Shown: in pieces, positions 1-64,000 of the stretch
Layout of the letters: every line of letters begins with the position of its first letter
Numbering within the stretch: position 1 is the first letter of the stretch
Source: Eledone cirrhosa
Lineage: Eukaryota
Length of the DNA stretch: 64,000 bases
Assembly (NCBI GenBank): GCA_964016885.1
Contig: CAXHJY010000726.1
Span: 1 to 64,000 of the forward strand
Reading direction: 5' to 3'
The notes under the pieces: model-generated
Database searches by the model: none
What the model saw: only the letters and a program-made list of their open reading frames with translations
What the model was told of the DNA's origin: nothing
Position numbers and translations under genes: made by a program

Positions 1-1207
1 AGGATATGTGTTTTCTAAATTTAAGACAGTAGGGAGTGGTGTGAACGGACAGTATCACCATCAAGCTTGGAAAGAGAAAGTAGCAGAAAGTATGAAGTTG
101 TATAGATTTTGAATGGTAGTAGAAAGAGTTCAGCAGTTTAAATGAGAGAGAAAAATCGTAAAATATTGAGTTTTATCTATTTTTTGCGTAATTGTGGGTG
201 AAATTGAAAAAATTATCTGCGTCAAGACGCAATCGAAGCTATTTCGAATACTGAATCGTAAATTTCAATTGAAGAAATTCTATATCGTAGATTTCTATAA
301 CGAAGGAGCATGACCACACACTGAGCTTTATAGATTATGATTCTGTGGCTCTTTTGAGCTTGCGCATTTTCCAGGTCGAGTTTAATATTTTTTTAAAGCA
401 ACGCTTGTAATAACTCGAGTTAAACATGATATATATTAATAATATATTATTGTTGTAATGTAATTAGATTATATAATTGTTATTTTATAAATGATCTTAT
501 AAATATTATTGTAAGATGTATAAAAATATTTACAGACTTTTAATATAAACAACTACAAAAAACAATCAATATTAAATAAATATATTTTACATAATAATTG
601 TTATAGTTGAATTAATAAAAATTAAATATTACATACAAATAGTCTAACATAATAATAAAAAAATAATCTAACATAATAATAATAAAATAATCTAACATAA
701 AACGAACAATAATATGGACAAATATACAAGTAAATATGATACAACCAATATTATAAGCATGTTATAACGAACTGAAAAAAAAAATAGTTAATATAAATTT
801 AAAAAATCACATATAAATTAACAATATAACTTACCAAAACGAGAAAAATATTTTGATGATAAAACGACGAAATACAGGAGAGAGATTCAAAAGCGAAACG
901 ATAAATAAACGTGCAAACAAAGTGGCGGATGCTTTTGATCAACGATTACTCTCATTGGTTGACTAGTCAATAAGACGGTGAAATTAGCCAATAAGACGAT
1001 ACATTACAAAACATGTTTGGGAGGGATCACCACGGCCAGCGAAACCCCTTGAAATTTTTATTCACAAGCTACGCATATATTGTCAGACAGACATGCAGAC
1101 TTAAAACATTCTGTTGTTAGTCACTGCGTGTCTAACAGATAGTTAGTTGAAAAGTGGAACTAGAAAGCAATTTGGTGTGAACTTTTCTTCCTTTTATTAA
1201 TATTAGA
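1..1207 (-). mobile_element. Probable non-autonomous Helitron, 5' part (runs off the window start)
   Basis: Minus strand begins A|TCTAATATTAATAAAAG at 1208/1207, a typical Helitron 5' TC end. A short GTCT repeat lies inside, as in the complete Helitron at 60474-61139. The 3' end is not visible. Confidence 0.5.
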
Positions 1208-1596
1208 TATCTAATGCTAATAAAAATATTCTCTATGCTTTTCTCTCAATGTGGGAACATATGTGTATGTATGTATACATATGTAACTATACTTGTATAT
1301 ACATCCGTATATAACACACATATATGTATATATCCGTATAACACACACATATATGTATGTATTTATATATAATACCTCGTATGTGTTGATTCATTGGTCC
1401 AATGTCACGTTTAACAATAAGTCTGTTGAGACAATAGAAAATGCGTATAGATTTTGTACGAATGAAATATACCCATATGAAACTATACATTCCTTTTCTC
1501 TACTTTTTAAATTTCATTTATAAAATCTAAATACATTGTATGACGTTTGGCCACCCGACAAATCTGTTGCTATTTCTAAATATGCTTTACTTGATT

Positions 1597-1641
1597 CTCC
1601 TCGTTGACCAACAAGAAGTAATCTTGTTGGTCAACGAGGAG
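1597..1641. repeat. Perfect 20-bp hairpin
   Basis: CTCCTCGTTGACCAACAAGA-agtaa-TCTTGTTGGTCAACGAGGAG. Confidence 0.95.
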
Positions 1642-1931
1642 TCACGTTGACCACAGCAATAATACATATATTCAAATAAGTCTCGTTGTCTAAAGTTTAA
1701 GCTGATGATTCTTGCTTCAACTTTAGTTAATTCTTGTTATTGAGTGAAATCATGTGAAATGATTCTAAGATCTGGAAGTGTGCCGAACACTTTCAACCAT
1801 GCATTAACAGCGTTTTTTCACTGTCTTTTAAGCATATATCGTTATTTCCGAAGAATTCTTTTGGTTAATGTAATCTTTCATCGTACTTTCTTCGAATTGC
1901 ATTGTTTTTCTTGATTAATTACAAAGCTATA

Positions 1932-2278
1932 GCCGGTGAATTGGCAAAGTCGTTAGAACGTCAGATAGAATACTTTATGTTATTCGTTCCGGCTCTCTGC
2001 TCTCTGAGTTCAAATCCCACCAAGGTCAACTTTGCCTTTCATCCTTTCGAGGTCTATAAAAAAAGTACCAGTCTAGTACTGGAGTCGATTCTTCTACTAT
2101 ATCTCTTTCTCATTTCCTCTCTCACCTTCTATCCTTCTCTGGAAGAAATCTGCTGTACTCAGGCCTGGAGAGCGATGGGCTCCGCCAGACTTAAAATGCC
2201 CAAGAAACGCTGTATGTCAATACGGTGTTCCTACTACTCTATCAGGAGTTACGGGACCATACATACAATACATACATA
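1932..2278 (+). mobile_element. tRNA-derived SINE, subfamily with long 3' tail ending (CATA)n
   Basis: A-box TGGCAAAGTCGTTAG, B-box GAGTTCAAATCCC and body CTTTGCCTTTCATCCTTTCGAGGTC. Tail TCAGGAGTTACGGGACCATACATAC is shared with the copies at 33126 and 14435. Confidence 0.9.
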
Positions 2279-3852
2279 TCAAAGCTAAAAGGCCACATAT
2301 AAGAAGAATGTACGTCGGAGGAAACTTCAGCCAGAGATTTAACCCATTCATCGTTATTAAAAATTACATTTCCTTGTTTTGCACATTAATTAAAAGTTGC
2401 CTCAATCCTCTATCCCAGGACACTTGAAACTAGAACTAGGTGCCACCTTTTCATTGACCCATAATATTTTAAGATGGAAGCGTTCAGTTTCTTTAAGACT
2501 GACAGAGTATACTCTCGGAATAGTTTTACTGAAGTTACTTAGTTTCTATAGTGCAGTCTTGTCAAAGACATTGATAGTAAATGAACGTAGAGAACAATCT
2601 CGCACCTGCACAACTTGGTACTTCATTACCTCTTATGTATATATTTGTAGATGTTTAGTCGATTGTATTGACATCAGTATTTGACTGGTATTTTATTTTA
2701 CCGAACCTAGAAGACAGAATGGCAAAGTTGACCTTGGTGGCTTCTATATTGACATGGCAGTTAAACGTAAAGCTTCATTTTTGAATGAGAAATGTATCTT
2801 ATATCAACTTTATGGTAGCTAATTTGGATTGTGGTATTTGACTACTTTTTAATATCTTTATTAGATATTCATCAACATTTGCTTGATTATGTTCTTAGAA
2901 TCCCTTGAATATATCATTACTACATTTGTGTTCAGCAAGTATTATACCTTAATGCTTAGAATGCCACAAGGACCGTGAATTATGCATTTCTTAAGAGTTT
3001 CGTGAAGTATATGCTCAGTATATGGATCAGATATTTCTGTACACATTACTTTGTATATTTTGCTTGGGTTATTAAATTTATCTTCTTCATCCAATATAAT
3101 CAGAATATGAACATGAGGTAATGCTTTCCTTTGAAATCCGTTACAATATCAATATACATTAATGTTTCCAGGATATTATTCAATAACTCTTGCAATTTTA
3201 TCTTAAAATCTCTTGTTAGCTACAATACCTGTTCTGTCTGAAGGGAATTGTTCAGGAAAGAAATTATCTCTTATCTCATTCCAGAAAAGATTGCATATCA
3301 TAGTGGTAAATAAATCTGGATTCCCAAATTTTCTCACCAAAGATTTGGCATCGTGCTAGCTCTCTCCCATGTTTAATGGAAATCCTCGAAATTAGACGTT
3401 CCTCGCTAACTACCCTTTGAGGTACTCAGATCATAAGGAGCAAGGGAAAAAATCTGATATTATCGAATATTTTTAGACAATGCAGTAGGAAAGACTGGAT
3501 CTTGGCTTTACGCAAACTTGGTGAAAGCAACGAGCATGTTTCGATTTGTATTTCCTCAGTATATTCCCTTAGGAATATACTGAGATAGATAACGGACAAA
3601 TCTATAAAGGAAAGAGGAAAAGAAATTTGTGTTGAATATGTGTGTCAACAAATTGTAGAGGCGAAACTGTTTCCCCCAAAACGTGGATGAGCTAAGATTA
3701 TCAAACTTCTCTCCCTTGCTTGTTTCTCGCGAATTGAACTGAGCCAAAGGATGTTTCGGTCTTCAAATTAAGGTGATAGTCTCTGTGGATTGTGTTTTTT
3801 TACTCACTTGACATATTTAGAATGAGAGACTGTACTTATACATATATAAAGT

Positions 3853-3853
<1 letters not shown>

Positions 3854-3929
<76 letters not shown>
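3854..3929. repeat. (CA)n microsatellite
   Basis: Direct reading. Confidence 0.99.
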
Positions 3930-3935
<6 letters not shown>

Positions 3936-3936
<1 letters not shown>

Positions 3937-4680
3937 CATCATCATCATCGTTTAACGTCCATCTTCCACGCTAGCATGGGTTGGACGGTTTTGTTCCACT
4001 TGAGGCGAGATTTGTCGGGAGACCGTGTCTTGCTCGTACAGAAATGTCCCTGGCAGGTTTTATACGGCTGGATACCCTTCCTAACACCAACCACATTTAC
4101 AGTGTGGACTGGGTGCTTTTTGTCGTGTCACCGTCACGACCACTTTACAGTGAACGGAAATGGGAGGATGGAGTAGGGTCTGTAGAGTGGAACGTATATT
4201 GGGCTAAGAGGTGCCTACTGACTGTAGGTTTAAGTTTGTATGCAAGGGAAGGTGGGTCTTCTGTACAACTGCATGGCACCAAAGATCTCGATCCAGTGAC
4301 ATTGTCTTAGAGAGGTGTAAGTGAGCAAGGTCAGTTTTTATCACCTCATCTCAGGTTTTTCTTGGTCTACCCACTCCATAGCTTCCATCAATTTTCATTG
4401 CTCTGTACTTTTTTATACAGCTGTTGTCCTTCATACGCATTATATGTCCATACCAACGCAATCTCCTCTCCAGAAGACAACATTTGATACCCCGTATGCT
4501 TGGTCTCTCTCTCAATTCGTTTATGCTTTGCTGTTCGCAAACATTACTATTACTCATCCATCGGAACATGCAAGCTTCATTCCTTTCTGATCTACGCAAG
4601 TCTTCAGCACACAATGCCCAGGTCTCACTACCACGTAATATTGCCGTTCGTATACAAGCATCATACAATCTGCTCAGGTG
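3936..4680 (-). mobile_element. RTE-clade LINE, 5'-truncated 3' fragment with (GAT)n tail
   Basis: ORF 4351-4902 contains LRGSETWAL...RRLRWYGHIMRM...GRPRKT. The 3' UTR ends GGACGTTAAACGATGATGATG. Confidence 0.9.
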
Positions 4681-4724
4681 CACTACAACATATATATGTT
4701 TATATATGTATATACACACACACA

Positions 4725-4764
<40 letters not shown>

Positions 4765-4813
4765 ACATATATATATATATATGGATATGTCACTATTTAT
4801 AAAACAACTTTTG

Positions 4814-4874
4814 TATTTTATCTGGTGAGTGCGTACCAAAATTCTGGTACCCTTGAAATATATATAATAAAATA
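4814..4874 (+). ncRNA. Type I hammerhead ribozyme-like fold (core CUGGUGA)
   Basis: Stem I TATTTTAT/ATAAAATA, CTGGTGA, stem II GTACCA/TGGTAC, GAAA, palindromic stem III and an AUA triplet. Paralog of 32218-32283. Confidence 0.7.
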
Positions 4875-4915
4875 AATATGGTTTTATAAAGATAGTTTCC
4901 ATTTATTAATATCAT

Positions 4916-5667
<752 letters not shown>

Positions 5668-7218
5668 CACTTCTCCTTATAAACTCTAAAAAATTTAATA
5701 TAGAAAAAACAATTACACAAAATTTTCAAAAACTTCAACTTAAGTATCACCTTAGATAAAAAACACTAAAAACGTCAACTTCCTTGATGCTACTCTTTGC
5801 CTAGACTCTAAAATATACACACCCTATCATAAACCTAACGAAAAACTAATTCATGTGAATACCAACTCTAACCACCCTAAATCCATATTAAACTCTATTA
5901 CTAAAGGAATATCTAATATAATCTCTAATCTATCATATAATGAAACCATATTTAACAATAATTCACAATACTATAATGAGGCCTTAGCTAAATCAGGACA
6001 TAAGAATGAGATTGAATTTCTACCTATAAAATCACATAGTTACAACATTATTTCTCATAATATGGCCATGAGGAAAAATAATAAAAACACTAGCCACTAT
6101 AACTCTAGGCCGAAGGATAATACCAAACTTAACTCGCACCAAATTAAACACCACAATAATAATATAAACAGGGATATAATTACCTCAAAAACCAATACTA
6201 AAAAAAAAATAGAAGGAGAAATAATACATTCTTCAATCCCCCTTTCAATCTAAACGTCTCTACCAACTTGCCTAAGGCTTTCTTCTCAATCTTAGAAAAA
6301 AACTTCCTGTCCGGCCACAAGTACCATAACCTTATCAATAAAAATACAATTAAAATATAGTACTCCACCACACCTAACATAGCATACCATATAGCTAGTA
6401 GTAATAAAAGGAAGATTAATAATTATTTCCAACTAATTAAAACACAACAGGAGGTAAACTTAGTACCTGTAAACAATAGTAATAATAATAGTAATAATGA
6501 TAATAGCACTAATGAAATCAATAACAATACGAATGACAGACATCATTACCCTAGTGCTATCCCTAGCAACCAGAATTCTTCACAACATAGGACCCGGCAA
6601 GCTAACATCCAGAATAAATGTAACTGTAGAACTAATAGAACTTGCTCCTTAGGTAATAATTGCTTAACCAAAGACATCATCTACTCATGCACCGTCAACT
6701 CAAACAACTCTTCTAAAACATATATCGGCTCTACTTCAATCAGCTATAATCTTTTCGAAAATAGACCTCCTTAATAGAAAACCAGAGACAGTTTCCTCGT
6801 GCCAACACCGATTCCGTCACTCGTTCAATAACTTTAAACCTAGCTGTTAGTATAACAATGTCAGATTAGAATTCCCCACCACCATTAACACTTCACATCT
6901 AGGACTTATCAGCCCCCACAACTACACATTCTTTGATCAGCTCTTTCCTCTACACAACTCCTATGTACCTCTAACCTTATACTCTGCAATAACTGTTGGA
7001 ATTAAACATAAAGTTACCACCTTTTGGTATAACTAATATAGCTTAATTATATTATATAAAGTTATGGATATTTAATATGTAGAGACATTTAATGTAATAT
7101 GTAATAATAAACTATATATACATTTATATAATTAAATACTTAAATTAATAACATGTATATAAGGGATCTACATTTAAAACCATGTAATAATAATAAAGTA
7201 TATATACATTTATAATTA

Positions 7219-7581
7219 AATTTCTAATTTCAAACTCGCGCACCGTTTCAAAAACATACTTACATGTTTACATTTATAATTTGCTTGTTTATCATTCACT
7301 TGCTAAGTTCATAGCTTCTAATTCGAATGGAAGGAGACGGGATGTGTATTGGTGTAATGGTAGCACAGTGGTCTGGATAACCCAAGATGTGGGTTCGACT
7401 CCCATGTACGGCAACACTCATCTTTTTCCATTTCTCCGAGGGTTATAAACCCCACTATCAGGCTAGAAATTTCTTTAGTCTAAAATACGGTGAAAGCTTA
7501 TAATTTCTAATTTCTAATTTCAAACTCGCGCACCGTTTCAAAAACATACTTACATGTTTACATTTATAATTTGCTTGTTTA
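7219..7581 (+). repeat. 73-bp perfect direct repeats (7219-7291, 7509-7581) flanking a tRNA-like insert
   Basis: AATTTCTAATTTCAAACTCGCGCACC...TTGCTTGTTTA occurs twice. Confidence 0.95.
7343..7413 (+). pseudogene. tRNA-like pseudogene or SINE head (D-arm resembles tRNA-Gln)
   Basis: A-box TGGTGTAATGG and T-arm GTGGG-TTCGACT-CCCAT. Acceptor stem (5/7) and anticodon stem (3/5) are imperfect. TTTTT lies 10 nt downstream. Confidence 0.7.
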
Positions 7582-8489
7582 AATACATAATGTAATAGTA
7601 TTGTATATAAGGGATTAATTTTTAAACAATAATGTATATTATTACACAAATGATATATCTAGTTAGACATATAAACAGCTATTTTCCATAACATATATCT
7701 TGTCCAGTAAGGGACCTTTAATGTATTATAATAAAATACACTGTATTTAAAATTAAGTATACATGTATAGCATTATGTAATAGAGATTCAATTATATCGC
7801 ATTATAATGTGTATTAGAGCAAAGATTTTGAATAACTGAATTTAATTAGCTAGTTACCCCCCCTTACGAATTAGCTCCCCTGACTCACTTCCGGAAATTT
7901 TAACCGTTGGAAAACCTACCCGTTGAACAACTATAATCCATGTTTATGAATACAATAAGACTAATTTACAATCCATTGCTTTAACTAACTTAAACATTCA
8001 AAATAAACATTAACTAAAATATAATTCAACATATGTAATGGAAGAGACAGCAATAACTTTATTCTCCTCAACACACACAAATTCAAACACTATCAACATA
8101 CTACGTCCACCTTAGATTTTAATATATTACATTTTTGCTTAAAATACAGTATTCATTCATCTATATAAGCTTAATAACTTTGCTTATTTCCTTCTCATAT
8201 ATATGACTAACGCATGTACACTTTCTACACACCTGCATATGTATTGCTAATGAACTCTTTATTTCTAAAAGCTCCTTTCACAATGCCTCTTTAATTATTA
8301 GACTATTCTCTTGTATTATCTGTTGCATGTATTCCACTCTGTGCTTTTAATTTGAATTTGAATGTTTGTACAATTCTCGTAAAATATATGTCACATCCAT
8401 TCCACCCTGTAAATACAAAACTGTTGCTCACAACATCAATATATATGTATCTATATAGGAGGTTAATTACATGTGGAAACATTGATAAT

Positions 8490-8534
8490 GCTCCGATGAC
8501 TCCAAATGAGAGTTTGGAAGAAACGATTGTCAGC
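8490..8534 (+). ncRNA. Type I hammerhead ribozyme-like fold (core CCGAUGA), with an inverted copy at about 5065-5109
   Basis: gct-CCGATGA-ctccaaa/tttggaa-GAAA-cgattGTC-agc. Confidence 0.7.
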
Positions 8535-8719
8535 TATTAAATGATTTGAACACAACTTTGATAATTGTCTAATTTATTTATTTTCCTGCTCTGTAAAACA
8601 ACTGATGTTCTTACATTGTGCTATTTCTCTTACTAGTAATAAGGTAGTAGGAAATTACTGACCTTTCCTGTTTATAGTTGTTTATACTATATACACAACT
8701 ATAAATAGTATTATTATTA

Positions 8720-8888
<169 letters not shown>

Positions 8889-9092
8889 AAGTATGTGTTC
8901 CTACGTGTAAAAAATACATATAGGGATACAAGTATTATCCAACCGTATGTCAATGTAGTTCTATGGTGGGATTCAATGTGGTTCTATGGTTCTATTTTGG
9001 GATTTGAAACCGCACGGTAAAGACACATATAGTAAGTACAGCGAACTTTTAAAAATTTATTTTAAAACTTTTTCTCTATTTATTAGACCTTG

Positions 9093-9144
<52 letters not shown>

Positions 9145-9799
9145 AATACAAATTATGTAATACTAACCTCATTTTTATTTTTTTTATTTTTCATTGGTAT
9201 GTCATTTTTCATTCGTCTTTTGAGACTTATGTTTGTCTATTTCCATTCACCTTTAACTATTTTAGCTGGTGATATATACCTTCAATCCAGAATATTACAC
9301 CTCTCCTCCAGGGTAAAAAAAAGTAAAATATTGGTTAACATACAGCTGCCCATAATTTCATTTGATACCATGACATCTGTTATTGTAAGTAAGCTACCTA
9401 TCTCTGTATAAACTGTCATACTGAGTGCCAACTAACAAACTAACTAACTACCTGTCAACGTAATCTAGAAGTTTTAATCGGTTTTTCACCTGTACCAGCT
9501 GTTTTTCTTTATTATAACAAATCATAGTATTTGATAATTTTCGAATGTTACCATTACTTACTAGTATAATACAATAAAAAAAAACTGCTCGGATTTGCAC
9601 TTTTATTTTTATGCACATAATGCCATTACAAACCTTATTCAAAAATAGCTTCTATTCCCAAGATTTTGCCTACTTTTAGCTGGAACTGAATGAGTGCATG
9701 TCTACCAGAATACTGTTTAATGCACAAATTGTGCTCAAACATCGTTACCCCAATTATACGGACTCGGACAGTGTAGAGGAACACTCTCTGGCATGCATG

Positions 9800-10380
9800 A
9801 CCCTAGATGCTGGTCGCTTCGTGGCCCCAGCGGACGGAATGGAGAAAGCGTTGCCCCAGAGGATGGTGAGGGAGACGTGTTGGACTTATCATTCCAGCTC
9901 ACGGGACTCACTAAAGCGGGTGGCCCATTCCGTGGCCGCTACTTTGAAAGCTTGAGATCTTTGGCTTGTCGGGCATCTAAGCCTGGTTCTGTCGTCAAAT
10001 ACAACAAGTTGGCGTTGTAGAAGGTATCACTGTATGTTGCGTCCCAGATGAGAGATCCACCACTGCTGAACGGGAATATCGTGATGTCATCTGGCTTTCC
10101 GCCGTCCCCTCGGTACACCCCGGTCATCGCAAACTGAGAAGGGAAGCCTGCAGCGTCCAAGCCATGGTTTATGATCTCGTTAACATTGGCATGCGAGGCG
10201 GCTGGTACTGTAACGATATGGTAGTGAGTGAAGGCCAAAAGAGACCACAGTGGATTAACAGCGGTTTTGTGTAGATCACAGATCCGGAGGCTGAACCTCA
10301 GGGAAACACAGATGTGCAGGCAGTCGCTATGAGGCAGGATGTCGGTTAAAAGTGAGGGTACTGCGCTAAGTAAAGCACTT
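9800..10380 (-). mobile_element. CRE-clade non-LTR retrotransposon 3' fragment (restriction-like endonuclease)
   Basis: ORF 9939-10238 reads HANVNEII..YRGDGGKPDDITIFPF..LIWDATYSDT..KLSK, and downstream QHVSLTILWGNAFSI (cf. QRISIAIQRGNA). Confidence 0.8.
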
Positions 10381-10574
10381 GTCCTTCATAATCTTTGATC
10401 TGTAACTTGAAAGCAAGTGGCACATCGGTGAGTTAACTGAAATCTTAATGACACCTAATCATTGAGGCTTCTTTTATATCCGCTTAGTTGCCTTGCAGTG
10501 TAATTGCTTGTAGACTCTTACTGTCTCTTTCTCCTTCATTTGTGAGTCTTCCACGCTTGATTGGATTATAGGGG

Positions 10575-10849
10575 CACCGTCGTGATATGTTATCTACGGG
10601 ACTTTAAACTTGACGAAACTCATCCCCTCTCCAGGTCTGACCACGGCCGATTTCCTCCAGAGAAGTAGAGGGAGAATGAGAGACGAAGCAAGAATATAAA
10701 GAAAGAATCCACTCCAGTATTGGACTGGTACTTTTTTATCGACCTCAAAAGAATGAAGTTGACTGCGACACGATATTAAATCAGAGAGCCGGACGAATAT
10801 TCCAAAGGGTTCTATTCGATGTTCTAACGGCTCTGCCAATTCGCCGCCT
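10575..10849 (-). mobile_element. tRNA-derived SINE (diverged, long-tail subfamily)
   Basis: GGCGGCGAATTGGCAGAGCCGTTAGAACATCG head. Body is homologous to 1932-2278. Confidence 0.8.
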
Positions 10850-10942
10850 TTAACACAATACTACTAGCAGCACCACAATTCCATACGGCTTGGCCTTTTA
10901 TGCATATATATATATATATATCTAGGGCGGGTAAAATTCCCG

Positions 10943-11020
<78 letters not shown>

Positions 11021-11105
11021 TCCCGGGTTCAATCGATGGTAATCACACTTAGTAGGGTATTCAATAGATTGGTAGTAGAATGTAAACATAAAAGTTATAG
11101 ATAGT

Positions 11106-11150
11106 TTCTACAGCACTAGAACTGTTTCATTCAAAAGAAATCACCAGGAA
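11106..11150 (-). ncRNA. Type I hammerhead-like fold (core CUGGUGA), folded back on a partial copy at 11151-11188, with a third partial copy at 11465-11492
   Basis: ttc-CTGGTGA-tttc/gaat-GAAA-cag..ctGTA-gaa. Confidence 0.65.
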
Positions 11151-11356
11151 TGATTTCTTTTGAGTGAAACAGTTCTAGTCCTATAGAAGCCATTTCTATA
11201 TTAAACTTTATATATATATAATTGTGTTCAAAAAGCAACTTGGGGAAATATAGAGCCTGAATGAATGCATAGCATGAAAGCATGAAAGCATGAAATAATC
11301 CTGGGCAGTCTGTTCAGTATCTAAACTTGCATTGCTTTATAAATACACATACACAC

Positions 11357-11448
<92 letters not shown>

Positions 11449-11519
11449 TTAATAAAGAAATGTCTTCTACAGGACTAGAACTGTTTCATTCATGTATTGA
11501 GTATTTTACTTACTGTGGT

Positions 11520-11700
11520 TACCCATGAGATGCCACTTACGTACCACTGAAAAATTAAATATATTTGCCTCATCAACCAACATCTTGAACTCTTGGGAGA
11601 AAACAATGTCCTGTTTACACACAAACAAGTTCAGCTTGTGTTGCTTCAAACATATCTACTCACTGGACAGTACACCGGATAACCTACAAATCACGGATTA
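11520..11700 (+). mobile_element. Penelope-like element, extreme C-terminal fragment
   Basis: RCHLRTTEKLNI..ILN..MSCLHTNKFSL resembles the CxLCxxEK..LN..CxH end seen at 27437-27808. Confidence 0.6.
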
Positions 11701-12944
11701 CCTACCAGATAACGATGTGTACTAGATTGCATAAATGTCGGAAGACACACCTGGCTCGTCTTAACTCTACCACCCGCAAACTACGAGTAACCTAGCATGA
11801 AAATAATCTGTTTCATATATATTACCTCTCTTATGTGTTATACGTCATATCATACATTCAATAATCCCACATTCCATGACCTCCACCATATTTCGATTCT
11901 TCTAATCTTTATATTTTATTTTATTTTACTTCATATAAATTGACTGTTGTAATCTGCTTATTCTTTTTTCTTTATTTTTTTTCAGTGAACAGAAGAATAC
12001 CATGTTTAGTACAATGGGAATATAAAAAAAGAGGGATAAGGGAAAAATCACTACTTCCTTGTGGACAACTGACGTTGCATACCAGGTCCGAACACAGAAG
12101 ACCGAACTCCCAATGTCATCAACTCCATCTCTCTCGCTCGCCCTCCCCATCTCTCTCTTCATATTATGTTTATATTTTTATCATAATTTTCAATTTCCGA
12201 TTTTCAATTTTTAATTTTTCTTTTTTTCTATTTTGTTATTCTTGTCATTTTCGTTATCTTTCCAACTTTTCAACTTTCCACTTTTCGATTTTTCATTTTG
12301 TCAGTTTTTTCGCCTTATTCCTCATACCGTATACCTTATATTCGCCTGACACCCACACCACTCTGCCACCATCACTATCACCATCATCATATATAATTCC
12401 ATAGTATTTATATTTCCATAATCTTCATTGTAGTTAATTTCTTTATATTTCCATAATTTATATCCATACCTCATATATCTTATAAATTTCACATATTTAC
12501 TTAACACTAACACCATCCTACCACCTCTTACTCATTCACCCATCATAGCTTCCGCTATCACCATTATCCTACATTCAACCACCCTTAGATATCACAGCTC
12601 TATACTTCCTAACCCCATATTCTATAATTTTATATTCCCATAATCTTCATAAGTACCATCTCGTAATTCTTTAATTTTAAACTACATCGCTTTATATTCT
12701 TTACTCATTCCCCCTACACCAACAACACCACAGTCAGCACCACTATCCCAATTAATTAATTGTTTCGGTGTGTCTTGCTCTTTGTCAAGATTGTGTATTA
12801 CCCTGGAACTGCTGAGAATACTTAGTCTTTGCAAATGTATACATCGGCTGATAAGCCTCATTTACATACCAAGCGATTTTACGACCGGCTTTGCCAAAAT
12901 TTAAAAACAAAATATGTTTTCTCTCTAACATGGCGGATTCCTAA

Positions 12945-13244
12945 ATGTATTCATGAGTGAATAATGATAATATTATAATAACTCCAAAACAATAACAACA
13001 ATTATATACTCTTTAGGAGGAAAGATGTGTGTGTGTGTGGATAGAGAGAAAAAGTGGGTGGAGAATCGACCGGGGCTGTTGGTGGGCCCCATCGCGTACC
13101 AAAACAATTGTAGACTATTTCCTCCCTGTTACCGTTGGAACAACATGATGACGTCAGTCGTCTACAGAACACATGGTCTTATGAGGTTGTTCGCTTGCAA
13201 ACGAACTGAATATTAATATTATTATCATTCACTCACGAATACAT
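12945..13244. repeat. 300-bp segment bounded by 31-bp imperfect inverted repeats (MITE-like)
   Basis: 12945-12975 matches the reverse complement of 13214-13244. Confidence 0.6.
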
Positions 13245-13252
13245 ATATATTA

Positions 13253-13335
<83 letters not shown>

Positions 13336-13675
13336 TTTCAATTTTCTACTTCATGTGATGTACACAATGGCAAAAAATTATAAATTAATGTAAACAAAAT
13401 TCAATAAATTTACTTTATTTATGAATAAAATATTTTCAATGTATTGGCATTTATTGCAAATGTATTATTTGAGTCAACATACAATGGAGGTTTACACAGT
13501 ATGCTTGAAGTCGTAGTACTAACATTAAACATTATAACTTAAAGTCCACCACAATAAAATGTTCCCAATCATATTTCTGAAAAATTAACCATGAAGAAAG
13601 TTTCTACATGTTCACTCAACATGCTAGAAATATGGCCTAAATTTCCCTTAAATTACAACATATTCTTAGCTTCTT

Positions 13676-13980
13676 ATATTATCTGTCCCGTAGTCTGGTG
13701 GACAGTTGGAGCGCCACAGATGACCTGGTAGCCAGCTCCTTCCATTCCTCTCGCCTCTCCTCCTTCTTCGCTGTTGACACAGCCTGATGCTTGCCCATTC
13801 CGAGATGTTGTCCTCCCATCTCTCCCTCTGTCTGCTTCTCTTCCTTCCTCCTCGTACTGTTCCCTGCAGGACAGTCTTGGCAAGCCCTGAAGATCTTGTC
13901 ACGTGCCCGTACCATCTCAAGTTGCGTTTTTCTTTTTTTCACAATGGTTAACAGGTCTTCGTAGGGCCGAATAACAACAT
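13676..13980 (-). mobile_element. RTE-type LINE 3' fragment
   Basis: PYEDLLTIVKKR..LRWYGHVTRSSGLAKTVLQGTVRGGRKRSRQRERWEDNISEW. Confidence 0.9.
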
Positions 13981-14029
13981 ACAATCTTTAAAAAATAAAA
14001 CGGGCATGTACGATAATGTAAATTCTGAG

Positions 14030-14350
14030 ATGTTCGCCCTTTTGTTGCTTGCAACGACGAGTATCCCAGTTGGTTCACAAACGAATCTGCCTGTGAAATC
14101 AACGTGCAAAGGGATGAGCATTCCACGGAGACGTATAGCCAAAACGCAATTCCCAGGGAGATTCAGCATGACATTGTGTATGACAAAATTGAACCTTTAA
14201 CGTAACAGATACGACGCATTTTTTCCAGCTGAAAGGAGTAGAGTAACGTCAAATAAACTGTCTTGATCAAAGACTCAACTCTTCTGGATATCAAACTCAT
14301 GGTCTTATGATCGTGAGCCGAATAACCTAATCACTAAGCCATGCGCCTTC
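14030..14350 (-). mobile_element. CORE-type tRNA SINE (second family)
   Basis: Head GGCGCATGGCTTAGTG..GAGTTTGATATCC. The 3' body is homologous to 31620-31820 and 54570-54860. Confidence 0.7.
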
Positions 14351-14434
14351 ATAGTTCCTGATATACAAAATGATTGGATATTCTCAGCTGGAATGTGCTT
14401 GATTCTGGGTTTCTTTAATTAGTCCTAATTTCTA

Positions 14435-14735
14435 TGCATGGTCCTGTAACTCCTGAGGGAGTCGTTGAGGCACCGTATTGACATGCGCTGTTTCTTGGGC
14501 ATATCTAAACCCGGCGGAGCCCATCCTCCTCTAGGTCTGAATACAGCAGATTTCTTCCAGAAAATGATAGAGAGAGTGAGAGTGAGAAAGAAATATAGAG
14601 GAAGAATCGACCGCAGTATTAGGCTGGTACTTTTTTTTATCGACCTCGAAAGGCCGAAATGCGGGATTTGAACTCGGAGAACAGAGAACCGAAACGAATA
14701 CCGCAAAGTATTCTATCCGACGTTCTAACGACTGA
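14435..14735 (-). mobile_element. tRNA-derived SINE, long-tail subfamily
   Basis: Homologous to 1932-2278. Confidence 0.85.
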
Positions 14736-15109
14736 CGTTCTGACGACAATTAGGTCAAACATAAGCAACTTTAGCTGGCTGCCCATGGAGTTGTTGGAAA
14801 AGGTGTGCTAACATGGAAGAATCTCTTTTTCAATAATATAATTTTTTCATGGAATATCGATACATCCGCTTGATGAAATTGGCTTTTCCTTTTAATTTCT
14901 TATAGGCTAACGTCAATTTATTTGTTAATGTATTATTAATTTGTGATGCATTGCAACTAATTACTAAAGTCCGTTAATGACTCATTTAAATCGCTATGTC
15001 GCTCTCCTTTTCTATTTGTAGCTATTTATCACTATTTAACTCCCTCGCCTGATTTCCTCCGTCTTTATATAATCTTACAAATATATTCCCAGTACCCCTT
15101 TCCTTTCCC

Positions 15110-15178
<69 letters not shown>
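15110..15178. repeat. (CTAT)n microsatellite, left flank of the Tx1 element
   Basis: Direct reading. Confidence 0.99.
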
Positions 15179-15179
<1 letters not shown>

Positions 15180-15392
15180 CTTTATCTGCCTGGCGCGTGG
15201 AACACTCGCCGGTAAGCTTTTTTGTTAATTTCTATGCAAAAAACCGAACAAATTGTTTGAAAAATCAACATTTTGTAGATTAACCCCCCAGCTGAATTGT
15301 CAGCTGGGTGGTAATCCCATTTTTTGCGCCTTTAGGGGCGAAAATTTAATTTAAAAATTGTTTCAAAATATCAAATTTTGCCAACTATTAAA

Positions 15393-17104
15393 CATGAATA
15401 GCTCGGAAAGAACGCTAGAGAACGTCGACAGAGAAAAGAGAAGTAGAGAGGCAGATATTAACGTTATATCTGCTTCTGCTACTATGGACGTCGCCATATA
15501 TACGACTGTCAACAAAGAGAAAAAATATTACCACTTGAAGATTTTTAAATTTCTACCGTCGAAGCGGAGAAAAATAACAATAACACACAGGAAAACACAG
15601 AAATTAAACCTATTAACATACATACACATGAAAAAGACAACATCAACAACTCCATAGATACATCGACACATAAAGTTTCACCTCGTCAAGAAATTGAGAT
15701 TTACAACACCGAGGCTAACAACGGTAACAACAACAACAACAACAGCAACACCACACAAAAAACATGTCTTTCGCTGAAACAGTGAACAAAAAACAAGATT
15801 TTATAAATCTTGACATCTCCAATGCAAGAGATATGCTCCAGCAAGGGATAAAATTGTAACTTTCGAAGACAAGGGTGGGTTTAGAATTAACTCACCCCTC
15901 GACATAAAAGAAGAGACAGTTCAAAGGACAGTGACCTTTAGGACTGTCTCCAACACAACGAGAAAGCCGATATTTGTTAGTCAAGCAGATATAGAAGCGA
16001 CCTTCAAGGAGATTCTAGCAAATATTGACTTTCTCGAGGAAAACAGTACGGAAGTGTTTCCGTACTGTTTAAAAGCGAGGCACTCGCCCCAAAACATTCT
16101 GACACCAATGGTGTCAAAAGCATTCACCTTTTTCCCTACGTACATGGGAAAAAGGACACAAAAAGAAAAAAATATACCACCCAACATTAACATCTGGTGG
16201 ATCTTGGTTGGCTTCGTAGAGCCAGAGACTGATATGATTCTTTCGATACGAAAGTCTATTAGACAAAGATGGGCGGGTACTGATTTGGAGATTCTGATTC
16301 AAATGAGGCCGGAGAGAATCTCCAAAATACCCGAAAAAGTCGTCATCGACGACAACAACAAAATAAACATTACGGTGGAGGGTCGAAAAATTCATTGCTT
16401 TCGCTGTGGTAGCACAGCACACCTAAAGGCCCCCTGTCCTTTACAAACACACCACAACATCATTAAAAAAACACTATTACCAACACCAACACCAAAACAA
16501 CCACCACCACAAGTGCAACAACAGACGAAACGAGCAAACACACTAAAACAAACAGCTACTCAACCAACAACAACAGAAAAAACACAGACAACACCCCTGA
16601 AGAAAACAGCCCCACCCCATCCCACTCCATCAAACACTACCACAAACACACACACCGAAACACCACCACCACACAACATACCCCTACCCCACACACCTGA
16701 CGATGATTATTCAACGACAGATGAGGCTGCTTCTCCTTCTTTAAGTGAAGAAGAAGAAGAGCTTCGGAAATCTAAAAAAACAAAAAAAAAGACACCACAA
16801 ACCCCCCAAAACTCCAATCACCAACACCAACACACAACCACAGACACAAACAACACCACAGTCAAACATCCCCCTACCAGAAAAACCAACACCAACACCA
16901 CCCCAAACACAAGCACCCACCATAAAAAGAAAACTCCCGGACGAACAACAAACTAAAACAACACAACAAAAACACAAACAACAATATGCATACATCAACA
17001 CAAACAACAAGAGTTTGATGGAGGTCATCTCCCAAAACCCCAAGGTGGAGACGGAGGGCAAAATTTCGTCAAAGCAGAATCGTCTCCACACCTTAAACTT
17101 ATAA
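15393..17104 (+). pseudogene. Tx1 ORF1 (gag-like, CCHC zinc knuckle), frameshifted
   Basis: ORF 15931-16956 contains INITVEGRKIHCFRCGSTAHLKAPC followed by a Thr/Pro-rich tail. Confidence 0.85.
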
Positions 17105-17322
17105 GGGTTTCTATGGAGACCTATAGTGACCTAAAAAATAAATGTTCACAGGACGTGGGCAACCCCTGCCAGAAACCCATCAACCGCGTCCTATTAAAAT
17201 GTTTCCCCACTACACCCAACACCTCACCCAGCACCCAAATGGAGATTGAACAACCCGATCTCCAGGAAACGAAAAGGTAAGTGCACCTTTTCGTCCCTTT
17301 TCTCCAACTTTTCTTCAACAAC

Positions 17323-20300
17323 ATGGCTAGTTTACGAGTTGGAAGCGTGAATGTGCGTGGCCTAGGGATGCCCTGGAAACAGGGCTAACTTTTAAACGAC
17401 CTTAGGTCACACGGTATGGATGTGATAACCATCACCGAGTCCAGGATCCACAACAGGCAGCAACTAACCCCCATCTTCAACGACTTTGAGATCTACGCAT
17501 CTCTCTGTCAGCCAGGAGGTGGAGGGGGAGTGGGTGTCATGTTTCGGAAGAACCTGGACGTCGAAGTACAGCAAGTACACTTGGACCCGGAGGGTAGACT
17601 GGTAGTCCTAGACGTGAACAGTATTGGAGGTGGAGCCTTCAGATTGGTGGCCGTTTATGCCCCGACCGGGCAATCGCAATCACGGCCAGACTTCTTTAAG
17701 CGTCTAGAGTCTTTTCTGGGAACATCTCGCTCCTTACTTTTAGTGGGGGACTGGAATGGTATCTTAGATGCACGATGGGACTATGTGGGAGCATGATCCA
17801 GTAGAGGGAGGGGGGTGCAACAGCCTCAAAACTTTAATCGGCCAATTCCAACTGGCTGATAGGTATCGACTGGGTTTTCCGACTGCACCACAGTGGACGT
17901 GGGCAAACCGCAGCGGGACATCTAGATCGTATTTAGATAGGTTCTTCATTAGAGAAAGGGACAAGGAGATGTTAAGCTGTCCACGAATGCACATGGTTGC
18001 CTACTCAGATCACAAATTAGTCGTCTGCTTAGTCAACCGTGATAGAATACATAGACAGGGACCCGGATACGTGTCATTGCCGGCACGTAAAGATTACAGT
18101 GAACGGATAAGTAGACTAGTCAAGCAACAGTTAACAGGAGCCATCGTCAACAATAGATGGTGGTACTCTCTCAAGAAAGCAATTAGAGTAGAATCGATAG
18201 AGTTTAGCAGAGAGTTAGCCTTAGAGAAAAACAAAATAGAAAGAGAACTAGTAGCCAAAGTAGAGGAGGCACTTAGAAGTGGCAACGCGGCTTGAGTGTT
18301 AGCGTCGAGAACGGCACTGGACCAGTTCTTCGATGCGAAACACGAAGGCTGCGTGGTCAGAAGCAAAACACATGCTCTAGGAAACGAAGGAGCGAAAGCT
18401 GTCAGCTGGGCCCGAGTGGAGGAGGCAAAAGGTGGCAACAAGTCTATGATTCGGTCTTTGAAAGACCAAAACGGACGCGTGGTACTTGACCCCAAACAAA
18501 TGTGCGCGGCCTTTCAGCAGCACTTTGCGCGACTGTTTGAGCAGAACGACGGTGAACCGAACGGGGTAATGGACTTTAATTCATACTTCGACGGCCTGTC
18601 GCGTCTCTCGAACACGGACGCCGAGTTCTGCGAAAGACCGATCACGGACACTGAGATACGGGACGCTCTGGGCCGCTGCGGGAAACGCAAGTCAACAGGT
18701 CTAGATGGTATACCTCCACCTCATGCGATACATCATAGAGAGGGTGGGTAGTAAACCCGGCTTCGGTGGGGCTCTGATCAATTTGGATCAGTCTAAGGCA
18801 TTCGATAGGGTCGACCATCGATACTTGGAAGCGGTTCTCAAGGCGGCCGGTTTCGGTCCCGTTTTCAGAGGCTGGATCGAGGCGATGCACACCAGCATCT
18901 GCTCGAGGGTTAAGGTGAATGGCTACCTATCGGAGCCGTTCGCAATCACGCGTTCCATTCGACAGGGGTGCCCTCTCTCCTCCATTCTGTATGTATTGAC
19001 TCTAGAGCCACTACTGCGGAAATTGAAGCTGTTGCAGGGCATCTCTCTAGAACCGGGACTGCGCAAAGTGGTGTCGGCTTATGCCGACGACGTAACGGTA
19101 ATGGTGTCGAGCACCTCGGAAATCGGGGTGATCGGCAACTTACTAATAGAATACGAAACGCTGACGGGAGCAAAACTAAATCCGGACAAATCTGTCGGTT
19201 TGCAACTCAGTACGTGGAGAGGTAAACCGATGACGTCCGACAGCGTCGTTGGACGCTGGACGGACAGGTCGGTGAAATTTCTCCGGGTCTGGTTCGGTCC
19301 AGACCTCCAGGTGGAGAAAAACTGGAATGAGGTCACGGCCAAGGTGTTTGCGCTCACCCAGAGAAGTGGGGAGAGTGCAAACTGTCATTGAAAGGCCGAG
19401 CGGAGGTGGCGAACACCTTCATAGCGTCCGTCATCTACTACCGCTTGACTGTCGTGCCTTGTCCCCGTGAACACCTCACCAAGATGGAACGCATGCTCCT
19501 CCAGTTTCTGTGGAAGAAGCAGGCTCCGCTGGTGAGGAGATCCGTCTTCTGTCAGCACCCTTTCAACGGAGGGCTGGGAATGTCGTGGCTGATGATGCGC
19601 AAACATCCGCTGAGGCTGCGGCATCTCCATGTATTCCTCACCGACCCCCAAACAGTGTGGGCACCGTTTGTGAGACAGGCTTTCCCACAGCTCGTCTCGC
19701 TGACGGAGCTGCAGTCCTGGGTCAAGAAAAGACCGAAAACGATGGGCGCCTGGCACATTGAATCTGCTCAGGCGCTCACAGTCCTCTGGCATGCGGGCGC
19801 AGCAATCAGTGGAGACTCCACTTCGACATTCTATAGAGGGATTGTACGTTACAAGGGCGACGACGTGCTCGGAGAGACTCTGGGCGTCGAAGACGATGAG
19901 CTCACCAGTCTGTTTGGTAGGACTTTCCGTCCGGAACCTATGGACAAATTCCAGAGATCCCTGGCCTAGCAGTGCTACTGAGGAGCTCTACCGGTTCGTG
20001 ACAAGATCTACAGGCACGGACGCAGGGATCCTTCCAAGAGGACGTGTCCAAGATGCGCGCAGGACATTGAAACAGTCCTGCACGCAATTGTACACTTTCC
20101 GGGCGTAACCGACCTGTGGAACTATGCAGAACAACTGCTGTCGCGTATAGAACAAATCTAGTTGACTGTCGAGTCCATAGTAAGGAGCAAACCTCCAGCC
20201 TCTTTCAAAAACGAAAGAGAGGCGATTTTCCTCTGTTCAGTGGCTATGGTGAAAGAAGTTATATGGTGGACGAGGTTCAGAGGACTGAGGACAGATGCCT

Positions 20301-20461
20301 TTCTCTCCAGACAACAATTGATTCCCTTCTTTAAGTATCACTTTAGAAGGAGAATCAGAGTGGAGCGAGAGGCACTGCACTCCAGTAAATTTACTGAAAG
20401 GTGGGTGAATGAAGCGTAAATGGCTCGAGTGATTGGGCCTTCTCTGTTTATAAGCCTGTAG
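17323..20461 (+). pseudogene. Tx1 ORF2 (AP endonuclease plus reverse transcriptase), with stops, frameshifts and deletions
   Basis: SVNVRGL, VYAP, VGDWN, YLDRF, SDHK; LDQSKAFDRVDH, RQGCPLS, AYADD; GGLG; CPRC..ETVLHA. Confidence 0.95.
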
Positions 20462-20695
20462 GTTGAGGAAGAGAGCAAAAGGAAGAAAGGAGCGCTTGCA
20501 CAACACGCTCCTGGAGTTGAGGGTTGTTCTATCGACGGGGTATTAAACAACCCATTTGTGGCGCCTCCCTCCTATTGGGGATTTCGATTGTTGAAATTGT
20601 TTGTTTTTATATTTTTTACACGACTGTATGTAAAATCCCCGGCATGTCTTTGTATTGTCCCCTTTTCTTGTTGCGCCCTTGTGGCTAATAAAGAA

Positions 20696-20696
<1 letters not shown>

Positions 20697-20752
<56 letters not shown>

Positions 20753-20781
20753 GCTATATATCTACCTATCTAGCTATCTAT
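20697..20781. repeat. (TCTA)n microsatellite, right flank of the Tx1 element
   Basis: Direct reading. Confidence 0.99.
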
Positions 20782-23700
20782 CCCCACTCAAAACAATGCC
20801 TATTCCTCCGGTAGCCTTGAAAATCTTTAATCTATTGGAAAACGGCTTTAGACGGGATGCAGTTTTTAAAGCAAAGGTGAAGACAATCCGTCTAAGAGCT
20901 TGTTTGTTCCAAAATGTAAAAGAATAAATAAAATCACATCTTTTCCTTTGTGTGATTAGTTTATCACCACCATCAAGCCTTTGATGCCTTTATAGAAATT
21001 CACTATATTGTAAACATTCGGTCCAAATACATTAATTCTGATTACTTTTTCTTTGCGTTGTGACAGGTGGAAAAGTTTTCAATTTCTTTCTGAAAGTTGA
21101 AACCTATGACCCACTCTTCTCGCCTGAATATCATCAACAAACATTCTAATTTAGTCTCAATTCTGACTATCTCCAGTTGTTTAACTGTCTCTTTCAGATC
21201 TGTCGACTCTCCCCGTCGGACGGGGAGATTTCCCACCTACATTGGTGTGAGATGTCTTCTCTTGTGAAAATGGGTATAGCTTTCATTATGTAAAATCTCC
21301 CCATTTTGCGTCATTTCTTCCCGTTTTGGGACACTCTTTTTCATGGTACTCCCAGTTTGGGGTTTTAGAGGTTAGCAGGTCTGCTCTTGTCCAATATAAA
21401 ATATATTTATCATTTTCAATAACTTTAATAAGAGGCTAAGTCGTTTTCTGTTCCGAATTGTTTACACCAGTTAGTATCATCACTTATACACATCCCTGAC
21501 CGATACATCAATTTTGCAAACATGATTGATTCTCTTCTTACTTAATCATTAATCGCCCACCATAATCTTTTTCTTCTTCAGAACATCTGGTTATAGTGAT
21601 TACTGCATGGCCTAGAGGGTGAAACATAACATAGGTGACGAGAGGAAGTGAGACGAGTGAGGTTGAATGCACCAGGATTGATAAGGTGACAAGAGATGGC
21701 CAGATACGAAGATCAGAGACAATTATAGTAGCTGTAGAAACATTCGAGTGAACAGACTCCTCTTGTATGGGGAGGCTGGAGTGTGTTGGCAATCAACTGA
21801 ATACCAATCAATTGAGTGTCTCTTTTTAAAAATCCGGTCTAGGATTCTATGAATACGCCATCAACACCGTCTTAGATGTGGGAGTTTGTTTTTATTTTCG
21901 TTTTCCTTCAGTATATTTTCTTTGTTATTCCTTTGCTTCGTTGCTTCATCGGACATTTTATATTTCCATTGTATTGATGTGTTTCTATCGGTGTGTTGGT
22001 ATTGGTGGATTTTATCAAAGGATAACTATTTCAACTTTATGGTGGGTGTTGTATTTTATGTAGCCACGATTTAACCTTCAACGATTATATTGTTGAATGC
22101 AGTAACGACAATCTTTATGTTGATTATTATGTTGTTGAAATCTTTGAACTGTAATTCTGTATTTTGGTGAAAGTCATTCCACCAACTCCATTTGATGATA
22201 GTGAATTGTTTTGATCTTGATCATTGATGTGTGTTGCTATTGTTGTTTGGCTCCAGTTCAGACCTGATCAAGTAGATTTATTATCAAACGTATCCCCAGA
22301 CATGACAATCCTGTCTTTTTCCGCGAAATTACATTGAACATTCCGTTGAGATAGTCTGTGCCTTTCACCTTTTGGGGATCGATGTAAGTGCCAGTCGGGA
22401 AGATTTAATGTTCTTATAAAATATCCTAGATCTAAACGGAATTGTAATATAAGATTAAGAGACAACTCTAAGCCTTTCCGATAGAAAAAAAAGACAAAAC
22501 AAAAAAAAAAAATGAAAATGCCACATTTATTGTAGAACTGAGAAACAAAAGGACATTCTTCTCTTTTGTGTAGTTGTATATATTTTCTTTGTAGTTGGTC
22601 TATCGAAAATGATAGAAAAGAAAAAACTATGTATTACAAACAATTTTCGTCTGATTTGTTTCCCTACGGCCTTCCGTAGAATGTGATAATTTACACACAT
22701 CTCTTAAAATAGATAAAGAGTGTTATTCACACACACTGAAAGAAATTGTATGTACTTGGATTTTTATAATTCGAGCATATAAATTGAGTAATTGCTAATA
22801 TAGTATAATATTTCATTGTTCTAATTGAGAGTATGTTTTTATGCAAAGCATTAAAATTGTTGTACCAATAACAATATCTATGTGAGTGCCCTCTGTTTGG
22901 GTTTTTAGTGCATCATTTGCATCAGGGATTATTGGTAAACAAGTCGATATTTCTATATATCATTGTAAACATTGTGTACATACAATGTATACATTGTATA
23001 CATACGCGCACACACATATATTTATTTATAAAATATGTCGATTGATTTAGCAGAATCTTTAGAGCATTGGGTATTTGTACCGGGTTTCATCCTTTCTGGG
23101 GCGATAAAGAAACTACGAGCTCAGTGCTGGTGCAGCCTTCTTTCCTTCTAGCTGTCACATCCTCAATGTTCTGCTTCTGCTGAATCAAGGGACGAGGTGT
23201 GGAAGAAGGTATCTGTGTCTGCTTGCGATCTCATGGCCACCTAAAACCTTTAGCGAAAGCATGGTACATACTACCAAGTAATATTCGATTGCAAGAGACG
23301 GCTATAGTAGTATATATATAACGTAAATTATAGTTGACTTATCAATTTTATAATTTCATTTGCTACAAAATAAAATTCTTTAATGATCTTGTTCATCAAC
23401 CTGAATAATACTCTAATTCAGCGGCAGCATTGTGAAATTGACGTGTGATTCTTTGGTTTTGTGTGTCCTTTTCAGCAGAGGGATCATCTCCACAAAGTTG
23501 ATTTGCTCTACATAGCATTAGATGAAGGCGAAGTCTTTACTAGTGTGATGTTTCTTCGACGCCATGTTTATACGATCATTCACCATGTTTTGCAACTCGT
23601 GTTGAAACGAGGCTTTTAATTGTATTAGCTACTGCATAAATAGCTTAGCAGGCCGTACGAAATAGCTCAATTCAATTCCACAAATTTAACTTTTTGTATT

Positions 23701-24499
23701 CCAGTCAGAATCACTTAACATCAATGTAGCTCTGCTATTTGTATCAATCAGCTAGTTAGTTCTGAGAGTCGATGTACAGATATGTGTTCATTGAATTAGT
23801 TTACAATAGCCAAATAAAGATTATGAATGCCATTTTAAAATTAAAACCACAACCTTCCCACTATACAGCCGTTGTTGTTGCTAATATCCCGGTCAAGCCT
23901 ATCTTTTTAGAGGCATCGATATTATCTAATGCTTCTTTTCTTTATTCATTTGTTTCAGGGGAAATATATTGTTAGTGATACCAGGAATTAAATTTTACAA
24001 AAGCTAGATATATAAAAGTAACAAGAGAAAGGAATACCAAGAACAGAAAAAAAAAACGTTTAAAAAAGAAGTTGAATCATTTTTTATTTACGCAAATTGA
24101 GGTGAAGCTCTGTGGTTAAAAAGTTTGCTTTACAACCACAAAGTTCGGTTTTGATCCCACTGAGACGCAAGTTGGGTGTCATCTGTCACACCCTAGTGTT
24201 GACCAAAACTTTGTGAATGGAATTTGGTAGACAAAAACTACGTGGAAGCTCGTCGTATATATGCATATAGGTTGTATATTGACTAAGTATATAACATTAG
24301 CATGACACTAAAAAAGCGATGTTTCACGAACGAAGTCTTTTGGAATATTTGTTTTATATCACGTTAGGAACTCAGTTGTCATTCCTACCAACAAAAATGT
24401 AGTGAACCAGTGATTACCCTGTTGGAAATCCGTAATCAACCTCGATATTGTTCACTAATTACGAAATAAAATATATAAATAATACATGAAATTAAAATA

Positions 24500-24664
24500 C
24501 CGTATTTCCCGGCGTCGAAGACGCTACTTTAAAAAAAAAAAAGTCTCAAAAATCTACCATGCGTCCTGGAGGCCTAAGGTTGTTTATTATATTTTCAAAT
24601 TTTTGGTTGTCAAAATTAGGGTGCGTCCTCGTGGACGAAGCGTCTTCGACGCTGCGAAATACGA
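24500..24664. mobile_element. Tc2/pogo-type MITE
   Basis: TA|CCGTATTTCCCGGCGTCGAAGACGC ... GCGTCTTCGACGCTGCGAAATACG, with about 25-bp TIRs. The right TA is not preserved. Confidence 0.8.
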
Positions 24665-25189
24665 GCTTCTAGAAATTAAGTGCATGAAGGTGAGATGAGT
24701 GTTATAGAAGTGTAGTTTTCTACTGTAATTATGGTCTACCTTCACAACCATTGTAATGCTGTTATCATTCATGTATAGTTCTCCATCATTGGCTGGGGGT
24801 ACTCTTTGTATGAAATATTAGCCAATGTTAGCTTTTCTGGATGCTAAACTGTAGTCTGCTTTAATATGGAAATCACATCTCAGGGACATAAAATGTGGAT
24901 CATAATGGCATTCAATATTATCCATTTTTTTTGTATTGGAAAAGATTGTATAGAAACCACTTAAAGTATATTTCTTAATTTAAAGTTGTAACCTTTCGTC
25001 TAGCATCTATGTTGTTGATCCCTAAATCAACCCTGAGTTACTTTATTTAAGACGGTAGGGTGTTATTTGATGGTAATTTGACTGTTATTCCTTGGTCTAG
25101 CAACCAGGTAGAGGCTCACTGGCTGGTTCCTGATCGTCTGTATTTTGTGATGCATATGTAGCTGTACGGAAGCTTCCAGAACGTCAGCT

Positions 25190-25448
25190 CGAAAGTAGCA
25201 CAGAAGAGAATGAGGTTAGCTAGACATGCTCACCAACATTCAGAGTTGACACTGCACTCAGTGGTCCCGTGGGAGCCCCTACATGGACACACTAGAAGAG
25301 GGAGACCGAAGATGACATATATTGATGCCCTAATGACAGACATTGGTCTCTGGGAGTTGCAGGACATGGCAGCGACGATGAAGGACAGAGACTACTGGAG
25401 AGAGCTCGTCCATGGATCTCGGGAATTTTACCCGCCCTAGATAGATAT
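25190..25448 (+). mobile_element. RTE-type LINE 3' fragment with TAGA tail
   Basis: RRMRLARHAHQH..WEPLHGHTRRGRPKMTYIDAL..DRDYWR. Confidence 0.8.
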
Positions 25449-26383
25449 GTGTACATGTGGGCTTTCGTGTGCAAGTTATTGTGTCAGTATTTGTATTTCA
25501 CATTTAAGATATATAAGCTTATAATGTTTTAACTTTTTTTTATTATTATTAAACTCACGGTCAATGAAGAAGAGAATGAGATGATGTGACATCTAATTCT
25601 CTTCCAAAAGCATTTGCAGGAGATTAATGAACGTTTGTCTAAACGAAAATAGATACTTTTCGGGATCCTATTTCTCCGTTCAGCACTTTGGAATTGCTTA
25701 TAAATGTATTTATTATTTACTTAATTATCGATAAAGCAGTGAATTGACAAAGTTGCTCTGTGGTATTTCTGAGTTTAAAACTCGTCGAAACCAACTTAGT
25801 ATTTTATCCTTTTGAATCGATAAATAAAGTGGCGTGGATTGGCAGCATTGGACAAGATACTCTACAGTATCTGTTCCAGCTTTGTCTTCTGAGTTCAAAC
25901 TAAATAAAGTGCAGTAGGTTGGCGGTATTGCATTGGAGAATATACTCTACAGTATCTGTTCCAGTTTTGTGTTCTGAGTTCAAACCCTGCCTCCTGTCAC
26001 CGAAAAAATAGTGACCTAATAACACCAAAAGACCCTGTAAGTGGCCAGTTGTACTTATGTAAGTGGGAACCGTAAAAGAAACTGATAGATAGATTTCGCT
26101 TTACTTATCTATCCAGCATTAAAAAGAGTTTGGTTAATTGTTGATAGGGCACTGAACAGCGAAGTACTATATTGTTTTAGCGTACGTGGCCAATGTTTCC
26201 AAACTACCAAGCCATAGACACCATTATTCTGAATTAAAAATTCATCTGTCTAGATTGCTGAGGGAAAGAATTGGCTCTCATCTACTTAACGTCAATGATA
26301 CCGGGGATAATTATTTACCGCACGAGTCATTGAAAGGATACGTTTCTTTCGAGATCAAAGAGTTTGCCTTACGTTTTAACAAG

Positions 26384-26384
<1 letters not shown>

Positions 26385-26472
<88 letters not shown>

Positions 26473-26483
26473 CACTCTCTCTA

Positions 26484-26577
<94 letters not shown>
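26385..26577. repeat. Compound (CA)n(CT)n(AT)n microsatellite
   Basis: Direct reading. Confidence 0.99.
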
Positions 26578-26581
<4 letters not shown>

Positions 26582-28400
26582 GAATTGTGGTAAGGAACCA
26601 GATGGACCATAACGCACCAGAGTACTCAATACTTAGGGTAATAGAGTGGGAAATAGGAAAAAGTATGACCCCGACGGCAGAACTCAAGCCGTTTCGACGG
26701 CTAATTTCTGGACTAAGAATGTTTAGCCTGGTGAATAAATAGCCGAACTTTTCAAGGGGGTACTTCCTTATATGGGAAGATTGTAGTTGTCAAGAGGATT
26801 GGTTAAAATTTGTTGTAAACACAAATAAGTCTATCATGGTATTTGGTAGGAGGTAGGGGTGGCTGAACTTGTCTGTAGAACAATAGGGGAGTGACTGGAG
26901 CGGTCAGGCATTGAAAGTGATATGTATACAGTAGATTCTAAGGCTAGTGTATGAAGTGGAGGACGGAGGTTATAGAATAGGTAAATCGAATGAGAGTAGG
27001 AGACAATAAAAGATAATAGAAAAAAAATATATATATATTATATTAGATAGGGAGAAATGAATAAAAGAATCACAATGCTATCTTACAATTACAGGTTAAT
27101 AAGTTGAGAATAGAAAAAACTTGTAGAAATTGAGTAGTACCAGAAGTGATACAGAATTAAAGGGGTTTAACACGTCTGCTATAAGTAGTTAGTAAAACGT
27201 ATTCGGCTAATTCTATCTTAAAATTACAGGGGTGGGGGAACTGATGCTACAGAGGCCCGATGGGCTGCATCGGGGTAGGCGAAGGGGAAAAGCAGACGAG
27301 GAAGAAAATAGGGGGTGGAAAGAAACAGGGGGAAGAAGAAGACAAAGAGGAAAAGAAAAGAAAAGAGATACATCTACCTAAGTAAGCTGGGGTTTCCCCT
27401 AACTTATTCGGCAAGTAGAGGGGTATCAGCCCTTGTCTACTCACCCGGGTCGTTATGGGGTTTGAGGGCGAGGTAAGTCATACGCAATCTGTGTTTGCAT
27501 GCGGTTACCAGTTCCTCTTTCTTGTTTAGGAGTTGGTCCTTCGAAAACAGCATTTGTAATGTTTCCTCCGAGCATAAGTTACACGGACGGCGTCCTCCCG
27601 TGTAAGAGTTAGCTTTGGACAGTGAGCTCCAAGTGAGATTGTAGGTTATATTATTATCTGGGAGGTCCCAGATGTGGACCGAAAGTGTAGTGGCCATGTT
27701 TCGGAAAGTATGTCGGTGTTGGTAGAGCCGGGTCTTGAAGTCACACGCGGTTAATCCTATATAAGATTTGTTGGATGTGTCCGTCCTCACGTTGCACTGG
27801 TAGATCACGTTACGTTCTCGGCATTTGTTGTTGAGGGGGCAGTAGATCTATCAGGGCAGTTACACCTCCTGGTCGGCTCTCCACTGATGTCTAGGTTATT
27901 TCTTCCATAGGGGTTGAGTTTTTTGTTGTTTGAGGAGACGATGTTTTGTGCGAAGTTAGGTGTGGTGCTGTGGGAGAGTTTGATGGTGTTTTTGTTGATT
28001 ATGTTGTGGTAGCGGTGTTGTAGTGGGAAGTGTTTTTCGAGGAGTCTAAAGAAGATTTTCCCGATAGGTGTTGCCACCTCGGTATTATGGGGAGGATTGA
28101 ACCACGTTACGTTGCGTGAGCGGCGGTGCCGCCTGCTGGATCCGCTAAGGGAAGCTGGATAAAAGGATATTTCCTCCCGGAAGCCAGTCCGCTTGAGGGC
28201 CTGTTGTAATAAGGCGCATGTTCGTCGAATATCTGCTCATTAGCGGACAAACGAGATATGCGGAGGGAGATGTTTTTAACCAGGTTATTGGTGATGTTTC
28301 TAGTATGGTTAGAGCGGCGGTGGATGTAGTGCAGGTTGTCGTTTGGTTTCCTATATGGGTAGTACAGATAATTTTCGAGGTTAAGGGTAACGTGGGTTCG
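26578..28400 (-). mobile_element. Penelope-like element (Naiad-type), 5'-truncated, with complete GIY-YIG remnant and 3' pLTR
   Basis: YYPYRKPND..SNH, WFNPP, NKNTIKLS, CNC..CPL..C, IYQC..SYIGLT..FKTRLYQH..LSVHIW..CNLCSEE..CKH. The 3' end abuts (TA)n. Confidence 0.92.
26669..26759 (-). ncRNA. Type I hammerhead-like fold with U3-A8 core (UUGAAAA)
   Basis: cccc-TTGAAAA-g..cggcta/tagccg..c-GAAA-cggc..gccGTC-gggg. Confidence 0.65.
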
Positions 28401-29739
28401 ATTCCAGCACATGCATAGTAGTTATTTCATCGACATGAAAGGAATAAAAAGCAAAATCGAAACCTCGAACTAATTTGACCTGCTCAAGCTAGTAGTCAAA
28501 TCACCTTCAAATCACACTCTATCATCTTAATGAAAAGATCTGTAATGTAGTCCTAAGTACACCTTTGATCATAGATCTAGTTGACAAGGTCTAACGTGGA
28601 GCTAAACAATAACAATATACCGTAGACACGCGAATAATAGCCAACATTTTGAGGGATGAAAAGTCTGGAATTCTCGCTGCATATTATAATTGTGTTATAC
28701 CAAATACCACCAGAACATAATTTCTTATATACAAACTGAACCGCATACTTTAATCATTCACTGTAATTCTTAGTTTTCTCTGTTTACATTTATTTATTCA
28801 AGTAGTCGTTTGGGGTTCTGTTACCGATACAATATTTTTTAATATAACTTGAATTTCAGCACTTCAAATGTAATATCTGTATAATAATCAATCGCTGAAA
28901 TTTAAACTCAAAAATCCATGACTAAAAAATATTACGGTACTATATAAAGCTATGAATATCGTAACTCCTACTTCTGTCTTTCTCAGAGCTTAAGCTTCAT
29001 GTCTACCCCCAACAGTCGGAAATCACTACAGTATAAACTATAAGTATTGACAGAATATGTGTGGAAATGGATTTGCTTTAAAAAAAAGCTAATTGGGGAA
29101 AAACATAAGAAGGGAGGCAGTTTTAAGGTAGAAGAATTTTAAAAGTATTAAAAAACGGGATTCCTCTAATTAGTTAACGGTTATAAATGTGACTCGACAC
29201 TGTTGAGTATTTAGTTCGGCTCTTAACTCTTTTTGTCACACAGACATCCTAAAACAGTCGCTCTATTGCTGATGCATGTTCTATTGATCTCGGGAACAAT
29301 GCAAAATGAGAATTCAGAACTGCCAGTCATAGAACCAAAGCAATTAGATGTTTTTACTTTTAGCGCTTGTGGTTACTCTCAGGCTGTTGATAAGCACAGT
29401 AAATAGAAAACATTTATTGACATTATTCTATGAATGGAGAAAATAAATCGATGGATCAACACAATTCAATATATCAAATAGGAGCATAAATCGATAAAGA
29501 AGCGCCATGTTGAGTTAAGGTAGAAGTTAATAGAAGAACGGAGAGATACACTTGCGGAAATTAAGTTTGTAGAGCTGCATTTTCTATTCAAACGGGATGG
29601 ATGGATGTATTTTTATAAACTCCATGGTTCAAGCATAATCTCCGGTATCAATGGCATTGAGCAGATGAGAGATAAATCTTCCCCTCGGCCGTCTACACAG
29701 ATGAATTTTCAACTTAGAATTACAAACCAATACAATTTG

Positions 29740-30030
29740 TGCTTGGATCCCGTACAGTCAAGATCGGAACCTCGGTGGCCCGCCCGAGGAAGGAGCCCCG
29801 CGAGTTGGGGTGGCTGTTGCTGTGGGTGTCACTGGCCATTGTCCACAGGAATGCTTTTGCGGTCTTGTCCGCGGGGCGCAGCCCCTCTACCACCGCGCCC
29901 TGGGCCCAGAGCCCAATCATCCTCCCCCTTCTACTTCCCATTCTTCTATGACACTAGAGTTGTTGCCATTCCCTTCCCGTTTTTATTCTTTCTTTTTCTC
30001 TTTTTTCTCTATACTTACGGCTTGTTAGTC
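29740..30030 (+). mobile_element. CRE-clade element 3' end fragment
   Basis: ORF 29739-29951 reads EPRELGWLLLWVSLAIVHRNAFAVLSAG, homologous to the 9800-9930 minus-strand end. Confidence 0.65.
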
Positions 30031-30233
30031 TGAGCAAATATATATATATATGGCATGTTTTGGGAATTTTAAATTTGGTGGCACCCTTCTCCTCTCTCTA
30101 GTTTTGATCATAGCTAATTTACTTGAGAGAGAGGGAGAGTGTGTGTGTGTGTGTGTATGAGAGTGTGTGTGTATATGTGTATGAGAGAGAGAGTGTGTGT
30201 GTGTGAGGGGGAGAGAGAGAGAGAAAGAATGCG

Positions 30234-30264
<31 letters not shown>

Positions 30265-30274
30265 GAGCAGAATC

Positions 30275-30398
30275 CATCTTGAAAGGAAGAAAGGCAAAGT
30301 TGCCTTGATTAGATTTGAACTCAGAGCGCAGAGATCCTAAATAAATAACACAAAGCAATCTAGCCGACGCCCGAACAGCTCTGTTAATTCGTCGCCTT
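30275..30398 (-). mobile_element. tRNA-derived SINE, 5' half
   Basis: GGCGACGAATTAACAGAGCTGTT..CTGAGTTCAAATC..CTTTGCCTTTC. Confidence 0.75.
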
Positions 30399-31909
30399 CT
30401 TCCAGACCTGGGGGGGTTATGAGCGGACATTCGTTTAAAATAAGATTTCATTTGTTGTTTTAATGTTGTGATAACTTTACTTTCCTCTTTCAAATGTTAT
30501 TCCCCAAATTAAAATCTCGTTCAAAATGAATTTCTTTGTTCTTTACTCTTTTATATCTTCACTGTGTTATGTTTTTCAACGCGTGGTGTTAACTGTTTGA
30601 ACTTTAGTTTTAATTTCATACAGTATAATGCGTAAATAGTATAATTTGTTGAACTAATTTTCAACTCATCGTAATTATATTACAATTTTCGGAGATATCA
30701 ATTCGCTTCAATTTTAACACTTATATTGCCATTTGCCTTCTGCTGTTTCGTAATATTTTTTTATCTTCCCCGTTTGTCCTCCAACTCAAACACGCTAAAT
30801 TTAATGTCACATAATTGTTTTTTTTTCTTTTGTCTCCGCCCCCCCCCCCATACTACTCTATAATTTCTTAACCATTTAATTCTCTTTATACAGTTTGTTC
30901 AGGCTTATATGTATTTATATATCTATATATATTGTTTGTTAAGTATCTTATGAACTCTACAATAATTTTCTTTTTACATCCATACCCTCCATAAGCCTTT
31001 AACTAATGGCGGAGTCGTACGTGTGCTGTTGTGACATACCATTTAACTCATATATATTAAAGTACGGGATGATTATGGCTGGAACTCCCTTGTTTATAAG
31101 CATGCTCGATCAAAGCTAACCTAGAACTAACAAGCAACAAAACTTCATTTTTTTCTTTTTACTCCCTATCCGCCTCTCTCCCTCTATCTATCCAGTGTCT
31201 GTATGTTCTAGTCGAACTAAAATTCAACTAACAAAACTCCCAGACTAATTCGTTGAAGTGAAATACCAGAATCAGACTTCAAAAACAAAAGCAAATGATT
31301 GTAGGGGGAAAGCTGGTACAATGCAAATTTCAAATACAACATTGGAGACTTGAGTAAAGTAAGAAACATAAACTGATACAACTCGTCGACAACACTACAC
31401 TTCATTTCTTTTCTTTTAAAAGGAAGTTCATAACTCGAAATATCATGAAATTTAAAGTAAAAGTTTATATTATTGTTTTGATTTTTTTCTTACTTTACTT
31501 TAGTTTTCATTCTTGTATTTCAAATTGGCACTATACCGGCTTTCCCAAAGCAACCAATACCATATATCTTGGGCAAATAACATTTACCATAAACCATGTG
31601 AGGGAAGTTGGATAGAAGGAAACTGTTTGGAAACTCGCCGGATGAACTGGAGCTGTAATTCAAAAGATCAGTCTTGTCATACACTGTAAATCTCTCCGAG
31701 AATTATGTCATGGAAACAAGTCTCTGTAAAAGGCTTAACCACATAAATGTTAATTTCATGAGTAGGCTGTTCTCTTGATCGAACAACTGGAACACTTATC
31801 CTCAAAACTGACGGAGGTTCATTGAAGGGAAATGACATAAAGAAAACAAAAATGTGGCAGGTTTCTGAGAAGGATGAATATTTTGTAATTTAATTCACGA
31901 GTATTTGAA

Positions 31910-32002
31910 TCTCTCTCTCTCTCTCTCTCTCTCTCTCCCCCCCTCTCTCTCCCTCACTCTTTCTCTCTCCACACACACACACACACACTCTCTCTCTCTC
32001 TC

Positions 32003-32094
<92 letters not shown>
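31910..32094. repeat. Compound (CT)n(CA)n(TA)n microsatellite
   Basis: Direct reading. Confidence 0.95.
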
Positions 32095-32097
<3 letters not shown>

Positions 32098-32217
32098 GAG
32101 GTTATATTTAATTTGTTGGGATACAACAAGCAAAATATTTTTATAACTGATTCCAACCAGAATGGTTGCATTTTTTAAGGGTATGTCAATATTTATTTAT
32201 AAAACTAACCTATATTA

Positions 32218-32283
32218 TATTTTATCTGATGAAAGTGCACCATAGTTTGCTCTGGTGGCCCTTGAAATATGTATAATGAAATA
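32218..32283 (+). ncRNA. Type I hammerhead ribozyme, canonical core
   Basis: tattttat-CTGATGA-aag..cacca/tggtg..ctt-GAAA-tatgtATA-atgaaata, with an 8-bp stem I. Confidence 0.8.
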
Positions 32284-32340
32284 AATATGGTTTTATAAAT
32301 ATAGTTTCCATTTGTTAATATATTGTATATATATATATAT

Positions 32341-32555
32341 AACGAAGGAAATGTGGTAATGAACCAGGTGGACCATAACGCACCAAAGTACTCAATACTT
32401 AGGGTAGTAGAGTGGGTAATAGGAACGAGTAAAACCCCGACGGCTGAGCTCAAGCCGTTTCGACGGCTAATTCTGGACTGCTAATTCGACGGCTAATTGA
32501 GTCCAGAATTAGCCGTCGAAACGGCTTGAGCTCAGCCGTCGGGGTCTTACTCGTT

Positions 32556-32560
<5 letters not shown>
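32341..32560. repeat. Solo pLTR end of the 26578 Penelope family, forming a 61-bp foldback (32419-32479/32500-32560). Another fragment lies at 34757-34850.
   Basis: Homologous to 26578-26714. The arms differ at about one position. Confidence 0.9.
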
Positions 32561-32592
<32 letters not shown>

Positions 32593-32628
32593 GAAAAGTA
32601 TAGAAATTATTGTAGCAAGAAGCCAAAA

Positions 32629-32674
<46 letters not shown>

Positions 32675-33125
32675 TTATATATATATATATGTATGTATGC
32701 ATTGTGTGTGTGTGTATTCATCAATGAATAATCAAGGGGTGTGTAGAGGACGTAGCAAAGATGGCTGTGCCCCTGCATGGCTTTTTCCCCGAGGGCTGGA
32801 ACAAAAAAAAAAAAAATATATATATATGTTATATCTGTTATATCTGTTATATGGTCTGCACCTCTTTTAGAGAGGAGCAGATCATACATTAATAGGTCTA
32901 AAAGTACAACTTTTATACAACTGATAAAAGTTTAAATTATCAATAACATCAACATTACTGATACTTACCAAAAACATGACCGGAATTTTTTATGAAATGC
33001 CATAATTCCCATAAGTACCTATTAAAATTTTGGAAATACCAGACCCGGGTTAAGCAGACTGGCATTGACCTATTACACGCTTCCTATTAAGTAATTTATT
33101 TTATCATGTATATTCTCCACACTAA

Positions 33126-33438
33126 GGCGGCGAATTGGCAGAGTTGTTAGAACGTCGGATAGAATGCTTTATGGTATTCGTTCCGGGTCTCTGCTCTCTG
33201 AGTTCAAATCCCGCTGAGGTCAACTTTGCCTTTCATCCTTTCGAAGTCGATAGAAAAAGTACCGGTTTAGTACTGGGCCGATTCTTCCTCTCACTTTCTA
33301 TCTTTCTCTGGAAGAATCTGCTGTACTCAGGCTTGGAGAGGGATGGGCTCCGCCTGGCTTGGAATGCGCAAGAAACGCAGCATGTCAGTCAATATGGCAC
33401 CCTACAACTCTATCAGGAGTTACGGGACCATACATACA
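33126..33438 (+). mobile_element. tRNA-derived SINE, long-tail subfamily (followed by an older SINE at 33474-33690)
   Basis: Homologous to 1932-2278. Confidence 0.9.
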
Positions 33439-33979
33439 TTCTCCAAAATACTTTATTGATATTATTCTGTTAAAGGCAGTGATTGGCGGAGTACTTAGGG
33501 CGTCGAACGAATGCTCACCAGAATTTCTTCCGGGTCTTTAGTTCAAATTCCAACGGAGGTTAGCTTTGGCTTTTATTCTTCCTGGGTTGATAAGATAAAA
33601 TACCAGTAATCTACTGATGTTAGTATAATTGATTTTCCCTCTTCTCTTAAAACTGTTGGCCTCGTACTTAACTTAGAAACCGTCATTATTCTACTATCCC
33701 ACGATGTATTTGTTTTCAAGACTTGAGTGAAGCTGTCTAGCTCAGCCAAGAGGGTTTAACTGAGCACTGATGATCATGACGCATGACAGGAAACCATCCG
33801 TACTTCCTCCAAAATTATATAAGTTGAAATGTATTCATAGAATGTCGCTGATCGTATATTGTTCGATGATTTACAGTCTTTTTAATACTATCCTTCGTAA
33901 CATCGTTTAAGATTTACAGTCACACATCCACATACACAAATACACTCTCTCACACTCCTATACACACATATCTAACGTC

Positions 33980-34258
33980 TAAAGTCTGTCTTAAGCCAGA
34001 AGGCTCATTTGGCCGGTGCTTATCACGGTTTCATGGCGTGAAGCGACTGAGAGTACAAGACTCCCCCCTGGACAGGACGCCAGTCCATCGCAGGGTTAAA
34101 CCTCCAGCTATTGCTGGTACTCATTTTCAGCTAAGTATACTGGAGCAACGTGAAATGAAGTGTTTTGCTCAAGAACACAACACGCAGCCCAGGAATCGAA
34201 CCCACAACATTATGATCGTAAGTCCAACACTCTTACCACTAGGCCACGTGCCCCCACT
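33980..34258 (-). mobile_element. CORE-type tRNA SINE with V-domain-like 3' part
   Basis: TGGCCTAGTGG, GGTTCGATTCC, TTCTTGAGCAAAACACTT and CCCTGCGATGGACTGGCGTCCTGTCCAGGGG. The 3' part recurs at 50395-50510. Confidence 0.85.
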
Positions 34259-35374
34259 TCACACACATATATATACATACATGTATATATCTATAATTAT
34301 GAATATATATTATCCTAGACTTGATTGGTCTTAAGTAGTGGTAGTTGTGGGTGTGTTAAGGAGGAAAAGGCAAGTACTGTGGCTATATTTTAAATTATCA
34401 ATTATTTAACGCTGGCGCCTTAGTACAATTAAATGTCATCTACTAAACTATTGTATATAAAGAAATATAAAATTAATCATATATATTAATGGTATAATGA
34501 ATCAAATGATACAGTGATGCAATAATTATACTCATATAACAGTATATTGATTGTAAAGTTATTGATAATTTGATGATGAGGCAAAATAAAATAATTCTAT
34601 TTTCCTTTTCATCTAACTATCCACAAGTGATAAAACACTTTAATGAAAGTACGTGTGTTTGTATAAATATATGGGATTTCTATGGGCTCAACTAGTATAT
34701 ATATATATATATACTAGCTGTTATATATACTGTTATATATATATATATATATATAGGAAGCGATTTTTCCTATTACCCACTCTACTACCTCAAGTATTGA
34801 GTACTTTGGTGCGTTATGGTCCACCTGGTTCCTTACCACATTTCCTTCGTTATATATATATATATATACTGTTATATATATATATATACTGTTATATATA
34901 TATATATAACATATTAAATTTAATTGAAAAACTCTATTTATGGGAGTATAAGCCAGGCAGATCCAAAAATGTTTTTGTCAATCTCTTTTATATATCGATC
35001 TCCCTACCATGGTTTATTTGTGGAAGAAGTAATTATTGGAAAAGTCTAATATTTGTCAGGGGAGTACTTCTTCAATTCAAAGAGACAATATTTATCATGA
35101 AATTCCACATACCGTTACCGATCCAGCATACTGTGCAAAACACGTTGTGTAATTGAACTGTTACATGAACAAATATTAGGACTTAATATGGACCGTGATA
35201 GGCTGACTGCTGTGAAGGTGTGCAAGCAAACTGACCAACGTAGGGAATGTACAAGAATGTATATGAATTTCTACATATACATACACACACACAGTAGCAA
35301 TCGAGCGGGACTGTGTAGAAAGCAGGTATTAGCGAATATGAACGTTGCTTTTATATTTCATTACTAGGTATGGC

Positions 35375-35716
35375 TGTAAGAGAAGTTGCTTAGATTCGGC
35401 TTCGATGATATGGTGATGCAACCGTAAACGGCTCAGCTACAAAATGTGAAGTCAATACGTGTGTGGAGGTGGATAGTGCCAGGAAGTGGTGGGAACGGAG
35501 TAAATGTTAAGAAACATTCAACACCGACGGCACCACAACCGTGGCACTGAGGAGTACCACGCGAACAAAGACAAGCGCGAAAGACGTGAGCCTTGGAATG
35601 TATGTCAGTGGTGTGTGCGAGCATGTGCACATACGCGTGCGTGCATCAGAAAGTATATATATATATATATATATATATCATCAGAAAGTATATATATATA
35701 TATGCATCAGAAAGTA

Positions 35717-35764
<48 letters not shown>

Positions 35765-36030
35765 GCACGCGTATGTGCACATGCTCGCACACACCACTGA
35801 CATACATTCCAAGGCTCACGTCTTTCGCGCTTGTCTTTGTTCGCGTGGTACTCCTCAGTGCCACGGTTGTGGCGCCGTCGGTGTTGAATGTTTCTTAACA
35901 TTTACTCCGTTCCCACCACTTCCTGGCACTATCCACCTCCACGCACGTATTGACTTCACATTTTGTAGCTTAGCCGTTTACGGTTGCATCACCATATCAT
36001 CGAAGCCGAATCTAAGCAACTTCTCTTACA
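35375..36030. repeat. 272-bp inverted duplication (35375-35646/35759-36030) with a (TA)n-rich spacer
   Basis: The arms differ at about three positions. Mirrored ORFs appear in the track. Confidence 0.97.
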
Positions 36031-36060
36031 TATATATATATATATATACAATATATATAT

Positions 36061-36120
<60 letters not shown>

Positions 36121-37282
36121 CGTTTGTGTTATCGTTCATTGTTTTTTTTGTTTTGTTTCTTTTTGTATTTACTACCACCTTCCACATAATGTTTATTTTG
36201 GCGTCTCTATTCTATTCCTATAACTACTTTCTTTATTAAAGACGTCAGGTTTAGTTTCAAATATTTGTGCTTCCATATTATTATAGTTGAGGGTGGAGAG
36301 AGTTTCTGCCTTTATAAGATGTTTCTAGTGGATAAACAAAGGTATTTCGTAAATGTTTATTAGTGAAAGCGTTATTAATACTATTGTGTAAGGCGTGGGT
36401 GGGCAGGATTGTTAGAGTGTCGAACAAAAATACTTTGCGCTACCTAATTACCACTTTCTACGATCGAAAGTACCAGTTAAATTTTGGGGGTCGATTTAAT
36501 CGACTTCCCCCTTCTTCCAAATTATTGTCCTTGTTTCAATGTTAGAAAGATTATTAACTATATTGTGGTTGTCACAATAGTAATTAATCTATTTCAGTAA
36601 TACACCTTTAACATGCTAATTATCTATTCTCTAAAGCATTATGGATCAAGAAAAACTTTAATTAAACAATTAAACATGCACTATACTTATACAGAATGTT
36701 GCAGTTGTGTAGCTTCTCCAAATAGCAATATACTATTAATCAGACAGGCCTGGAAGCTGCATGATATCAGAATTACTAGCTGTTTCACTGATGGGAGTTG
36801 CAGGTTGAACTTCTGATAACTTGAAGTTGAAAGAATTGGTGATTCTAAGACATTGCCTCCCAACTCATTATTCTTGGCTATCTTCTTGATGAAGTTGTTA
36901 TATATTCTTTTGACCTTTCCCTGTGTAGGTTGTCATGCAGTAAATGATAATTTACTAGCCTTTGTTATGTCATGTTGTTCTAGTCCTTTGATTAATTCAT
37001 CCGTCAATTCAATTAATTTACCAATAGTGTGTCTTTCAGTTATATCTTCATCTTTACTTCATCATCAGCGTGTTTTTTTTTTATTTTCAGGGTTCAAAAT
37101 CATATCTATAACTTCAGAGTCAGTTTAATGATACACAACATACATGATTTCGATAACATTCATCCACTGAACCAAACTTCCTTCATTAAGCTTACTTACT
37201 AAATAGCACGTTCAGCAGGATTTTGTGATTTCAAGTAACTCACGAATAACATTTATTTTTAATACTTGAAATCCTGTGAAGT

Positions 37283-37450
37283 CTTCTTCTTCTTCTTCTT
37301 GGGAAGGTTGTGGGGGCAGAGTCCTCAAGTACGCTTTCCAGCGGGTGTTGTCAGAAGCTAGCGTCTCCAATTGATCCGGTTAAATCCCTTTGAAAGACCA
37401 GCCAAGCTCATGGAACGGGGTCTACCCTTGGGTATCCTGCTGGTTTATTT
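37283..37450 (-). mobile_element. RTE-like 3' end with (GAA)n tail
   Basis: ILWAK..RIPKGRPR-like translation, followed by GAAGAAGAAG. Confidence 0.55.
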
Positions 37451-38200
37451 TGCCCACAAAATCTGTCCTCCGATTCTTTATGCCCGTAATATCGGAGGTG
37501 TGATCTTTCAATTCGGAGAAGTAGTGGCTCTACCGGGAGCAACTATCTGTGAAGTCTTTGCTGCGATTTCTATCAGATTAATTTTGAAACTTCAACGAAG
37601 GCGCCAACTTACAAAATCTCACCAATTGCTAATTTTACTTTTTCTCAGTCACTAGCAACAAACCAAAGCACATACCCCCTGTAAAAATTTTGCGATAAAT
37701 ATCTCAACAGAATTGTCTGAATTCACCCCATTTAGCATGCACTTAACGAAAAGTGAACGATATCTAACCTTCATTGAGTAGAGTATTCTTTCATCTTAGG
37801 ATGGGATAATACATATAGTTTTGTGGTCAGTCACTGTGGTATTTAGTTACGACTTTCTACGTTCTGAGTTCAAATCCCGTCAAGGTCATCATTGCAATTC
37901 ATCCTTCCAGTGTCGATGAAGTAAAGTACTAGTTAAGTATTGTGGTCGGTATAATCGACTTTGCCCTTCCTCCAAATTGCTGGCCTTGGGCCAATGTTAG
38001 ACAAGTTATCTATAGTGGCATTCACCTAGGAATTCACCTAATTCAATCACACACAATTAAACTACTAATTATGACTTCTGTGGACCGAATATGGAGAACT
38101 TTGCAGTTTTCAGGTGTACATGTGTAGTGGGGTAGTCACTAGTAGCTTACAGCTGTGTATTCTGACTACCTTATATTGTTTTATTATTATGGGGATTTTA

Positions 38201-38425
38201 AGGGCGGTGGATTGGTAGTGTCGGTAGAGCGTCGGATAATATGCTTTGCGGCATAGTATTATGGCTCTTTAAGCTCTGAGTTCAAATCCCGCCGAGGTTA
38301 GATTTGCCTTTCATCCATACGAGGTCGATAACATAAAGTACCAGTAATGCACTGGGCTCAATTTAATCACCCCCCTCCCCCCAAAAAAATTGTTGGTCTT
38401 GTGCCTAAATCAAAAACCATTATTA
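38201..38425 (+). mobile_element. tRNA-derived SINE (further copies at 37850-38000 + and 38800-38970 -)
   Basis: GGGCGGTGGATTGG..GAGTTCAAATCCCGCCGAGG..AAAGTACCAGT. Confidence 0.9.
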
Positions 38426-39354
38426 TGAGGGTTTCTTTAACCTCAATTGGTAAGGTTTCCCTAATGTGTATAACATCTTTATCTGCATTATCTACCGGCT
38501 ACCAACTTCACGAAGTCAACCACATACTCAACTGCTTCTTTATGGTTTGTAGACCGTTTTTCACATCTCACAATACACACAGAAATTATATAATTTTTCT
38601 TAAATCTTTGTAGCGATGCTTCCCTGTAATGACAGACATATTAAACAACAATTCAGGGTGTCCTATTAACGCATTCCTCGACAAGTGTGCTCCGTCACGC
38701 CGACGTTTAGGAAACCCTTCATCCGACAATCTATCAATCTTTTGCCAGCTTTCATAGTTTGTTTTTCAATGCCAATGTAGAGAAGACTCGTGGCTTAGGG
38801 CGGAGAGAAGAATTTTGATTAAATTGACCCTAGTACTTGACTGGTGCTTTATTTTATCAACTTTGGAGCTGAAAGGTAAAGTTGAACTAGGCGGAATTTG
38901 AACTCAGATCTTTATGAGCCGAAATAAATGCCACAAGACATTTCTTCTAACACTCTAACGGTTCCGCCAAACTGAAATTTCACTGACACTATCGTAGTAG
39001 CTATTATTACAATAGCGCTCATAACCCGATCAGGCCAAACGTAAAGTCAAAATAGCAACAGCAGCAATAACAACAGCGGCAGTAGTAACAACAACAGCAA
39101 TATCATTGTCGTCCTCATCATCATCATTAACAACAATAATTTTGCTGGAGTTCTGTCACTAATGTGTAATTCTTAGAATGAAGCTAACCTATTCTGATTG
39201 TAACTAATTCTCAAGATGCCATTTTCACAACGTTTTCTCCACTAAACAAACAAGAAAAAATCTTCCACTTGATATTTAATATTTGCTTCAAAACAAACAA
39301 GCAGGAGCTAAACGGTGTCGAGAAGTTAGCTTGGTGTTAAAGGTAAGGTACTGT

Positions 39355-39650
39355 GATTATAGTAGAGGTAGTAGTGGTGGAGGTTAGTGATATTAGTGGT
39401 GGTGATTAGTGATATTAGTGGTGGTGGTGGTGGTGGTGTAATGATACTGGTGATAGTGCTGGTTGTGGTCGTTGTTATCGTGGATGTAGTGTTAGTAGTG
39501 GAGGTTGTGGTGATGTTGCAGGTGATGGGGCGGTTGTTGATATTAGTAGTGGAGGTGGTAGTGATGGAGGTGGTGGTGTTAGAAGTAATGGTTGATGTGT
39601 TGTGATGATGGTGCTGCGGCGTTGGTTTTGGTTGGATGATGTTGATGGTA
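39355..39650. repeat. (GGT/AGT/GAT)n low-complexity tract
   Basis: Direct reading. It explains the Thr- and Val-rich ORFs. Confidence 0.9.
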
Positions 39651-39761
39651 GGGTTTGTTACTGCCTTCCGCATACCGTACTCAGTACTCAGTTCTGTTTT
39701 AATAGCATCACTCTGACATGAAAATGGAATCCTCTCTTGTAAGTGTCGTCGTTCTAATAAA

Positions 39762-40440
39762 CAGTGGCAGACTGGCCACGTTGCCCAATGTGGCCCACGG
39801 TAGCATTGCAAGAGCCCACAGTAGCATTGCAGGGCCGACTGTAGTATTTTAGGAGCCAATGCTTTGTTTTTAAAAAATACTTGAAATATAAGAGAAAGAA
39901 TAAAATTTTAAAAATAAATAAATAAAACAATTAAGCAAAGCATTTGGTCAACCAATTGCCCAGGGAATTAATAGCAACAAAATATATGATAGTGCAAATA
40001 GCTGAAATCAGTGGTTGTACATTTTACTAAATATAAAGCATTAATGCATGCATATATAGATACACACACACAAGTATATATATATATATACATATATACT
40101 TACACACGAACTACTGAGGAAATAATATTTGGTATATATGGGTTAAAGACATCTGTCAAAACAATTAGTGGTGAAGGTGGTATGTATACACACACACACA
40201 CACACACATGTATATATGTATATATATATATATTGAGTGTGTGTTAAAGACCAAAGGTCATTATTGAAAGTCTCTGGGTTTCGCAAAGTATATATTTTTT
40301 ATTGGAGAAGGTAAGATATTTTTCCACTTATGTATCTTTTGAAAATGTTATTTTTCATTACAAAAATTAAATGATAGCATTCTATATGTAGGTGGGACCC
40401 CTTCATCTGGCAACCAATATTTTTCGACCTAGTCCGCCAC

Positions 40441-40471
<31 letters not shown>

Positions 40472-41363
40472 CCAATCATTGTAAGTTTGAATCTAACTGA
40501 CATGCAAAAACATATATATAGGAATAAGGTAAGCCCAAATCATAGTAGATTCAAATATCACAGAGAGAAAGAGAGAGAGAGAGAGAGAGGGGGGGGAGCG
40601 AGAAAGAGAGAAAGAGAGAGAAATGAAACATGGATTACAGCTTAAAATATAGTCTAGATAGATGTGAAACAAAACGAGGATGTAGTTTATGGAACACCCA
40701 AATGATTTAGAAGTCGGCCTTAAGTAGGAGCAATAACATTAAGAAAGACATGAACGACACCACAACACGATGTTTTGAAAATTTTGAAAGTAGGTTTATA
40801 AGTATGAATTTTCATAAGATTTTCGTAGTTTCTCTGTGGCCTAGCGGTAGGTATTGGAGACGATGGAGATTCTGGCCTTAGGTACAATCCTGGTCAAGTT
40901 TTTATTTTACAACCCATAGAAAAGAACTGAAAAGGTTAACTGGGAACTATACTCCTGACCAGAATCGAACTTCAGACTAGGATCACCACCGTCTATAATT
41001 CCTCCAGCTAGGCCACCGAGACAGCTTCAAAAGTATAATGAAAATTGATAATTATAAGCCTACTTTCAAAATCAAAGTTAAACATATGTGGTGTCGTTCA
41101 TAGCTTTCCTAGAGTTATTAGTAATATTTAGGGTCGACTTTTGGTCATTATTGAAAGTCTCTGGATTTCGTAAAATACATATTTTTGATTGGAGAAGGTA
41201 AGATATTTTTCCGCAAAATTTTTATTGCGCTGTTCTGTTTCCATTTATGTATTTTTCGAAAATGTTATTTATTCATTATAAAAATTAAATGATAGCATTC
41301 TATATGTAGGTGCGCCCCCTTCATCTGCTGGCAACCAATATTTTTAGACCCAGTCCACCACTG
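39762..41363. mobile_element. Non-autonomous hAT element with duplicated right end
   Basis: TIRs CAGTGGCAGACTGG and CCAGTCCACCACTG, with 8-bp TSD CTAATAAA/TTAATAAA. An internal copy of the right end lies at 40256-40442. Confidence 0.88.
40702..41149. mobile_element. Diverged foldback element with two convergent tRNA-like heads
   Basis: Arms at 40702-40898 and 40954-41149. Each has an A-box TGGCCTAGC(T)GG and a B-box-like GGTACAATCC or AGTTCGATTC. Confidence 0.7.
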
Positions 41364-41739
41364 TTAATAAATGTAGCATTATTAGATCTAGTACATATTC
41401 TTAACTCACACAAGTCATCATCATACCCATAGGGTAAAGAGGGTCTTTTAGGTGAGTCAGTAATGTCAATTTCCTCAGTACTGGTGCCATGATGAAACTG
41501 AGCCAGTATAATCTGTAAAGTGGTTGGCGCCTAGAAGCAGTAACAACACTGTTGTTGTTCTTCTTATTGTTGTTGAACCCAAGTTATAACCATTCCGTTC
41601 TTTTATCGAGCATTTTAGGATTAAATTATCGACGTGTTCTTTCTCTTTTTTTATGGTAAGGTGTAATTTTAGCAAAGGTTGGCAGCTATTTCTAGCAGGT
41701 TGAATGTTTCACTAGAATTTTATACTTCAATGTTTATCA

Positions 41740-41885
41740 AACTAACCTGTCTATTGTATAACGCTCTTGTCCTTACTTTTGTTTTTATGTAACTTTGTCT
41801 GCCCAGCCTCAATTGTATTGTATCTCCTGTGTTTATAATGTTTACTGTATTTCTATGTGCACGCCCTTGTGACTAATAAAGAAAC
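41740..41885 (+). mobile_element. Tx1-family 3' UTR fragment
   Basis: CGCCCTTGTGACTAATAAAGAAA matches 20673-20696. Confidence 0.7.
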
Positions 41886-41904
41886 TAATATTATTATTAG
41901 GAAC

Positions 41905-42095
41905 GCGGTGGATTGGCAGTATCGGTAGAGGGTCGGACGCCATGCTTTCCAGCATAGTTACGTCCCTTTACGATCTGAGTTCAAATCCCGCCGAGGTTGA
42001 CTTTGCCTTTCATCCTTACGGGGTCGATAAAATAAAGTACCAGTAATGCACTGGGTAATTGCTGGCCTTGTGCCTAAAGTAGAAACAATTATTAG
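41905..42095 (+). mobile_element. tRNA-derived SINE, short young subfamily
   Basis: Near-identical to 44661-44852, 46290-46478 and 55880-56035. Confidence 0.92.
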
Positions 42096-42097
42096 GA

Positions 42098-42270
42098 ACG
42101 CCTTCGCACTCAACGTGCTATCTGTGAGAATGGCCCTGGACCATTTCCTTAATGCAAAACATAAAGTTTGCATTGTCAGAATTAAGGCACCTAACCTGAA
42201 ACATGAGGGAACGAAAGTTGTTCGATGGGTCAGAGTGGCAGAGGCGCAGAGTGGTAAGAAAACCACAATA
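42098..42270 (+). mobile_element. Internal ORF2 fragment of a related Tx1 element
   Basis: VLSVRMALDHFLNAKHKVCIVR..EGTKVVRWVRVAEA aligns with VLASRTALDQFFDAKHEGCVVR..EGAKAVSWARVEEA at 18296-18450. Confidence 0.85.
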
Positions 42271-44660
42271 ATATTTCTGTTTACCAAATTTCACTCTGAA
42301 TGCATAGATAAACTTGAGGCTTAGGCAGAATACACTTGCCAGACTGTCTGAAAAGTTATCAATTAGTTATTAATTATGTTGTAAAGTTAGGGTGATTATA
42401 GGTTTGGAGGTATAAGGGAATAAAAATTATATAGATTTTTGGAATACTACTTAATATATAAAAGACATGCCACTGTTTCAAGTTATGATTGCTGTTGTAT
42501 GAATTCCAACGAATTTGTATCAAATACGAAGATCCACAGACAACAAGTGGATAAGTGGAATGTATGCTATTAAGTAGAATCCGTGGATACCATACTGGTG
42601 TAGCATTTCCAAGAGAATATTATGATCAAAAGAAACTATAAGCACGAGTGAGAGATTTGTTAAGCTGATCAACTTATAAAGGAGAGCTGAGATTTGTTAG
42701 ATACACAGAATATTGAATGCTAAATGAAATAGAAATTTTTGCTAGTAGCATGGAAGCAAATATAATGGTGATATTTAATTACAGATAAGAGACATGTTTT
42801 ACGGAAAAATTAACACGAGCAATACCAATTCACTTTGTTAAAGTATACGGAATAAGGATTTATAATCAAAATTATATTTTCCACTATGATAAATACTGTC
42901 CACAATTGTCAGAGTGAAACAAATTTTTTTTACAATTTTCTCTTCTGCCATGCGTTACAAGACAGAAAGACGAAACTTGCCAACATGGGGAGAATTACCA
43001 AAGCAGATAATATGGTAATATTGGACTGTTTTAAATAATTTACAGCCTTGAGGCATAAACTAATATACAGATGAAGCATGAAAATATTATAACTATTCAA
43101 AGCATTTCGCTATGCTTCTACACTAAAATATATTACACTACATTGTATCGCAGTAGCAATGGCACACAAGATTTTCAGTGAAATAAAAAAAATGAAAAAA
43201 AAAAAAGATATTTCATCAATCACTCGTTCATTAAAGTCTCAGATAATTATTAGAGAGGAGATTTCCTGTATCTTAATTTGCAAATATGGCTCTTTTCCTT
43301 CTTTGGCATCTAATGTGTGAGTCTTAGCCTTCTTTGGCTTTGAACAGCTACACATACATTTGTAAATGTTGAGTTCCACGAAATACGGTTGCCTCTGGAT
43401 GCTATATCAATGTTCAGACATTAATGGATGTTTCCAAGAGACTTACATTTACTCAAAACGTGTTTGATGTACCTGCTTATGAGCCTTTTCTGACTCCATA
43501 TATAACTGTTTTTCCGTATACCTCCTCAAATATTTTACGAAGACTAAAATGTAAATCTTCTGTGGCTGAAGGTGCTCTGCATACTAACTCTGCTTAGGAC
43601 TACGTTGTTGCCAAACTGTATTGTATCAAGACAGTGTTCACAACATCCTCATCATCCACCATCATCCTCAGCATCCTCATAATCAGCATCATCCACATCA
43701 TAAATATCATACTTTGTTCTTATAGCATTAAACCAACCGCCACCATAACCACCACAATAGCCGAAGCATCTTTCTCACTCTCTCAATTCAATCAAGCGGT
43801 TTACAACTACAAGAACTTTTGAAAGACAAAATATCTAAAGCATCATAAGAAAATACGATCCTTATTTCCAAACTCTAGTTTCTTTATATTTTTCAAATGT
43901 TTGATAAAGGTAGATGGGCACCAACCGTTAGGCTTAAATGTCAGAGTTACCATATTGTTAATTCTCAATTGAACCCCTCAAGCAGCAAATATTTCCTGGA
44001 TTTCACAAATTTATTTCATTACATGTTGACAGTGAAGCTATCAAACGTGGATTTGACGTGCTATGTGTGCTTGTTTATAGAATTACAAGATTAGATGTAG
44101 GAGTGAATATTCGCTGATTTAAATTTAAAAAAAAAAAAAAAATACAATAAATGAAGATTTACATCTCAGCTATAACGACTGAGATAAAATTTCAACAATC
44201 TCAGCTAAAAATAAAAGGAAAAAATTAACGGAAAAATATTGATTTTTTTTCAACATTTTCTTTCAACTTTCAAAACTTGCAATGGGGAATGTGTTTTCAT
44301 GCCAGATTTTGGTAATATTTTTGGAGTAAGAGACAGGCAGCTCAATTCTGTATATCTAAACCTCGTGGACAAAAGAACATTTTGACTAGAATAATGATAA
44401 ACTTAACACAGAGCTTTTAATAAACCTTGTGAAAATCCAGGAAATATAATCCCCAAGATAACATCAAAAGGCTTAATGTATAATAAATAAATGATGTTCC
44501 CTGGAATATAGCAGATGTAAAGACTTAAGACTTAGTAATGTGATAAACAACGATTTCTCACATCGCTATAAGGTGACAAGTCTAACTATAACTAACTTGA
44601 TCGTTAGTGAGTCAGAAGAACAAATAGGACAGCTAATTAGCTCGGTTTTCTTGACATTAA

Positions 44661-44852
44661 GGACGGTGGATTGGCAGTATCGGTGGAGAGACGGACGGCA
44701 TGCTTTCCAGCATAGAGTTACGCCTCTTTAAGGTTTGAGTTCAAATCTCGCCGTGGTTAACTTTGCCTTTCATCCTTACGGGGTCGATAAAATAAAGTAC
44801 CAGAAATGCACTGGGATAATTGCTGGCCTTGTGCCAAAAGTAGAAACAATTA
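44661..44852 (+). mobile_element. tRNA-derived SINE, short young subfamily
   Basis: Same family as 41905. Confidence 0.92.
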
Positions 44853-44974
44853 ATGATATTAATGTTATCGTTCTTTGCATATTCTAGCATTGGTCTTATT
44901 TTCGGGCTGACCATCACGTGTAAATATACAAATGGAACACAAGCCAACAAATACCGACCGAATGCTGAAACGAT

Positions 44975-45650
44975 TCATATTAATGCCAAGATAAGTTACT
45001 GATCAATAAACCCATAACTGAAAACTATATGAAGAGAAATAGGGTTCTGTCAAGTTACTGCTAGATTGATTACAAGAAAACATCTGACAGTGTTCCTAAC
45101 TTATGAAAATAATAACCTCGAGGAAATTAACATCAATAAGAAGTAGCTACACCAAACATGTCTTGAATAAATGTATGATAATCACACAGACCCAAACAAA
45201 CGAGGGAATTACAAATATGAAACCGATTACGATAAGAAGAGGAATATTCTGGAAAAGACGCCATTTATTCACAAGTAACACATTTACGCATGCTAAGATA
45301 GATTGGATACGGATACAGGGACTGATAATCAAATATTGCACGTATATGGATAGCCTAAATTTGTATGATGTAGATTACAAACTGGAATCATTTTGTGTGG
45401 ATTCCAAATACACATATTTAGTGGAAAAGCTTACATGAAATTCAATTAGGAAAATGAACCAAAGAATATAAATACAAAATAAAACAGAAAAATCGTATCG
45501 AATTTTAAAAGAACTATGATAAAATATAGAGATAAGAGAATTAGATTAAGAACAGACTTACAAATATTTAAGAATTAATGAAATGGACTGTATTGCACAT
45601 GAGAACTAAAGCAAATATTAAACAGAAATACCATAGTAGCATTAGATTAA
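44975..45650 (+). pseudogene. Old R4/Dong-like reverse transcriptase remnant
   Basis: CQDKLLINK, IDYKK..DSVP, ITIRRGIF and EQTYKYL, in order. Confidence 0.7.
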
Positions 45651-45689
45651 TACTGGTTTCTAATTTAGGCAGACAGAAAAGTAGATTAT

Positions 45690-45925
45690 ATTATTCTCAG
45701 TATTTTGTTTTATCAACCTCGGAAGGATAAAAGGCAAAGCTGACTTCGGCGGGATTTTAACTCAGAATGTAAAGGACCGTAACTTTTTGCCAGCATTAGA
45801 TAAATAATTGTTTCCACTTTTGGCACAAGGCCAGCAATTATCCCAGTACATTACTGGTACTTTATTTTATCAACCCGTAAGGATGAAAGGCAAAGTTAAC
45901 CTCGGCGGGATTTGAACTCAGACCT
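45690..45925 (-). mobile_element. Two tandem partial tRNA-derived SINEs
   Basis: GGATGAAAGGCAAAG..CGGCGGGATTT occurs twice. Confidence 0.85.
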
Positions 45926-46289
45926 TCAAAGGTAGTATGTAACAATAGTTTAGTTGTTACAGTTATAATTGCTTCGACTGGGTGGTAAGAGAATTAGCAA
46001 AACTACATAGATAGGAAAACGAGCAAACTATAGAATGCGTCAAGATTGCACTACGGAAAATATGGCACAAAAAACTAGAACTATTTTAAAATTTCTGCTA
46101 CAGAACTACATCAAAATATAAAATGTAGAACACCAAAAATTTCATAGAAATAATTACAAAATATGAGCAAAACAAAACTGTTTTCTATCTTCAAAGAATT
46201 GACGAAAATTATCTAAGGACGCCATCCATACGAAAAATAACTGTCAATTTATAGCCACCATACCAATTGGCAAACATCTAATTAATTAA

Positions 46290-46478
46290 TTATTTCTACT
46301 TTTGGCACAATGCCAGCAATTATCTAAGTGTACTACTGGTACTTTATTTTATGACCCCGTAAGGATGGTCGGCAAAGTTAACCTCGGCGGGATTTGAACT
46401 CAGACCATAAAGGGCCGTAACTCTTTGCTTCAAAGCATGGCGTCCGACCCTCTACCGATACTGCTAATCCACCGCCCT
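46290..46478 (-). mobile_element. tRNA-derived SINE, short young subfamily
   Basis: Same family as 41905. Confidence 0.92.
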
Positions 46479-46986
46479 TTATGATCAGATTCTAACTCAG
46501 CACATCATGCGTTACAGGATATTAGAATTATCAATGAAAAGCAACATCCACAAATTCACTTGACAACAGAGTACGTTTAATACTGATGACATCATCATAA
46601 TTTAATTGATGGAGTTGACTTTCTTTTTTGAATTAGCCCCGAGGAAACACCATATGACACCGTCTAACCCTATTTATTCTTCCTACGTAAATTGATTACC
46701 GTTTATTCCAAATCAAAACGTCAATAGATTTCTAAAGAAATGTGTTTACTTCCAAGTTCGTCAAAGTAACCTATTAAAGAATATTTTATTTAGTATTTTT
46801 ATTTTTTATAAATTTGATTAATCCCTTTGTACGTCTTTACTAACAGTGATCGCTGTAGCAGGTGAGAAGAAAATTAGCTTCTTCCTTGTAACTAAGTAAC
46901 ACAACCACAACAGTTATGACGTCATGCGTCTGTCAGAGAGACCTTGAAACATTGTATGACATTTTTTAACGCCTCAACAAAACTGC

Positions 46987-47499
46987 TTGCCTCAGCTCAT
47001 TGATCTCTCTCACACATCTTCTCCCCTTCTCACACATTTTACCTGATACTATTGCTTTTGTTCCCTGGTAGGTTTCAGGGATATAATAAATATGTACGAT
47101 TTGTAATCTCAACAGACTATATATATATATATATATATATAGTAATAATAATAAATTTGAAGACTAAAATCCAAAGAGGGCTCGATAAGGATAAATATAT
47201 ATCAAATATATAAGAACCGTAGAGCAAATATTTATTAAAATAACAGATTAAAGTTTAAGCAAAGAATCGCTGCTTTAATCTGTTATTTTAATAAATATAT
47301 ATATATATATATATATTGGTAAACGGAATAGAAAATGCTGACAAATTGTTCACAGTTGAAAAATGGTTTAATTAGGAAATGTGTGAGAAGGGGAGAAGAT
47401 GTGTGAGAGAGATCAATGAGCTGAGGCAATTTCCTAATTAAACCATTTTTCAACTGTGAACAATTTGTCAGCATTTTCTATTCCGTTTACCAATATATA
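46987..47499. repeat. Nested inverted repeats: 47310-47380/47429-47499, spacer equal to the inverse of 46987-47039, and 47229-47253/47273-47297
   Basis: Direct alignment. The arms appear perfect. Confidence 0.95.
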
Positions 47500-47528
47500 A
47501 TAACTTGTGTGTTACACCTCTATTCTTT

Positions 47529-47621
<93 letters not shown>

Positions 47622-47769
47622 ATTATCATTACTATTATTATTATTATTATTATCATATATATATATAATAAAGGAACGATCGACTTTCGTCAAATCGGAC
47701 CGAGGAAACAATGTTTCCGTTGGTCTTTCTAATTGCTAATACTATCTATCGGTCGCAACGCCAGGTAGA

Positions 47770-47888
47770 AGGAGCAACGTGAAATAAAGTGTCTTGCTCA
47801 AGGCCATAACGCATCGCCTGGTCCAGGAATCGAACTCACAACCTTACGATTGCGAATCCAATTCTCTAACCACTCAGCCACACGCCGT
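47770..47888 (-). mobile_element. CORE-type tRNA SINE, 5' half
   Basis: TGGCTGAGTGGTTAG, GAGTTCGATTCC and CCTTGAGCAAGACACTTT. Confidence 0.85.
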
Positions 47889-48289
47889 ATACACACGCAT
47901 ATGCGCGGTGTGTGTGTTTTTTTTACTGGTGTCAATCATTAGACTGTGGTTATGCTGGGGCATTTTATCGAGCATATGGACCACATAACTAATTTTTTCA
48001 AGTCTGATACTTATTTATTGATTTCTTTTGTCAAACCGCAACTTTATGCTAAACGTAAACAAGGACACAGTAACACATATATCTATATCTATTTATCTAT
48101 CTATTTATATATTTATTTATATATTTATTTATATATTTATTTATTTATCTCTCTATATATATATTCTCAAAAATGGCTAATTGAATACGCTATGTGCGCC
48201 CCTCCCCACTTTTTTTCTTATTTGTTCACCCGTTCCTTTCTCCTCTCATTCTTTATCTTTCTATTTTATCTTTTATTTTCCAACTCTTT

Positions 48290-48324
48290 CTTCTGATGAA
48301 GGACTAGTGTCCGAAACGTTAAGC
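48290..48324 (+). ncRNA. Minimal hammerhead ribozyme motif, canonical core
   Basis: CTGATGA-a-gga-ctagtg-tcc-GAAACGTTA, with palindromic stem III AACGTT. Stem I is weak. Confidence 0.65.
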
Positions 48325-49700
48325 TTCTTTTCCAGTTATTTCAAGCGCGTTAAACTAATATATTTCTTCCATGTACTGTGTCGTTTGCTTTGTTATCTCT
48401 GTTTACTCTTTACGTAGCCATGTGTGTGCATGTGAATGCGTGTGTATGTGTGTGTATGTATATATGTGTGCGTATGTGTGTATGTATGTGTATTCTATAT
48501 CTGGTCATTATTATGTATCTGGTAGTCATTTGTTTAAAATCCTTTGTTACCCTCATCAGCGGAGGTACAAAGTGAATTGTAAATGTATTTCACTGTTTTT
48601 AGATACTGTCGCATAGACACCTGTGTTATAACAGAAACGACCAAAATATTTAATAATTTGCAGTGCAAGTAACACCGTAAGAATAATCAAGCTCTCAGAA
48701 TCAATTAAAATATGAAAATCAACTTTCGGAAATAAACTGTTACAGTATACAAGGAATATCATAAATGCATTATTCTGTTTATATTCATCATGACACAGAC
48801 GCCTGTACTGAAAAAACATTACATAAAAGTCTAAATGATCTATATACATCTGTTGATTTTCATATTCTGATTTTGTTGTGTGTTAATCTCGTAAGACTTT
48901 GATACCTTATCTTTTCATATATCTTTGACACCTTATATTTTCAACACTGATTTTCTATACTTATTCCATTTAGCAGTTTAATGCCTGCACTTTCTAAACA
49001 TTTTAAGTATACTTTTTCTCTATTTGGAGATAACCGTGGAACATAACTCACACCTAACAAAATTTATATCTAACACGTTATACTCCTGACAACTTCTTTA
49101 GTCTATAATAAAATCTTGGAGATCCCTCTATATATCACAGCTCGTCTGATGATTAATTAAAATATGTTGAGCGTGAAACTTTGAATTCCAATGTATAATC
49201 ACTAACGGACTCCATCATATTATACATATTTCTTTCTACTATAATCCGTATATTAAGTTAGTTCGTGTAAAAAGCTATAAAATCTCAGGTGACTGATATC
49301 TAATGGTGTTTGAAGCTTTCTTGTATTAACATCATTTAGATCTTTTAGGGTTACGCTGAAAAAAATTCGGTGAGATTCACTCGTTCCACATATAGGCGTA
49401 TAAGATCTAAACAAGTATAAACACTTATGATAAAAAATATGGAGAACAACTTTTGATAGGATGATCTGCTACAAAATTGTATATTGGAAATTCCTAAGAA
49501 AATATTCATGAAGAATTTCTTTTAGGAATCCACACTGAACTTATGAATATAGAAAACTAGTGTTTGATAAATAGAAAGTTGCTCAAGAAAATTGTGATAA
49601 AATCCTATGATGTCGGGTTTAGGTCCACTGCATTTATAGCCTTGACTTAATCACATGCTTTGTGTATAAAATTTGGTAGCAACAATCTAGAGGCCTGTCG

Positions 49701-49766
<66 letters not shown>

Positions 49767-50095
49767 GCTAAGTACATATGTATATATGCCTATATATATA
49801 TATACATCATACGATGAAATATTGGTGTTGGTAGCAAACCAAGCACTCTATGCACAGGCAGAGTGTATATAATAGAAAAAACGAGGAAGCTTCGTTTACA
49901 TATGAAAAATATTTATTGTGTATCGACCTGTTACGCGCGTTTGGCAGAAGATTGGCTCAAGGTGACCCGTAGGCATTATGGACCCGACTCCAGTATCGAT
50001 CTGCTCCTCAGACTGGTGAGGCGACAAAACATATATTTTTGTTGTGTTATGTGGACCGAGGATGTATGTATATATATATAGGCATCTCCCTATTT

Positions 50096-50385
50096 TTTTG
50101 TGTATGGGCGTAGGTGTATATTTTGGTGTAATTGGTGGGGCGGCAATGCGGGTGTATTCACCGGTATTCATGTTCGTATTTAAGGATTCGTGTATGTGTG
50201 CGTGCACGCATTTGGGCGCGTTTTGGAATGTGTATTGGTTAGTCAAGGACTTGTTTTGGTGTAAACAGGAAGCAGGGATTTGTGTAGTGTGCTAGGTAAA
50301 TACGCACATGAATACCGGTCAATACACACCCTCATTGCCGCCTCACCAATTACACCAAAATATACACATACGCCCATACACAAAA
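50096..50385. repeat. Imperfect inverted repeat of about 88 bp (50096-50182/50297-50385)
   Basis: Direct alignment, with mirrored ORFs in the track. Confidence 0.9.
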
Positions 50386-51476
50386 GAAGGCCAATGCGAT
50401 GGACTGGCGCTTTGTCCAGAGGGAGTCTTGTACTCTCAGTCGTTTCATGCCACAAAAACCAAGATAAGCACCGGCCTAATGAGCCTCCGAGCTCGAGACA
50501 GAATTTAGACCTTTTTAGGTTGAGAATTACACAAGCACCGATAACTTAATTCTGAAGCGAATCTGTAGCAAATCATTCAAAGGATTTCCACACAATTTCT
50601 TCCTATAGATTTACTGTCTTGGGTTGCACGAAGCTATCTTAGAATTAGTTGCTCAAGACGCCATGCAGTAGAATCGAACCTAAAACCTAATAATTGTAAA
50701 GCGAACTTCTTAACCCTCAACAATAGCTGCGCCCATAGTAATAAGTATTGCATTGCCAGAAACATTTGTAGCAGTAGAGATATCAGATGCAGAACTTCAC
50801 ATAACAAAATATATCTCCTTCGATTGCGAGAGGATAGAAAAAATGGCATGGAGAAGCTGAAACATATATCCATAAAGATGTAATAGCATCAGTGTCGGTG
50901 TTACACTCAAACTCTCATTGAGACACATTCATGATACATATAAAGCGACTTAACACAGTTATATGTTCAACCTCTCCCTACACCCACTAGATACATCAAG
51001 CACACATTTTAAAGAAAACATCGGCAAGATAAGAAGTATGAACCAAGCAGCACCAGAATACCAATATATAGGATGATTTCAGGCATTAGAACCTCAAATA
51101 CCAGTTGTTCGTAAGAAAAATAATGTCTCTGTTTGACTTTACCGGCATGCAGTTAATAAAACAATAGTTTGTAATCAAAACTGAGGCAGAAATGCATTTG
51201 ATTTCTGCTTCACAAGCAATGCAGAAATCGTCTACAATTTAAAGGGATTCCAACAATATTCTCTAAATATATCATTATAGAAATGATATTAATTGGTCCA
51301 AGACAACACGCAGCTCAGCATCCCACCCACCAAATATATAACAACCCATATTGAAATACGTACATATATACATATATACATATATACATATGTACTTAGC
51401 CATATGTGTGTGTGTGTGTGAGTGAAAGCAACTGGTGCGTGTGTTTCTTATTGGCAACATGACCCTCCCAAAGCAT

Positions 51477-51507
<31 letters not shown>

Positions 51508-51520
51508 CATATGTGTGTGC

Positions 51521-51632
<112 letters not shown>

Positions 51633-51646
51633 ATAATAATAAAGGT

Positions 51647-51850
51647 GAAGACTAAAATCCAAAGAGGGCTCGATAAGGATAAATATATATCAAATATATA
51701 AGAATCCTAGAGCAAATATTTATTAAAATAACAGATTGAAGTTTAAGCAAAGAATCGCTGCTTTCACCCTTAATGGGATCTTCTGAAATTTTCAGAATAT
51801 ATATCCCAAGAGTGAAAGCAGCGATTCTCTTCTTAAACTTTAATCTGTTA

Positions 51851-51858
<8 letters not shown>
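51647..51858. repeat. pLTR-like repeat (direct copy of 47158-47275) ending in a foldback that contains a hammerhead fold (51740-51789, minus strand, core CAGAAGA)
   Basis: attt-CAGAAGA-tccc/gggt-GAAA-gca..tgCTT-aaac. Flanked by (TA)n on both sides. Confidence 0.8.
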
Positions 51859-51901
<43 letters not shown>

Positions 51902-52820
51902 GATATATATATATATGGGATAACAAATTATCGTTATAGGTAATCCAGTTAGAGGTTGTGAGTACTCCGTATTGTGGATAGTTTTAATGTACAGCGTTGT
52001 TTGACTCAACAAGAGGTTTCCTTATTTAGGTGGCGAGTTCTCGGGAATTCCTATGCAGGTTAATCTTGGAGTAATAATAGTGAAAGAGTGAAGAATAACA
52101 TGGTCAACAGTACAAAAAGGGTTTTATTTACAATATTAACAACTGTTTCATTGATTAGGGTGTCTAAAAATTGCTAATCACTTGAAGTTGTGTCACTCAA
52201 TTTTAAATACATGTACGCCTAATCAAATCATCGGAATAACTGATTAAAATTATACACGGCGCTTGTAATATACTAGGAAAATTCAAATCACATAAGTAAT
52301 AAAGAAAGACAAAGAAAAAAGAAAAAAGAAAAAAGAAAAAGGAAAAAGGAAAAAAGAAAAAAGAAAAAAGAAAAAAGAAAAAAGAAAAAAGAAAAAAGAA
52401 AAAAATAATAAATAAATAATAATAAATAAGTTAGAATGAAGATGATGAAAAATAAGTAAAAAAATATGTGTGAAAAAAAGTGAATATAATATGATTGTTG
52501 AAAATAGTTGCAGTGGTGGTAGTGGGGTGGTTAAAGTTATAGTGGTTGTAAGTATAAAGATGTGATGGTATAAATATGAAAATATTAAATATATACACAT
52601 ATGTATTGGTTAAATTACAGAGGGTTATATTATGAAGAAATAATACAGTGTTACATAAAGGATAAATTAATAAATTGGAAGTTATGTGAGAGGTGAAGAG
52701 AACATGATAGGATATAATGGAAGCGGTGAAATAGTTTTAGGGAAAGAGAGTGAAAGAAAGAAAGGTTAGGAGGTTATAATGTTGATTTAGTGATTAATTG
52801 ATCTATTGACAGTTAATAAT

Positions 52821-53037
52821 GGTTTCTTATATAGGCACAAGGTCAGTAATTTGGAGGAGGGGAAAGTCGATTAAATCGACTCCAGTTCGTGACTGGTACT
52901 TTATTTTATCGACCCCATAAGGATGAAAGGCAAAGTTAACCTCGGCGGGATTTGAGCTCAGATCATAAAGAGCCGTAACTCTATGCTGCAAAGCATGGCG
53001 TCCGACCTTCTACCAATACTGCCAATCCACCGCCCTC
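52821..53037 (-). mobile_element. Young tRNA-derived SINE with a TSD of about 19 bp
   Basis: TCTATTGACAGTTAATAAT on both sides. Confidence 0.92.
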
Positions 53038-53052
53038 TATTGACAGTTAATA

Positions 53053-53243
53053 ATAATTGTTTCTACTTTTGGCACAACGCCAGCAATTACCCACTGCATT
53101 ACTGGTACTTTATTTTATCGACCCCGTAAGGATGAAAGGCAAAGTTAACCTCGGCGGGATTTGAAATCAGAATGGTAAGGGCCGTAACTCTATACGTCAA
53201 AGCATGGCGTCCGACCCGCTACCTATACTGCCAATCGACCGCT
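53053..53243 (-). mobile_element. tRNA-derived SINE, short subfamily
   Basis: Same family as 41905. Confidence 0.9.
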
Positions 53244-53817
53244 AATAATAATGGGTTATTATAATAGACTCTAAGTGGTTCAATTTTAATTATGGGATTG
53301 TTGGATCGAATCATGTTGGTTTGAAATTTGCGAATTTAGTAGCTGCTTTATGCCTACAGAAAATTGACCGTTCTATTTTGCTGTTAAACAGCATTTTGTC
53401 ATACTTTAAAATATAGAGCAACTCCATATTGCAAAGTCCACAGTGGGACATTCCATTTTTGTAGGCCTTTGCCCCCGATAATTTCGACCAGCTAATCCCG
53501 TATTCTTGGTTTGTATCCTTAAGCTGGTAGATTTTATTGGCGAGCGTTGTTGTGTTCTCTCTCTCTTTTTCTTTTTTTCTGTTTTTCTTTTTCTTTCTTT
53601 ATTACTGATGTTGTGATTTGAATTTTCCTAGTATACAAACGCTGTGTATAATTTTAATCAGTTATTCCGATGATTTGATTAGGCATACATGTATTTAAAA
53701 TTGAGTGATACAACTTCAAGTGATTAGCAATTTTTAGACATCCTAATCAACGAAACAATTGTTAATACTGTAAATAAAACCCTTTTTGTACTGTTGACCA
53801 TGTTATTCTTCACTCTT

Positions 53818-53856
<39 letters not shown>

Positions 53857-54569
53857 GTGTTTATCTATTCTCCCCCATTTATTATAATGGCTTACATTTT
53901 TTAACACGATATCTTCTTTCTTCTTCTTGGTTTTTTTCCTTCCTTTCTTTCTTCTTCTTTTTCTTTGTTTCTTTCATAACTTGTGCTATGAAGCACTACT
54001 TCTTTTCTCTGACGTCACACAAAATTGTATGTGTTTTGTAACTTAACTGCTATAAACTAATGTTCCGCCTCAAGTCTCTTCCTCCTTTGGACAGCGTTTG
54101 GCTTATGTCAGACGCTGTGACTCCAGATATCACCAGCAGTACCGTTGGTAGGGGTTGAAACTGCCCAAGTCCATCTCAATGGCCGATGACCATGAAGTTC
54201 CGTGTCCGTTTGTATGTTTATTTAAATAAAATAATTTTGTTTTGAAATGGTCATATCAACCTCTGTTTACAAATTATCTGCTATTTCAAACTATATTTTT
54301 GTAAGCAATAATCAGTACACATATCCCCTGATTGTTTCCACCTGAAGATTACTACACATTTCTCTCTGTAATACGGAATGAGTAATGACCATTACTCAAG
54401 TCCAGAAAGAGGTTATCAGTAAACACTGATTCAATAAGCATTCCACTCTACACTATATATATCGTGTACTCAAATTCTGTAAGGGTTTACACACAGACAG
54501 ACAGACAGACACACACACACACATATATATATATAGGTATAAACACTATGTGTGTATGTGTATGTGAAA

Positions 54570-54860
54570 GCTCTTGGCTTTGTGGTGAGAAGGTGCGGCT
54601 CATGGCTTCTGTACGAGCAGTGTCGTTGAGCAAGACATTTTATTTCCCATTGCACCGCTCCACTCAGCTAGCAAAGGATAGTTGTACATATAGGTCAAAG
54701 GCTTAGTCTTGGCACATTTTGTGTCACGTTCAACCCTACTGAGAATCAGTTAAACTAAACGTGTCTGTGAAATGTTCAGCCATTTGAACATTTCTTTCAC
54801 GAGTAAGCTGTTTCGTTGATAAAACAACTGCTACGGTCGTCGTTGGAACAGACGGATATC
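54570..54860 (+). mobile_element. CORE-type SINE (diverged)
   Basis: TTGAGCAAGACATTTTATTTC core. The 3' body is like 14030-14200. Confidence 0.7.
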
Positions 54861-55306
54861 CAGCATTATCATACATATAAAAATATATGGAGATCTATAC
54901 GCACATATTCAAAAATTTGATATTACAGTTGTAAGATTTCTGTGATCATTTTCTTTCTGTTTTTGTGCGTGATACAAAATACAGTTTGATGAATAGTAGG
55001 GATTTTACAACTCCGTGTTTGTATAACAAAATCAATTCATTAAATGATATTTTGATACTCTCTATGAACGAAATGTTCTTATCATGCAACCATCGCCTGT
55101 TGGCTGATATCAATTGGGAATTACTCTCTTTCCCTCTCTCTCGTCTCTCTCCCTCTCTCGTCCATTCTCTCCGTCTCTCGTCCATTCCCCCCCCCCTCTC
55201 TCTCTGTCGCGCTCTCTCTCTCCCTTTCTTTCTTTCTCTTTCTCTTCTTGAAACGCAGATTTAGTTGATGGAGAAACAACACGATATTTACACACGGTTT
55301 AAATAA

Positions 55307-55341
<35 letters not shown>

Positions 55342-55667
55342 CGTATGTTATATCTATCTGTATCTATTCTCCTCTCCCCCCCTCTCTCTCTCTGTATATA
55401 TATATATATATATATGCCTATATATGTATCTGTGTGTGGGCGAGTTTGTGTATAAGATGCCATTACTTAAATTACTAGGAGGAACATTATTCAACTCAGT
55501 ACTCGATATTTAAAGGATTGTAGAGAGTAGACATTATTTATTACATGAAAACTGGACGTTCAAGCTTAAATCGTTTTTATGGTTGAATAGCAATTAAATT
55601 CAGTTGACCAGATTTAATATGTTTCTACCACCATCTCTTTAGGGAAAAGGGATATTTATGAATTGAT

Positions 55668-55708
<41 letters not shown>

Positions 55709-55879
55709 AAGATAGAAAGTGAGAAAGAATGAAAGAAAGGACACAAAAGGGAGATGAGTTAGGCCAGCAAGTGTCTTGGAGATATAAAAGCAATCAAAAA
55801 TACATTTAAGATATGTTGATGCGAAAAAATGTCTGTTCTGTTGAATATAAATGGTCCCTAAACAGAAAACATTATTTTA

Positions 55880-56265
55880 ATCGGTAGAGGGTCGGACGCC
55901 ATGCTTTCCAGCATAGTTACGTCCCTTTATGGTCTGAGTTCAAATCCCGCCGAGGTTAACTTTGCCTTTCATCCTTACGGCGTCGATAAAATAAAGTACC
56001 AGTAATGCACTGGGTAATTGCTGGCCTTGTAGTAACAATTATTTTATTGAGGGCGGTGGATTAGCAGTATCGGTGGAGGGTCGGACGCCATGCTTTGCAG
56101 CATAGAGTTACGGCTCTTTATGATCTGAGCTCAAATCCCACCGAGGTTAACTTTGCCTTTCATCCTTATGGGGTCGATAAAATAAAGTACCAGTCACGCA
56201 CTGGGGTCGATTTAATCGACTTTCCCCTCCCCCAAATATGCCTTGTGCCTATATAAGAAACCATT
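55880..56265 (+). mobile_element. Two tandem tRNA-derived SINEs (55880-56035, 56049-56265)
   Basis: The same two subfamilies as at 52821-53243. Confidence 0.92.
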
Positions 56266-56274
56266 ATTTTATAT

Positions 56275-56690
56275 ATTTCCACTAAAAAAGAGAGAGAGAG
56301 AGAGAGAGATTTTCTAACATAGAACCAAGACACTTTCATTGGAACATAGACTAAGTAAATACATATGTATGTATATGTGTGTGTGTGTATGTGTCTGTGT
56401 GTATATGGCTGTTATTGCATGTGTGGATCTATGTTTTGAGTATATGTGTACACGTGCATCTGTGTCTGTGTCTATACATGTGTACATGGAGTTATTAAAT
56501 GTCGAATTTCTTAAATGTTTTATATATTTTTAGTTCCATTAATCGACTGTACTTGCAACTTCCTAACTAGCCGTGCTCTTTCTGGTTCTGTGAAGCCCAG
56601 CTCCTTAAAATTTGTATTGAAGCGGTTAGTAATATATACTAGAGCTCAACTGATCATAAGTACAAATCTGAAGGTATAGTCATAGTGAAG
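56275..56690 (-). mobile_element. R4/Dong LINE, short 3' fragment
   Basis: Homologous to 57462-57880 (ELGFTEPERARLVRKLQVQSINGT and the 3' UTR). Confidence 0.85.
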
Positions 56691-56786
56691 TATGTATGTA
56701 TGTATGTATGTATGTATGTATGTATGTATGTATGTATGTATGTATGTATGTATGTATGTATGTATGTATGTATGTATGTATGTATG

Positions 56787-57391
56787 TCAGGTCACCAGTT
56801 GGTGGTACTGGTAACATGTATCCCAGTACAACCTGTCTCATGGTCGGGTCGTTGGCGACTAAACTAACAACCCAACCAAGGTTCTTGGTGAGGAGGGTGA
56901 CTTTGGACATCCTGCAGGACAAAAAAAAACCTGTCAAAGACCAAAGGAGCTCTTAAGAGTCAATGGCCATCCAAAATCACCAGGAGAGATGACCCCTTAG
57001 CTTTTGTCAAGGAAGAATTCTAGGAGAAGGAAAACTCTGATATAACACCTGCAACCCTGATGGTATCCAATGATGTTGACTTGTTCTTCTTTTTGGTAAA
57101 TATCATCTTGGTTAAGAGAGCGGGATTGGCTTTGTGCAGTACCTTTGCTCACTATAAAAGCTTCACGGCACAGGCATTGCTTTATATCTGGAGATCTCTC
57201 TACACTTGTCGTCATATGGTAACATGAGCCCAGCACTATGTGTCAATAATTATCACAAGTCTAGTGTTTGTACCAGAGTTTTCAAGTCGCTGGCTGGACT
57301 AAAACGTCACACTCGTTCAGCGTATCGGTAGGGGTTCTCCTACATGGATATAAAGTAGTGGCCGTACTCGAAAACGAGTTGGCAGCCACCA
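56787..57391 (+). mobile_element. Non-autonomous RTE-derived element of about 600 bp, between (TATG)n runs
   Basis: Ends with an RTE-type C2H2 remnant (CTRVFKSLAGLKRHTR), a 3' stem-loop CTCG-AAAA-CGAG and a (TATG)n tail. An inverted copy lies at 62440-63043. Confidence 0.7.
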
Positions 57392-60300
57392 TGTATGTAT
57401 GTATGTATGTATGTATGTATGTATGTATGTATGTATGTATGTATGTATGTATGTATGTATGTTCTTCTGGTTTTATAATTTCACAAATTTTTACCAATAG
57501 AGAGAGAGTCGGTTTCTAACATAGACTCAAGACTATCTCATTGGAATTTACACAACATCAACTAGGTAGATATGTATGTATGCATGCATGTGTAGATATG
57601 GATGTTATTGTATGTGTGGATGTGATGTTTTGAGTTGTATGTGTGCATGTGTATATGCTTTGTATCTGTACATGTGTATATGCAGTTATTAGATGCAAAA
57701 TGTTTGGAATGTTTTACATATTTTTACTGTTCCATTAATGGATTGTACTTGCAATTTCCTAACTAGTTGTATTCTTTCTGTTCCTGTGAAGCCTAGCTTC
57801 TCAATATTTGTATTGAGGCAGTTACTAACATCACCCAGTGCCCCAATAATCACAGGCATAAATCTGAAGGTGTAATCAGGGTGGAGTATCTGCAGATTTC
57901 TCATCAGTTCTGCATAAATATTCTCCTTTTCACTAATCTTTGATATTATATTGGCATCTGCTGGGCAGCTAATTTCCACTATTATGCATGCTTTCTTCTC
58001 CCTGTCCTATATCATAATATCTGGTCTGTTATGCCTGCATTTTATTGGGGTTTTTACTGGGACATTCCTCTAGTACTCTTTCATATTATGTACATGGATG
58101 TCTTCCACATTGCTGTAGTTTTTAATGTGTTTATTATCGGGGCTATCTTTTTTACGGATTTCATTGTACAGTGTTTTGGCCACTACATCATGCCTCATAG
58201 GTAGATAGTACCGCGATGACATCTTTGGACAGCTGCTGATGACATGGGTGACATCTTCGATGTTAATTCTGCAGAGTCTGCACTCGTTATCACATCTAGG
58301 TGTTTTTCCTGCATCCCTATCTCTTTTGTGAATCAGGTATTTCGTGTTAATCTCCTGTTCTTGGATTGCAAAAGCGTATCCTTCACAGTGGGAGCCAATA
58401 TAGTAGTTGTGGGTCCAAGATAGACTACTTTCCTTATCTATATTACTCTCACTCTGGAGCTTACTGGCAACATATCCATGCATGATTTTATGCTGATAAG
58501 CATGCAGTATTTCATCCATGGATTCACTGCGATACTGCTGAGCGACTTCCCTGGGTGTGAGGTTTTGATTATCACACAGGGAATATCTCTCGAGGAGTTC
58601 CTTCCCAACTCTCATGACCTTATCTGTTTCATGCAGATAGGCTTGCTTGAGAGGCGGGCTCCTACGCTTCGAGGTTCGTAGATGTTGTCGGAGGGATATG
58701 ATGCGACATTCAAATGCTGTCTGGACTGATGTTAGGCCTCTGCCTCCCTGCTTACGTTTCAAGTAAAGGCGGTCTATGTCACTGTTAATGTGGAAGTTTC
58801 CGGTGTTGTTTAGTATCTTTCGAGTTCTAACATTAACTGCTCGGATTTCGTCTATCGTCCAATTGAGTATTCCAAACGTTGGTGTTAGTACAGGCACATC
58901 AAACATATTGTGAGCCACTATTTGTTTTGTGCAGAGAGTTCCGATGACCAAATCTTTCTTAATCGGGTGTAGTATTCCTTGGTTACAGATACCATTATAG
59001 GATATGTTCTCATCTATACCAGGTATCTGTAGCAGTTCTCATCAGATATCGGTGAAACAGTTAGGCCATTGATGACAATGTTGCTAGAATGGGTTGTTGT
59101 TTTCCCCCGCTTTACAGTCATATATGAGCATTTATCTTGGCCAAACTCCATTCCTATATCCTTTGAGAACGTTGTAACCAGGTCAAGATTTTTCTTCATC
59201 CCATCCATGTTTTGGCATAGAGTTTCAGATCATCCACAAACAAATTATGGGTTAGGTTCGTATATCTGTCCTCCTGTGAGCCAATGATGCATCCTTCACA
59301 TTTCTTGAGCAGAAAACACAATGGATGAATAATATCACAGAGTGACAGTCTCCCTGAAATATACCCCTGCAATATTTTATTTTATCAGTGAAAATAGAGT
59401 CCTCCCTCTCTGTCTTTAACATTAGGATAATAGCCCAAAAAGAAAACAGCTTCTCAATAGCTCTGATAATAATGTCTGAGACTTTAGCTAGTTGGAGGGC
59501 CTCTATCATCCAAGAGTGGGGAACAGAATCGAAAGCTTTCCTGTAGTCCAGCCAGACTGTAGCCATATTCCTCCTAAGTTGTCGCACCTCCGACATCGCA
59601 GTCTTGTTGATTAAGAGTTGTTCAGCTCATCCCCAAACCCCTTTCTTTCCAGTTGCTTGTTCATCTGTGATGATGTTATTATTTTCACAGTGATCTTGGA
59701 GGAATAGTTTCAGGCAGGCTGATACATCCTATACACCAGGTTCTGGCATGCAATGGGTCGGTAGTTTTTTGCCAAGTGGGTGTCTTTGTTCTTGGGGACC
59801 AGTAATGTTTGTGCTAATGTCAACCATTCTGGTATAAGTGTATCTCCCTTAAGAACTTGTTGGTAGAGGTCAGTAAGATACCTCCGATAGAATATCAGTT
59901 TTTTCTACCAGTAGCCGACAATCATGTCTCTTCCTGGTGTTTTCTTATCTTGGAGTTTTCCTATCATAGTCTCAAGGGTACCCTCACTTATTTCGGATGT
60001 TTTTGTTGTAGTGTAGGAGCAATAGTTCTTTCGAATTTCTTTTAGCCACACTGCATCTTGGTTGAAATTCTTCTTTTCACCCCATATTTTGCTCCAAAAG
60101 GAATCAATGTCTTTCTGGGATGGAGCCTCAGTGACACTTATTATTTTATTCTTCATATCTCTATAGACTGATATTTGGTTTCGTCATAATCTTTTATTAA
60201 ACACTTTTCTCTCATCTACCTTCTTCAGGTGTCGGCGTTTTTCGCTAACAGCTCTCAATTCTTGTTTGAGGGTGATCAGCGTATATTGAAGAGTTCTGGT

Positions 60301-60473
60301 TCTACTGTTACCAAACATCGTCTCTATTTTATTTTTCACTCTCTGTTGGTGAGGAGTGGGTTTTTTTTGTGTTTGTTTGCATGTAAGGAGCATTGTCACA
60401 TATCCTATGGTTTTTCGTAGGTCAGCAATCTCTTTTTCTATTTTAGTTATATATGATGGTTTTTTATTAAATA

Positions 60474-60765
60474 CTAGCAGAATGGCCCGGCGTTGCTCGG
60501 GATTTGCTCTAGGGTTCTTATATATTTGATATATATTTATCCTTATCGAGCCTCGTGAAATAAATACGTTTGTTTATATTTTGTTATTGTGTATGCAAAA
60601 ATATCTGTACACGAATATATAATTATATATATATATATATATTAAAATACTAGATTAAAGTTTAAGCAAAGAATCGCTACTTTCACCCTTAACAGGATCA
60701 TCTGAAACTAAAATAAAAAAAATCAATTTGTGAACGCAGAAGTAAATATTTCGAAAATCGTTACA

Positions 60766-60811
<46 letters not shown>

Positions 60812-61139
60812 GCACACTATATATGCATATATATACACACACACACACAGCTACGTCATGATGTCGTAATACAGACAGCCAGGCATACAGACAGATATTA
60901 TAAGGGCGCAACGTTATATATATGTATCTATCTAAAAAGAGAAAGACTAAGAGAGAGATAGAGGTATCGCTAAATCGCCTAATGCGGTCCCTAGGGCATT
61001 GAAAATTTGAAATATTTTGCTCAAAACACTCACAGGACCATAAGTATTGCATGTGTAAAGTTTGAAAACAATGGGTTGGGTGGTTCTCGAGTTTTAGTGA
61101 TCGGAGTGACAGACAGACATATATCTTTAGATATATAGA
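60474..61139 (-). mobile_element. Complete non-autonomous Helitron (666 bp)
   Basis: 5' A|TCTATATATCTAAAG; 3' hairpin CCCGAGCAACGCCGGG, then 8 nt, then CTAG|T. No TSD. Removal restores the host LINE reading frame. Confidence 0.93.
60659..60709 (-). ncRNA. Type I hammerhead-like fold (core CAGAUGA) inside the Helitron
   Basis: agttt-CAGATGA-tcct/gggt-GAAA-gta..tgCTT-aaact. Confidence 0.72.
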
Positions 61140-62426
61140 TTGTCGCTTTAATACGTTCAGCAAGAGAGATATTTATACATGAATTAATTTCTCTTTGGAA
61201 GATTTCGTTGAGGGGAATTTTCAATTGTTTATACTTTTGATTATTATCATTATCGATAGTGTTTTCCCTAGCATTCGAGGTAGACTTAGATGGTACACGT
61301 GGTGTCAAGTTTCTTACAGGCATAGTTGTTTCAAGGCGCTGTTCGACTTTGCTGCTAGGAAGTCTAGTAGCATAGCGACCTATAGCACGTGTTGTTGATC
61401 CCCTGTTTGTTGTGGGAGACTTACAGTTAATAATATTTATCTTATTTTTACGTTCAACAAACGTCGATTGATGGCATAATTGTATGTATTTTTTTTCTTT
61501 TGTGGAGCGAGAGACTCCTCGTCTTCATTAAAACATCTCTCTTGGAGAAGGTCACTCTGATATAAAAACTGTGACTTCGTTTGCATCAAATTATGAAAAC
61601 AAGTTCTTTTTGTGCAAATATAATCGCTATTCAGAGAGTAGGATTGGCAAAGCCTTTGCATGATGTTGCTAAAATATATAATACCATCGGTAGGAGACAC
61701 TGCTCTTGGGTAGATATTAGAGACTACCTCTGTTATTAAATATATGCATGTGTATCAGCGATTGGAATATTGGAACATTCCCATTAAAACTTCCGCCTGA
61801 TATCGTTGTTTGGTACAGAATTGAAACATTATGAAGTCATAGGCCCAGTTGTTCTGCTGATGCAAACATTTCACAAAATCAATTGGAAAAACAATATCTA
61901 TGGGCAACAACTTCGAAGCCTATAGATTCTCTATCGAGATTATAAGTTAATATTTATAGCTATAAGAATTAGTGCACGTGGCTTTGTTAATAAATGTCAA
62001 GGGGGTAATTGAGAATAGCTAGCATTTTTAAGCAATGGAAATGATCATGCAAATATGCACATCGTAAATATAAGTTGTAAGCGGAACAGTAAAAACATGC
62101 AATACTTTTCTAAAGTTCAGCATTTTTATTATTTAAATTCCAACAATAGAGCTTTCTTTATAATTTTTTCGTTACAGGAAGGTTTCAAATAATCAAAAAG
62201 ACAAGAAGAAAGTAACTGAATCACTGGTATTGTCTTGGTGCAAACTAAAAAGCATTGTCACCTTGTTAGGCACTCGCTTGAATTCTGCAACGACTTAAAG
62301 TAAAGAGAAATTCACATACATACATACATGATGGCTGCCCCTTCGTTATCGAGTATAGCCATTACACAATAAAAAAAAAATATATAAAATAAATAAATAA
62401 ATAAAAACATATATATATACATATAT

Positions 62427-63384
62427 ATACATACATACATGGTGGCTGCCAACTCGTTTTCAAGTACGGCCACTACTTATATCCATGTAGGAGAACCCCT
62501 ACCGATGCGCTGAACGAGTGTGAATTTTTAGTCCAGCCAGCGACTTGCAAACTCTGGTACAAATACTAGACTTGTGACAATTATTGACACATAGTGCTGG
62601 GCCCATGGTACCATGTGACGACAAGTGCAGAGAGATCTCCAGATATAAAGCAATGCCTGTGCCGTGAAGCTTTTATAGTGAGAAAAGGCACTGCACAAAG
62701 CCAGTCCCACTCTCTTAACCAAGATGATATTTTCCAAAAAGAAGAACAAGTCAACATCATTGGATACCATCAGGGTTGCAGGTGTTATATCAGAGTTTTC
62801 CTTCTAGAATTCTGCCTTGACAAAGGCTAAGGGGTCATCTCTCCCGGTGATTTTGGATGGCCATTGACTCTTAAGAGTTCCTTTGCTCTTTGACAGGTTT
62901 TGTTTTTAGTCCTGCAGGATGTCCAAAGTCACCCTCCTCACCAAGAAACCTTGGTGGGGTTGTTAGTTTAGTCGCCAACGACCCGACCATGAGACAGGTT
63001 GTACTGGGATACATGTTACCAGTAGCACCAACTGGTGACCTGACATAAATACATACATACATACATACATACATACATACATACATACATACATACATAC
63101 ATACATACATACTTCACTATGACTATACCTTCAGATTTGTACTTATGAGCAGTTGAGCTCTAGTATATATTACTAACCGCTTCAATACAAATTTTAAGGA
63201 GCTGGGCTTCACAGAACCAGAAAGAGCACGGCTAGTTAGGAAGTTGCAAGTACAGTCGATTAATGGAACTAAAAATATATAAAACATTTAAGAAATTCGA
63301 CATTTAATAACTCCATGTACACATGTATAGACACAGACACAGATGCACGTGTACACATATACTCAAAACATAGATCCACACATG

Positions 63385-63389
<5 letters not shown>
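62427..63389. repeat. Inverted counterpart of 56413-57404 (RTE-derived element, (CATA)n and Dong 3' fragment)
   Basis: Direct alignment. Mirrored ORFs 56997/62594, 56696/62871 and 56339/63269. Confidence 0.95.
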
Positions 63390-63445
<56 letters not shown>

Positions 63446-63616
63446 GTTCAAGAGTAAACCAATCTTAAAGAGAGAGATGGAGATACGAGAGGAGAAGAGA
63501 GATTGGTGAAGGTATTAGAAGCCAAAAGCGTAAAGGCATGTGCTCAATGTGCAATATGCAGTGGGAAGCAGCTAGAGAACTGGGTTCATGCGGAGGTTAG
63601 GTGCACAGAGCTGGAA

Positions 63617-63922
63617 ATATTCATTAGTTAAGCAAATCAAGACCACAAATTCACATGGAAGACGTTAGTTAAAGAGTGTCAACATAGTTGCATTTTAATG
63701 TAAGGAATAAAGAGTGTCAACATTAATTGCAGTTTAATGTAAGGAATAATAATGTTGGACATTACTATTCCTTACTATTCCGGATATTATTATTCCTTAC
63801 ATTTAACTGCAATTAATGTTGACACTCTTTATTCCTTACATTAAAATGCAACTATGTTGACACTCTTTAACTAACGTCTTCCATGTGAATTTGTGGTCTT
63901 GATTTGCTTAACTAATGAATAT
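63617..63922. repeat. 137-bp foldback (63617-63753/63786-63922), each arm with an internal tandem duplication of about 38 bp
   Basis: About one mismatch between arms. The right arm ends at (TA)n. Confidence 0.95.
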
Positions 63923-64000
63923 ATATATATATATATTGAAGTACTGTTCTGTTATATTTTGTAATATTTTGTGATATTTTGGTAATATTTTTGCCAATGT

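Follow-up and report, generated by a model that had tools for sequence, protein, structure and literature searches.

The role of the hammerhead ribozymes carried by Penelope-like elements (PLEs) is debated, and passages of two papers bring forward transcript processing, circle making and passive carriage (PMC8557442, PMC11167929). The minimal hammerheads of metazoan PLEs show low activity in vitro, according to the part of Cervera and de la Pena (2014, PMC4209133) that deals with them. The hammerhead of PAc is reported in sections of Frangieh et al. (2024, PMC11167929) to depend on protein for cleavage, and mutant forms of it still insert in vitro. In one hammerhead, full pairwise mutagenesis left all CUGA mutants with low activity apart from the C3-G8 swap (PMC9901934), and a viroid variant with C at position 4 (U4C) is described in passages of Perreault et al. 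(2011, PMC3088659) as weak in vitro yet able to support infection.

Judged from its sequence, the motif analysed here is the type I hammerhead of a Hydra-clade PLE that is young and autonomous, and it lies in the pseudo-LTR. Its core has A at position 4 (A4), where U is normally fixed; this state is fixed family-wide, and the motif is otherwise kept.

Results

Two A4 motifs lie on the minus strand of the 64,000-nt stretch of DNA that was analysed (the window), copy 1 at nt 51740–51789 (C3 51785, A4 51784, predicted cut after U17 51745) and copy 2 at nt 60659–60709 (C3 60704, A4 60703, predicted cut after 60664). Both were found where the first-pass annotation had placed them, with the core and CUU triplet it had described. 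They read C-A-G-A-N-G-A, a 3-bp stem II flanked by U.U, and GAAA; a stem III of 4 bp, the CUU and stem I come next. All three differences that the annotation listed between the copies, in N7 (A/U at 60700), stem II (60694) and stem III (C/U at 60679), are present, and a fourth lies in loop II (51774); those at 60694 and 51774 are both deamination products of one CpG. Both copies are damaged: copy 1 is 5′-truncated at an inversion junction, which leaves little of its 5′ stem I strand, and in copy 2 the distal part of stem I carries three changes and the bulge is longer. The 51-nt RNA that had been suggested for a cleavage assay leaves out the 9-bp distal stem I and draws on these damaged copies.

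Copy 1 is part of a two-armed PLE insertion with (TA)n at either end (51592–51629 and 51856–51916). The long arm (51631–51788, minus strand), which holds the hammerhead and the ‘tail’, corresponds to nt 1924–2081 of the intact copy L041 (95.6% identical) and stops at the second 3′ end of the family. The short inverted arm (51808–51863, plus strand; L041 1941–1996) stops at the first 3′ end and is without the C3-A9 strand. A third, likewise two-armed insertion of the A4 family (47143–47298; arms 47276–47143, minus, and 47273–47298, plus) is truncated within the hammerhead. Copy 2 sits in a pseudo-LTR fragment of the older subfamily (60635–60765, minus strand; L041 1872–1996) that carries the diagnostic bases of that subfamily. 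The fragment is carried by a non-autonomous DNA element (60474–61139, minus strand), which also captured an inverted tail piece (60502–60552, plus strand; L041 1995–2045). Helitrons are marked by a 5′ TC, a 3′ hairpin with CTRR, and insertion between A and T. The carrier has TC after A at its 5′ end (61139) and a GC-rich hairpin with CTAG before T at its 3′ end (60474), and from these terminal hallmarks we take it to be Helitron-like. Its ends recur with other flanks, the 5′ end in four other loci and the 3′ end in eight, and a Helitron-type 3′ flank was seen in seven among the A4 copies listed. The two copies differ in origin, copy 1 being an insertion into (TA)n and copy 2 having been carried in the Helitron-like element. 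They are not local duplicates of one mutated ancestor, an outcome that would have undone the original claim. No short tandem array is present in the window. A non-LTR retrozyme, in which tandem non-coding units each carry a hammerhead, was considered and ruled out, as the copies derive from the 3′ part of an element that codes for protein. The short window copies are proposed to be dead by-products of the autonomous PLE.

The autonomous partner that the first-pass annotation had called for exists, as full-length elements with intact 709-aa ORFs. The element unit spans 3,259 nt between two hammerheads, and its ORF, which lies between direct repeats, specifies a reverse transcriptase (RT) plus GIY-YIG-type protein with QFDI, YRDD and YIG motifs. 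The best 20 loci for the outside protein P0001 all belong to the A4 family; seven of the 20 are open for more than 700 aa and 95–99% identical, and their aligned hammerheads are A4. A Pfam search of the ORF returned no informative match, and one homologue carries PF01541. Assignment to the Hydra clade was made from motifs, the definition used being an RWK-type motif, DKT, a CxCX5C linker, and CxxC plus CxH in the endonuclease; the protein has RWR at 37, DKT at 115, CNCRNRADC at 564, CDLC at 662 and CKH at 690. The insertion habits of the clade are also present, namely a (TA)n target, 5′ truncation, inverted 5′ copies and an optional tail. The 3′ ends cluster at L041 1996 (77 pieces) and 2081 (39), after which TA repeats follow; these two fixed ends lie 29 and 114 nt past the predicted cut site. 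The motif is located about 200 nt upstream of the ATG, and its place in the pseudo-LTR is as expected for a canonical hammerhead of such elements, but its core is A4. Rare variants are common to both pseudo-LTRs of one insertion, which is compatible with copying of more than a unit and is no proof of circles or cleavage.

In a sister family (52% aa identity), a hammerhead with U3-A8 occupies the corresponding position ahead of the 3′ end; searching the genome with P0001 returned no nearer sister family. The window also holds a second Hydra-type family, of which 12 of 19 aligned copies have C4. Among the Hydra-clade relatives found here, U4 is present in 39/41. A family with a canonical core and a CUU site, only loosely tied to a Hydra-type ORF (2/20 loci), has U4 in 39 of 39 copies.

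Genome-wide exact matches to the A4 and U4 forms of the motif numbered 22,884 and 110, respectively, and the exact pattern reversed, as a control, had no genomic match, against 22,884 forward. Position 4 was A in 117, C in two, G in two and U in none of 121 copies picked by ORF or 3′ UTR. Every other core base (C3-G5-A6-G8-A9, G12-A13-A14, A15.1-U16.1, H17) is found in 117 or more of the 121, and U16.1 and U17 in all 117 copies that cover them. A hammerhead descriptor found 218 matches in 740 kb of loci (165 copies) and none in the reversed loci. A4 is the family state, in more than 20,000 copies, and U4 makes up about 0.5% of the family; the U at position 4 that forms the uridine turn of a type I hammerhead is thus not its norm. 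The approximately 110 U4 revertants occur on both subfamily backgrounds, and a U4 template has been retrotransposed, as three copies (L049) have U4 and two other changes in common.

These counts bear on how the two window copies had been used. They had been presented as the best case for a non-canonical core, with differences tolerated by the fold. The conclusion holds on the genome-wide figures, but the argument from the pair does not. Of the same 121 copies, 120 have A at N7 and none has U there, while seven show the stem II variant and four the stem III variant; given this rarity and CpG decay, the differences are probably for the most part damage or minor sub-lineage variants, and reading them as selected, tolerated substitutions is a weak argument.

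Comparison of the old (26 copies) and young (24 copies) subfamilies showed differences at 87 of 650 3′ UTR sites (13%) and at 9/114 sites just upstream of the motif, as opposed to 0/69 core, stem and inner-loop sites (Fisher p 1.4e-4 against the 3′ UTR and 0.014 against the upstream flank). The only two changes within the 76-nt motif sit in the stem I bulge. The orthologous family of organism M (run X16) differs at many flanking sites and keeps the stems and core, with position 4 read, by depth, as C (80%), T (14%) and A (6%). The T fraction was considered as an ancestral U4 subfamily and rejected, as C4 and G5 make up a CpG and C>T stands at 7% in other CpG sites. Other common non-CpG changes in X16 fall in the bulge, N7, loop II or loop III, or convert an A-U pair of stem I to G-U. 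Pooled over the comparisons, 5/20 free sites changed and 1/56 constrained sites was broken (p 0.004), or 3/56 when wobble changes are counted (p 0.026); this test is post hoc, with CpG sites excluded and a 7% threshold that was picked after the table was known and that a stem I G>A at 6% just missed. At the free-site rate, zero changes at the 10 other core sites has a probability of 0.056. Stem covariation is limited to one-sided changes to G-U (stem III in this genome, stem I in X16), with no compensatory pair. Within this genome there is also almost no variation in loops II and III or in the tail, and a 150-nt stretch upstream has no fixed substitution (it aligns poorly and has internal duplications), so conservation may cover the whole 3′ block. 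No C4 subfamily was found among 297 aligned pieces of this genome (the best had two of nine organism-M markers). No other position-4 letter appeared among the rows listed for runs X6, X7, X8, X10 and X17, which at their low depth are only compatible with the family state, and runs X13 and X15, with one contig each identical to L041, were left out as range evidence.

The intact copy (L041 1906–1981) forms every pair of a type I three-way junction, with its stems I, II and III. It also has a U-rich 7-nt bulge in stem I, an A in loop II and a predicted 9-bp distal stem I (pair probability 0.72–1.0). The 76-nt RNA is nevertheless predicted to prefer another fold (−15.1 vs. −13.0 kcal/mol), in which C3-A4 pairs with a UGAAA strand and proximal stem I is paired at about 0.08. 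The sole natural U4 copy that could be folded whole was also low (0.01), so the folding model is a poor judge, and with this one copy folding energies did not separate A4 from U4. Six stretches from the window and L041 folded no better than shuffles. Rfam returned no hammerhead family in the window (E ≤ 1) or in the intact copy L115 4500–4656 (E ≤ 10), a weak test as a canonical-core motif at nt 32226 of the window was missed too. None of 21 ORF-joined copies and none of 304 aligned pieces starts at the predicted cut site, a result that is not decisive. CUU is a poor cleavage triplet.

Discussion

The explanation proposed here, which is given about an even chance, is that of an attenuated or protein-assisted ribozyme, the fold being likely selected and self-cleavage likely slow or helped by protein. 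That U4 became A with the remaining motif kept points to such slow or assisted cutting, and weak activity is suggested by published mutagenesis, the predicted misfolding and the lack of copies starting at the cut site. Reverse transcription would start at the two 3′ sites on RNA that runs unbroken through the cut site, having either escaped cutting or been rejoined after it. Fast cleavage would then be unneeded, so position 4, which would shape the uridine turn and not the chemistry, could relax to A here and mostly to C in organism M, with G8, G12 and the other core bases kept for an occasional processing of read-through transcripts. A broader proposal, offered tentatively and rather unlikely, is that Hydra-clade hammerheads repeatedly lost the uridine-turn U (to A here, to C in the orthologue and in the second Hydra-type family) and still cut, the protein of the element or the stem I bulge replacing U4. 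If true, A4 would be a working natural core whose lowered activity leaves sufficient intact RNA for reverse transcription, and CUGANGA searches would miss whole genomic ribozyme families.

The main rival reading, possible if doubtful, is that U4A together with the CUU site abolished catalysis, and that the region is conserved through overlap with another signal, either an RNA site for the element protein before the two reverse-transcription starts or a promoter of the pseudo-LTR. The low activity of CUGA mutants (PMC9901934) would fit a fold retained without cutting, as would passages stating that PAc hammerhead mutants insert normally in vitro (PMC11167929) and that Naiad and most Chlamys elements spread without canonical hammerheads (PMC8557442). 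In the present data, the loops and tail are as conserved as the core, no copy has its 5′ end at the cut site, and position 4 may be A, C or U with U4 revertants that never swept. However, the changes between lineages spare the pairs and catalytic bases and hit loops, bulge and N7, which is more in keeping with a hammerhead fold of the RNA than with a promoter in the DNA, and the sole core site that moves is the one that tolerates C in a viroid. The opposite case, a fully active variant in which a tertiary contact between the bulge and the loop II adenines offsets A4 and restores normal rates, is improbable. The predicted distal stem I, a loop II A and a bulge U, which are the ingredients of a conserved A-U Hoogsteen contact (PMC2553840), speak for it, and other core changes are weak in engineered RNA and active in natural ribozymes (PMC10085705); but none of all the double mutants of one hammerhead gave CUGA rescue (PMC9901934), lineages differ in the bulge and in loop II, folding predicts a competing structure, and the metazoan PLE hammerheads assayed so far are slow.

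Very improbable is the chance amplification of a dead mutant master under no constraint, with the sameness of copies due to recent origin, to template switching or to transport by Helitrons. With ORFs that are 95–99% identical, the young subfamily is very recent, some copies move inside a Helitron-like DNA element and 3′-end exchange between subfamilies is possible, yet A4 is common to two subfamilies that are 13% apart in the 3′ UTR, just seven among the copies listed have the Helitron-type flank, and the organism M orthologue has its stems and core intact amid many flanking differences.

A core change that should be crippling, going by published mutagenesis, has become fixed in a young family whose ORFs are intact. 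The family comes with natural controls, i.e., some 110 U4 revertants, one insertion that goes back to a U4 template, an orthologue with C4 and, within the same genome, sister families that are canonical. It is a natural test of whether PLEs must cut their RNA. Should A4 prove to cut, both the consensus for hammerheads and the descriptors used to search for them would have to be widened; otherwise, the family would be a clean case of a retroelement thriving with a dead but conserved ribozyme fold.

The closest described counterparts are the Hydra-clade PLE hammerheads, which, in the sections of Craig et al. (2021, PMC8557442) that treat them, share a type I motif that lies on the sense strand close to where the pseudo-LTR ends 3′, the additional U after A9 and before G12, a true stem III, a frequent U at H17, the protein hallmarks and insertion into (TA)n. 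All 26 Hydra rows published there have CUGANGA and C15.2-G16.2 (the descriptor used is blind to others), whereas this family has A4 and G15.2-C16.2 (CUU). Judged by motif, it also differs from Hydra-1_oBim. PAc (Poseidon, Anolis), as described in passages of PMC11167929, is similar in its two reverse-transcription starts that define a tail, in a template continuous through the ribozyme and in that no natural RNA ends were found at the cut site; but PAc belongs to Penelope/Poseidon and its hammerhead overlaps the start codon and cleaves with protein, while the A4 motif lies about 200 nt before the ATG and its cleavage is only predicted. The minimal metazoan PLE hammerheads, as presented in part of PMC4209133, likewise occur in both PLE repeats, with many solo truncated copies and inverted pairs 100–700 bp apart. 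They have CUGANGAH and little or palindromic helix III (dimer-acting), in contrast to the four-pair helix III and non-palindromic 7-nt loop found here. Natural core variants (viroid U4C, U3-A8, A6C and U15.1-A16.1) described in PMC3088659 similarly combine one core departure with an intact fold, and the U10.1.U11.1 start of stem II is also found there. A at position 4 is not named in main-text passages of that paper, and the variants it describes in those passages are rare single RNAs, whereas A4 is the fixed state of a family of more than 20,000 copies.

The Family State at Core Position 4

A at hammerhead core position 4 (CAGANGA, against the consensus CUGANGA) is the state of the family, as the first-pass annotation had proposed. 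Exact-pattern searches of the genome, which count only copies with the remaining pattern intact, returned 22,884 A4 and 110 U4 matches (0.5%), and an independent sample of 121 copies, from loci picked on 3' UTR or protein, showed 117 A, 2 C, 2 G and 0 U at this position. The reversed A4 pattern had 0 matches genome-wide, and a descriptor accepting any base at position 4 gave 218 matches in 740 kb of loci and 0 in the same loci reversed, which excludes a chance origin of the motifs. U4 copies are present on both subfamily backgrounds (old and young) of the element, and are thus recurrent revertants. One complex insertion, L049 (G000:C9:23473000-23481000), holds three hammerhead copies that all have U4 and two further changes in common, which indicates that a natural U4 revertant template was retrotransposed.

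The window's two A4 motifs, copy 1 at 51740-51789(-) and copy 2 at 60659-60709(-), were found as described, and the sequence places C3 at 51785(-) and 60704(-), respectively. Aligned to the intact reference copy L041, copy 1 corresponds to nt 1924-2081 (7 differences) and copy 2 to nt 1872-1996. Copy 1 is a single arm of a two-armed insertion flanked by (TA)n tracts, with each 3' site ending one arm; a third insertion of the A4 family, likewise two-armed, lies at 47143-47298. Copy 2 is an old-subfamily fragment within a Helitron-like element (60474-61139, minus strand) that carries two captured retrotransposon pieces and is inserted in a broken LINE-like element (ORF pieces 58070-59626, 60184-60573 and 61030-61524). 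Related Helitron-like carriers hold further degenerate hammerhead copies with U3. The intact motif exceeds 51 nt and includes a 7-nt bulge closed by a 9-bp distal stem I, the 5' strand of which is missing from copy 1 and has three changes in copy 2. The differences between the two copies, previously read as tolerated, carry little weight, being rare variants and CpG decay: N7 is A in 120 of the 121 sampled copies and U in none, the stem II and stem III changes occur in 7 and 4 of them, respectively, and a single CpG accounts for the differences at 60694 and 51774, which are its two decay products.

The Autonomous Element

The autonomous partner sought by the earlier annotation was found by way of hammerhead match pairs spaced 2-5 kb, and is an L041-type element with an ORF between hammerheads (in L041, the hammerheads are at nt 1927 and 5186, the ATG is at 2124, and (TA)n follows the downstream hammerhead). 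The best 20 loci for an outside protein, P0001, all belong to the A4 family, and 7 of them have open frames of >700 aa that are 95-99% identical. The protein contains RWR, DKT, CxCX5C, CxxC and CxH, a set that characterises Hydra-clade Penelope-like elements (PMC8557442), and these motifs would place the element in that clade. The 3' UTR of L041 contains a diverged tandem duplication (nt 4833-5102, ~135 nt, ~78% identical), the unit number of which seems to vary among copies. In L049 and a further set of loci (L111-L130), the direct 5' and 3' pseudo-LTRs of one insertion often have rare variants in common (as many as 4), which more-than-unit copying from a single template would produce.

Distribution of Position 4 Variants

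In a published Hydra table, 26/26 rows have CUGANGA and a GUH site, under a descriptor that required the canonical core (PMC8557442). With position 4 free, 77 metagenome loci with related proteins gave 41 sense-strand motifs in 35 loci, with U4 in 39, C4 in 2 and A4 in none. A sister family in the E. cirrhosa genome (52% aa identity, Hydra-type) has a U3-A8 core at the corresponding place; its copies elsewhere terminate in a U3-A8 hammerhead whose stem II domain spans ~55 nt and whose cut-site triplet is GUC, and a 5'-truncated copy lies at 27437-28391(-). A second hammerhead family, which has a long stem II and is seen in the window at 52234(-) and 53667(+), shows C4 in 12/19 and U4 in 7/19 aligned copies, selected by similarity to a C4 copy, and is tied to Hydra-type ORF fragments in 7/15 loci. 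Apart from three weak TAGAAAA matches, the descriptor's clusters held no further A4 family. The window also carries, at 32226 on the plus strand, a type I hammerhead that belongs to a different repeat family and has the canonical CUGAUGA core and a palindromic stem III. A third Hydra-type element is represented by a degenerate fragment at 5756-6774(+) (32-46% aa identity).

A literature search on U4A hammerheads returned no example; A4 cases may occur in figures, supplements or Lunse et al. 2017, reportedly the most extensive survey of variant PLE hammerheads. Searches on CAGANGA-type strings gave nothing relevant among the matches listed (best 20 of 83), and those on U4G, U4C, U4-to-A and A4 variants only a remark on viroid U4C (PMC3088659). 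The novelty of A4 is accordingly 'not found' in the literature, and not 'absent' from it.

Probable Constraint on the Fold

Old and young subfamilies were compared using 26 and 24 copies, respectively (50 from 60 loci, 10 of which had no usable copy). Fixed differences affect 4 of 200 coding bases, 87 of 650 in the 3' UTR, 9 of the 114 directly upstream of the motif, 2 of the 76 within it (each in the stem I bulge) and none of the following 14. The 69 core, stem and inner-loop sites carry 0 (Fisher tests against 3' UTR and upstream bases, p = 1.4e-4 and 0.014, respectively). One 150-nt stretch, poorly aligned and with internal duplications, also shows 0. In the orthologous family of organism M (run X16, 2,082 contigs), position 4 is C in 80%, T in 14% and A in 6% by depth, and the common non-CpG changes fall in the bulge (two sites), in loops II and III, at N7 and in one stem I pair, which becomes G-U. 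Pooled, 5/20 free sites were changed and 1/56 constrained sites broken (p = 0.004), or 3/56 counting wobbles (p = 0.026). This test is post hoc and relies on contig depth, a rough measure, and its threshold excluded a stem I G>A present at 6%. The tail and the loops likewise hardly vary across the E. cirrhosa genome, so the constraint may be common to other signals. Over L041 4051-5254, the 102 fixed substitutions include 32 with old A/young T and 2 with old T/young A, a skew missing from copy-private mutations; an internal duplicate suggests A as ancestral at 3/4 checkable A/T sites, and the step in which the element is copied may be biased from A to U.

Putative Activity and Comparison with Known Systems

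The A4 motif is descended from a Penelope-type hammerhead and would work like one; having A in place of U4, it is classed as a hammerhead variant of putative activity. An attenuated or protein-assisted ribozyme is the likeliest of four readings, at about even odds. Less probable, and second in rank, is a conserved fold that does not cut. Complete mutagenesis of one hammerhead found CUGA mutants all weak, the C3-G8 swap excepted (PMC9901934), and the 76-nt RNA is predicted to favour a rival fold in which C3-A4 pairs with UGAAA (probability 0.40, against 0.08 for proximal stem I). Copies starting at the predicted cut site were also lacking, with 0/21 among ORF-joined copies and 0/304 among aligned pieces.

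Two published cases favour residual activity. The U4C variant has weak activity in vitro, yet suffices in its viroid (PMC3088659), and the ribozyme of PAc, the Penelope-like Poseidon element of Anolis, cuts only with its protein present; PAc cleaves, yet no RNA ends were found at its cut site (PMC11167929). Of the two remaining readings, a fully active variant is improbable, and neutral hitch-hiking slightly more so.

Aligned pieces have two 3' ends, at L041 1996 (77 pieces) and 2081 (39), 29 and 114 nt past the predicted cut after nt 1967, from which we infer a reverse-transcription template continuous across the cut site. Hairpins with GCUC/GAGC-like arms are predicted directly past both ends (L041 1994-2050 and 2078-2110). 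The two 3' ends match the two reverse-transcription starts described for PAc (PMC11167929).
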